DNA of 64,000 nt from Octopus sinensis (Eukaryota). Each line of letters begins with the position of its first letter. Positions within the stretch are counted from its first letter, which is position 1. The notes under the pieces are model-generated. The model saw only the letters and a list, made by a program, of their open reading frames with translations. It made no database searches and was not told where the DNA came from. Made by a program: the position numbers and the translations under genes. The stretch lies in assembly GCF_006345805.1 (NCBI RefSeq), contig NC_043011.1:25556464-25620463 (forward strand). The letters are read 5' to 3'. Positions 1-64,000 of the stretch are shown here, piece after piece.

Positions 1-64
1 GATGATGATGATAACGATGATGATAATAATAATAATGATAGCATTAATAACAGCACAAATAAAG
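1..64 (+). CDS. Gene 1, internal exon (5' end outside window): DDDDNDDDNNNNDSINNSTNK, Asp/Asn-rich
   Basis: Frame 1 is open from base 1 to a strong donor AAAG|GTAAGT at 64/65. Phase 1 joins the exon at 881 in frame (G+AA = Glu). Confidence 0.7.
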
Positions 65-880
65 GTAAGTCATAAATGAAATTTAGTTTTAGGAAAATGA
101 AAATTTCACATTTGAAAATGAGAATGAGTTATGTTTGGTAGTTTGTGTTATGAAATGGCATACTATGAAAAATATAATATTCATGTAATTGCTCTCAATG
201 ACAACTAAAATCTATGGAAGTAAAATCTAATTCAGTAACTAACAAGTGTTAGTTACTGAATTAAAAAAAAATGGAAGTTGAAAATAAAAGCAGCTTTCCT
301 ATTGCAAGGCCAAAAAATATTTTGATGGAAAATAGTTGTGGTCCTTGGTCCATAGGCAGGCTATTGATGTGCCTCTCCCAGGACTAGTTAGTTTTTAAAT
401 GTTTCTGTAACTTTGATTTTCTTCTAAGTAGGGATGTTGGCTCTATGCAAACCCATTTTACCCCTGGGAAGAAGTGATCCATATTAGTTTGGCCTTTATC
501 CTTTGATCTGACCTGCATGGGAGGCCCTACCTGGAACTGTAATTCAGAGTCACTGAGGTGCCCAGGCTACCATATTGCAACAAGAGCTTGACCTTCCATT
601 TGACTGGTTTCTTTACAATTCCCCTCTATCTGAATTTACCTGCAATACCTTGGTTAACTGGATCTCAGATGTTTTAGATATATGTCCATTAAGCGTAACA
701 TTAGGTTTTCTATAAGTCAGGACTGATATAAAGTTCACAAAAACATTGTATTATACAAAATCTGTTGGAAGACTTGTTTGTGTATCATTTATGTGTAATT
801 TTTGTATATATTAATATTTGAAATATTTCATATTAATAATTGAATGAATTTAATAATATTGTATTATTTTATATTCATAG

Positions 881-1093
881 AATCTTCAATACAAATTGAA
901 AGTTTACTGGAATATGATGAAAATATCACTATGGAAATAGCAGATATACAAGTATCAACACAAAATATTGGATCAAACTGCACAACAGACATTCATTGTT
1001 CCAGCAACAGTGTTTGTACTCAGAATTCTTGTGGCATATACTTGTGTACATGTCGTAAAGGTTTCTTTGAGATAGAAGGGCTTTGTAGAAAAG
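881..1093 (+). CDS. Gene 1 exon: acidic spacer plus Cys-rich EB/EGF-like module (IGSNCTTDIHCSSNSVCTQNSCGIYLCTCRKGFFEIEGLCRK)
   Basis: Acceptor ttcatag at 880, donor G|GTATGT at 1093/1094, 213 nt, phase 1-1. Cys spacing includes the C-x-C core of EB-like modules. Confidence 0.85.
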
Positions 1094-3204
1094 GTATGTA
1101 CATTAAGATATACATCTATCCTTGTTTATCATAGATGTTTGATTTAAAAGAAAACTGTGTTAAATGAATCAATGACAAATGAATAATAAAACAAATGAGA
1201 AAATTAGGTTTTGCTCCAAGATCCCAAGTTGCCCTAAGCTTGATGGATGGTCAGCAGGGTGTGCTTTTGTGGTTGAAGCAGAAATTTTGACTGGTTATTG
1301 ATCTGTGCTATCATGGTTCAATTTGTGACAAGCTTAATGCAGTTCACAATGAGTATGTCATGTTATCCCAGATCAGTGATGACTGAATTAATGTTAAACA
1401 AGGTTAGATTTATATCACTAAAAGATGAAATAATGAAACTATAGAAAATATATTTCATTTTTATTTCATCTAGTTTCAGCTCATGAGCTGTGGCCATGCT
1501 GGGGCACCGCCATTTAAATATGTGGCGGTTGTCCTGTAACATATCAGGATATTGGGCTGCAAGTGAAGGTTTGTTGTTGCTCTTTAGTTCTAGGTAATTT
1601 TTGATTGAGCAGAGCTATGATCAAATGCATTCAAATCATGACCACTCTATATTTTCTATTCAGCTATAGAGTATCTAAGGCTACACTCACTATACAAAGT
1701 GGTTGACTGGCAGAGCCATTAGAATGTTGGACAGAAAGTATTGTGACATTTATTCTGGCTCTCTGCCTTCTGAGTCCAAATTCTGCTGAGATCAAATGTG
1801 TTTTTCATCCTTTCAGGGTCAATATATAACATACTAGTCTAGTGCTGATGCAGTCCTTTCTCCTAGTTATCACATCCTGAATGTTCTGCACAATCAAAAG
1901 TGGGAGAGTTGTGATGGATTTTTGGATACTTGTAACATATATAGGTACCTAAAGCCTTTAGCAAAACATGGTACATGCCGATACCAAATCACCTATGATT
2001 GCAAGTGACGACCATAGTTTAGTTTTTCTTGCTATCCCATGTGTCCCTCCTTTTTTTTTTAATATATTAAGTTGTGATTTGATGTTTACTTGGCTACTGT
2101 ATCTAGCAAGTAAAGTAACTTCCTGAGTCAGTTTGTGAAAAACTTTTGTTTTCGTGTAATGTATTTAGGACAAATCAGCCTATAGGGGTCCATATCTATG
2201 TCAGGATTTGAACTCATTACAAGTGAATGAAACACAGTTCTCTTGCAACAACAAATGGCATGATATGAATTGTAGAAATACATGCACAGGAAAACTGAAG
2301 TATTTGCTCTGTTGAAAATAATTGGCCTTTCAGAACTACTAATGCAGTGAATTTATATGTTTATATACAGAATGTGAGTGTTTACATCTCATGTGACATT
2401 TTTACATATTGGTTAATTTCTAGGAAAAATTTATATCTACTATATAAACGAGAGTGTATGTGTGTATATCACAGAGAAGCTCCAAAACGGCACTTCCTTA
2501 AGAAAACGAATTTGATTTTCAAAATCTGTGTCCTAATGGGAAGATTTTTGATAATTAGTAAAAACAAAATTATTTGCTACAAGAAATAACTCAACTTTTA
2601 GATCACCAATTTACCTCTCTCTATCTGTCTATCAGGCTCTACCTGCCTATTATACTTTCCCCTCTCTATATATGTTTACCACACTCTTTATCACTCTCTG
2701 TAGATGTATATCTCTCATACATGCTGCTTCCCCACCTCTCTCTTGATATTACATGTAATGCAATATCAAGGGCTTCTGTCTATCTTTATGTAAATTATTT
2801 ACATGCCTGTTTGACCATTTCACATGACTTTATTCCTTAAAACTTATTAAAACTTCTAACAACTTTCGTTGTTGTAATGTTTTGCTTTCATTTTGTTAAA
2901 AACTTTATTGTCAATGTTTTTGCTTTCATTTTGTGATAGATGGCTATCATGCAGAAAATGCTAGCTTCCAAATCTTGTTTTTCTGATTGGGTAAAAATGA
3001 TCAAAATTTAAACTACTGTAGTATTTTACTAAAATTTTTCTGGAATAAAGTAATCACAAAATTAGATTCAGAGTAAAAAATTACATCAATATACTAAATT
3101 TGAACATTTTCATTTGATTTTAAAATTTAAAAATCTGCGACAGTAACAGAAATAAATCCCTCTTTCTGTGTGTCGCTCTCTGTCTTTTAAAATTTCCTCA
3201 TTGT

Positions 3205-3247
3205 AAACGTTCCCCCTCTTCCCTATATGGGAAGAGGGGGAACGTTT
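3205..3247. repeat. Perfect 19-bp inverted repeat with 5-nt loop
   Basis: aaacgttccccctcttccc-tatat-gggaagagggggaacgttt. Confidence 0.95.
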
Positions 3248-3344
3248 CAGGGTCAATAATAAGTACTAGTTGAACACTGGGGTTGATGTAATCGACTTAA
3301 TCTCCCCTGAAATTGCTGGCCTTGTGCCAAAATTTGAAACCAGA

Positions 3345-3560
3345 GGCAGTGATCTGGTAGAATCATAAGCATGCCAGGTAAAATAATTAGTAGCATTTCA
3401 TCTATCTTTAAGTCTGAGTTCAAATTTCACAGAGGTCAGTTTTACCTTTCATCCTTTTGAGATTGATAACTAAGTACCAGTTGAGCACTGGGGTTAATGT
3501 AATCGACTTACCCCCTCCCCCGAAATTGCTGGCCTTGTGCCAAAACTTAATACTGATATC
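3345..3560 (+). mobile_element. tRNA-derived SINE family A (Meta-domain-like centre); a partial copy lies just upstream at 3248-3341
   Basis: B-box-like gagttcaaattt and the cctttcatccttt..gataa.taagtaccag core shared with many copies in the window (about 1709, 9235, 42830, 47185, 52705, 54600, 60562). Confidence 0.8.
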
Positions 3561-3623
3561 ACTTATATTATCCATGTTTTAAATCTTTTTGTTTTCCTCT
3601 CATCTTACTTTTGTATTGATCAG

Positions 3624-3923
3624 TTGCTGGCATTGGAAGAGAGTGCAATAGCACAACAGTTTGCTACCCTTCCTCAACAGAATGTAAACCCAGACAGCGC
3701 TGTGGCTGCAAGTTCCCATTTGTGTTGAAAAATGGCTTTTGTGTGTTACCTGGAAAATCACTTGTAAATGAACAGTGCACCACTACTGCTGATTGTGCAG
3801 CTGAACAGCATCTGAAGTGTAAGGATGGCATATGTCAGTGCATGCCAGAATTTATTTTGGTTTCTGTTAAGGATTTCAGCCAGTTACCAGGAGAGATGTG
3901 CATTCCAGTCAACTCACATGCTG
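3624..3923 (+). CDS. Gene 1 exon: two 6-Cys EB-module-like repeats (AGIGRECNSTTVCYPSSTECKPRQRCGCKFPFVLKNGFC...QCTTTADCAAEQHLKCKDGICQCMPEF...MCIPVNSHA)
   Basis: Acceptor gatcag at 3623, donor G|GTGAGT at 3923/3924, 300 nt, phase 1-1, open frame that extends ORF 3722 upstream. Confidence 0.88.
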
Positions 3924-4050
3924 GTGAGTGTTGTTTCAACCCTTGTTCCTTTATTACTCTGTAGATATGATCATATCTTTACCGTTATCTGTATGATCCC
4001 ACAATAAACAACATAGCTTACTGTCATCAGTCAGTACAGCTCTAAACATA

Positions 4051-4345
4051 TGTGGTCTGATCAATAAGTGTCCAGACTGTCGTCATAGTAACAAACTAAA
4101 GCATGCAGAATGAAGGTGCTTGGCAAAGGATGACCTTAAACTCTGCTGTGCATGCACACTAAGTTTTAAATGCTCTAGCTCACTTCTACTGGTGTGTAGC
4201 GTGTGATCATCGCTTTGACCATGACAGAGAAAGTTGAGCAGAGAATCTGCATCAAATTTTGCCAAAAACGTGATGATACCTGCTCAGAGGCCTATTTAAA
4301 GTTTTCAAAAAGTTTTCATTGTCCTCAACACAATAGACTATGAAA
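4051..4345 (+). mobile_element. Mariner-like transposon 5' fragment
   Basis: TA followed by a TIR-like tgtggtctgatcaataag. ATG at 4221 gives MTEKVEQRICIKFCQK, a typical mariner transposase N-terminus. Confidence 0.7.
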
Positions 4346-6126
4346 CTTGGTGTAGTCCCCGGCCTTGCCAGTTCCTATCAGGCTGTCCAATCCATGCCAG
4401 TATGGAAAACGGATGTTAAATGTAAGATAAAATGCCTCTGCTGTCATCAGTGTATAATCACTATCAGTATTATACCCTCATTTTCATCCTCATGTATTTA
4501 GTGCCATCATCATACTCCACTGTGATCAATATGTCTCTACTATCAATCTGTAGTCAACATATTCTTCTTCATTATCAACATCATGCTCTCAAAGTCATTG
4601 TCCTTCTTCCCTTCCATATCTCCCATGTCATAAATATACCTGCATCATCTTTATCTTTTCATTCCATTTGATACTGTAATTCCATTTTTAATACAATTCT
4701 CACATAACTTAATTGTTACTGAGATGCTTTTGAAATCCCTTTCATGATTCCACAGCCTTATAATCATCTCTCTAACTTCAAAGTGTGATTAGAATGTCAC
4801 AGTAAAGGATTGTAAGATGGATTATTCAAGCTGAGCCCATGGACAGGACACCTAGCAGCAGCCCAAGAAGGTGATTGTAGGATAGTATTCATAGCCTCAG
4901 TTGGGCATGTTTGGGGATTTAGCAGGAATGGTGATTGCTTCTGATAGGATCTTATGGAGGAGGTGCCAAAGAACTTTACCTCCATGACCCTCCAAGGAAT
5001 AGTCGACAGAGAAAATGAATGGATGTAACTTCATAGTCATTCACTATTACCTACTACTATACTTCACTACTACTATACTTCACATTTCATCATCTCACCA
5101 CATCGAGAGAAAAGCTACCCTCTGTTTCAAAGACATACTGTCTTTTCTCTTTCTTTTTTACTGTTACAATAATGGCCTCTTTGCTGAGCTGTCTGGTCTC
5201 AAACCACCACTACTCAGGTACTTCCATCTCACTTGTCTTTCCTCTCATCACCCATGTTGTGTTAACCCCAGTTGACCTAGGCTTCACACTAAAAATTATA
5301 TTCAATCCTTCCTCCCCAAAACGTAAATCCTTTGTCATTCACTTCCTGCTCATGTTTTTAATCACAGGTGTTGCCTTGCAATAGTTTAATCAGAACATTA
5401 ATAACATCTCTCTCACTGGTCTCAGAGAACTTGCAAAGGCCATGGCTACTGCATTTTCCTTCAAACGAAGCAGCTATCTTTATAAGCATTTGCTATTGTC
5501 ATCAAAGGGACAACTTTAGGTCTTGTGTAACATCTAAAAATATTTCTTGCAGAAACCTGTAATGGCTCTAACTCAGATTCATCTACTTCAAGCAATACAA
5601 ACCTGTTGGCTTCCTCAAGTGTTGGATTTGTAGGTAAATAAATATCTTTTTCTAGATATGTTATTGCTATTAACTGGCATTTGAAGATACTTATAATAAT
5701 AATGAGCTTATTGTATATAGTGCTCAGGTGCAATAAGTTATAAATGAAAAGTCCTGAGGTTGATTCATTTGACTAAAAATTCTTCAAGGCAGTGCCCCAG
5801 TATGGCTACGGTCTGATGACATTAAACAAGTAAGAGAAAGTATAATAATTGTACAATTTATGATGCAAAACAATAATGAAAAAAGACGAAAAGAAGAGGA
5901 TAAACAATGCTTTTTTGTTTGTTCATAATCATCATCATCATCATCACTTAATGTCACTTTTCCATGTTTGTATGGGTTGGATGGTTTGACATCTCAATCT
6001 ACCACTTTGATTTTTCTATTCTCTAGATTTAATACTTGCAGGTGGTCATGTTGATGGGTGGGCGTATTGAATAAATTTAACTTGATTTGCTTGAAAATCT
6101 TCATTTGTAAACTGTTCAGTGCAGAT

Positions 6127-6130
<4 letters not shown>

Positions 6131-6209
<79 letters not shown>
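6131..6209. repeat. (GA)n microsatellite
   Basis: About 40 uninterrupted GA units. Confidence 0.98.
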
Positions 6210-6215
<6 letters not shown>

Positions 6216-7004
6216 TTAAAGAAAGGAAAAATATATCTAAAACTGTCCAACAACAATTTTTATTCCACAGTGATTGTTCTAAACTTTCCCTCGAAAATCA
6301 CATCTAATAGTATTCTGGGACGAATTAGCCAGCGACGAATTGACCTGGGGAAGAATTGATCAACGACGAATTGACCGGGGATAAATCAACTGATGACGAA
6401 ATAACTGGGAACGAAGTGTCCTAGCACCTACGTGTGTGTCTGAAGGTAACTGACAGCCAAACCTGTATTGACAGACACTGTGGGTGCTGGTACTTGCTGC
6501 AAAAACAAGCTGCATGCAAGCTTTCATGCTAGAATAGTTGCTCCTTTCGAATATTTCTATTTCAGCAAACAAATGATCTCTGGTTGTGATATCTGTGAAG
6601 CCTATAAGGATGCAAAAAGTTGTGGGGAGACTGTATATTTTGGTCGTAAATTGGATCTATGATGACATGGCTCTAATATATTGGTTATTCACTAATTGGA
6701 AGCAATTTGTAATTAACAACTATTTTGTTTGCTGGAGTGCTGAATTTAAATACTTTTAGGGATCTGCAGAAGAAAATTAAATAAAAGGTAAAACAAGATA
6801 TCAATATGTCTTCTCTTGTATCACTATATAAAGATGAAAGTCTTTGGTGTTGTACCAATGACTTAACAAACTAATCTGGGATTTCATTTGCAACTGTTAA
6901 CATTTTATACTTTGTTATTGAAGTAGCATCTCTTTGTTTCATCTCATTAATATTCAAGACTGACATTTTTTGTTTTTGGTAATTTCTCCGTTTCTCCTTC
7001 TCAG

Positions 7005-7085
7005 GTCACTGCAATGATGGTTCTTCAGGAGAATCATGTATCAACAGAGCTGTTGATGATCTCACAGAAGGGAATAAGTTACTTG
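7005..7085 (+). CDS. Gene 1 exon: juxtamembrane segment GHCNDGSSGESCINRAVDDLTEGNKLL
   Basis: Long pyrimidine tract plus CAG at 7004, donor G|GTAATT at 7085/7086, 81 nt, phase 1-1. Confidence 0.75.
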
Positions 7086-7215
7086 GTAATTATTTTGTTT
7101 TTATCCTCCTCTTCCTCCGAAGTCCATCTTGTAGGCTGGCATAGGTTGAATGGTTTGATAGCAGCTGGCAAACCAGAGAGCTGCATCAGACTCCATTGGT
7201 TGCTTTGGCATGGTT

Positions 7216-7350
7216 CACCACCACCACCACCACCACCACCAACCACCACCACCACCACCACCACCCCACCACCACCACCCACCACCACCACCACCACCAC
7301 CACCACCACCACCACCACCACCACCACCACCACCACCACCACCACCACCA
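7216..7350. repeat. (ACC)n microsatellite
   Basis: About 45 ACC units at the tail of an RTE 3' UTR copy. Confidence 0.95.
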
Positions 7351-7620
7351 TTTAACGTCCACTTTCCATGCTAGCATGGGTTGGACGATTTGACTGAGGT
7401 CTGGCGAACCAAATGGCTGCACCAGGCTCCAATCTGATCTGGCAGAGTTTCTACAGCTGGATGCCCTTCCTAACGCCAACCACTCTGAGAGTGTAGTGGG
7501 TGCGTTTACGTGCCACTGGCACGAGGGCCAGTCAGGTGGTACTGGCATCAGCCACACTCAAATGGTGCTTTTCATGTGCCACCTGCACACAAGCCAGTCC
7601 AGTGGCACTGGCAATGGCTG
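7351..7620 (-). mobile_element. Short 3'-UTR-derived copy of the RTE LINE family (SINE-like)
   Basis: Shares ctggatgcccttcctaacgccaaccact and tttaacgtccactttccatgctagcatgggttgg with the 3' UTR at 32960-33145. Similar copies at about 11570, 39720, 41900, 58930, 60180, 61810, 62340. Confidence 0.85.
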
Positions 7621-8371
7621 AATATTAATATTATCAAGAAATTAAATAATATTAATATTATTAATGTAATATTTGATACCAACCTTCCCCAAATCACCCT
7701 TGTTTCTATGACGTAAACATCATCTTTAAAAATTACCCTAATTAAAACCTTCCATTAAAATTTCATGTTAAATTATGTTCTAAACAACAGTTTAATAATG
7801 GCAGTTATTGTATTAAACAGTAAACAAATTAATAAAGAAAAGCTGAGTATTTCAACAGAGATATGGTAACAAAAAGGGTTAAAAGTTATCAATATAATTC
7901 ACACAGCCAGATAAAGATAATATCCTCAAGTATTGATAGTACAATGAGTTGAAAAAAACTTTGATCAGTTGAGATTATCCATACAAGTAGTATTTAAAAC
8001 TCACTCTGGGATTATTTCATATCTAAAGACCAAAGGAGCAAAATAAGATCAGTTGATTAAAATTTTTCCAGCCACATGGTTTAGGGTTCAGTTCCACTGC
8101 GTGACACGTTGGGCAAGTGTCATCTACTATAGCCTTGGGTTGACCAGAGCCGTGTGAGTGGATTTGGTAGACGGAAACTGCTTGTCACACACACACACGT
8201 GTGTGCGTGTGTGTATGTATCTATGAGTGTGTGTCTTTGTGTCTAAGTTTGTCACCCATCACCACCCCTTGACAGTCAGTATTGGTGTGTTTACATCCCT
8301 GTAACTTAGCAGTTCAGTAAAAAAAAAAAAACTGATTGAATAAGTGCCAGGCTTTAAAAATGGTGCAGAAG

Positions 8372-8910
8372 CTGCGACAGACAGTCCCTGCCATCAGAGA
8401 GAGACCATGCTGGTTGGGGTTCAGCAGATTGTTGTCTTTGAGGAAGTGGGTTATTCACGATCTCACCACCCTCTCAAGTACTTTAATGATTTGAGAGGTG
8501 AGTGAAATCGGATGGTAGTTCACAGCAAGAGATTTGTTTCCCTTTTTGAAAACTGGAATGACAGACTGGGAAAGAAAATGATCAGGAATATAGCCTGTGC
8601 CAAGTGAGTTTGTTCAGAGCTCAACTAGAGAGGGTGCAATTTGATGTCGACACATCTTCCGGACAGTGGCTGGGAACCTATCGGGACCTACTGCCGAGTT
8701 GTGCTTGATCTTATTTATTTCTGTTAGGATATTAGGAGCGCCAAAAGTAATGTCAAATATAGTTAGTTGAGGGTTTATATCACTGATGCTAGCCAGATCA
8801 ACTGCATTGGGGTTATTGAAAACAGAGCAGTATTGTTTCAGCAGCATCTCGCATAAGCCTGTATAAAGGGCAGCAAACTTAAGGGTTGCTCCAGGCAGCC
8901 TGCATTCTAG
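8372..8910 (-). mobile_element. CR1/jockey-type LINE reverse-transcriptase fragment
   Basis: Minus-strand translation with frameshifts gives NSAVGPD..., P.F.KGNK....NYRPISLTSQIIKVLERVV and LLNPNQHG-like RT motifs. Confidence 0.8.
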
Positions 8911-9784
8911 CTACGAGCCATTACTCTATGACTCTGTAAAAAACAAAAGAAGAAAAAATATCAGATAAGGGAGATAACTCACATCAGATTAATTAATGGA
9001 AACTGGAGAAGACAATTTTGAGTGAACTTGATCGTTAGAGCTAAATGGTGAAAAGAACAGACATATCTTAGTCTTGATTTGAATACAAAGAGTGATCACT
9101 TATATATATTGAAACAGAGAAAATGTTGTGTTCTGATTATTAAATCATCAATATAGCTATGGAAAAATACTTCAGCAGTGTATTCTGTAAATTAAATACA
9201 AATATGGTAGGGTCTCACATATGCAATATAACATTAAAATTCTGCTGAAGTTGACTTTGCCTTTCATCACTTCAGGGTTGATAAAATAAGTATCAGTTCA
9301 GCATTGGGGTTGACGAAATCCATTTTCCCCTCCCTCAAAACTGCTGGCTTTGTTGCAATGTTAGAAAGAATTATATGTAATACTTCCACTACTTTCAGTA
9401 CTGAGTTTATATACACATGTATTGTACTTATTTACAACCAGATGGATTTATCCAGTGAGTGTTTGACCCAAGGACACTGTATTTAGCAATGATGAGACTG
9501 AAGTCTTTTGCCTTTTAGATAATATTTTAATTTCACCCCTTGGACCTTAACCAGCTGTGTCTTTCAAAGCATCTAGTGTGTTCAGTTGTAATGGGATTTG
9601 AACTGAGAACAACAAAGACTCGACAAGAAACCATAAATATGGTTTCAAATTTTTTCACAAGGCCAGCAATTTCAGGGTGGTGGACAAGTTGATTACATCA
9701 ACCCCAATCGAAGACTATTACTTTCCACATATATATTAGAAATGAATACTTGTTATTATCACTGCGTTTGTTACAATATTGCAG

Positions 9785-9869
9785 ATCATGTACTTGCACC
9801 AATTGCTGCTGCAGTTTTAATTCTGCTTCTTTTCATTGCAATAATGGTTTATTCCAGAAAAAAATGCAA
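9785..9869 (+). CDS. Gene 1 exon: transmembrane helix and stop-transfer (DHVLAPIAAAVLILLLFIAIMVYSRKKC)
   Basis: Acceptor ttgcag at 9784, donor AA|GTAAGT at 9869/9870. About 21 hydrophobic residues followed by RKK. Confidence 0.85.
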
Positions 9870-10360
9870 GTAAGTATATACTTTTTTATCCAATCAAAAT
9901 ATATTTCCTATTGAACATAATGTAATATCTACCTTGGTGAAAATAGTGAACTTGCAGACTTAATAACTTCATGTGTTTATTAGTTATATAAAAATAGTTT
10001 ATATAGAACTATTATATATAACTGCCATCTCAGAAGAGTACAGGGTTATATAACCGGGCTGTTGTCTAATACTCCATTGAAGCCCTAGTATGAAACTGAG
10101 CGGTAAGATCTGTTGTAATTGATATAATACTGTACAATTCAATTAATATATACACTCTATTGTCAAATATATGAGCGCATATTTTTTCTGACTTATGGAT
10201 TCTTTGATGCTCTCTCTCTCTCTATATATATATATATAATATATACCTTATATAATTTACACTTATGTAATAAAAGTTATCATCTTTAGAATGTCATGAG
10301 GTGCTTCAAATTTGGAAAGCTCACTCAGGTGTAGGACATGCACACATGCACGCATGCATG

Positions 10361-10460
<100 letters not shown>

Positions 10461-10656
10461 CTGGCACAGAGTTTCAGTCCTATTGAATTCTGTTCCATAA
10501 GTATTTTCAATCTATATTCACAGATGTTTTCTATTATGTTTAAGATTTTCTGCCTTGGTTAAAGAAGCTGTAAAAAAAAAAAAAAAATAAAAAGCAGACC
10601 CTTTGCTTAAATGTTTCAATCTACATTCATTGAAATAGTTTGTTTTATTTCCCCAG

Positions 10657-10699
10657 TTCTCGCTCGAACATTGAGAGACGAAATCCTTCACGATTATGA
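10657..10699 (+). CDS. Gene 1 candidate terminal coding exon (NSRSNIERRNPSRL*)
   Basis: Good acceptor ttttatttccccag at 10656. The phase-2 join with the TM exon reaches TGA at 10697-10699. A different frame (VLARTLRDEILHDYEMKSLLHRWGG*) would need an extra exon. Confidence 0.45.
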
Positions 10700-11353
10700 A
10701 ATGAAATCTTTGCTACATCGATGGGGAGGATAAAATGTAATAAAAGAGAAATAGAGAGAGAAACAAACTTCAAGATGTTTGACTTGAATTATATAGCAGG
10801 ACTGAAGATATGGTACAGAATGATTAGAGGATGGGTTTTAATAGCAGCTAATTACCGATGTCATCCTTGCCTCATTAACAAGATTGATTTGAGCTGGATT
10901 CTGTTATGAACATAACTGTTGAGAGATTAATGGTTTCAGTGGATATTGTTATTTCTCCAGTTGCTATATCTAACCATACTGTTTCTTCCCCATTATAATT
11001 TGTTTGTATTATACCAATAGCATCCCTACATTCATATGTGTTAACATTAGACTAACACTCCCCAACCAACACTCTTACAGCTTCTTTGGAAACTGCTGCT
11101 ACCATTCAAACAAAACGATAAATAAAGCTTCATTGGAAAAAAAAAAAAAATCAATTGTTTTTATTTCGTGACAAAATATAATTGATTTGCAAAAAATTTA
11201 AATATTTGTAATAATACAAAAATACTTTAAAATAATTTTAAAATAATTTTGAACAAAAATAACAATGCATTCTTTTTTTTTTTTCGTTTATATGATTGCT
11301 TTGCAAAAAAAATGTGCGTGTGTGTGTGTATTTACACACATATATGTATATTT

Positions 11354-11385
<32 letters not shown>

Positions 11386-11432
11386 TACATATATATATAT
11401 GTATATGTGTATTATATATATATATACATGTA

Positions 11433-11472
<40 letters not shown>

Positions 11473-12056
11473 TATATGTGTGTGTATATATATGTATGTA
11501 TGTGTGCTTATATATATTATACTAGCACTATGACCTGGCAACACACACACACACACACACCTGTTGAGGCAAGTAAAATCGAAATCGAAATCAAATTCGA
11601 TGACTGTGCTGGTGGAGCGCTAAGAGTACCATACGAGTGTGATCATTGCCAGAGCAACAAGCTGGCCTCTGTGCCAATGGCACGTAAAAAGCACCATTCA
11701 AATGTGATTGTTACCCGCGTCGCCTTACTGGCACTTGTGCTGGTGGCATGTGAAAAAACATTTGAGCGAGGTCGTTGCCAGTGCCGCTGGACGGGTTCCT
11801 ATGCAGGTGGCACATAAAAAGCACTATTTGAGCGTAGTTGTTGCCAGTACCACCTGACAGGCCTTCATGCTGGTGGCATGTAAAAGCACCCACTATACTC
11901 TTGGAGTGGTTGGCGTTAGGAAGGGCATCTAGCTGTAGAAACTCTGCCAGATCAGATTGGAGTATGGTGCAGCCATCTGGTTTGCTAGACCTCAGTCAAA
12001 TCGTCCAACCCATGCTAGCATGGAAAGTGGATGTTAAACGATGATGATGATGATGA

Positions 12057-12120
<64 letters not shown>

Positions 12121-12632
12121 TTTTATTTAGTATGAGGCAAAGTAAGTTTTCACAAACAGCAAAGCTGTCAAACTATCATTAATAATCATTTTAATACTGC
12201 AATGACTCCAGTGTGTTGTAAAAAAATGATTTTTCTTAAATCACATGGTAGAAAAATAAGGGAATGCATGTACAATATTGTTTACACTAATGCAATAGTG
12301 TTTACAATACAACTGTAAAGTTCAGAATAATATCACAGCATTTACAATAATACCATTATTAACAACATTAGAATTTATAAACTTTCAAGAGAATGCGGAA
12401 TAAATTATTTTTTGGAATGGTAGATCTTGAAGCAAATAAAGCTATGAATATAATAGTATGTAGATATTGATTTCAAATTTGGGTACAAGGCCAGCATGTT
12501 CATAGAAAGAGTTAAGTTGATTACATCAATCCATAGGGCTCAAAATGTACTCATTTTATCGACCCAGAGAAGATGAAAGGCAATGCTGACCATGGCAGAA
12601 TTTGAACTCAAAATAAATAGTGTGTAAATATT

Positions 12633-13076
12633 CTTTTCTACTCTAGGCACAAGGCTCGAAATTTTTGGGGAGGGGGGCCAGTCAATTAGACCAACTCCAG
12701 TACACAACTGGTACTTAATTTATCGACCCCAAAAGGATGAAAGGCAAAGTTGACCTCAGAGGAATTTGAACTCAGAACATAGACAGATGAAATACCGCTA
12801 AGCATTTTGCCTAGCATGCTCACGTTTCTGCCATCTTGCTGCCTTAGTTGTCTGTAATATTCGTTTCTACTCTAGGCACAAGGCCTGAAATTTTTGGGGA
12901 GGAGGGGGCAGTCAATTAGATCAACCCCAGTATGCAACTGGTACTTAATTTATTGACCCCGAAAGGATGAAAGACAGAGTTGACCTCAGCGAAATTTGAA
13001 CTCAGAACATAAAGACAGATGAAATACTGCTAAGCATTTCGCCTGGTGTTCTAACATTTCTGCCAGCTCACCACCT
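12633..13076 (-). mobile_element. Head-to-tail dimer of SINE family A inside one 19-bp direct repeat
   Basis: Copies at 12633-12846 and about 12860-13076. taaatagtgtgtaaatatt occurs at 12614-12632 and 13077-13095. An older partial copy lies at 12470-12612. Confidence 0.8.
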
Positions 13077-13283
13077 TAAATAGTGTGTAAATATTGAGTT
13101 ACAAAAACCCCTTTGGATTGAAAAATTCAAAGGCTGCCTCTGGACTTGACTTTTTCTATTATTTATAGTCTTATTTGGTTTTGAGAGCCACAGTTCCAAA
13201 AGAGAATTAACAACATAGTGTTTATAACAATAATGTTTACAATAGACAGATTATAACTGATGTTTGTTAATAACATAGAATAA

Positions 13284-13457
13284 TTAATCAGCGCTCTTCT
13301 TCTGTGTAATTTGCTCTCTCTCAGCAACTGCTTTAGCTAGAGCATCAACCATTGGCTTGGGGTCGTAGCATGGTCCTTTGCCACCCAGATCAACAGGAAT
13401 CAGGGAAGGTTTGAAACACCGCCAGAAAGGTTCGAGATCATAGCCATATAAAAATAC
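13284..13457 (-). CDS. RLBP1: RLBP1-like last coding exon (VFLYGYDLEPFWRCFKPSLIPVDLGGKGPCYDPKPMVDALAKAVAEREQITQKKSAD*)
   Basis: Acceptor ttcacag, PxxxGG motif, TAA at 13286-13284. The five exons total 870 nt = 289 aa plus stop. Confidence 0.9.
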   Translation of the reverse strand, partial: VFLYGYDLEPFWRCFKPSLIPVDLGGKGPCYDPKPMVDALAKAVAEREQITQKKSAD

Positions 13458-14104
13458 CTGTGAAATAGATTAGGAAAGATTGTCAATATTCAGGTGTTGC
13501 TATCATATAAGGTGAGTCCTACATCTGTCATTGGGCCATTGTTATACCCTTAAGGTTTAATATTGTTCATATACTAGTTTTAGAGAAAGCGATCTTTTAG
13601 AGAGGATAAGTGGATAGATACACACACACACACACGCGCGCACACACACACATACACACACATGTGCGCATACACACATGCATACAACCACACACACACA
13701 CACGTATGCACACAGATGTATATGTGTGTATATGTATGTGTATGTATATGTTTGTATATATATGTATATAATTGGTGTGAGAGTCCAAATCTGACCACTT
13801 TGAACAATATTTTGGCTTGATATGACTGGTTTAAATGCTAAAGGGTTAACTACTCAGAAGAAACTTGGTAGCTTTTGAGTATTTAAAAGTGGTTCATATT
13901 CTCTTTGCAAAAAGTGGCCTTCACTTCAATGTAGACAAAATATTTGATATGTCAGAGGGGTCTGACATTAACAATGATACTCTGAATAGTGGAAATGATC
14001 CAATAAAACTCCACCTTTTTTAATACAAAACAGGAAAATTGGTGTAAAAACCCCATTATTTGAAAAAATAAGACATAAAAAGACACACTCAGAATAAATA
14101 ATGA

Positions 14105-14420
14105 AATTATTGTATACAGTGCTCAGGTGCACCACAACTTGTCAGAAAGTGCATATAAAGTATATGCAGTAATGTACGAATGTCTGGAAAGTGAACAATG
14201 TATGAGTCAGATACATGCTTGTGTGTGTATGGAGGGGAGAAAATCAGGTGTAGTGTTGGCGAATCTCAGAAAGCATGGAAGTTTTGAAGGATGCAGTGCT
14301 TCGACAACTAACAACTGATGCTGGCATTTTTTGTTCTATGCTTCAGCAACTCTCAGCGTGAAAAAATGTTTCCTAAAGTCATGGGAGCTGTGCTGTTTTC
14401 TGACTTTATAAATATGTCCA
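14105..14420 (-). mobile_element. 3' end of a CR1/jockey-type LINE
   Basis: Minus-strand FFTLRVAEA.NK..ASVVSCRSTASFKTSML. The terminus gcacctgagcactgtataca also occurs at about 5715 and 25125, next to (AAT)n. Confidence 0.75.
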
Positions 14421-15073
14421 CAGGTGTTAGACGGGTGGAGTTTGAAAAGGTGCTCAGAGTTATTGTTTGTAAGATGGTTAATAATTTTGAAGCATGGAGT
14501 GAACTACCCACATCAGCTGTTAGCTGCCAAGACACTACATCCTTCAAAACTTCTATGCTTCATGAAATTTGCCAATGCACCCCATGCCTTTTTTTTTGTT
14601 AAAGACTTATTTGCTGGTCATTTCCTCTGCATATTCTGTGCTGTTCCTGCAGTTTGGTTACTTTCACTGATGAGTCGTAGCATAGTACAATAAGTCCATT
14701 AATATTATTTTAAAGATAGTATAGGAAGGGACGTAATTCATGATGAAAGTGTTTGTTTTATCTCATACAAATTTAGTGTCTCATAAGAAAAATCTTTATA
14801 CAGAAGTAACTTCACAAAAATCTCTCTCGCTTTCATTTGACTCAGATAAACAGAATAGGGATAAAAAAGTATGTATGTTTGTGTGGCTGTATGTGTGATT
14901 ATGCATATGTATTCATATAGGCATGTGTGTGCCTGTGCAAGAGAGTGTATTTGTATGAGCACAGTGTGTGAGAGAGTATGCATTGTGTGTGTGTGCATGC
15001 ATGTGTGCGTGTGTGTGTGTGTGACAGTTTTCAATTTTCAAGGAATAAATTTGCACCCATGCCCCATGCTTAC

Positions 15074-15184
15074 CCTACTGGCTAGTTTTGTCTTCAGAAA
15101 GGGCCTTATAAGCCTGACGGTGTGAGTAAAGAACCAGGGCTGATAGATGAAGTGTGCTCCCTTAAACCTAGAAGGAAATGTCCC
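15074..15184 (-). CDS. RLBP1: RLBP1-like exon 4 ([37 protein letters not shown])
   Basis: Poly-T acceptor ttacag, donor AGG|GTAAGC, 111 nt, phase 0-0. FPxRFKxxHxxxQPW motif. Not in the ORF track; found by hand. Confidence 0.92.
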
Positions 15185-15971
15185 CTGTAAAAAAAAAAAA
15201 AAAAGTTAGCAAGGGCAGCATAAAAGCAGAAGTATATCACATGAACAGGTATGGAATCAAAGCATCACCACCATCACCATCACCATAACCATTACCAGTA
15301 ATATCATCGCAGCACAAAGCATAGAACCTTCTCAGTGATATATCAAATTGCTAGAAATAGCAGTCAGATTTTTCTAAAATAATTTCTAATTATCTTAAAG
15401 AAAGGAAAAAAGGCACTTTGGATAATGTCAATTTGGATACTCATAAAGAAAAAAAAAACTTGATGGTCATGAATGAAATGTCTCTGATCATAGGTCTGTT
15501 TGACAAGGGCTGACTAAGGGCTAAATAATGACTACAACAATATGAACAATAAAGCGTCCTCTTTTTCAGACTTCCTCCCCAACTAGAAACCCAGCTTCAG
15601 AAACATTTATTCAAAAGATCACCAACCAAGTCCCTCAACTTGCAAGAAATAACGACTAAATCTCCCTCAAATCATTCACTGATATAATTTTTATTTGGAA
15701 TGTTGGATCTTGAAGCAGACAAGCAGCTATAAATAACAGCATAATTTTTTTTAAAGACAGCAATGTGTGATTTGAGGAAAATTTGGATGCTATTTCTATT
15801 AGCTGAGTGACATTGTGGTGACTCATTTATCAAGTGGATAACCTATTTATTTGGATGGAGGTCCAAAATATCAGTAGTTTGAGATAAGTCGAATAATTTT
15901 TAGGTATTAGATAAGCTTTATCTATCTGTGTGAGAGAGCAAACGTCAAGCATTACCAGTGTGTCTACTTAC

Positions 15972-16193
15972 TTGTATGCTTTCGACCATTTTCTTCATGT
16001 CAGAGGGACGAGTTGTCAGTGCTTGTAGTAATGAGTAATCCCTGAAGTTCTCTACAATAGTTATGCCATTCAGTTGAGTTTCTTCATTCAGGAGTAGATA
16101 GTCCAAGAGAAAGAGATAAGACCTCAATACCACATCGTTAGGGAATTTGTTTCGATCCCAGTTCCCTATACTGAACAGCAGCACAATACATCC
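15972..16193 (-). CDS. RLBP1: RLBP1-like exon 3 (GCIVLLFSIGNWD...RSYLFLLDYLLLNEETQLNGITIVENFRDY...SDMKKMVESIQ)
   Basis: Acceptor aatttag, donor CAA|GTAAGT, 222 nt, phase 0-0. NEETQxNG..I.ENF resembles RLBP1 rather than clavesin or TTPA. Confidence 0.92.
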
Positions 16194-16229
16194 CTAAATT
16201 AAGAGAAGAAAAATGAGTGAGTTTACATG

Positions 16230-16273
<44 letters not shown>

Positions 16274-16861
16274 TTGTGTTTATCTGTATCTATAATAGGC
16301 AGGATGTGTGTGTATGTGTGTGTACATGAATGTAATTTGTGCACGTCCACAAATTAGCATGCATGTTGCTCCAATTTTAGGAGGACATTCATCATGATCC
16401 TAGTTGTATTTTCTTAAACTTATTTTTACCAGAGGCACCAATGAATAGCAGTAAAAATAAATTTTCAACCTAAACTTTTAACAATTTTCAAGTCAGAAAA
16501 ATCACCATTGTTTGCAAACAGGAGTTAAGTCCCCTTCTAGTGACAAGTTAGTTTTTGTTAAGACTTTTGTTGTTTTTTTCCATCAAGAAAAAAGTGCTTT
16601 GTAGATATACGGGCAACACACACACGAACATGTATATGTACAAAAAACATGTATGCAATAGGTGTATGTACGTACGTGTGTGTATGTGTGTGTTGCCCAT
16701 ATATATATATATATATATATAAACAAATTTCAACAGATTTTACCCAAATTTGACGTCGATGTTACTCCTCCTCACCTCTACCTCCACCTCTTTCTCCTTT
16801 TTATCTTCCACCACCACCACCACAACCACCACCTCAACAACAGCAGCTGCAGCAGCAACAA

Positions 16862-17150
16862 CAGACCGGGCGTTGTGTGTGTTTATTGAGTGAAAACACC
16901 TAAAGCTCCACGAAGCTCCAGCAGGGGGTGGGGTGGTGGCAACCCCTGTTGTACTCTTTCGCTCCAACTTTCTCTCACTCTTTCTTCCTGTTTCTTGTCC
17001 CCGACTTCCTACGCAACCGCTGAGCCTGGATGTGCATTCATCTATCCGTCGATGCTCTCGGTGTCGGGGGTTGACCTGCTTTCTCTTCTGCGGGTCTTAC
17101 GAATAGCAGAGGACCACGTTTCGGACTTCTAGGACGAAGACTGTTTTGCT
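16862..17150 (+). mobile_element. SINE body (family C), tRNA head missing
   Basis: 16862-16995 matches the reverse complement of 59335-59465, where a tRNA-like head is present. Confidence 0.7.
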
Positions 17151-17257
17151 CAACAAACAAACAAACAAAGCAGCAACAACAACTTGTGAAATCATTTGTC
17201 TTTGTTTCTAAGACTCTCTTGTTACTTAAATTCTGACAAAAAGTCGTAAATTCTCAC

Positions 17258-17373
17258 CTGTGCATCTCGTTCTGGTAAAATACCTGGAAAGCCATTTAAC
17301 AAACACTCTCGAACAGATTCAAATGTCAGGTCTTCTGAGACTTCAGGGTACTTTCTTTTAAATTTAACATGAC
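17258..17373 (-). CDS. RLBP1: RLBP1-like exon 2 (SHVKFKRKYPEVSEDLTFESVRECLLNGFPGILPERDAQ)
   Basis: Acceptor tttttag, donor CAG|GTGAGA, phase 1-0. Matches the CRALBP segment YVNFRLQYPE..G(Y/F)PG.L..RD as recalled. Confidence 0.9.
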
Positions 17374-17609
17374 CTAAAAAGGAAAAAGCTTGAATGATTA
17401 TTCTCCCCACAACCAGTTCATGACAGGTGTTAGCATGTTTATGTCCCCTGTAACTTAGCAGTTCAGCAAAAGAGACCTATAGAATAAGTACCATGCTTGA
17501 AAATAAGTCCTGGGGTCAATTTGCTTCAAGGTGATGCCCCATTATGGCCATTATCCAATGTCCAAAACAAGTAAAAGATCAAAGATAAAAGACATTAGGC
17601 AGGACATCT

Positions 17610-17790
17610 CTCTCACAAGCTAAAGAAGGCCTGGGACTCCAAATTGCCCAGGCAAATCAAACTCAAGCTGTTCATTGCAACTGTCGAATCAGTGCTGTTA
17701 TATGGCAGTGAAACATGGACACTGACATATTATCAAATGGGCTAAATGGCTGCAACACAAGGATGCTACAAATGGCCGTAAATGAGAAAT
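17610..17790 (+). mobile_element. RTE-type LINE ORF2 fragment
   Basis: Translates HKLKKAWDSKLPRQIKLKLFIATVESVLLYGSETWTLT. Confidence 0.75.
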
Positions 17791-17926
17791 GACAGCATCA
17801 CCACCACCACCACCACCACCACCACCACCATCACCACCACCGCCACTGCCACCGCCACCTCCACCGCCACCACCACTGCCGGCATAAAGATAAAGATGCA
17901 CACACACAAACACGTGTGCATGCACG

Positions 17927-17965
<39 letters not shown>

Positions 17966-18743
17966 ACACATGGTGGGTTTTCACACAGTTTCTGTCTATC
18001 AAATTCACACATAGAGCATTGGTTGGCATGGGGCTATAATAGAGGACACTTACCCAAGGTGCTGTGCTGTGCAGTGGGACTGAACCTGAAGCCACATGGC
18101 TGCAATAACAATCCTCTTGTCCCAATAAAAATACTAGTCTGATTATGTCAGTGGTTTCTCTTAAAATTGTTCAGTATTTTTAAAATTATTTTTTAATAGA
18201 ATTGTTGAGAGATGTTTAACATTTCTACTATTAAACTATGACTATAGTGAGATGCTTGAGTCAATAGTGTGCCAGCAAAAAAAAAAAAAAAAAAATAACA
18301 CAACAAAATATTTCCGTTATGCTTCAAGCTAAAATTGTGTCAAACCCAACTTTGCTTTTCAATAGATAAATACCAATCATTATTATAATAATTATTTGAA
18401 AATTACTGTTATTGATAATAAACATTGCCATGGGGACCTATATCTCTAGAGGAGGGAGTCTAGTCCACTGTATTAGTCACTTTTTGAAATGACTTAATCA
18501 AAAGAGGAAAGGCAACACACTTGTGAGTATTTTCAGAACCTTCAACACAAATTGGACAAAAGGATGAAGGAAGAATTTATCCCCAAACAGATCTCATCTA
18601 AATACTTGCAATTGAGTAGATTTTGCCTAAGTCACTCAAGAAACAGGTATTAAATGAAGTGTAATAAGGGAAAGACTCTTTATATATTGGAACATAATTT
18701 ATTTGTTACATAATTAGGAATGGTTTTCATGCAATATGATTAA

Positions 18744-18962
18744 CCCTTTCGTTACTGTATTTATTTTGAGATGCTCTGTGTTTCTTTCAATTACTTTAAA
18801 TACAACAAAGAATTTAGTAAGATAACTTAGTTATCATTAAGCTAGTGTTGGGGACATAAACTGTGACTAAGGTTTGGTGGAAGGTTTTATTAAAAATTTT
18901 TGAAAACAAGACTTTCGTACTCAGAGCCAGAGCTGGTTTCAGCCGGGTTGGTAGCGAAAGGG
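18744..18962. mobile_element. piggyBac-like MITE
   Basis: TTAA on both sides. TIRs ccctttcgttac / gtagcgaaaggg match 11/12. Confidence 0.85.
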
Positions 18963-19749
18963 TTAATGGGAACATTCAGATGAAACTGCAATATGATACA
19001 TACAGAAAGTGTTTGTTAGAAACTCAACATTTCAGCTAATTTTTACATTTGAAATACATATTCAGGTGTTGTGGTGTGTCTTCTTCAAAGATCATTCCAG
19101 GTTGAATATGTAGCTGTGAACACAGCTACCAGGAGAGTGTACACCAACTTGACTCAAGATACTCTGAATCTTTGGCACTCAGTTTGGCTGTATTTGTAGG
19201 CTTTGCTCATGGAAAGTTCTAGTCAGACCACCAAAATTATTACCTGAACAATGGCTGTTCATTGGATAAAATGTCAGTTGTGCACATGATTAAACTGTGA
19301 TTTCTATCTGGCAAAATGTGGGATCGAATTCAATGCTATAGAAGTAATGGATTAAGTCTAACATCTAAGAAAAGTAATACTTCCTCTGGGTGGGCTAATA
19401 CACACAGTTCTTGTCCTTTAAGTTTCACTCATTAGGCTTCAGTTTCCCCTAAGACTATAGTAGAAGACATTTGTCTCTGGTGTCATGCAATGAGATCGAG
19501 TCCAGAATCATGTAGTTGGAAAGCAAATTTCTTGCAGTGTAAAGGACAAAAATGTCTCTTGCCTTGCCTTGGCAAACAACTCCAAAAAGGAATTCAACTG
19601 CCTGACTAGAATTTACTGTATGGCTCATAGACATTCTCTCTCCTATTGGCCAGTAGACAGAATACCCAAGGACACCCTCCCCCATACTTGCACATTTGTT
19701 CTCACTGACTTCTCTTGCAAAAGAGAGCACACTTAAATCACCTGTTTCA

Positions 19750-19762
19750 TCACGTGACGTCA
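19750..19762. promoter_or_regulatory. Overlapping palindromic E-box (TCACGTGA) and CRE (TGACGTCA), with a CCAAT box at 19645-19649
   Basis: tcacgtgacgtca in an otherwise CpG-poor intron of the RLBP1-like gene. Function is inferred, not shown. Confidence 0.4.
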
Positions 19763-19990
19763 TTTCCCCTCTCACTTCCAGTGCATCATCCCTATGCTAC
19801 ACTTCTAAACCACACAGCTATGCTTGTGCCTGTTCATGTGCATGTGTGTGTGTGTGAGCTTATTTTGTTAACTCAGGAATAATCAAAAACGAAAGAGATC
19901 TGAACTCAAAATGCAGAGGAAAAGCATTAAACAGTTTATCTAGTATTTTACATTTTCAATCACTTTACTTCCTTTGAAACAATGATTATA

Positions 19991-20331
19991 TTGCAGTGTG
20001 GAAGGTGTTTATAAGTTATTTAAGAAACACACAAAAAACCATTAGATTCACTTCAACATTTAAATTTAATTTGCCAAAATATTTTTGTCGCTTTGAGACT
20101 GCGACCTGTTCACTGACAAAATTCCGTGCTGCATGGAATTTTGTCAATGAACAGGTCGCGGTCTCAAAGTGACGAAAATATTTTGACAAGTTAAATTTAA
20201 ATGTTGAAGTGAATCTAACAGTTTTTTTGTGTGTTTCTTAAATGGCTTATAAACACCTTCCACACTGCAATTGTTTTCGTTCCAGCACACGATCTCAGAT
20301 CAGGTCACTTGCTATGCAAGTACATCTCCGT
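19991..20331. mobile_element. Fold-back non-autonomous element (Penelope pLTR-like) with a hammerhead-like motif in each arm and a TSD
   Basis: About 280-bp palindrome centred near 20130, plus a 60-bp unique tail. aatgattatattg at 19981-19993 and 20333-20345. Second copy at 34279. Confidence 0.85.
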
Positions 20332-20359
20332 AAATGATTATATTGATTTTTTTTTTTAC

Positions 20360-20800
20360 TGCAGAGGAGTGTGTTTACTTGATTAAATCACTCAGTTCAT
20401 GACTGATATTTATTAGCTGGGGGAGTGGGTACATTTGATTAAATCATTCCAATATATAATTTATAGAAGGAATGTGCATATTTGATTAAATTACCCAAAA
20501 CACAACTGATATTTATTAGTTGAGGGAGTGGGTATATTTGATGAGATCACCCCAGTGTATGATTTGTGGATATAATGTTTATATTTCATTAAATCATCCA
20601 ATACATGACTCATATTTATTAGTTGAGGGAATGGATATACTTAATGAAATCATTCCACTTTATGATTGATACTTATTTGCTGGAGGAGTCGATACACATG
20701 TTTAAACTGCCCTAGTATATGATTAAAACTTATTTGTTGGGGGAGTGTGTATACTTGATTAAATAATCTCAGCACATGAGTGACATTTACTTGATGAACA
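20360..20800. repeat. Degenerate 50-57 bp minisatellite, about 8 units
   Basis: Recurring ggg(g)agtgggtata.ttgattaaatca...actgatatttattagtt. Confidence 0.75.
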
Positions 20801-20928
20801 ATGGGAAGGAGAAAAACTCAAACCAAGCATAGCACAATTTGAATTCAGATTGTAAATAGACAGAAATATGAATGCTATTTCTAACATTCTGCAGTATTAG
20901 ACCGGAGTGACATTTTAAAATATCTTAC

Positions 20929-21175
20929 TTTTGATCAGCTCAAATGTTCTTTCAACATCAAACTTTTTAGACCTGAGAAATTTGAGGAGGTGGTCATCAT
21001 CTTCAGTTGGAAAACATGCCTCTATATTGTTGTCAGATTTAATTAGTTCTCGTATTTGTGTTAAACATTCATCTCGTTTGTCTTTAGTTTCATTTAATTC
21101 TGTTTGGGCTCGAGTTTGAAATTCTTCTGGAAGTGAGGGAAGTTTGCGGAAAATTTGGTCATAGAAGGATTCCAT
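20929..21175 (-). CDS. RLBP1: RLBP1/CRALBP-like CRAL-TRIO protein, coding exon 1 (CRAL-TRIO N domain: MESFYDQ...RAQTELNET...LLKFLRSKKFDVERTFELIK)
   Basis: ATG at 21175, 1 nt after acceptor tttcag (so a 5' UTR exon lies upstream). Donor A|GTAAGA at 20929/20928, phase 1. FLRxKKFDVE motif. Confidence 0.9.
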
Positions 21176-21225
21176 TCTGAAATGATAGACATGTATATAT
21201 TACTAATTGCATTTATTTATTTATC

Positions 21226-21259
<34 letters not shown>

Positions 21260-21279
<20 letters not shown>

Positions 21280-22330
21280 TAATTCGTTTATTGGCCACAA
21301 GGGCTAACAAAAATCAAATAAAACATGTAAGGACAAAATACAAGATGAAAGTTACAAAAGGGTTTTATCTGTTTGAAATGTCCATGTAAAAATGCAAGTT
21401 AACGAAAATATAACAAGTAAAAACTCCCAATGGGGGGAGGCACTTCGAAAGGTTACTTGTGGAAAAACCCATAAAAACCATGGGAGCCTGGTCAAAAAGT
21501 GGGTAGCAAGCCCTTTTCTCCTTTTATATTACCTTTTTTTCTTACAGGTGTATTCTCAGAAGTGGTCCGTTCATAATGGCCATTCTTCTGACATTCACCC
21601 ACCTTTCAATAAATTTGCTACGAGACAGCACTTCCCTCTCTACTCTCATCTTCCTTTTCAAGTGAAACTTGAAAAAGTTGATGAGGCCTTGGCCAAAGAG
21701 GAAAGTGTCTGACTTTAGCCCTTTCAAACGGGTCCACCATACCACCTCTTTTGCTACAGCCACTACACAGAGGAAAATTGCCTTGCTCTTCCGGTTAAAG
21801 GAGGTCGGCGGGGCAATCTTCACTATGGATTCAGCTGAGGTGACACTTGTTTACTGGTCATGCTTTAAGAACTCTGTGAAGAATTCTTGCAGTTCCCAGC
21901 AATGCTGATTTTTATAGGCATTCTACCTTCACACTGGCACTGATCTTTTTCGCATCCAGTGGGGTGCTCTGGAAGTAACACTCCATAACCATCATGTTTA
22001 CTTGTTTACTCCACTTATGTCTTGTATGCAGTTGCTGGATTACAACTGGGCCCACCCTGCTGCACAGTGGGGCACCTGCTGAGTGTGGCACCTGCTGAGT
22101 GTGACACCTTCATTATTGGTTCCAGTCCTGCTTACACCTTTATTGTCATCAATTTTGCTTGGCATTTTCACTCACAAATGAGGTGTGTTTTTAGGTTACT
22201 ACCAACCTGTATTTTTATCAAGACACCATCTCTATGAAGGTAGTCTACTAAGGTGGCAGGGCCCAATTTTCGATGGTGAAATAAACATTGGGGATGCAAG
22301 AGAAACTGTGGGTGGTACTCGGAGGTATTG
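21260..22330 (-). mobile_element. Tx1/L1-clade LINE 3' remnant with (ATT)n tail at 21229-21280
   Basis: ORF 21542-21823 reads AVAKEVVWWTRLK...FFKFHLKRKMRVER...F.ERW, like Tx1/L1 ORF2 C-termini. Confidence 0.65.
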
Positions 22331-22344
22331 GAAGCTCACTTTCT

Positions 22345-24069
22345 GAAACTTTTATCTTTTAATCTTTTACTTGCTTCATTCATTTAACTGTGGCCATGCT
22401 GGGGCACCACCTTGAAGGGTTTTAGTCAAACAAATCAACCCCAGGACTTTTTTGTAAGTTTAGAACTTATTCAATCAGTCTCTTTTGCCAGTTACTGGCA
22501 AGTTACTGGGATGTAAACAAACCAGCACTGGTTGTCAAGTGATGGTGGGGGACAAACACAGACACAAAGACACACACACACACACAATGGGTTTCTTTCA
22601 GTTACTGTCGACCAAATCCACTCACAAGGCTTTGGTCGGCCCAAGGCTATAGTAGAAGACACTTGCCCAATACGTCATGCAGTGGGACTGAACCTAGAAC
22701 CATGAAGTTGTGAAGCAAGTTTCTTACTACACAGCCATGCATTGGAAACGTTCCTATACGATATGCAGGTATCTCAGAGTCATAGTATTTTGCTCCTCTG
22801 CTGGAGCTCAACAAAACATATTCAGCAAATCTTTCTCACCTCATTTCATGCCAGCCTTCGCACATAGCTTCCACATTTAGTACCCATGTCTCACTACTAT
22901 GTGATATCACAGTTTATTAGCAATAAGCTTATATTTAATTTATTGTAAAGAGCTTTTCCTAGTTGACCTATAACACTCTATTTATTTGACAAAACTTCAA
23001 ACCTGAAAGACTTAACCCATTTCAATACTGGTCTGTTCTGAATTAAACAATAGCAATAACATAAACCCAAGATGTAGAATGTATAAAAAAATTATAAATG
23101 ACACATTTCACAAAACACTCAAACATTAGTACTAATTTTTAAAGTCTTTAATTGCATTTCTATCCATCCATCCACCCACCCAACATGTGTATACATGTGT
23201 GTGTGAAATTGTTTGTACCTCCTTTGACAGGTAAGAGGGAAATATCCTGTTAAATAAATAGTATGATAAATATCTAGGGAAGGGTGTGGCTATATGGGTG
23301 TGTTGCAGGCATGTTGCACATCCATACTATGCAGCTTGTGCTAAAATAAAAGCATGAAGTTGTTTGAATAAAAAGTAAATAAACAGAGAAAAACAGTTTC
23401 AAAGTCTGATATATCTGTTTTAGTAATTAAACTGTGGCCATGCTGGGGCATTATCTTGAAGAATTTTTAGTTGAATGAATCGACCCTCTTTACTCTTTTA
23501 CTTGTTTCAGTCATTTGACTGTGGCCATGCTAGAGCACCACTTTTAGTCGAGCACATCGACCCCAGGACATATTCTTTGTAAGCCTAGTACTTATTCTAT
23601 CGGTCTCTTTTATTGAACCGCTAAGTTACGGGGACGTAAACACACCAGCATCAGTTGTCAAGTGATGTTGGGGGGACAAACGCAGACACACAAACATACA
23701 CACACACATATATATATATATACATATACAGATATACAATGGGCTTCTCTCAGTTTCCGTCTACCAAATCCACTCACAAGGCTTTGGTTGGCCTGAGGCT
23801 ATAGTAGAAGACACTTGCCCAAGGTGCCACGCAGTGGGACTGAACCCAGAACCGTGTAGTTCATAAGTAAGCTACTTACCACACAGCCACTCCTGTGCCT
23901 ATGTACTTTTGTGTTTTTGTTTAAGCTGGGTACTTATTCTGTTGGTTTCTTTTGCCAAACTGCTAGGTTACGGAGAAGTAAACACTTCAACACCAGTTGT
24001 CAAGTGGTGGTGGTGGTTTACAGACACAGACACGGATACAAAACTACACACACACACATACTCACGCAA

Positions 24070-24124
<55 letters not shown>

Positions 24125-24167
24125 CGCACACACATACATATGTACACACTCACACACACTCACGCAT

Positions 24168-24201
<34 letters not shown>

Positions 24202-24362
24202 TGAGCTTCTTATACAGATTCTGTCTACCAAATCCGCTCACAAAGCTTTGGTTGGCCTGACGCTATAGTAGAAGATACTTGCCCAAGGTGCTACACACTG
24301 GGACTGAACCCAGAACCATGTTGTTGGCAAGCAAGCTTCTTACCACTCAGCCACGCCTGTGA
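22345..24362 (-). mobile_element. Cluster of three tRNA-derived SINE family B copies (22345-22740, 23490-23900, 23920-24362)
   Basis: Shared cttgcccaagg..cagtgggactgaacc head and internal (CA)/(TA) tract. Other copies or fragments at about 8065, 17970, 34022, 36340, 37055, 43200. Confidence 0.85.
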
Positions 24363-24735
24363 CAATTAAAAAAACCCCAAAGAATTTCAAAACTCATAGA
24401 CTTGTTCAATAGTCTAATGACTGTTAGGTAAATTAGTAAAACACAGGATGTGTAGAATATAATAAAAGTAACATACCAAGCCAAGTAGCTATTTTCAGTT
24501 CCATAAATAAACTTTGAAAGTAAGGTGAATCTCTATGAAATGAATATCCACAGCCTTTAGCATCTATTTATTCTGCTGGAATCGCTTATAGAGCAACCAT
24601 TAGCACTGAAATTTGGTTAGTGTCAGCAGTGAGGCTTAAATATATAAAATAGTTATCGCTGTTTAGTGACAGATTATCAAAACGAACTATCAGGACTTGA
24701 TGTAATTATACATGTATATATATTTAGAATTACAG

Positions 24736-24834
<99 letters not shown>

Positions 24835-25614
24835 GACTCACACGCACACATACTTAGATATGTGATTGCAAAGATTACAAAAATAAAAAAAAAATTTACT
24901 AGTTGAAATTGGTACTTAATTTAATACATTGCTGTATGCCTAAATATATCTGTGAAACGAAATAATTTTTTTCCTATCTGTGAATATATGCATGTGTGTG
25001 TGTGTATACATACACATATATACATATACATGCACACACATATATATATATTTGTGCATATTTGTGCATGTGTATATATATATATACATTATTCATGTAT
25101 GTATATAATAATAATAATTGTGTACAGTGCTCAGGTGCACTACATATCTATGTACATACAAACACACACACATACATACGTACATGCATACATACATACA
25201 TACATACATTCACATACATTCACATATACACAGATTTTAAAGTCAAACACTTGCATACACACACATACACACCCACACATACATGTATGCATGCACAGAG
25301 AGAAAAACCCATTTTTTAACTCTATATTATTTACCTATAAAAGCCCAAGTATTAGTGACCTTTGGTGAAAGAGAAGCCATACGCAGTATAGTTTGATGCA
25401 GAGAAAGAGACTTTGTTAAAAGAGCATATCATATGTTGAAGATAAAAACAGAAATGCTATGGAGGAATGTGATAATTCAGTAACTATTCCTCCTTTTCAC
25501 TCTCTCTATCTTTGCTGCCTGTTCTATTTATTTACGAACTAGCAGCTGCTAGGTTCCTTTGTTTATCACTTCACTTCAATTAGGAGTCTAGTTTTTATAA
25601 TCATTTGGCACTCA

Positions 25615-25691
<77 letters not shown>

Positions 25692-26605
25692 GTGTGTGTG
25701 TGTTTGCGTGTGTGTGCGTGCGCGCGCGTGTGTGCTACTGTCACATTTCGAGACTGACTTAGATATTCATTCTTTACTGGGAGGCTGATAAAATAAAGTA
25801 CTAGTTCAGTACTGGAAGTACCTTCAAAATTTCTAACTTGTGCCCCGAGTTACAACTTGAATTGTTATCACTGTATAACTGACTTATGTGTTTATGTTGA
25901 ACAACTGTGGTTGTGTGATGAAAGCAGACACATCCTGCTATCAACTGTAAAGATTGACCCACTGCTTTCCTGTAGTAAAGAAGAGTGACATGCCTTCCTA
26001 TGCTTGTTGACTACAATGAAGGAGTGTTCTGTTGTTCTGTGGCGGATGTGGCTGAAAAGTTTGAAAACTGAGCTTTTTCCCTCACCCATCAAGACCTCAT
26101 CAATTTCTTCAAGTATCCTTTAAAGAGGATGGTGAGGGCTTCCCAACTATATTGTTTTGAGTTCAGTCCCATTGTGTGGCATCTTCAGCAAGTGTCTTTT
26201 ACTGTAGCCCTGGGTTAACCAAACCCTTGTGCATAGATTTAGTAGAAACCAAATGATGGTACCTGCTACACACACACACACATGTAAATATATATAGATA
26301 TGTATGCATGTATATATGTTTGTGTGTGTGCATATGTTTGTGTCACCTTGTCTTGATATTGCATGATTGTTGTAAATGAATATTGTTCATTTACAATATT
26401 CAGCAAAAACATATTTGGCCATGGGGGAATATTACCTGGACTAGAAGTAGGTAAGGGTTGGCAACAGGAAAGGCATCCAGCTGAAGAAAATCTGCCACAG
26501 TAAAACCCTGTCCAATCCATGCAAGCATTGAAAGGCAAACATTAAAATGCTGATTGTCATAACGAGGAAGATACAATAAAAAATTTGGAAGGATTTAATA
26601 ATATA

Positions 26606-26822
26606 CGAGGGGCTGCCGGAAAGTTCCTGGTTTTAAGGGTATCATGAAAGGCCTAGTTGGAGGCCCAACCTTCCAAGTTCTTTTACAGGGCTTAGAAAAA
26701 CTAAAGGATCACTGCAATAAGTGTGTGAATCTGAAAAGGGAATATGTTGAATAAAATCATAATTAACTGATCCTCCTGTATTTTCTGTTACCCAAAGCTA
26801 GGAACTTTTCGGTACCCCCTCG
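26606..26822 (+). mobile_element. Mariner-derived MITE
   Basis: TA on both sides. 25-bp TIRs match 21/25. The interior keeps a transposase C-terminus (HCNKCVNLKREYVE*). Confidence 0.85.
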
Positions 26823-27774
26823 TAATTAATTTTTTCATTACTAATCAGATGCTTTGAACTTACCTTTAGCAAAATGTTCTCATAGAAAACTATAATAGGC
26901 TTAATATGTTTAAATTTATAAATATAAACACACTTTAAAATGATCAGATTTACATCATTAAATCATTGGCAGTTTCAAGCAAGTTGATATCAAAAGGTTT
27001 AACCAGGCATTGGTAAATCACTGATAAAGCACTGTTTTCATTAATCCGGCTCTGATAAGGTAACTATTAGTAACAGTAGAACTTTAATTATACATTTAAG
27101 ATTTAGTCCATTATTTCACAACTGATAAATATCAACCTTCAACCCCATATTAATTTTTCTTTTATTAATCTGGTATAAACAATTCAAGCAGTATTAAATT
27201 AAAATATCTAAATGTGTCTAATACGTAATGTATATATGCTGTTGATAAGCTAGTTATTGCAGTATTTGTCCTGAGAAAGCATCTCTTATTAACGTGTTGT
27301 GTTAAAATTACAATAAATATTGGAAAGAAATGAAAATTCATCCCAGCAGTGGCCGGTAGGAATGCCAGATGCAGTTTGGCTTTTTATTTTGCCCTTTGCA
27401 GGCACATACTGTTTTTAGCATAGGAGATCCATAAGAGATGTTATTTCAGGACAGATATCACAGTAACTGGCCTATCAACAATGTATATACATTAAGTATG
27501 ATATACAGATAGCTATTTTAATTTAATACTGTCTCAATTCTGTATATAAGATTAAAAAGAGAAAGAGAGGAAAAGCATTGATACATATATGTATATGTGC
27601 GTGCAGATCCACATATATGGAGACAAATGTAGGAGGTTACGGGGGTATGTAAGGTTGCAAGGTCAACCTGTGGTCTGCATAGATATCAGTGGTTAGGAAC
27701 CCTGTCACTGGATATGGGGCAGCCAGTGTTGAGGTACAGCCGAATTCTAAGGTGGTAATCTGCGACCTTGATGT

Positions 27775-29030
27775 CAGAATCATCATGGACGCCAGAAAGT
27801 CAATCCTGGTTTACAACGGTTCCTTGTGAGTGAAGAAAGAAAGCAGTCCACTGTTTGATATTTCTACAGGAAACTACCATGAGACTAAGATTGCTGACTT
27901 CGCTGGGTTATTTATCTTGGCTACCCACAAGAAACACACACTTCCACATAGGTCAGTTCTTTACAGGGACAACAGCCTGGCAATCTCAAGCCATATGAAC
28001 AGTCACACCTTGGACAAATTTAGAAAGGACCTAATAAAAATATTTAAAGAATTGGCCTATCCATAACAGTTTCCCCCAACTTGATCACAGTTGTCCTCCA
28101 AGATGTGACCTCAGACCTGAAAACAAGCAAGTACTACTGTTACAGAAAGCTGAACGAGGAAACTGTGTATATCAAGAGAAGCTCGAATCACTTCCCCACA
28201 GCTGTAAAAAGAAACCTAGTTTCAGGCATTAGCAGAAGACTGTCTAAGCTTTCAGCTGATAGGGAAATCTGCAACAGGGCTTTCCCCAACTAAAATGACT
28301 CAACAGGGAGGAGTGGATTTTCTTAGAAATTAGTATATTTGAAGGGAACCTAACCTCCACTCCTGCACCCAAAGAGGACCAGAAAGAGAAAGTTAATCTG
28401 GTTCAACCCTCTGTTTAACCTAGAAGTTTCCACCAACGTAGCTAGGAGCTTCTTGTCATGGAAAAGGATCATCAATATTATAAGCTTTTCAACCCACATT
28501 ACATCAAGGTGAGCTACTCTTGTTTGGATAATGTTGTTTCTAACACTGTATGTTACAACAGATGTAAACATGCACTTGCACAACCTCCAACCCCAACTAG
28601 CAATTGCACAAATCCTACTAGCTGCCCTTTTGGAGAATCCTGTTTCTCAAGAGCTGTAGTCTACAGAGCCCCCCTCATACTACCTGGTGGCATTACAAGG
28701 CACTACATGGGCTTGACAACCAATGAATGCAGAATATGCATTTGCTTAGATGCAGGGATAGAGAGAATTCTTTGTCTCACTTCCTCTGGAGACTTCGTGA
28801 CCTCTGGAATGAAACCCCCAACATCAAATGGACTATCATCAACACCTTACTCACCTAGCCCCCACAATTACCTGCTCTATCTTTATGAAAGACTGCATAT
28901 CCTCCATCAACCTGCAATATCTATCAACAAGAAATATGAACTATCTTATTGCTGCTGTTAGAAGTACACCCTCTTGGTGAACTTCAAACCACTGACCACC
29001 GACAACCCAAATATATGATCTTAAAATTTG
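27775..29030 (+). mobile_element. Penelope-like element remnant (RT plus GIY-YIG), disrupted
   Basis: Frames give FDI.TG.Y...(LYRDN)...Y..YRK.N....YI...SNH.P...K.N...I.RRLS, WFNP.F, and HYMGLT of the GIY-YIG region. Confidence 0.85.
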
Positions 29031-29091
29031 GCTACACCTCAACATTAGCTACCCCACATCTGCACACACACACATACACGTATATACATAG

Positions 29092-29174
<83 letters not shown>

Positions 29175-29199
29175 TACACACATATATGTATATATAGAT

Positions 29200-30720
29200 A
29201 ATGATAAAGAGAACAGAGATTTTTCAAGTCTATAATTTTAACAACATTCACAGCATTCTTTTCTGGACCTGAGTGAATTTCAACTGCGTCGACTGCACAC
29301 TGTTGGATATGCAACCTGGTCGCATGGTTGGTACAGTTTCATCAGGGTCCTTACTCCCAGCCATTTCGAAGTGGAACTGAAGGAATCAGCAAACTGAATG
29401 AATAAAGTGTTTTTTAGGTGGTATGGGTGCTATTGTTAATAGTTGTAGGAATCTTGACCTAGGGTTCACTTTTACTAAATGTGGTAAGCAAAGCGAAACA
29501 TAGTCCTAAAAATAGGTCAAAGTTGGATTGAATGTTTATGTACATTTATTATTACTACTAGAAGTTTACCGTTCCACTCATTTCAAAGAGAATGTTCAAT
29601 TTTTATTTATTTTTTTGTTCTTGTCACAATTGTTATTTTAGTAATTTTATTATTATATAAAGTGTAATGTGTTTATTTGAATTATTTAAATGTAAATTTT
29701 CTTGCATGAAGGCATCTTAGACTATGTTATTGTCCTGTGTTTATTAGATTAAATGTAGAAGTGAAAATTTCGTACATTTCCTCTACTCATAGGTCGCATC
29801 TTTTACCCCTTTCTGTAAGGTTTAGCCTTACTAATAATATTCCAGCCAATTGAATATATTTTGTAACTATCCTTCAGTGACCAAATTAATTTACTAATGC
29901 CAGTATAACTGTTCTTGTTCTTATTTCTGAAAGAATTTTCATGGTTAGCTACTCTTTGTTTAATAAAACATGAGCTGGCATCGACTCTCTGTCTTCTGAC
30001 GTAACTTTGCACCTGTAAACCACATTTTTAATCTTACATTTAAAATTTAAAGGACATTGTCCATTCCTTGTGCAATCACAGATATTAGCTCTTCTAATTC
30101 TATTATTATTTTCTATGTTGGTTTCATTAAGGGTAATCTCTAACTTATTTTGCCTATTTTCCAGGTTATTTCTTCTATTCCTATTGATGATATTCTGGGT
30201 ACTTCACTTTTTATCATTCTAGTTTTCCCTTCCTAGTCTCACGTTTGAATTAGTTATGGTTGATTCCCTTTGATTAGTGCTTCTGCTATAGCTGTTTCTC
30301 ACACCCTTAGCTTGGTTAATTATATTAACATTGTTACTATTTATTACTAATCCACTATTTATATTTGAGTTACTACCATTAGTATTCTCAAGGAAATTAC
30401 TTAACTTACTCCTGTTGTGTGCTGCTATAATTTGCTTGATGTTCCAGCTATTTGCTATTTATTGGAAAATATTTTTCCAATTTCAGGTAGAACAATTAAT
30501 TAAGTTGAAAAGAATTTGCTTTCTGAAGGAACTTATATACCACTTGGCATTTTTAGAGAAATTTTTGGTATGGTTGCCTGCAGTTTTAGTTAAGGGTATA
30601 GTAAAAGTGCTTAATCTGTTTCCCTGGATTTTATATTTGGTCCTCTTGTTATTACAGTTGTTAATTATTTGTGTAGTTCCAGTGGACTGATCCAGTTAAC
30701 TTCTTTATCCAAGTGCAGCT
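29200..30720 (-). mobile_element. Second Penelope-like element remnant (GIY-YIG end plus 3' region), tail-to-tail with the first
   Basis: ORF 29803-30012 has FIKQRVANHENSF...ISKLIWSLKD..Y.I.W.IISKAKPY, then RCDL. A hammerhead-like motif lies downstream at 29265-29350. Confidence 0.8.
29265..29350 (-). ncRNA. Degenerate type I hammerhead-like motif with enlarged stem II
   Basis: GGACC-CUGAUGA-AACUG...CAGUU-GAAA-UUCACUCA-GGUCC. Stem III and the cleavage triplet are non-canonical. Confidence 0.5.
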
Positions 30721-31096
30721 TATTAATGCTTCAATTACTATTTAAGTTTCTTGATACGTTATGTGACCCTAATTCTTTAAAATCGCTACTAACTTTCATA
30801 TTAGTTGGTATTCTATAGTTATTTTCCCAGCGTTCGAAATTCCTACCCCCATCTCTCTCCTGATTGTTGATGGTGCTATGAGTCTCAACTGAATGGCTGG
30901 CTGTAGCCTTAAAAAGCAAATAAAAGTCACATTCGATCACAGCACCAATAACAGTTGGGCTTTGTGCAATGGCCATACTCGATAACGAGGGGGCAGCCAT
31001 CATGTACGTATGTATGTATGTATGATGTATGATGTATGATGTATGTATGTATGTGTGTGTGTGTGTGTGTGTGTAGTATGTATGTATGTATGTGTG

Positions 31097-31128
<32 letters not shown>

Positions 31129-31419
31129 TGTATGTATGTGTGTATATGTATATATGTATGTATGTATGTGTGTGTGTATGTATCCATCCATCCATATATA
31201 TACATACATATATAATACACACACACACACACGCATAATATAATATCTGTATGTATGTGTGTGCATATGTGTGCGTATGTGTATGTGTATCTGCTTACAT
31301 ACGATGTCATTTTTGTATTATTTTTTCACACATTACTATGAACCACATTTATCTATAAGGATTCTATAGCCATAGTAAGTAATTATCTCATCAATTTACG
31401 AAAGAAAATAAGAACCTGC

Positions 31420-31660
31420 AATAGGAACTTGAAGTATCGGAGCCTGGCAGTGAACTACTATCTCTTCCAGCCTGTGGTGTTTGAGACATTTGGAGGGATG
31501 AGCCACTAACTGCAAAGTTCTTGTCATTGTTGGCAGGTCACCTTACCAAGGTACCAGGTGATGCCAGTGAGGGCGCTTGGCTTTTAGCAACGCCTTAGCC
31601 TCGCCGTTGCCTGTGGTAATGCTGCGAGCGTGCTGGCTTGTTGACTTTGTAGCGTGTGAC
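31420..31660 (+). mobile_element. CRE/NeSL-like (RLE-type) LINE C-terminal fragment
   Basis: KYRSLAVNYYLFQPVVFETFGG...AWL.QRLSLAVACGNAASVL pattern with frameshifts. Confidence 0.7.
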
Positions 31661-31870
31661 CAATTAAAGTACTTGGTGCTGCATTGATGTAATTACTCTA
31701 TTTCTTCTATTTTTCTTTTTTTCTTGCCCTTCTTTCTCCCTACTGCTTTTTCTTTCCTTTGTCTTTCTTTTGTAAAAACTTATGAAAGAATCATGATTAT
31801 TGTTTAGGATTTGTATTATAATGTGGTTCTGTATTATTCATGTATCATATACATACATGTTACATATATG

Positions 31871-31914
<44 letters not shown>

Positions 31915-31919
<5 letters not shown>

Positions 31920-33142
31920 ATGCTCTGAGACCAACTTCTGTCACTTTCCAGGGAGAAAAACTAGAAATAGTTGATAGCTTCCGTTACCTAGGTGACCAAG
32001 TCAGCAGCGGGGGCAGGTGTACTGAAAGTAAGAATAGCTTGGGCAAAGTTCAGAGAGCTCTTACCTCTGCTGGTGACAAAAGGCCTCTCACTCAGAGTAA
32101 AAGGCAGACTGTATGACGCGTGTGTACGAACAGCCATGCTACATGGCAGTGAAACATGGGCCGTGACTGCTGAGGATATGCGTAAGCTCGCAAGAAATGA
32201 AGCCAGTATGCTCCGATGGATGAGTAATGTCAGTATTTATACTCGACAGAGTGTAAGTACCTTGAGAGAAAAGCTGGACCTAAGAAGCATCAGATGTGGT
32301 GTGCAAGAGAGACGTTTGTGCTGGTATGGACATGTGGCGAGAATGGATGAAGATAGTTGTGTGAAAAAGTGCCACACCCTAGCGGTTGAGGGAACCTGTG
32401 GAAGAGGCAGACCCAGGAAAACCTGGGACGAGGTGGTGAAGCACGACCTTCGAACTTTAGGTCTCACTGAAGAAATGACTAGAGACCGGGACCTCTGGAA
32501 GTATGCTGTGCGTGAGAAGACCAGGCAGGACAAGTGAGACCATAACCCATGGCCTTCTACATGGGATGTAGCCAGCCCACTTATGCATACCTTCCCTTCT
32601 TGGGACACAAAACTCTACTTGTGAAGACCTGTTGAGGCAAGTGAGAACCAGGATCGAAATCGATCAATGGAAATTGCAGCTGAGTTACAAGTGCTGGTGG
32701 CACGTAAGAGAACCATCCGAACGTGGCCGTTGCCAGCGCCACACCGACTGGCCTCGTACCGGTGGCATGTAAAAAGCACCATCTGTTCGTAGCCGTTGCC
32801 AGCACCGCCCCGACTGGCCTCGTGCCAGTGGCACGTAAAAAGCACCATCCGTTCGTGGCCGTTGCCAGCGCCGCCCCGACTGGCCTCGTGCCGGTGGCAC
32901 GTAAAAAGCACTATCCGATCGTGGCCGTTGCCAGCCTCGTCTGGCACCTGTGCCGGTGGCACGTAAAAAGCACCCACTACACTCATGGAGTGGTTGGCGT
33001 TAGGAAGGGCATCCAGCCGTAGAAACATTGCCAGATCAAACTGGGCCTGGTGCAGCCTTCTGGCTTCCCAGACCCCAGTTGAACCGTCCAACCCATGCTA
33101 GCATAGAAAGCGGACGCTAAACGATGATGATGATGATGATGA

Positions 33143-33145
<3 letters not shown>
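31915..33145 (+). mobile_element. RTE-clade LINE 3' end: ORF2 C-terminus (open about 32030-32537), 3' UTR with 66-bp tandem repeats, (GAT)n tail
   Basis: AMLHGSETW, RRLCWYGHVARM, GRGRPRKTW motifs. Stop at 32535-32537. CpGs are retained. Confidence 0.92.
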
Positions 33146-33234
<89 letters not shown>

Positions 33235-33237
<3 letters not shown>

Positions 33238-33548
33238 TTTAGTGGTTAGGGCATTCGGCTCACGATTGTAAGGTCGTGAGTTCGATTCCCTGTGATGCGT
33301 TGTGTTCCTTGGGCAAGACACTTTATTTCACGTTGCTCTAGTCCACTCAGCTGGCAAAAATGAGTTGTACATGTATTTCAAAGGGCCGGCCTTGTCACGC
33401 TCTGCATCACGCCGAGTCTCCCTGAGAACTACATTAAGGGTACACGCGTCTGTGGAGTGCTCAGCCACTTGCACGTTAAATTCACGAGCAGGCTGTTCCG
33501 TTGATCGTATCAGCTGAGACCCTCATCGTCGTAACCGACGGGGTGCTC
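33235..33548 (+). mobile_element. tRNA-derived SINE family D with recognisable A and B boxes
   Basis: tggtttagtgg (A box), gagttcgattcc (B box), then ccttgggcaagacacttt..gtccactcagctg. A related copy is on the - strand at 46372-46600. Confidence 0.85.
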
Positions 33549-34185
33549 CTGCCTGTTTTATATATATAATAAAATTTTGGCAGGGAAAATATGTACAGAC
33601 CAAACTCATGGTTCCAACACCGTACAAAATAAAATATTTCATTTGGGTTTACATTCTAACAACTTCGATATCTCAAAAAAAAAACGTTCTATAAATAATT
33701 CGCATGAAGTTAGTTTACAGTGCAAGGGAGATAATTAATATTGTAGTTCTCTCCCTTGCATTATAAATCATAAAAAATAGTCTACATGCACGACGATTCT
33801 TTCCTATAGACTTAGGTTAATATTTATTGTTTTGAACTTTTATAACTATTATAAGTATTATAACTAGAATATTTTTTTTAGTCTTCTTCTACAAATATAG
33901 CTCCTTTAACATTACGTAAAAAAGATGTTTTTTTGACTTGTTGAACTCAAGAATTAATCTCTGTTCGTGAATGAAAGTTAAGAAGAATTACGAATTTTCT
34001 GAAAAAGTAAACTAGATATTATAGGCGCGGGAGTGGCTGTGTGGTAAGAAGCTTCTTTCCCAACCACATGGTCCTGTGTTCAGTCCTACTGCATGGCACC
34101 CTGGGCAAGTGTATTTTATAGCCTTGAGTCAACCAAAGCCTTGTGAGTGGACTTGGTAGACGGAAACTGAAAGAAGCCCGTCGTG

Positions 34186-35690
<1,505 letters not shown>

Positions 35691-35904
35691 TTGTTGAAAT
35701 GGAAAGATGAATTATCCTGTTACGGATTATTCATAAGTTTAACCGATACCTGGGTAGCAAAAATCACAGCAGAAAAAACACGGTTGGAGATAAGACCATA
35801 TGGTGTTGCAACCGTGCGTTGGTGCGGATAATTGAAGTTTAATATAATTAGTGAATGGAAGAAATGGAGTTGAACGAAGATTGTACAGAATTCCTTTTAT
35901 TACA

Positions 35905-35990
35905 TTCTACACATGTTTCAAAGGCCACAATTTTCCAAATTCTGATTAAATAAGGATACCATATTGCAGCTTTCTCTTCAGGAAAAACCA
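35905..35990 (-). ncRNA. Hammerhead-like motif with palindromic ACAUGU stem III but G at position 17
   Basis: CUGAAGA-G-AAAGCUGCAAU...AUUGUGGCCUUU-GAAA-CAUGU-G. Stem I is weak. Confidence 0.45.
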
Positions 35991-37710
35991 GGAATTACGT
36001 TGTCAGAACAAAACAAAACAAAGGCGCAGCAAAGCAATTCGAACGAGGACGCTCCTTAAGAGCCCATGGGTAAAATGTTTATCAATGTACGTTTATCAAT
36101 GTACGTTGGTGGGGGCCGACAAAAGGTCCGTTGGAATAAATCCAGGTCAGGCCGTGGTCAAATCTAGTAGGTGAGGAATTAATGAGAACAAGGGGTGTGG
36201 AGATGTTCTATGTGACCAAAGCTAATGTTCTGAATATATATATATATATATATATATATCGTATATATGTGTATATATATATATATGTATGTGTGTGTGT
36301 TTGTGCGTCTGTGTTTGTACCCCGAGAGTAAAAGTATATATATACTCTTTACTCTTTTACTTGTTTCAGTCATTTGACTGCGACCATGCTGGAGCACTGC
36401 CTTTAGTCGAGCAAATCGACCCCAGGACTTGTTCTTTGCAAGCCTAGTACGTTTTCTATCGGTCTCTTTTGCCGAAGCGCTAAGTTACGGGGACGTAAAC
36501 ACACCAGCCTCGGTTGTCAAACGATGTTGAGGGGGGACAAACACAGACGCACATACATACATACATATATATGTATATATGAAGCGAGGTGGCGTCATTG
36601 AAGGCTAAAACAATGCGAAGCGCATTGTGACCAGCGATGTGTAGCAACATCCGATGGCCTGGTCGGTCACGTGATCACGTGATATATGAAATACAAGGAA
36701 ACGAAAAAATTGTAAGTGTAGACGAACTTTAATTCAATATACAGTCTACAAATTGTTTCGGAGTCTAATTAATTCCAAAGACAAAGATGAAAGACTCTTC
36801 ATAAAATACAAATTAGATTGCTCATCAGGAATTACATACTGGTATGAATGATTATGACCAACAAAAATATACAAAGACCTTTCGTAGCCCAGACGTGAAC
36901 AAATAAATGAAAGACAACAAGAACATCAGATATTCAAAACTAGAATATATATATATGTCCTTATTTAAACTTAGTAATGTGGTAAAATCAAACGAGAGTA
37001 AAAATAAAGAATTGTTCAGTTTAGGGATACTAAAGAGTAAATCAAAATTAAGGGGAGTAAGCCATCACTTGACAACCGGTGTTGGTGTGTTTACATCCCC
37101 GCAACTTAGACCTGACAGAATAAGTACTAGGCTTACAAAGAATGTCCTAGGCTCTATTTGTTCGGCTGAAAACGGTGTTCCAGAATGGCCGCAGTCAAAT
37201 GACTGAAACAAGTAAAAGAGCATTACTGTTTTAATGATTCCAAATGTTGATCAGACTATTGACTAAAAGGCACCTTGGACAAGCGCCTCCTACTCTAGCC
37301 CCAGGTCTTGTTTACGAATTTGATAGACGGAAAATGTTTGCGTATTTGCATTCTACACAGGAATTCATACAATTATAAAAAAATAAAGGAAAAGAAAACT
37401 GTGTGTGTGATTTAAGGGCGATTTAGGGGTTGTTTTTAGCGCATCTCACGACTCCCTGATACTTTCCTCGTGTCTTTGTTACTGACATGTATTGATGGTT
37501 TTCAATATTTTTCTTCCCATAAACACATTTAATGGAATGATGATGCAACCAACAGTGGGCCATTGCTGGTTTTAAGCAAAAAATTTGGACAGCCCGTTTT
37601 TAAACTGTGATTTAAAAATAGAATTCGAAAAAGAGTGGAAATTTTAGAATTTATGGGGAAGTAGGGTATTAAAAAAAAATTCATAATCGTATGAATTCCT
37701 GTGTGTAGAG

Positions 37711-37929
37711 CAGTGCTTTTCAAACTTTTTGCTGGAGCGGAACCCATAGGAAACATTCCACTGGCTCGAGGAACCCCTGTGCAATAATTTAATAGTCTTA
37801 TGCACACATATCTGTACAGGAGAATTAAAAATTACTGCCGATTTTAGCAGTTTTGTAACTTCTTGCGGAACCCCTAGACTGTACTGGCGGAACCCTAAGG
37901 TTCCGCGGAACCCTGGTTGAAAACCACTG
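37711..37929. mobile_element. hAT-family MITE
   Basis: TIRs cagtg(c/g)ttttcaa. Perfect 8-bp TSD gtgtagag at 37703-37710 and 37930-37937. Confidence 0.92.
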
Positions 37930-38513
37930 GTGTAGAGCATGCATTCGCAAAAATTTTCTGGAACTTGTAAATAAAAAAAAAGAAGTTATGAGTGGTTATG
38001 TAGGGTGCTTAAACCAGAATTCCGCCAAAGAGAAATATGCATTGGATGCTTTAATACTAGACACATTAAACACCATAAACGACAGTATATTCACGGAGTT
38101 AAAATGAATCTGTTTATAGTTGTCATTCAATCACAAATGGTAAACAAATCAATTCTTATTTTTAAAAAAGACTATGTGAGTTACCTCCCCGTAGAAATTG
38201 CCTCCCTCACCAATTATTGACCTGATTCGGTAGTGTTTACCTTAGCAACACATTTACTCCCTGCAAATGTCAGTTTATTCAGGTCGAATGATCCCAGACA
38301 AATTGAATAAGACGAATTAAAACCTAAGCAACGTTTTTGGACGATGACCTGATACAGCATCTGTTTGCTTCTACAGCTGTTGTGCAAATTAAGGTAAGGT
38401 TCGTGAAAATTAGATATAATAAAATTGCTCTTTATACATCCAAGCACCTACCTTTTAATTATATGCATATACTAAAATATACTCATATGCATATATGCAT
38501 ATAAATGCATGCA

Positions 38514-38582
<69 letters not shown>

Positions 38583-38672
38583 GCATGTATACACACACAC
38601 ACACCACACATATATACAAAAATGTATTTGTTATAGCATGTGTACTTACTTGCTTGCCCTTAATATAAATTC

Positions 38673-38718
<46 letters not shown>

Positions 38719-38773
38719 ACACACATATATGTATGCATGTATGTATCTATCTATTTATCTATCAATCTATCTA

Positions 38774-38807
<34 letters not shown>

Positions 38808-38812
38808 AATAT

Positions 38813-39001
<189 letters not shown>

Positions 39002-39352
39002 CATACATACACCTACATACATGCTCAAACACGCACACACACACACACACACACGCACACACATTTATTGTAATTGAATCGTCACAGTTTTATCCTAGTA
39101 TAGCATTTTCACCTCTGAGCAGCAATAAGCAATTTCACACAGACCAAAATATTTCAGCATATTCTTGGTCAAAGGTAATTTACATAAATAAAACAAAAGA
39201 AAAAAAAATGCTGACAGAAAATAATTGAAGTAGGGGCATTTGCATGGATTTGAATAGCAAGGTTGACAGGCTGGGTTCATGTACTGAATAAACTACGTGG
39301 TAAATTCTTAATATATTAATATATTCTTCACAAACAAAGTAAACAAAGCAAT

Positions 39353-39391
<39 letters not shown>

Positions 39392-40499
39392 TTATAGTTT
39401 ATATGTGTATGTATGAACGTATATGAATGCCTTTTGATAAGGAAGGATTAAGAACTTATTCTAGCCATAGATAAATTCTTACATATAAATCATACCCATA
39501 TACGACCTGAAGACTAGAGTTTATGTGTGTGTGTTTGTGTGCGTGCGTGTGTGTGCGTGCGTGTATGTGTGTGTGTGTGTGTGTGCGTGTGTGTGTGTCT
39601 GTCTGTGTTTGCATGTATGTATATGAAGGATTGTAGTTAATAAGATTTATATATTAATATGGCTGATCAGTATACTATGACTAGCTACACACACACACAC
39701 ACACATATATATATCATCATCATCATCATCATCTTCGTTTAACATTCGCCTTCAATGCTGGCATGGGTGGGATGGTTTGACAGGAGCTGGTCAGGTAGAA
39801 GCTTGCACTAGACTTCTGTGACTGTTTTGACTGGTTTTTTTACAGCTGGATACCCTTTCTAACATCAACATATATGTATCATCATTATCATCATCGTTTA
39901 ATATCCGCTTTCCATGCTAGCATGAGTTGGACGATTTTGACTGAGGGCCGGCGAGCCAGATGGCTGCACCAGGCTCCAGTCTTGATCTGGCAGAGTTTCT
40001 ACGGCTGGATGCCCTTCCTAACGCCAACCACTCTGAGAGTGTAGTGGGTGCTTTTTACGTGCCACCGGCACGGGGGCCAGTCAGGCGGTACTGGCAATGA
40101 CCTCGCTCGAGTCTTTTAACACATGCCACTGGCACAGGTGCCAGTGAATGGTAACGTTGGTAATGATCACGCTCAAATGGTGCCCTTTTACGTGCCACGG
40201 GTACAGAAGCCTGTTGGCTGCTCTGGCAATGATCACGCTCGGATGGTGCTCTTGGCACCCTACTAGCACAGGCATAAGTACCAGTAAGGCGACGCTGGTA
40301 ACGATCATACTTGAATAGCCGCTCTGTTAACGATCACACTCATATGGTGCTCTTTGCATCCCGCTAGCACGGATGCCAGTCATCGAACTGATTTTGATTT
40401 TGATTTTGATTTTACTTGCCTCAACAGGTCTTCGCAAGCAGAGTTTAGTGACCGTTATTACTTAACGGTTGTCCTTGTTATTAATGGACTTCTGTAATT

Positions 40500-40646
40500 G
40501 ATGGGTTGTTAACAGTACAGGGAGGGTTTTAAAAGTCCAAATACACGTTAAATAAATACTGTAAATATGGTGTCCCTAGTTTGCGGAAATTCAGTTATCG
40601 TGGCCGGTCTCGGAACCAATCTACTGCGATAAATGAGGGATCACTG
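40500..40646 (-). mobile_element. pogo/Tigger-like transposon terminus
   Basis: Reverse complement reads TA-cagtgatccctcatttatcgc, like Tigger TIRs. Confidence 0.6.
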
Positions 40647-42279
40647 TATATGTCTCTGCAGGAAGATTAAAGATAATTTTTTTAAAACCATTGTCCACTT
40701 TAATTGTGTGAATCTTCTAAATAGAAACCACTCAATCCTCCTCCTCCTCCTCCTCCTCCTCCTCTGTTGTGCAGCTCACCTGATGATGTGCCATGTCTCA
40801 TATGACTTGTTTCTTGAAAAAGGTTACCTATGCCTATTCTTGACCATAGAGACAATAAAAATATGTGTTCCTATATTTTAATCCAAGTTTTAAACCGTAC
40901 ACTGTGAGATACTACTGTCTTTTTAATATATGGAGCTTGGAATGTTGTTTTGTTAGTACTAAAGCTTGTGCCTTCATGTAGAATGTCAAATGTTGTCAAG
41001 ACCTAAATATATACAAAGGGCATTCAAGCCATGACCATGTTTATTTTTCAGAAATAGTATGCTGTGGGTCGCATTTCCTGATGCATCCTTTTGTACTTAA
41101 GGTGGGAGGGTGTGGATTTAGAAGGAAATTTGGCTACTGTTTCTAGCCAGTCGAATAATCACACTAGCATTGTCATTCGCTTGCTTGTCTGTCAGGTTTG
41201 GTTCAGTCCCTCTTTCTTCAGCCAATTGACTATAAGTAAACTCTTGGTCATGAATTGTAAATGAAATGTTATGGTCCCAGATAATATTCCAAATCACCCC
41301 TCACATTCTGTGTCGTCCTTGTCATCCAGTGTTTTAAAACTGAAGTAGGCAAGTGCAGCCCACCCCAACCTTTGGCCTGGCTGGTGCCCATTCTCCTTTG
41401 CTATCATGAGGCTTTTTATGGAGCTGGATTTTCTACGGGGAGTATGCCCATGCTTACCCCCAACCTCAGTTTCTAGATATAAGTGGTCCCTAGACCAGGG
41501 CCTCTTCCATGATTTTTAAGAAATGTGGTGGAAAACTAACTCAGGAGGGCAGGGATGCTACTCTCTAAGACCCCTTTCGGAGCCCCACTACACTATATTG
41601 CTCAATTTTAGATTGCATACATAATAATAGATATCATTATGTTTTAATTGAGGTCCTTTAAAATATAAATTGCTATTTCTTAATCAAATATTGGAATATA
41701 CGCATTTGATGGTATTTTAAAATGTTACACTACTGGAGTAGTTATTCCTTGTAAATAAAACTAAAAATCTGTTTTTAATTGGCCTTGACAGTAATCATGT
41801 ACTACCTCTATAGCAAATCACCTGGTTCTGCCCCTCTGTCTCTCTGTCACACCCTAAGCCTTTCATCATCTGACACAGTGCTCTATTCCCTCTCAAAGAT
41901 TCCTTGCAAGATACTTGGTTACCCTGCCAGTGCTGATGCCATGCAAAAAGCATCCAGTCCACACTGTAAAGTGGTTGGCATTTTGGAAGGGCATCTAACT
42001 GTAAAAACCATGCCAAAACTTACCTTGCTGGTGCTGGTGCCACATAAAAAGCACTCAGTCCACTCTGCAGGGTGGTTGTTGTTAGGAAGGGCATCCAGCT
42101 GTAAAAACCATGCCTAAACAGACACAGAAGTCTGGTGTAGTCTTCTGTCTGGCTGGCTCCTGTCAAACCATCCAACCCATGCCAGCATAGAAGGCAGATG
42201 TTAAACAATGATGATGATAATGATGATGATGAATCAATGTATAAATATAGAATACATATACTATATTTATACATTGTTT

Positions 42280-42720
42280 ATACATTACCGAACTCTCTGT
42301 TATCACCAAACACTTTGTCATCACCAGATTCTTGGTCATCACAAAACTATCTCTGTCATCACCAAAATTCTCTCTGTCATCAACGAACCACAACTATCAT
42401 CAGTAAGCTATCATTGTAACCACCAAGCTATTACTGTCATCACTAAACTCTTTGTCATCACAAAACTCTGTCATCACGAAACTGTCACTGTCATCATCGA
42501 ACCATTCATGTCATCACCAAAATCTCTGTTATCACCTAACGCATTGCCTTCTGCAAACTCTCTCTGTCATCACTAAACCCTAAACTTTATGTCATCACAA
42601 ATCTATCTCATCATCAAACTGTCACCATCATCCTCAAACTCTCTGTCAGCACCGAACTCTTTGCCATAACCAAAGTTCTCTCTGTTATCATTAACCCTTC
42701 AGTTACCAAACTTCCTGAGA
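42280..42720. repeat. Degenerate about 18-20 bp tandem repeat (ctctctgtcatcaccaaa)
   Basis: More than 15 diverged units. Confidence 0.75.
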
Positions 42721-43659
42721 TTGGCTCTGGTTCTTTGATAAAAAAAATGTTTTAAAGTGATCCAAATTTTTAAAAAAATAACTTCCTTCAAAATTTTATG
42801 TTAATTTATGTTTCAAACACCAACTTAATAATGGTTTCAAATTTGGCATGAGGCCAGCAGTTTTGGGTGAAGGTATAAATTGTTTACATTGACCCCCCTA
42901 CCCAGTATTCAACTGGTACTTATTTCATCAACCCTGAAAGAATGAAAAGCAAAATCAATCCCAGGGGAATTTGAACTCAGAATGTAAAGTCAGATGAAAT
43001 GCTGCAACACATTTTGACCAGTGTAGCAACAATTCTGTCAACTCACTGCCTTAAACACCAACTTAACAACGACAAAGTTGTTTTACTAAATTCTTCGTCA
43101 TTATTTTCAAAGTCAATGAAAACAAAGGTAGTGTATTTTAAAAGGAAATACAGCAACTAAAGGATTTGACCATAATTATCAAACACCAAAACTCTCTGTT
43201 ACTTTTTTACTTGTTTCAGTCATATGACTGTGGCCATGCTGGAGTACCGACTTAAGTTGAGCAAATCGACCCCAGGACTTATTCTTTGTAAGCCTAGTAC
43301 TTATTCTATCGGTCTCTTTTGCCGAACCATTAAGTTACAAGGCTTTGGTTTGTCCAAGTCTATTGTAGAGGACACTTGCCCTAGGTGCCACGCAGTGGGA
43401 CTGAACCCGGAACCATGTGATTGGTAAGCAAGCTACTTACCACACAGCCACTTCTATCAACAAACACCTTACATCACTATCAAAACTTCTCACCTGTCAT
43501 CTCTAAGCTGACTGTGAAATCCTGTTTCAGCCTTCTCCACCTCACACTTCAATTTCCTCCTTCTCAAAACCTAACCTTGTTTGTTTTTCTAATCTACTGT
43601 GTTTAAATTCCAATGTTTGTATTTCATTACAGGCCGTCCAACTATTACAGACTAATTAA

Positions 43660-43860
<201 letters not shown>

Positions 43861-43974
43861 TAATTTGTTGCAACAGATTCTGTGGTTGTCATCGCTGCTA
43901 TCTGCTGTTTAAAAACCACCACTACTGCCACCACCCTCACCACCACTCTCACCACCACTACCACCACCACCCTG

Positions 43975-44875
43975 ACCACCGCCCACCACCCTGATCACCA
44001 CCCACCATACTGACCACCGCCCACCACCTCATCACTGCCCACCACCCTGACCACCGCCCACCACCTCATCACTGCCCACCATCTCACCACTGCCCACCAC
44101 CCTCACCACAACCCTCACTACCGCCAACCACCATCACCGCCGCCCACCACCTCACCACCGCCCACCACCTCACCACCGCCCACCACCTCACCACCGCCCA
44201 CCACCTCACCACCGCCCACCACCTCACCACCGCCCACCACCTCACCACCGCCCACCACCTCACCACCGCCCACCACCTCACCACTGCCCACCACCCTCAC
44301 CACAACCCTCACTACCGCCAACCACCATCACCACCGCCCACCACCTCACCACCGCCCACCACCTCACCACCGCCCACCACCTCACCACCGCCCACCACCT
44401 CACCACCGCCCACCACCTCACCACCGCCCACCACCTCACCACCGCCCACCACCTCACCACTGCCCACCACCTCACCACCGCCCACCACCTCACCACCGCC
44501 CACCACATCACCACTGCCCACCACCTCACCACCGCCCACCACCTCACCACCGCCCACCACCTCACCACCGCCCACCACCTCACCACCGCCCACCACCTCA
44601 CCACCACCTCACCACTGCCACCACCTCACCACCGCCCACCACATCACCACCGCCCACCACATCACCACCGCCCACCACCTCACCACCGCCCACCACCTCA
44701 CCACCGCCCACCACCTCACCACTGCCCACCACCTCACCACCGCCCACCACCTCACCACCGCCCACCACATCACCACCGCCCACCACCTCACCACCGCCCA
44801 CCACCTCACCACTGCCCACCACCTCACCACCGCCCACCACATCACCACCGCCCACCACCTCACCACTGCCCACCA
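43975..44875. repeat. 18-bp GC-rich minisatellite (accgcccaccacctcacc)n, about 50 units
   Basis: Highly homogeneous units. It explains the VVRWWA/GGGEVV ORFs. Confidence 0.95.
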
Positions 44876-44958
44876 CCGCCACCGCCTCCGCTGCTGCCAC
44901 TGCTGCTCCTTCATACCTATAAACTGTGAGTTGAGATGGTAGTTCAATGCTGTAACCC

Positions 44959-45215
44959 CAGTGATTCTCAATCAGGTTCCATATGGCCCTTGGGGGTCCA
45001 TATAAGATTTTGTTGTTAAAATTTGTCTGCGATAAATTGCTTATACACAAAATAATTTAACAATTTTTTAAAATGCAATTCCTAATAATATTTAATTATG
45101 AAAATATTTTATAGCATTTTATTAAACAATGAATGGCTAGTAGGTGGGGGGGTTCCATCTGTGTAAAATAGGAACCAAAGGGATCCATAGGTAAAAGAAT
45201 GGCTGAGAAACACTG
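44959..45215. mobile_element. hAT-like MITE
   Basis: Ends cagtgattctca / tgagaaacactg. TSD is only 5/8. Same family as 60021-60875. Confidence 0.7.
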
Positions 45216-45428
45216 TTTTGCCCTGTGACAAACAAGCAAGTGAATGACGATGTTAGTGTGATTATTCAACTGGCTAGAAACAGTAGCCAAATTTCCTTCT
45301 AAATCCACACCCTCCCACCTTAAGGATACATCAGGAAATGTGACCCACTGTTTTGCCCTAACCACACAGCCATCCTCATTAACCAGCATCACATGTCATA
45401 AAACACCTAACTCTCTCACCTCTTTCAG

Positions 45429-45543
45429 CCAGTTGACCTTCTCTATACACCTCCCACTGACCAAGATCATCAGATTTGCCATCTTCTATATCCTGGTACA
45501 CTCTGTAGCAGACTTCACAACGAACAAGAGGACCTGAGACATC
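45429..45543 (+). CDS. CCDC177: CCDC177-like exon 2 (PVDLLYTPPTDQDHQICHLLYPGTLCSRLHNEQEDLRH)
   Basis: Acceptor ctctttcag, donor C|GTAAGT. The phase-0 start continues the VK|PV(D/E)LL motif. Confidence 0.85.
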
Positions 45544-45549
45544 GTAAGT

Positions 45550-45750
45550 AATCCTTTCTACTAAAGGCACAAGGCATGAAATTTTTTGGGGGTGGATTAG
45601 TCGATTGCATCAACCCCAGTGTTTCACTAGAACTTAATTTATCGACCCTGAAAGGATGAAATGTAAAGTTGACCTTGGTGGAATTTGAACTCAGAATGCC
45701 ACTAAGCATTTTGCCTGGCGTGCTAATGATTCTGCCAGCTTGCTGTCTTA
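45550..45750 (-). mobile_element. SINE family A copy abutting the donor of CCDC177-like exon 2
   Basis: SINE tail begins within about 6-10 nt of the GTAAGT at 45544. Confidence 0.8.
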
Positions 45751-45944
45751 GACAATGTAAATAATGACACAACATAAGCAACAACATGAGCAGCAGTAGT
45801 AGCAGCAGTAGCAGCAGCAACAACTACAACTATGGCAACAGCAGTAGTAATAGCAGCTGCATAAGCAACTGCAGAGACAACAGTAAAAACAAAGGCAACA
45901 ATAGTTGCAATTACAACAATAGCTGTAGCAATAGGAACAACAAG

Positions 45945-46280
45945 AATATTGGCAATAGCAACAATAGCAACAACAGTAGCAGTGGTAACAACAAGAGTAG
46001 CAATAGTAACAATAAGAATGTTGGCAATAGTAACAACAAGAGTAGCAATAGTAACAATAAGAATGTTGGCAATAGTAACAACAAGAGTAGCAATAGTAAC
46101 TATAAGAATGTTGGCAATAGTAACAACAAGAGTAGCAATAGTAACAACAAGAATATTGGCAATAGTAACAACAAGAGTAGCAATAGTAACAACAAGAATA
46201 TTGGCAATAGTAACAACAACAGTAGCAATAGTAGCAACAAGAATATTGGCAATAGTAACAACAACAGTAGCAAGAGTAAC
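45945..46280. repeat. 45-bp minisatellite (aatagtaacaacaagagtagcaatagtaacaataagaatgttggc), about 7 units
   Basis: Built from AAC/AGC/AAT triplets. Gives the 15-aa periodic NSNNKSSNSNNKNVG ORF. Confidence 0.9.
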
Positions 46281-47454
46281 AAGCTGTAGAAACTGTAATA
46301 TCAGTAACCTTAGCAACTGGAACATTTGCAATAGTAATGGCAGTAATAAAATAATGAATGCACCCTTTTAAAGCCTGGCCAGGCTCATGGGCTTGGTTTC
46401 TATGGCGTATGTGTTCCCCAGCTGGATGGGACGCCAGTCCATTGCAGCGTTACTCATTTTTGCCAGCTGAGTGGACTGGAGCAACATGAAATGAAGTGTT
46501 TTGCTCATGGACAAAATGCGTCGCTCAGTCCAGGAATCGAAACCACAATCTTACCATCATGATACTGACACCCTAACCACTAAGCCATGCACCTCCACAG
46601 TAATGGCAGTAGTATACTAAAAACAAAATAAGCAATAGCAACAGCATTATCAATGGTAACAACATTAGCAATGGTGATGACAACAGTAACAATAGTAGCA
46701 ATAGTAACAACAACAACAGTAGTCATGGTAGCATCAACACACTCTACATGTTAACTCTGCTAAAACACACATTCAAAGGGACCTGGTAAACAGTTATGTC
46801 CGAGGGCCCTTAATACTCTCAGTCTGCCTCTGATCACAGCTGTAGCAATAGTAACTTTAACAATGATAGCAACTGCATCATTAGCAATAGTAACAGCAGC
46901 AACAACTGTAACAATAGTAACAACAACAATAGCAAGAGTAACAACAACAATGGCAATAGTAATGACAATATTAGTAGGAGTAACACCATCACCATCACCA
47001 CCACCAACAGCAACAACAACAACAGCAGTAGCAACAGCTTTTCCAATGGTAACAACATTAGTAATGACAATAATCATTGTAATATTAGCAACAGCAATAA
47101 TAGTAATAATAGCAAGAACAATAACAATAGCAACAACAACAGTAGCAATAATAACAAAGCCAACAATAACTGCATTAGCAATATTGGTTTCAAATTTTGG
47201 TGCAAGGCCAGCAATTTCGGTGTTGCGGGGTAAGTGGATTACCTTAACCCCAGCGCTCAACTGGTACTTATTTTATCGACCCTCAAAGGGATGGAAAGGT
47301 AAAATCGACCTTGGCACAATTTGAACTCAGAATGTAAGGACAAGCGAAGTGCCATTAAGCACTTCGCCTGGCTTGCTAACGACTCTGCCAGCTTGCCATC
47401 TTAACTGCATTAGCAACATAAACAACAGTCTTAACAAGAACAACAACAATAGTG

Positions 47455-47556
47455 ATAACAACAATGACTACTACTACTACTACTACTACAACTACTACTA
47501 CTACTACTACTACTGCTGCTGCTACTGCCGCTGCCACTGCCACCACCACCACCACC

Positions 47557-47604
<48 letters not shown>

Positions 47605-47699
47605 GCTGCTGCTGCTGATGCCACTGCCGCCGCCACCACTAGCACTAGCACCACCACCAATACCACCACCACCAGCACCACCACCAGCACCACCACCTT

Positions 47700-47744
<45 letters not shown>

Positions 47745-47763
47745 CACCACCACCACCACCACC

Positions 47764-47809
<46 letters not shown>

Positions 47810-47840
47810 TTACTACTACTACTACTATCACTACTACTAC
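47455..47840. repeat. Compound (ACT)n/(ACC)n/(GCT)n microsatellite
   Basis: Direct reading. Confidence 0.95.
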
Positions 47841-48239
47841 AGTAGCCATAAAATATTTTGTGAAAGCAATCCCTGGAACCAATGGTTTGAGCAACCATTG
47901 GTTCCCAGGATATTAACCATAATTATGCCATAAATTGCCTTTCATTGCCAGCATCATCATCACCACAGCAGACATCAATGTTTGCAGCTGCTGCTGATGC
48001 TGCTGTTGTCGATGCTGCTGATGTTTGCTGCTCTTAAAGGCTGGTGCTACTGTTTCTATTGCTGCTGTTAAAAGACCCTGCTGCCGTTGCTGCTGCTGTT
48101 AAAAGGTTGTTGCTCTCTGGTGTCTCTGCTACTGCTGCTGCTCCTGCTGCTGATCTTGCATATTTTATGTTCCTCCTGCTTTATTTTTTCTTTCTTACTA
48201 GTTTCAACTAGTGGGCTGTGGCCATGCTGGAGTGTATCA

Positions 48240-48624
48240 TCTCTCTCTATATAAACGGCAGTTTGTCTGTGCGTGTTTCTGTGTGTCTGTTTGCTTGTAC
48301 CCTCACTCTGACCACGGCTTTCAACCGATTCTGATGAAACTTGACACACACATAGCCCAATGTCATAATTCAATACTAACGCAGCGAAAATTTTGAAAAG
48401 TTCCCCCAGTTCTGAAAAAAATCGATAAATTCGACATGGGGTCGAGAATCAGAAACCCAAACCTCAGACCGTCTAGGGGACGCAACTCCACCTTTTTTAA
48501 CTCTCAAAAAAAATTTACCATCATTTTTTTTCCATTTTTTTGCTATTTTTTGGCTATAACTCTCTAAAAATGCTTTATAGTTATTTCCCTTACAAACCTG
48601 AGCAACGCCGGGCGATACTGCTAG
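48240..48624 (+). mobile_element. Non-autonomous Helitron A
   Basis: 5' TC after A, GC-rich subterminal hairpin, 3' CTAG before T, no TSD. Confidence 0.8.
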
Positions 48625-51547
48625 TTTTATTTATTTTTATGAATCATTTTTTCATTTGCATCATTTCCTTTAGATTTTAATGGCATTTAAAAAAAATTTC
48701 ATTGACAAGTTTTTAAAAATATTTTTGTTGTTGTTTTCATCTTTTCTGTTTATTATTTTTGTTGTTTTGTAGGTAACGATGGTTTGCATTGGTGGCTGTG
48801 TGTGTGTGTGTATGTGTGCGTGTGTGTGTGTGTATGTGTGTGAGCATGTATATGCATATGTGTATAAGTGTGTGTATGTGTGCATATGTGTGTATATGTG
48901 TGTGTACAGGTATTTATGTGTGTGTATGTGTATGCATGTAAACATGTACATGTGTATGCATGTGCATGTGTATGTGTATGTATGTGTGCATGTATGTGTG
49001 TATGTGTGTATATATGTGTGAGTGTATGTGCATGCATGTATGTGGTTAAGTGTATGCATGTATGTATGTATTTGTGTGTGCATGTGTATATATGTGTCTA
49101 TGTGTGTGTATGTGCATGTGTATGTATGTGTGCATGTATATACACACATACATGTGTATATATGTGTGAGTGTATGTGCATGCTTGTATGTGGGTATGTG
49201 TATGCATGTATGTATGTATTTGTGTATGCATATGTATATGTGTCTATGTGTGTGTGTATGTGTATGTGTGTGCATGTATGCATGTACGTGTACCTATGTG
49301 TGAGTGTTTGTGTATGCAGGGCTGTCACTGCATGGCCAAATTGTTAAGAAGTTTGCTTCACAATCACAAAGTCCCAGATTGACTTCCACAGCTTAACATC
49401 TTGGGGATGTATCATTTTCCACAGCCTCAGCTCAGCCCAAGCCTTGTAAGTGACATTGCAAATATGGAAACTGTGTTGAAGCCTCTCAGATGGATCATCC
49501 TGTAATTCAAAGGTCCAGTTTTGTAACACGCTGTGCTGTACTGTTTCTCTTTGATGATTAAGCATACATTAAGAGCACACATCTTTTGGAATACTCAGCC
49601 ACTTATAGGTTAACATACACACATACACACTTATACATATCTGTATACACGCATACATACACACATACACACATATACACAGACACACATACATGTACAT
49701 CTATTGCATATGTAGAAAATTTGTGTATGTTTTTTGTGGCATTGTTAGCTAACTCCTTCTACATCATTTTATTGATTTTAATGAAACTTAACATGTGAGT
49801 AGAACTCATGTCTGGAAACCTCATGACATACTTAGATTGTTGAAAAATTGATAATACAGCCCTTGGAAGGGACCTTTATATCTATATCATATAACTAATT
49901 TTTTTAAAAACTTTCAAGTGAAATAACTCATAGCACCCATACACTATTGCTTATTAAACACTGAAGGGAAATAACCCATTTCATTGTTTCTGTTTGATTA
50001 CTTTGAATATTACTCTTTTGTGTGTCCTATTTCTAATTTTTGCAGACAATATCACTTTTATACTTTGATATGCGAGTAGAACTCATGTCCGGAAACCTCG
50101 TGACATAATTAGATTGTTGAAAAAAAAAATCGATTATAGGACCCTTCCAATGGATCCTTCTATCTACTACATATTACTAATGTTTTATTTAAACAACTCA
50201 AGGGAAATAACCCATACCACCAGCAGATTTTAGCAAAGCAATCAATATTTGATTCTCACAGTCAGCCAACCTAATTCTGCATTTCACTACTCACAGTTTT
50301 GAACTGCTAAACATTATTATTGCACTTCCTTAATTTGAATCTTAAACCTTAAAGACATCATTCATACATTTCTATACATACATACTTTTTTTAATGCCCA
50401 TTACTCCGATAATTCTGCATTTTTACAGTTACACTTTTTCCACAACAGATAAATTTTTTTATTCCACAAAGTATTTGTTGTGGCTTCATGCAGGCGTAGC
50501 GTGGATTCAATCCTCGATTGCCAAATTTCTCTTTTCTCACGGTAAAACTATTTTTTCTGTGAATGACAGCAGTTATACATTTCTCAGATGCTTTCGCATA
50601 GCAGAATAATGTCTTTGCCTCTTGCCAACTTCAAGCAACCTCTCTCACCAACTTCTGACAATCTTTCTCGTCAACCTCCAAAAATCTCTCTCGCCAACCC
50701 CCAACAATCTCTCCCTCCTCCAGCTGACAGTTTTTGTACTTTTTTGTGATGGAAAATACACCTTTTGTGGCAGTTATAACGAAATTGCTTTCTTATATCA
50801 GAGTAATGAGATGTTTCTATAGAACATCTTTACCCCAAGGAATTACCGAGCATACCAGCTAGTATATACATATATACACACATACATACATACACATACA
50901 TATATACATACACACACATACATACACACATACACACATGCCTACACATATACATGCATACATACATACACACATACATACATATACAGATACACACATA
51001 CATATACATATATGCATACATACTCACATACATACAAGTACATGTATACACACATACACACATACATACATGCATACATACATACATACATACACACATA
51101 CATACATACAAACATACATACACACATACACATATACATGCATGTATACATACATACACACATGCATACACACATACATACGCACATATGCATACACACT
51201 CACATACATACATGTACATATATCTGTGTAAAAAGTTTGAATTAGATTCATCCTTTAATTTGGAGGTTTCCAAAAAAAGATTTCTAATACAGATTCTTCA
51301 TATTTTGCTGGTAGCATATTTACTGGCATAAAATTGCAAATATAAAAATAATACATGTATATGATGTGTTGTGAATTTATGGAAAGAAACCCCATAAAAC
51401 TCAACAATTTTGATAAAAATGGAGAAAAGGTGTTAAAATATATAAGAGAATTTTGTTTCATGCAGATGATCGTTTCGTACAGCAATATAAAAATCATACA
51501 AATTTATGGTTGAATAGAATTAATTAAATTAATTAGATTAAATTAAA

Positions 51548-51947
51548 TCTATATATATAAAACTGTAGTTGTGTGAGTGTCTGTCCCCTTCGATTTAGAT
51601 TCCTAACTACTCCCACATTTTGCGGTGCAGTTTAACCAAAACCGGGTATCTTATAGTCGTGATTCATATCGAGCCCTTCTGGGTATTAGCGCGCGTCTAC
51701 GATGAGTCTCGATTTAAAAAAAAATTTACCATAATTTTTTTCCATTTTAATGCATCTTTTTCGCTATTATATAAGGGAAGTAACTCTCTAAAATGTCTAC
51801 GATGAGTCAAACGATTTAAAAAAAAAATTACCATAATTTTTTTTCCATTTTTAATGCATTTTTTGCTATTTTTTGGCTATAACTCTCTAAAATGCTTATA
51901 TAGTTATTTCCCTTACAAACCCGAGCAACACCGGGCGATACTGCTAG
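51548..51947 (+). mobile_element. Non-autonomous Helitron B
   Basis: A|TCTATATATATAAA ... cccgagcaacaccgggcgatactgCTAG|T. 3' 130 bp shared with Helitron A. Confidence 0.85.
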
Positions 51948-52627
51948 TTAATTATATATCACAGTATTCTACAGTGCAAGAAGTATAAAAAAATTTTTTT
52001 TTACAAAGGACTTGAGAAACGAAACAGCAAATAGGTTCTTATTTATCCTTATGAGAAGAAAGATATGTGTTCATCCAGTTAGGTATTAGCTGAAACATAT
52101 ATGCATACATACATACGCACATACATACATGCATACACATATACATACATACACACACATACATACACACATATACACATACACACATACATATACATAT
52201 ATGCATACATACTCACATCCATACAAGTACATGTATACACGCATACATACATACATAAATACATACACACAAACAAACATATATACATACACACGCAAAT
52301 ATACATACATACATACATACATACATACATACATACACATACATGCATACATACAGACATGCATACACACATACATACACATACACAACAGCTATAGCCA
52401 TCGGTGGATGGTTAAGTCAGTCCTGCAACTGAATAGTTTTCATCAAAAATTGATTAAGATGCCTTTTTTTTATTGTTTTGTTTGAATGAATGTGTGTGTG
52501 TGTGTGTGTATGTATGAGAGAGAGAATCTATGTGTATATGTGTGTGTTAGTGTGTGTTTAGTGTATTGTGTTTAATGTGTGTGTTTTTGTTATTATTTGG
52601 TGAGTCCAGTTCTATGTAGTCTGTTCT

Positions 52628-52658
<31 letters not shown>

Positions 52659-55189
52659 TTGTTTAGTGTGTGTTTAGTGTGTGTGACAGAATCATATGTG
52701 TATATATTTCTTTACTACCTACAAGGGGTTAAACACAGAGGAGACAAACAAGGACAGACAAGGGATTAAATCGATTACAATCGGCCCCAGTGCGTAACTG
52801 GTACTTAATTTATCGACCCCAGAAGGATGAAGGCAAAGTCGACCTTGGCGGAATTTGAACTCGGAACGTAACGGCAGAGACGAACCGGCAATGCATTTCG
52901 CCCGGTGCTAACGTTTCTGCCAGCTCGCCGCCTAATGTGTATGTGTGGTGTGTGTGTTTGTTATTATGTGTGAGTCCATGTTGTTTGTAGTCTGGTCTTG
53001 TGTGTGTGTGTGTGTGTGTGTTGTGTGTTTGTGTGTGGGTGTGTATACATGTCTGTGTGTGCATGTTGAACATGTGTCTGTGTATTGGCATGTGAATGTA
53101 CATGTTCTATGTGAGCCTGTGTATTAGCATCTATATGTGTGTGTGAGCATGCACGTTGTATGTGCGTCTATGTATTAACTTGTATGTGTATTCAATGTGA
53201 GTGTGCATGCACATTGCATGCATGCCTCTGTGTCAGCATGTGTGTTGTGTGTGCAATGCACATTGCATATGTACCTGTATCACCATGTATGTGTGTGCAC
53301 TTGGTCTCTGTATTAAAGCATGTGTATGTGTGTATGTGCATGCACATTGCATGTGTGCCTGTATCAGCATGTGGTGTCATGTGTGTGTGTGTGCTGCACA
53401 TTGCATATGTACCTGTCGTCAGCATGTATGTGTGTGGCACTTGTTCTCTGTATTGACTTGAGTCTCTGTATTGACACATGTGTATGTGGTGTGTGTGTGT
53501 GTGTGTGTATGCATTTTGTATGTAAGTCTGGGCATTAGCATGCATGTGTGTGTGTGTGTGTGGTGCGTGCATGCACATGTGCATGTGCGTATGTGTGGTG
53601 TTCTGGTCAATGCATTCAGTGATGGCTCATTAGAAACAACCTACTGTTGTTATTGTTGACATTTTCATTAACAAAGAAAACGTTATCATTATTGTTTTAG
53701 TTACTGTCTTCAACACCATCATCATCATCATCACTATCGTCGTCATCACCATCGTCATCACCATCATTATCATCATCATCGTCGTCATCGCTGTCATCGT
53801 CATCACTGACATGGTTGTCATCATCATCATCATCTTTCGTTGTATAGCTGTACTGTCATCATTTTAATCCTGGCAACATCATAACCATGACAACATCTTA
53901 ATTACTATCTGGTCATCATCGTCCATCACACCAATCACCCACCAAAACCCACCACCACCACCACCACCACCCCCACCAACCACCACCACCACCACCACCA
54001 CCATGATGATGACCATCATCATCTTCATCATCGCCACCGTCCTCATCATTATCGTGTTATTTTTTCTGCTTATTGATTGTTATATTTTCCTGTTTTGTGA
54101 TTCTTCTCTCTCTCTTTCTCCTTATACCTTCCTCTCTCTGGCTCTGTTTCTCAACCACTCTCTTTTCTCCTCTCCATTTCACCCTCTTACTCTCACTCTT
54201 TTTACTTCTCGCCATCAATCTGTTTCCACTCACACTCTCTCCCTCCCTCTCTTTCTCTCTCTCTATCTCACTCTATGTTGGTCTTTCTTCCTCTCTTTAC
54301 TTCTCTACATCAATCTGTTTCTGTCTTTCTGTCGCACTGTCTCTGTCTCTCTCTCTCTCTCTCACATTTATCTATTCTTTCTTTCTCCCTATATGCTCTC
54401 TCTCTCTCCCCACCTTCTCATTCTCTTTCTTTCACTCTTCTCTCTCCCTCTCTCTCTCTCCCATTCATTTTTATTGTTAAATTAACTCTCCCCCATCAAA
54501 TAGCCATCACTACACTCAGCCTACTTTTTCTCTTCATTGTCCAAAACCTACAATCACTTGACCCTTCCTCTCTAAAGTATCCTGTAATAAAGCCTTCGAA
54601 TCTTGGCATAAGAGCAGCAATTTAGGGGCTGGGACAGGTTGATTACATTGACCCCCCGTGCTCAAATGGCATTTATTTTACTGACACTGAAAGGATGAAA
54701 GGCAAAGTTGACTTTGACAGAATTGAACTCACGCATAAAATGCTGCTGAGCCTTTTCTCCCAAAGCGCTAATGATTCTACCAGCTGGCCATCTTAATTCT
54801 TTGTCTGTCCAAAGCATTTTCATGTTTGTCCTAAATGTCCATGCTTGTTTTTCAGATTTATAGTTAACCCCTGTTTTTATATGTTCTGAGTATATAAGAC
54901 TTTCTTTTCATAAGTCTCGAGTTACTCTTATTTGTTGAGAAAAAACTGGGAATGTGTACCATGATATAATGCAGGAACATCAGGGAGATATGTCCTGTGT
55001 TTCGCATGTGATATGCAGGACAGCAAAGGTTTAACCCTTAACATATAATACCAGCCAGCCACATCCAGTTTGAATATTTTGCCTGTTCATATTTGGTAAA
55101 AGGACCAAAACATGAACACAGAAGAACTGTAGTCTTCCTCTCTTACATGCTACATTTGATTCCTCTTATGCTCAACTTTTCTCAAATAC

Positions 55190-56080
55190 ATTTGCACTTT
55201 GTTGTACATGTGCACTGATGTTTGCACATCCAACTGAGCATTCTGCCTTCATTTCTCTCCAGTCTACACATGTCTTCTGCATTCAGAACCCATGTCTCAC
55301 TACCATGGAGTATAGCCATTCAAATACAAGCATCATATAGTCTACCTTTCACTCTGAGAGAGAGAGTCCTTTTGTTGCTGACAGAGGTAATAGCTCTCTG
55401 AATTCCTCCACCAATTCTTAGTCTAGAAACATTACTTTCAGAGCATCCTTCCTCCATTGCTAATTTGGGCACCTAGGTAACAACCTCAGAGAGCCTCTTG
55501 GGCATTGAGAGAATCTAAGCCTCTATGCTCTTAGTGCTTATTGTTCCTGCACATCTGCCATGTACAAAGGCAACCTTATCTGTTAATCTACCTGTAATTC
55601 CATAATTTACATGGGTGCAGTGAATAGAATTTCTTCCAACTCCTTTCCTACATATTGAGCAGGGCATTTACCTGACAGAAAGAGAGTTTTATCTTCTTTC
55701 TTACTAACAACAACTTTGTTCCTTTGCTAGGCTCTTTAATTTCAGGTTTTGTTTCCCTAAAACAAGGAATTTCTTCTCCATTCTGCAATAAAGATTCTAC
55801 AATAAGAGCAAGGTCATCAGCATATAGTAGTTCCCACAGCATCCAATTTTGAATTCTCCAGGTTGACGAAGGCTAAGTACAATGGCTTACTTTTGGCCAA
55901 GTATGTTTCCAGCAGCTGTCTCATTAGGAAAATCGCATCTGTGGTACTCTTCCTATGGTACAAAACCAAACTGCTTCTCATCTAGTTTAATTCTATTCCC
56001 TAATCAATTGAGCAATAACCCTCTCAGTAACTTTCATTCATGACTTGGTCTAGCAATTTAATACTTCTGTGGTTGTTTCT
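55190..56080 (-). mobile_element. Degenerate RTE-type RT fragment
   Basis: DAIFLMRQL...PLYLAFV.LE and WELLYADDLALI motifs with stops and frameshifts. Confidence 0.8.
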
Positions 56081-58404
56081 ATTTAAGGGCATTACCTTTA
56101 CCCTTGTAACAGCTAACTATAATACTGCTATACCAGTCATTGGGGATGGCGTCTTCCTGAATAACTTGATTAACTATACGGGTGACTAAGCTGTATCATC
56201 CTACAACCACTGGGAATTTTAATCATCTTGGCAGTGATTTCTGATGCCCAGTTGTTAAATACAAATCCACTTATGAAATAATAGCCTTGATATTATTAGC
56301 ACTAACCATTCTTTGAATTATAATAACAGCAATATTAGTATTTCTGATATATATTCCAATTGCAGTTACTTCCTTAGCATTAATTCTAATACTAGAACCT
56401 CTGTTTATCATATAAAATTACTTCCGGGTCTGATGTCTTTTTTTATATAGGCAATTCTTCATCTCAGTTGTCCCAAAGAATATCAGCCATTACTCAACAT
56501 TTAGACATATCAATAATGCAACAATTCTGGGCTTAGTGAATTAATTTAGTCTCTAAAGAACACAATAAACAATTTGATTTGGAATTGAATTTTCTATCTA
56601 GGTCCTTTCTTTATGATAAAGGTAAATCTTTTTGTTTGCTCTGTAATGTGAACTGTATTTCATCCTGTTCTCAGAGACTCCTCTCTAAACACTTTAAAGA
56701 ATGTGTTTATTATTGCAAACATTGGCAAAAACATACCTTTAGTTCCTATAAGTAATTTCTACTATCTTATAAAATTCGACCTTTAACTATCTCCTTACAT
56801 TTCATTTCCACTAAATATCTATTTCCATGCATTTAATCTTTATTCCTATCACCTATTGCACTATATTTCTCCACTCTTAGTTTTCTCTCTAATTTCTTTC
56901 TTCCTCCGCCTCTCTTTTCTATAATTGCCTTGACGTTATATCTATTAATGTTTCTTTTAAAAATAACCTACCAGCATTCCTTCATCATATATGTAGTAAT
57001 TATTAAGTTAAATGCTTATTGATGTTTTTGTTTTCTCTTTTTTTCCCTGATGAGAAGATTTTATTATTTATAAACCATTTCATTCCTTCTGGAATAACCC
57101 AATGTTTTTCTTCAAAGCATATGTTGGAGTATAAAGATTTGAATAACACCTGCATTTAACTCCATTTATTTATTTATATATGTTATACAAAAACATTTCA
57201 CTAAATCCTTTGTAAGTAGACTGTACAAACTTTACATCCTTGGTACTTTTTTGATTTTTTTGCTACCCTGGTAACTATTTATTTTTCCTTGTTATTTGTA
57301 CACATTGCAAAAATACCCATACACTTATATAGACATATATACATACACACACACACACACACACCCACACATATATATATATATACATATACATGTATGT
57401 ATATATGTATATTATGAATGTATGTATATATATATGTATGTATGTGTATGTATATGTATATACAGTTGTGTGTACATATGTGTGGTGTGAATGTGTGTTT
57501 TGCACTTCCTTGTCTTGCATCACCTGATAGATATGTATATTATGAATGTATGTATATATATATGTATGTATGTGTATGTATATGTATATACATGTGTGTG
57601 TAATATGTGTGGTGTGTGAATGTGTGTTTGCACTTCCTTGTCTTGACATCACCTGATAGCTGTGAGTGTCACTGTCATACAAGCAATGTCATTAATTTCC
57701 AGTTTCCTATGAAAGCTTATCCAGCCCAGGGAAATATCACTTTATATTTGGAAATAGGTGAGGTTAAGCAGTGAGATAGGGCATCTGACCGTTGTGAAAT
57801 CTGCCTCAACGAAATTCCACATGGAAAGGTGGACATTAAAATAACGATGAGTGTTGATGATGATGATGATGATGTGATGATAACGATGATGATGTTGATA
57901 TGATGATTTGTTGATGATATGATGATGATGATGATGATGATGATTATGATGATGATGATGATGATGATGATGCTTTGCTTCTTATGTAACAACCTCAATT
58001 TGACAATTCCCAAATTGATAATATCTATAGCAGCAGTTGTAAGTATGTGCGCTTTTTTAAAAAACTATGGATAAAAAGATATGTTGCAGCATTTATCTAC
58101 AATGGTATATTCATGTGTGTATGGGTGTGTTGTGTGTGTGTTGTGGGTTGTGTGTTGTGTGTGTGTGTTGTGTGTGTTATGGACAGGCAGCAGATTTGGC
58201 AAGCTGACTGGGTGTTCAACCTGTTTTAGTGACAGTACATTTTAGCTACTGGAAGCAAATACATAGCACACAGAAGATGCCTCCACAGATAAAACAGAGA
58301 GAGAAAGAGTGAGAGAAGGAGAGAGAGAGAGAGTGAGATAGAGATTACATATGCATACAAACACAACTAGATGCTCATACACATAAACAGAGAGAGAGGT
58401 AGAG

Positions 58405-58465
<61 letters not shown>

Positions 58466-59224
58466 CAGAGATGGGAGAGAATGAGAGAAACATTAAGACA
58501 TGTCATATCAAGTCAGTGTTGAATCAGCAACTCCAGATTTCTGGCACCAAAACAGCTGTGCCAAAACGTCTCATACTCTTTGCTATATGCTACATTAACC
58601 CTCCTTCATTTCCACACATCCCGACCAGTTTTCTGTGAATAATATTTGACACATGGGAACAAACTACAGTGTGCTGTTGTTACTGTTGTTCTTTAGACCT
58701 ACTCCCCACTCACTCTGCAGGAAAGCAAAACTATTCCAGCAATGGCTATCCATCTTTTATTTATTCCTGATGTGTGGATGAGACTTGTGGAAGACAGAAG
58801 CCCAGGAAGATGTGGAATGAAGTATTGAAGGCCAATCTGAAGACACTGGAGATGACTAAAAGAGATGACTAAAGACTGAGATATCTGGCACATTACTGCA
58901 GTCAAGGATACCTGTCTGTCACAATAGAATTGATACTGGTGCTGGTGCCACATAAAAAGCACTTGTGCTGGTGTCATGTTACAAGCACTGGCGCTGGTGC
59001 AACGTTAAGTGCACCCAGTACACTCTGTGGAGTGGTTGGCAATAGGAAGGGCATCCAGCCATAGAAACCATACCAGAACAGCCAATGGAGCCTGGTGTGG
59101 CCCCTAGTCTTACCAGCTACAAAGAAGCCATTCAATCCATACCAGCATGGAAAATGAACGTTAACTGATGATAATGGTGATGATGATGTATGTAAGACAT
59201 AAAGTTTAACCCTTTAAAACGATA

Positions 59225-59530
59225 AATGTAGCCCTTTTCAAGCCTAGCCTGGCTCATGGGCCCGGTTTCCCAGTTTCTGTGGCATATGTGTTCCCCCCAG
59301 CTGGATGGGATGCCAGTCCATCGCAGCATTACTCAAGAAACAGGAAGAGAGAGTGAGAGAAAGTTGTGGGGAAAGAGTGCAACAGGGGTCGTCACCACCC
59401 CCTGCCAGAGCCTTGTGGAGCTTTTAGGTATTTTCGCTCAATAAACACACACAACGCCCGGTCTGGGAATCGAAACCGCAATCCTCCGACCACGAGTCTG
59501 CTGCCCTAACCACTGGGCCATTGCACTTCC
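59225..59530 (-). mobile_element. tRNA-headed SINE, chimeric between families C and D
   Basis: Head tggcccagtggttagggcagc..ggtttcgattccc. Centre matches 16862-16995; tail matches 46375-46455. Confidence 0.75.
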
Positions 59531-59537
59531 ACTTTAA

Positions 59538-59760
59538 CCCTTTAGCATTCAGATTATTCTGTCAAATGCAATGCTTTTACTTATTCACATTATTTTGAAT
59601 TTATCCCGTATTATCTCATAGCTTTGAAGTTTTGATCAAGTAACCGTATATCTTTTAGACTAACATTGTAGGGTAGGTATGAGAGGTTGGATCTAGCTAA
59701 TTTGAACATAACACAGGTTGACTATTTTGGTTGGATATGGCCGGTTTAAATGCTAAAGGG
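59538..59760. mobile_element. piggyBac-like MITE
   Basis: TTAA on both sides. Perfect 12-bp TIRs ccctttagcatt / aatgctaaaggg. A partial end also occurs at about 13820-13848. Confidence 0.9.
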
Positions 59761-60020
59761 TTAAAGCCTGTCTGTCTTGAGGCTACATATTCATTAGGCT
59801 GAGCTTATCCTGGTTTCTGAGGTGTATAAGGGATTGATTAAGTGCATGATGCTTCCTCCTTGATGGGATGCTAATTTACCTGAAAGATAACTTCCAACTA
59901 TTCATTTCAGCTGGAGTAACATAAAAAGTAGTGCCTGGTTTGAGAGCACAACATGCTACCTGGTTTGAGAATTGAAACCATGACGTTATAATCATGAATA
60001 CAGCACTGTAGCCAATATGT

Positions 60021-60875
60021 CAGTGTTTCTCAACCAGTTTTTACTTATGGACCCCTTTGATTCCTGTTTTAGTCTGATGGATCCTTCTAGCCATTTGATG
60101 TTGAAAAAATCCTCTTATGTTTCTATAATTAAATATCATAAAGAATTGTATAAAAAAATTGCTAAAGTATTTTGTGTATTCATCATCATCCTTTTAAAGT
60201 CTGTTTTCCATGCTGGCATGGGTTGGACGGTTTGGCCAGAGAGAGCTGCATCAGTTTCCAGTCTGATTTGGCTTGGTTTCTATGGCTGGATGCTCTTCCT
60301 AATGCCAACTAGTTTTCAATGTGCTGGGTGCTTTTAATATGGAACCTGCACATGCACTTTTACATGCCACTGGCACAGAACTCTTGCAGGACAATCTGCT
60401 TCACCAGATGATGTGGCCTTAACACTTCTGTTGCAGAGGAATGGCTCTTCTGGAGTACAGCAAGTGCCAGGTATCTCAGTCCTTTCTCATCTCATCTGAA
60501 AAGTTCAGTGTCTGGAGGTTGTCCTCTAGTACTTTGTATTGTAGAAATATAAACAATTTAAAGGCGGCGAGTTAGCACGCTGGGCAAAATGCTAAGCAGT
60601 ATTTCGTCTGCCGTTAGGTTCTGAGTTCAAATTCCACCGAGGTTGACTTTGTCTTTCATCCTTTCGGGGTCGATAAATTAAGTACTAGTTATGCACTGGG
60701 GTCAGTGTAACCGACTTAATCCCTTTGTCTGTCCTTGTTTGTCCCCTCTATGTTTAGGCCCTTGTAGGCAATAAAGAAACAAGAAATATAATTGATTTAT
60801 TGCAGATAAATTTTAAGAACAAAATCTTCAACGGGCCCCCAAGGGACCATATAGACACCTGGTTGAGTCATGTGC
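60021..60875. mobile_element. hAT-like MITE split by two nested SINE-type insertions
   Basis: Ends match the reverse complement of 44959-45215. RTE-3'UTR copy at about 60180-60540 and SINE A at 60562-60785 lie inside. Confidence 0.65.
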
Positions 60876-61351
60876 CTTAGTCAAGGACTACATTACCCAA
60901 TATTTTCTTACTTAAGCCCTTCACTTCCCTTTGAGCTTGGCCCATCAACAACTTGTCTCCAGTATTCTCAGCTCTGGGCTGTCTTTCCTCTTGTTGGTCT
61001 TGTTGGTTTTGTTTTTCATTGATGCTTCTATAACTTTGCCTCTTTTTTATTCTAGGCAGGAATGTCATTCTTACACAACCCCATTTTTACCCTTGAAAAG
61101 AGGTAGTCCATATTAGTCCAGTCCGGCCTCTACCCTTTGACTTGTCCAGCATGGAAGGTGCTTGTGCTCTGCTCTGTTGGCATAACTCTCAGATTCATTG
61201 AGATACAAAAGCCAATGTCATTATGTCCTAACAAGGATTGAACCTTTTTTCTTTTCTGATTTGAGGGAAACTTGACTGCTACTTCTAAGAAGTCAAGCAG
61301 CTATATATAGGTATCATTGTTGGCTCATTACAGTGAGTATATTTATTATAG

Positions 61352-61454
61352 ATGGAGATAACAAATCTCAGTACCAATTTCATGAATATCCGAAGACGGC
61401 ATGGATGGAAAACAGTTATGAGGATAAGGTTTCCAGATTCAAATTTGAAGAGAG
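61352..61454 (+). CDS. Probable downstream exon of the CCDC177-like gene (GDNKSQYQFHEYPKTAWMENSYEDKVSRFKFEE)
   Basis: Acceptor ttattatag, donor AG|GTAACT, phase 1-2. Phase-compatible with the exons at 45543 and 62852. Confidence 0.6.
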
Positions 61455-62851
61455 GTAACTGTAGATTACTTTATGTCCTTGTTTTTTTTTGTTTTTTTTA
61501 CAGGATTACTTAATGTTGGTTGTGAACATGATGACCGAAAGCTAATATAGTTTTTAGTCCTTGTCATAAATCACCATTACCATGACGACGACAATGGCGA
61601 TGGCGATGACAATGACGATGACCATCACCACCACCATTACCCCCCCCCCCCCTGCCACCACTGCCACCACCGCCACTACCACCAACCATCACTACCACTA
61701 TCCTTCTCCACCTCTCCTTCATCACCATCCTCATCACTATTATCACCATCATGATCATCATGATCCTGATCACCATCATCATTGTCATTGTCATCATTAT
61801 CATCATCATCATTTTTTCCATGCTTGCATGGGTTGGACAGTTTGACAGGAGCTGGCAAAGCTGGAGAACTGCACCAGGCTCCAGTTGTCTGTTTTGGCAT
61901 GGTTTCTATGGCTGGATGGATTTTCTAATGCCAGCCACTTTACAGAGTATACTTGGTGCATTTTACATGGTACCAGCATCGGTGCTTTTTATATGACACC
62001 GGCATCAGTGAGCTTGCAAGACAAGGAGCTCACAGCTGAGAAAGGGAGAGGAACTGAGAGATTAGAGAATGACAGAGACGGCCCTCAAGACGAATGGATT
62101 ACATCAGCACAAAATGGGTGACTGACTTAATCCCTCATTTGGATTACTACCACCACCACCACCACCACCACCTCTCTCTCTTCTCTCTCTCTCTGGCTGG
62201 GTAAACTTCCTCTACAGCAAGACACCTGTTTCTGTCTCTCTGCCACACTCAACCTGTTCATCATCTAATACAAGATCACCTCCTCCAATGCTCCCCCCAC
62301 CTACCATCACAAAATTTCTTGTCTTGCAAGTTACCTGGTGACCCTGCTGGTGCTACGTAAAAAGCATCCAGTCCACACTGTGAAGTGGTTGGCATTTGGA
62401 AGGGCATCCAGCTGTAAAAACTATGCCAAAACTGACCTCGACTGTGCTGGTTCCATGTAAAAAGCACTCAGTCCACTCTGTAGGGTGGTTGGTGTTAGAA
62501 AGGGCATCCAGTCGTAAAAATCATTCCCAAACTGACATAGATGCCTGGCGTAGTTTTCTACCTGCCTAGCTCCTGTCAAACCGTCCGACCCATGCCAGCA
62601 CCAAAGGTGGATGTTAAACGATGATGATGAGGAGAAGGATGATGATGATGATAACTACCTGGTTCTTGGGCACCTTTTAACAGAGTTCAGTCTGTTGTAA
62701 GCATAATTCTATCCCCAGCTAAAATTCTGGAGGCTCTAAAAAAGCCTGAAGTGCTATTGGGTGAGGGTAGACTGTTATTCTTTTTCTGCTGAAATAGTAA
62801 GAAGAATGCATAGTAGATTAAATGGTTTGATTATTGCTTTTAATTCTTCAG

Positions 62852-62929
62852 GATGAAAGAACTCCGTGAAGAGAGCAGGAAGTTGAGGCTAGATTTAAAA
62901 TGTCGAGAGAAGAACTTGCTGAATACAAT
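62852..62929 (+). CDS. Probable downstream exon of the CCDC177-like gene, coiled-coil-like (RMKELREESRKLRLDLKCREKNLLNT)
   Basis: Acceptor ttcttcag, donor AT|GTAAGT, phase 2-2, E/K/R/L-rich. The gene continues beyond this exon. Confidence 0.65.
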
Positions 62930-63064
62930 GTAAGTCATTTTGGAAATATCTGTGAAGAGTCGTTATTTGTAGGATTATTGTTTATGAGACTACTAACATC
63001 AACTTTTTGAATGCAAAATAATTTGTTTTTAATGGTGGAGCTCAAAGTAGATGAAGTTATAAAT

Positions 63065-63565
63065 AATGGTTTCAAATTTTGGTGCTAGGCCAGCAATTTC
63101 GGTGGCGGTTGTAAGTTGATTCCATTGACCTCAGAGCTCAATTGGTACTTATTTTATTGGCCCCAAAAGGATGAAAGGCATAGTCAGCCTCGACACCATT
63201 TGAACTCAGAATGTAAAAACAGACGAAATGCTGCTAAGCATTTCACCCAGTGTGACAATGATTCTGCCAGCTTGCTGCCTTGATAAAATTTAAAATAACA
63301 GCATGTAAATATAATGTATGGGCAGCCTTCAACTTTTGCATGCTATCAAGGCAGTGAGCTGGCAGAATTGTTAGCATGCTGGATAAAATGCTTAGAGGCA
63401 TTTCATCTGTCTTTGCATTCTGAATTCAAATTCCACCAAGAGTGACTTTTGCCTTTCATCCTTTCAGGGCCGATAAAATAAGTACCAGTTGAGCACTGGG
63501 GGTCAATGCAATCGACTTAACCTCTTCCCAGAAATTTCTGGACTTGTGCCAAAATTTGGAGCCAA
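63065..63565. mobile_element. Inverted head-to-head pair of SINE family A copies (63065-63283 minus, 63345-63565 plus)
   Basis: Both about 220 bp, about 62-nt spacer. Confidence 0.85.
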
Positions 63566-63689
63566 TATTTATTTGGAACAAATATTTATAGTTTCATCTA
63601 CTTAAAATTCTCCTGTTAATGTAAGATTATTTCATGTCTCATGTTTCTAAATTCTTATGATGTAAAACAATTTTTTGAGTCTATATTTA

Positions 63690-63930
63690 CAAACTTTGAT
63701 TACTGATTGTCATCAATCACTGATCATCATCAATTATTGTCATTGATCACTGAGTGTCATCAACCATAGTCAATGATCATTGTCTTCAATTACTGATTAT
63801 CCTGATCACCAATTGTCTCAACCACTGATCATTGTCAGTCAATGTGATTGACTATTGTCTCCAGTTACCAATTGTCTTGATCACTGATCATTGTCAATCA
63901 ATGTCATTGATCATTGTCTTTGATCACTGG
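63690..63930. repeat. Degenerate about 20-bp repeat rich in TGATCA (ttgatcactgatcattgtc)
   Basis: About 10-12 diverged units. Confidence 0.7.
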
Positions 63931-64000
63931 TGCATCCATTATACTATGTGGGTGGTTGGCATTAGGAAGGGTATTCTATTATAGAAACCATGTTAAAGCA

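What the first reader, a model, noticed from the sequence alone, without database searches (positions are those of the whole stretch)
13284..21175. Complete CRALBP (RLBP1)-type retinoid carrier in a probable cephalopod
The 289-aa protein follows vertebrate RLBP1 motif by motif as recalled. Tyr (RSY) and Glu (VENF) are 22 residues apart, exactly like human Y180 and E202, which contact the retinal carbonyl. The FPxRFK Arg and QPW Trp are kept, while the M226-equivalent is Ser. Cephalopod chromophore recycling is normally described through retinochrome and the SEC14-like RALBP. A CRALBP-type protein suggests an additional 11-cis-retinoid handling route in eye, skin or glia-like cells (inference).
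Basis: partly seen in the sequence, partly recalled or inferred. Interest (0 to 1): 0.7.

Follow-up and report, generated by a model that had tools for sequence, protein, structure and literature searches.

The report
Octopus RLBP1 (CRALBP) gene, already known
This is the intact Octopus sinensis copy of RLBP1/CRALBP, the carrier that handles 11-cis-retinoids in vertebrate eyes.

Summary
Five minus-strand exons with GT-AG introns (21175-13284) encode a 289-aa CRAL-TRIO protein.

It is 100% identical to RefSeq XP_029645822 'retinaldehyde-binding protein 1-like [Octopus sinensis]'. It belongs with RLBP1, not clavesin or TTPA, on these grounds:
- Human CRALBP scores 237 bits against 110 for TTPA.
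- A chordate-only RLBP1 HMM scores 311 bits, against 223 (clavesin) and 220 (TTPA-like).
- It falls in the RLBP1 clade of a 151-taxon NJ tree.
- It shares a phase-1 intron with Xenopus RLBP1 that the sampled clavesin and TTPA genes lack.
- The AF2 model's best fold match is CRALBP 3HY5 (TM 0.85).

Y180, E202, R234, W166 and W245 equivalents are kept. Six of ten mutagenesis-defined sites are kept. dN/dS against O. bimaculoides is 0.17.

Vöcking, Leclère & Hausen (2021) already reported RLBP1 orthologues in every cephalopod genome they checked, with the same 6/10 count, and proposed the same extra retinoid route. The finding is therefore correct but already known. Ligand binding and expression in cephalopods remain untested.

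The parts
20929..21175 (-). Coding exon 1 (aa 1-82 plus the first base of codon 83). ATG at 21175-21173. An AG acceptor lies directly upstream, so an untranslated 5' exon is possible. Encodes the N-terminal helical region (CRAL_TRIO_N).
   Evidence: donor gtaaga, phase 1
17258..17373 (-). Coding exon 2 (aa 83-121). Preceded by the phase-1 intron that is shared with Xenopus RLBP1.
15972..16193 (-). Coding exon 3 (aa 122-195). Holds W133 (= W166), Y147 (= Y180), E169 (= E202), Q178, M190, V191 and S193 (= M226).
15074..15184 (-). Coding exon 4 (aa 196-232). Holds FPSRFK with R201 (= R234) and QPW with W212 (= W245).
13284..13457 (-). Coding exon 5 (aa 233-289 plus the TAA stop at 13286-13284).

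Best explanation
This is the single-copy Octopus sinensis orthologue of vertebrate RLBP1 (CRALBP). It is a soluble Sec14/CRAL-TRIO lipid carrier whose closed hydrophobic pocket most likely sequesters a cis-retinoid (11-cis-retinal or 11-cis-retinol).

Shown here:
- An intact five-exon gene under purifying selection.
- Membership of the RLBP1 clade.
- A CRALBP-like predicted fold.
- Retention of the Tyr/Glu pair that contacts the retinal carbonyl in human CRALBP, and of the Arg mutated in Bothnia dystrophy. The roles of these residues are from my knowledge of He et al. 2009 PNAS, which I could not re-read here.

Inferred, not shown: that it binds 11-cis-retinoids and shuttles or protects them in photoreceptive tissue alongside the retinochrome/RALBP system. 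This rests on the chiton orthologue, which is expressed only in photoreceptor cells (Vöcking et al. 2021).
For: Gene model:
- 289-aa ORF with GT-AG at all four introns.

Identity:
- 100% identical to XP_029645822.1 'retinaldehyde-binding protein 1-like [Octopus sinensis]'.
- 96% identical to O. bimaculoides RLBP1.

Family assignment:
- phmmer against PDB: CRALBP 236.7 bits, TTPA 110, SEC14L2 about 40.
- In the scan of 1.84 billion representatives, the hits at 38% identity or more whose names I looked up are all RLBP1 or RLBP1-like, except four unnamed entries (a frog 'unnamed protein product', a Ciona savignyi CRAL-TRIO protein and two environmental sequences). None is a clavesin or TTPA.
- NJ tree of 151 CRAL-TRIO proteins: the query sits with chiton, Sepia, Argonauta, Haliotis, tunicate and vertebrate RLBP1. 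The named clavesins and TTPA form separate clades.
- The exact 20-taxon RLBP1 clade appears in 121 of 200 bootstraps. A clade of at most 40 taxa holding mollusc and vertebrate RLBP1 with no clavesin or TTPA appears in 199 of 200.
- HMM scores: chordate RLBP1 (no molluscs in the model) 310.7 bits, clavesin 223.4, TTPA-like 219.6.
- The phase-1 intron in codon 83 is shared with Xenopus RLBP1 and is absent from a fish clavesin and a fish TTPA gene.

Structure and residues:
- AF2 model pLDDT 93.2. Best PDB fold match is 3hy5 CRALBP with TM 0.85-0.86, against TTPA at about 0.72.
- Kept: W166, Y180, E202, Q211, M223, V224, R234, W245, R151.

Selection:
- dN/dS = 0.17 against O. bimaculoides.

Published:
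- ML and Bayesian trees reach the same conclusion, and chiton RLBP1 is expressed in photoreceptor cells.
Against: - Four of the ten mutagenesis-defined CRALBP residues differ: F198I, C199T, M209L, M226S. M226S puts a small polar residue at a position where M226K causes human disease (the disease link is from my own knowledge). Affinity or isomer preference could therefore differ.
- The held literature has no expression or binding data for any cephalopod RLBP1.
- NJ support for the exact RLBP1 clade is only 60%, because cnidarian and sponge RLBP1-like sequences move in and out of it.
- My tree did not include squid RALBP or Drosophila PINTA.
Confidence: 0.88

Rival explanations
1. It is an RLBP1 orthologue by descent, but in cephalopods it has drifted to another hydrophobic ligand (tocopherol-like, a phosphoinositide, or another lipid) or to a non-visual role. 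On this reading it adds no retinoid route.
For: - Only 6 of 10 critical residues are kept, and three adjacent pocket positions are changed: F198I, C199T, M226S.
- Cnidarian RLBP1-like proteins keep only 3 of 10 and are doubted as retinoid binders.
- Cephalopods already have RALBP for retinal shuttling.
- No cephalopod expression data were found.
Against: - The carbonyl-contacting Tyr/Glu pair, R234, W166 and W245 are all kept in Octopus, Argonauta and Sepia.
- The gene is under strong purifying selection.
- The closest studied orthologue, from a chiton, is expressed only in photoreceptor cells.
- The predicted fold matches CRALBP better than TTPA.
Confidence: 0.2
2. It is really a clavesin or TTPA-like paralogue that automated annotation has mislabelled as RLBP1-like.
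For: Many invertebrate CRAL-TRIO proteins carry loose 'RLBP1-like' or 'clavesin' names. Mosquito and sponge entries are examples.
Against: - It scores 87 bits more on the chordate RLBP1 HMM than on the clavesin HMM.
- Named clavesins (fish, starfish, mantis shrimp) and TTPA form separate clades. They are excluded from the RLBP1 clade in 199 of 200 bootstraps.
- It shares an intron with Xenopus RLBP1 that the sampled clavesin and TTPA genes lack.
- Published ML and Bayesian trees agree.
Confidence: 0.03
3. It is a non-functional or mispredicted gene: a pseudogene, or a chance chain of ORFs.
For: None was found. The only gap is that I had no RNA evidence to check.
Against: - The ORF is intact and all four introns are canonical.
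- Argonauta and Haliotis have the same exon structure.
- dN/dS is 0.17.
- The AF2 model has pLDDT 93.
Confidence: 0.01

Closest known systems
Human CRALBP / RLBP1 (PDB 3HY5, 4CIZ)
   Same: - About 40% identity over the whole length.
- Same Sec14/CRAL-TRIO fold (TM 0.85).
- Equivalents of Y180, E202, R234, R151, W166, Q211, M223, V224 and W245 are kept.
- Three of the four octopus intron positions and phases match Xenopus RLBP1.
   Different: - 289 aa against 317 aa. It lacks the roughly 30-residue N-terminal extension and about 8 residues of a helix-loop insert near residues 48-55.
- F198I, C199T, M209L and M226S.
- One intron lies at a different site.
- Ligand binding and tissue are untested.
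Leptochiton asellus RLBP1 (Las-RLBP1, Vöcking et al. 2021), with the O. bimaculoides, Sepia pharaonis and Argonauta hians RLBP1 entries
   Same: - Same molluscan RLBP1 clade (170 of 200 bootstraps).
- O. bimaculoides is 96% identical, Argonauta 75%, the Sepia cluster 57% and the chiton 46%.
- The 6/10 residue count I obtained equals the published count for O. bimaculoides.
   Different: The chiton keeps 8/10 residues (including F198 and M226) and has in situ evidence of expression in photoreceptor cells. No cephalopod has such data.
Clavesins (CLVS1/2)
   Same: CRAL-TRIO fold, about 30% identity, and two shared phase-0 introns.
   Different: - Separate clade, and 87 bits lower on the HMM test.
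- The sampled fish clavesin has no intron at the codon-83 position.
- The sampled fish clavesin carries a C-terminal extension that this protein does not have.
Alpha-tocopherol transfer protein (TTPA)
   Same: CRAL-TRIO fold (TM about 0.72) and two shared phase-0 introns.
   Different: 110 bits against 237 bits for CRALBP, a separate clade, and different positions for the first two introns.
Squid RALBP and Drosophila PINTA
   Same: Both are CRAL-TRIO-domain retinoid carriers used in invertebrate eyes. They are the likely functional analogues.
   Different: Published trees place RALBP in a different group with mollusc and annelid members. PINTA is described as insect-lineage and non-orthologous (PMC5739039 abstract). 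I did not include either sequence in my tree.

Membership tests
RLBP1 / CRALBP | Sec14-type CRAL-TRIO domain with an N-terminal helical domain | tested here: met
   Pfam CRAL_TRIO E = 2.8e-24; CRAL_TRIO_N scores 21.6 bits, just under its 23-bit cut-off. AF2 model pLDDT 93.2, and the best PDB fold match is CRALBP 3hy5 with TM 0.85.
RLBP1 / CRALBP | Groups with chordate RLBP1 to the exclusion of clavesin and TTPA | tested here: met
   NJ tree of 151 proteins. Bootstraps: 121/200 for the exact clade and 199/200 for a clade free of clavesin and TTPA. HMM scores 310.7 against 223.4 and 219.6 bits. Published ML and Bayesian trees agree.
RLBP1 / CRALBP | Residues that contact the retinal carbonyl (Y180, E202), plus R234, R151, W166 and W245 | tested here: met
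   Y147, E169, R201, R118, W133 and W212 align to them. The roles of Y180 and E202 come from my recollection of He et al. 2009, which is not held in the library.
RLBP1 / CRALBP | The full set of ten mutagenesis-defined ligand residues (W166, Y180, F198, C199, M209, Q211, M223, V224, M226, W245) | tested here: inconclusive
   6 of 10 are kept. The changes are F198I, C199T, M209L and M226S. The paper reports the same count for O. bimaculoides.
RLBP1 / CRALBP | Gene structure shared with vertebrate RLBP1 | tested here: met
   The phase-1 intron at codon 83 equals Xenopus codon 116. It is absent from the sampled clavesin and TTPA genes. Two further phase-0 introns are shared by the whole family.
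RLBP1 / CRALBP | High-affinity, stereoselective binding of 11-cis-retinal and 11-cis-retinol | not testable with these tools
   This needs recombinant protein and retinoid titration.
RLBP1 / CRALBP | Expression in photoreceptive or chromophore-recycling cells | not testable with these tools
   No expression data tool is available. No cephalopod RLBP1 expression study was found. The chiton orthologue is specific to photoreceptor cells.
Clavesin (CLVS1/2) | Groups with named clavesins and scores best on a clavesin profile | tested here: not met
   The clavesin clade (fish, starfish, mantis shrimp and relatives) is separate. The clavesin HMM scores 87 bits lower than the RLBP1 HMM.
TTPA / TTPAL | Groups with named TTPA and scores best on a TTPA profile | tested here: not met
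   Fish TTPA and amphioxus TTPA-like proteins form a distant clade. TTPA scores 110 bits against 237 bits for CRALBP on PDB sequences. The TTPA-like HMM scores 219.6 bits.
Cephalopod RALBP (SEC14-like) | Groups with Todarodes RALBP | not tested
   No RALBP sequence was fetched. The published tree puts RALBP in a different, well-supported group. SEC14L2/3/4 score only 30-41 bits against the query.

The most novel reading that the evidence does not exclude
Cephalopod RLBP1 is a true 11-cis-retinoid chaperone that runs a light-independent ('dark') branch of chromophore supply. It could, for example, serve xenopsin or non-retinal opsins in skin, in parallel with retinochrome/RALBP. The altered F198I/C199T/M226S pocket would then give it an isomer or alcohol/aldehyde preference different from vertebrate CRALBP. 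The idea was already floated for chiton by Vöcking et al. 2021. Only a demonstration in cephalopods would be new.
Probability: 0.3. Interest if true: 0.55.

Novelty: already known. Interest (0 to 1): 0.2.

Why it matters
RLBP1 in cephalopods means that one component of the vertebrate visual cycle predates vertebrates. It also means the textbook two-protein retinochrome/RALBP scheme for cephalopod chromophore recycling is incomplete. That point has been in the literature since 2021. What is still open is the ligand, the cell type and the physiological role in cephalopods, and these can be tested directly with this gene.

This re-analysis adds three small items:
- An intron shared between mollusc and Xenopus RLBP1 and missing from the sampled clavesin and TTPA genes, which is independent support for orthology.
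- An RLBP1-clade gene in the vetigastropod Haliotis asinina, although the 2021 survey found none in three other gastropods.
- A convergent EB-domain neighbour gene conserved between Octopus and Argonauta.

Tried and rejected
- A second CRAL-TRIO copy or tandem paralogue in the window: none. tblastn finds only the five exons.
- The 'two O. bimaculoides sequences' in the paper: the RefSeq entries are isoforms that differ in the last exon. The alternative last exon has no match in this window.
- The first word-indexed homologue search returned only 9 hits and no clavesins. The profile search added vertebrate and Ciona RLBP1 but still no vertebrate clavesin. I therefore used the full HMMER scan of representatives.
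- P0028, which I first took for a fish clavesin, is a mis-modelled fish RLBP1.
- High-identity partial hits (P0071, P0073, P0092, P0119, P0144) are fragmentary vertebrate RLBP1 models or an unnamed frog protein, not new invertebrate orthologues.
- I tried to re-read the CRALBP crystal-structure paper for the Y180/E202 contacts. It is not held, and two text searches for those residues with CRALBP found nothing. A third search, for 'E202' with 'retinaldehyde', matched only reference identifiers.
- dN/dS against Argonauta is unusable because dS is saturated, so I used O. bimaculoides instead.
- The Rfam scan of the window found nothing.
Full report
**Observation**

The region lies in AT-rich, microsatellite-laden eukaryotic DNA. 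Open segments on the minus strand join through four canonical GT-AG introns into five coding exons: 21175-20929, 17373-17258, 16193-15972, 15184-15074 and 13457-13284. Together they give an 870-nt CDS of 289 aa ending in TAA. tblastn of the protein against the whole window finds only these five exons, so the window holds no second copy.

**Identity of the sequence**

The protein is 100% identical over all 289 residues to RefSeq XP_029645822.1/XP_029645823.1, 'retinaldehyde-binding protein 1-like [Octopus sinensis]' (UniProt A0A6P7T4X9). Its 90% cluster also holds O. bimaculoides 'retinaldehyde-binding protein 1 isoform X1', which is 96% identical, and an isoform X2 with a different last exon. 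The locus is O. sinensis GCA_006345805.1, CM016873.1, at about 25.56-25.59 Mb. 'Probable cephalopod' is therefore correct.

**Which CRAL-TRIO family it belongs to**

Pfam finds CRAL_TRIO at E = 2.8e-24, with CRAL_TRIO_N just under its cut-off. Scores against PDB sequences are:

| PDB protein | Bits |
|---|---|
| Human CRALBP | 236.7 (E = 2.8e-69) |
| TTPA | about 110 |
| SEC14L2 / yeast Sec14 | about 40 |

No clavesin has a solved structure, so I ran a full HMMER scan of 1.84 billion representatives. I named key hits by cluster look-up.

- The best hits are Haliotis asinina RLBP1-like (253 bits), a teleost rlbp1b, and Ciona savignyi, Ciona intestinalis and Phallusia RLBP1.
- Scores then fall to 185 bits or less, into sponge 'RLBP1-like' proteins and generic CRAL-TRIO proteins.
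- Among the hits at 38% identity or more that I looked up, all are RLBP1 or RLBP1-like except four unnamed entries (a frog protein, a Ciona savignyi CRAL-TRIO protein and two environmental sequences). None is a clavesin or TTPA.

I then built a neighbour-joining tree of 151 near-full-length proteins over 273 columns with Kimura distances.

- The query falls in a 20-member clade with Argonauta, the Sepia pharaonis cluster, Leptochiton RLBP1, Haliotis, three tunicates and twelve vertebrate RLBP1 sequences.
- A Hydractinia RLBP1-like protein is sister to that clade.
- The named clavesins (teleost clavesin-1, starfish and mantis-shrimp clavesin-2-like) form their own clade. So do TTPA and the amphioxus TTPA-like protein.

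Bootstrap support over 200 replicates:

| Grouping | Replicates |
|---|---|
| Cephalopods | 199 |
| Molluscs | 170 |
| Exact 20-taxon RLBP1 clade | 121 |
| Clade of at most 40 taxa with mollusc and vertebrate RLBP1, no clavesin or TTPA | 199 |

A tree-independent HMM test gives the same answer:

| Profile | Bits for the query |
|---|---|
| Chordate RLBP1 only (no molluscs in the model) | 310.7 |
| Sponge/cnidarian-like group | 259.0 |
| Clavesin | 223.4 |
| TTPA-like | 219.6 |

**Gene structure**

I mapped exact exon junctions in six genes.

- Octopus, Argonauta and Haliotis share all four intron positions and phases.
- The phase-1 intron inside codon 83 matches Xenopus laevis RLBP1 codon 116. 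A fish clavesin-1-like gene has no intron at that position. A fish TTPA gene has a phase-0 intron three alignment columns away.
- Two phase-0 introns are common to all six genes, so they are a family-level character.
- The remaining intron sits at a different place in each lineage.

This is modest but independent support for orthology with RLBP1.

**Residues**

Numbering follows 4CIZ, which reproduces the published residue names. The changes are F198→I165, C199→T166, M209→L176 and M226→S193. The residues kept are:

| Human residue | Octopus residue |
|---|---|
| R151 | R118 |
| W166 | W133 |
| Y180 | Y147 |
| E202 | E169 |
| Q211 | Q178 |
| M223 | M190 |
| V224 | V191 |
| R234 | R201 |
| W245 | W212 |

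Six of the ten residues listed by Vöcking et al. are kept, which equals their count for O. bimaculoides. That Y180 and E202 contact the retinal carbonyl is from my knowledge of He et al. 2009. The paper is not held in the library and I could not re-read it.

**Fold**

An AlphaFold2 model built from a 23-sequence alignment has mean pLDDT 93.2 and pTM 0.90. Foldseek ranks CRALBP 3hy5 first (TM 0.85/0.86, rmsd 2.5 Å). TTPA follows at about 0.72 and Sec14 at about 0.55.

**Is the gene live?**

The ORF is intact and all splice sites are canonical. Against O. bimaculoides, dS = 0.103, dN = 0.018 and dN/dS = 0.17. Against Argonauta, dS is saturated but pN/pS is about 0.22. The gene is under purifying selection.

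**What is already known**

Vöcking, Leclère & Hausen (BMC Ecol Evol 2021, PMC8628405) report the following:

- RLBP1 orthologues in chitons, a phoronid and every cephalopod genome they examined: Euprymna scolopes, Hapalochlaena maculosa, Callistoctopus minor, O. bimaculoides, O. vulgaris and Sepia pharaonis.
- ML and Bayesian trees against clavesins.
- The ten-residue comparison.
- In situ evidence that the chiton orthologue is expressed only in photoreceptor cells, together with r-opsin, retinochrome and RALBP.
- An explicit proposal that molluscan chromophore recycling is more complex than retinochrome plus RALBP, and may include a dark cycle.

A 2022 review repeats this. Full-text searches found no cephalopod-specific expression or binding study.

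**Mechanism**

- *Shown:* an intact, conserved RLBP1 orthologue with a CRALBP-like fold and the key polar pocket residues.
- *Inferred:* it encloses a cis-retinoid in the Sec14-type pocket and buffers or shuttles it in photoreceptive tissue. I put this at about 0.6-0.7, given the orthology.
- *Main rival:* it has diverged to another lipid or a non-visual role (about 0.2). The F198I, C199T and M226S changes and the lack of expression data keep this open.
- *Effectively excluded:* a mislabelled clavesin or TTPA, and a pseudogene.

**Verdict**

The gene is already annotated and the biological point is already published, so novelty is 'already known' and interest is low. What I add is small: the shared intron, the Haliotis RLBP1-clade gene, and the conserved neighbouring gene.

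Noticed in passing
window 844-1131 and 3620-3961 (+). The gene call ends near window 10699.: These are EB-module (PF01683) cysteine-rich exons of a roughly 1095-aa gene that converges on the 3' end of the RLBP1 gene. An EB gene sits in the same convergent position next to RLBP1 in Argonauta hians. A 1112-aa gene with no Pfam entry on record sits there in O. bimaculoides. The local gene order is therefore conserved across octopods.
   Followed up: partly
L006 1-27892 (covers window about 3284-31175), strand opposite to RLBP1: The O. sinensis annotation has a 623-aa DUF4659 gene spanning the whole 27.9-kb locus. RLBP1 and the EB gene would then lie inside its intron. No such gene is listed at the O. 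bimaculoides locus, so this may be an annotation artefact.
   Followed up: no
L002 (Haliotis asinina CM074538.1), protein P0065 = XP_067653407.1: This vetigastropod has an RLBP1-clade gene. It is the best hit to the octopus protein (253 bits), shares the same four intron positions, and scores 299 bits on the RLBP1 HMM against 238 on the clavesin HMM. The 2021 survey found no RLBP1 in three other gastropods. It carries Phe at the Y180 position and a roughly 165-aa low-complexity N-terminal extension.
   Followed up: partly
window 19990-20271 (intron 1): A foldback of about 280 bp. The inner arms are 20033-20129 and 20131-20227 (97 nt, 91% complementary, 1 nt apart). They are flanked by outer arms of 49 nt at 96% complementarity. 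It looks like a MITE or hairpin element.
   Followed up: partly
window 20365-20770 (intron 1): A tandem array with a 103-bp period, containing a 57-bp sub-repeat. Copies are 72-80% identical.
   Followed up: partly
window 31992-32534 (+): A 181-aa open frame (…LYDACVRTAMLHGSETWAV…RRLCWYGHVARMDEDS…). From memory it resembles the C-terminal tail of a LINE ORF2. It has no Pfam hit. It is probably a decayed retrotransposon fragment.
   Followed up: partly
window about 43995-47900: A long block of strand-biased low-complexity tandem repeats. The six-frame reading gives TTAHHL / PPPTTS repeats, GC reaches 0.53 and GC skew reaches -0.51. The open frames of up to 315 aa are almost certainly repeat artefacts, not genes.
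   Followed up: no
P0230 (O. bimaculoides isoform X2) against the window: The alternative last exon of O. bimaculoides RLBP1 isoform X2 (273 aa) has no detectable counterpart anywhere in this O. sinensis window.
   Followed up: partly
P0070, P0078, P0074, P0005, P0022 (sponge sequences): Sponges (Sycon, Oscarella, Ephydatia) have CRAL-TRIO proteins that are labelled RLBP1-like or score close to RLBP1. In the NJ tree they fall just outside the RLBP1 clade. The Ephydatia protein lacks the Y180 and E202 equivalents (Leu and Ala).
   Followed up: partly
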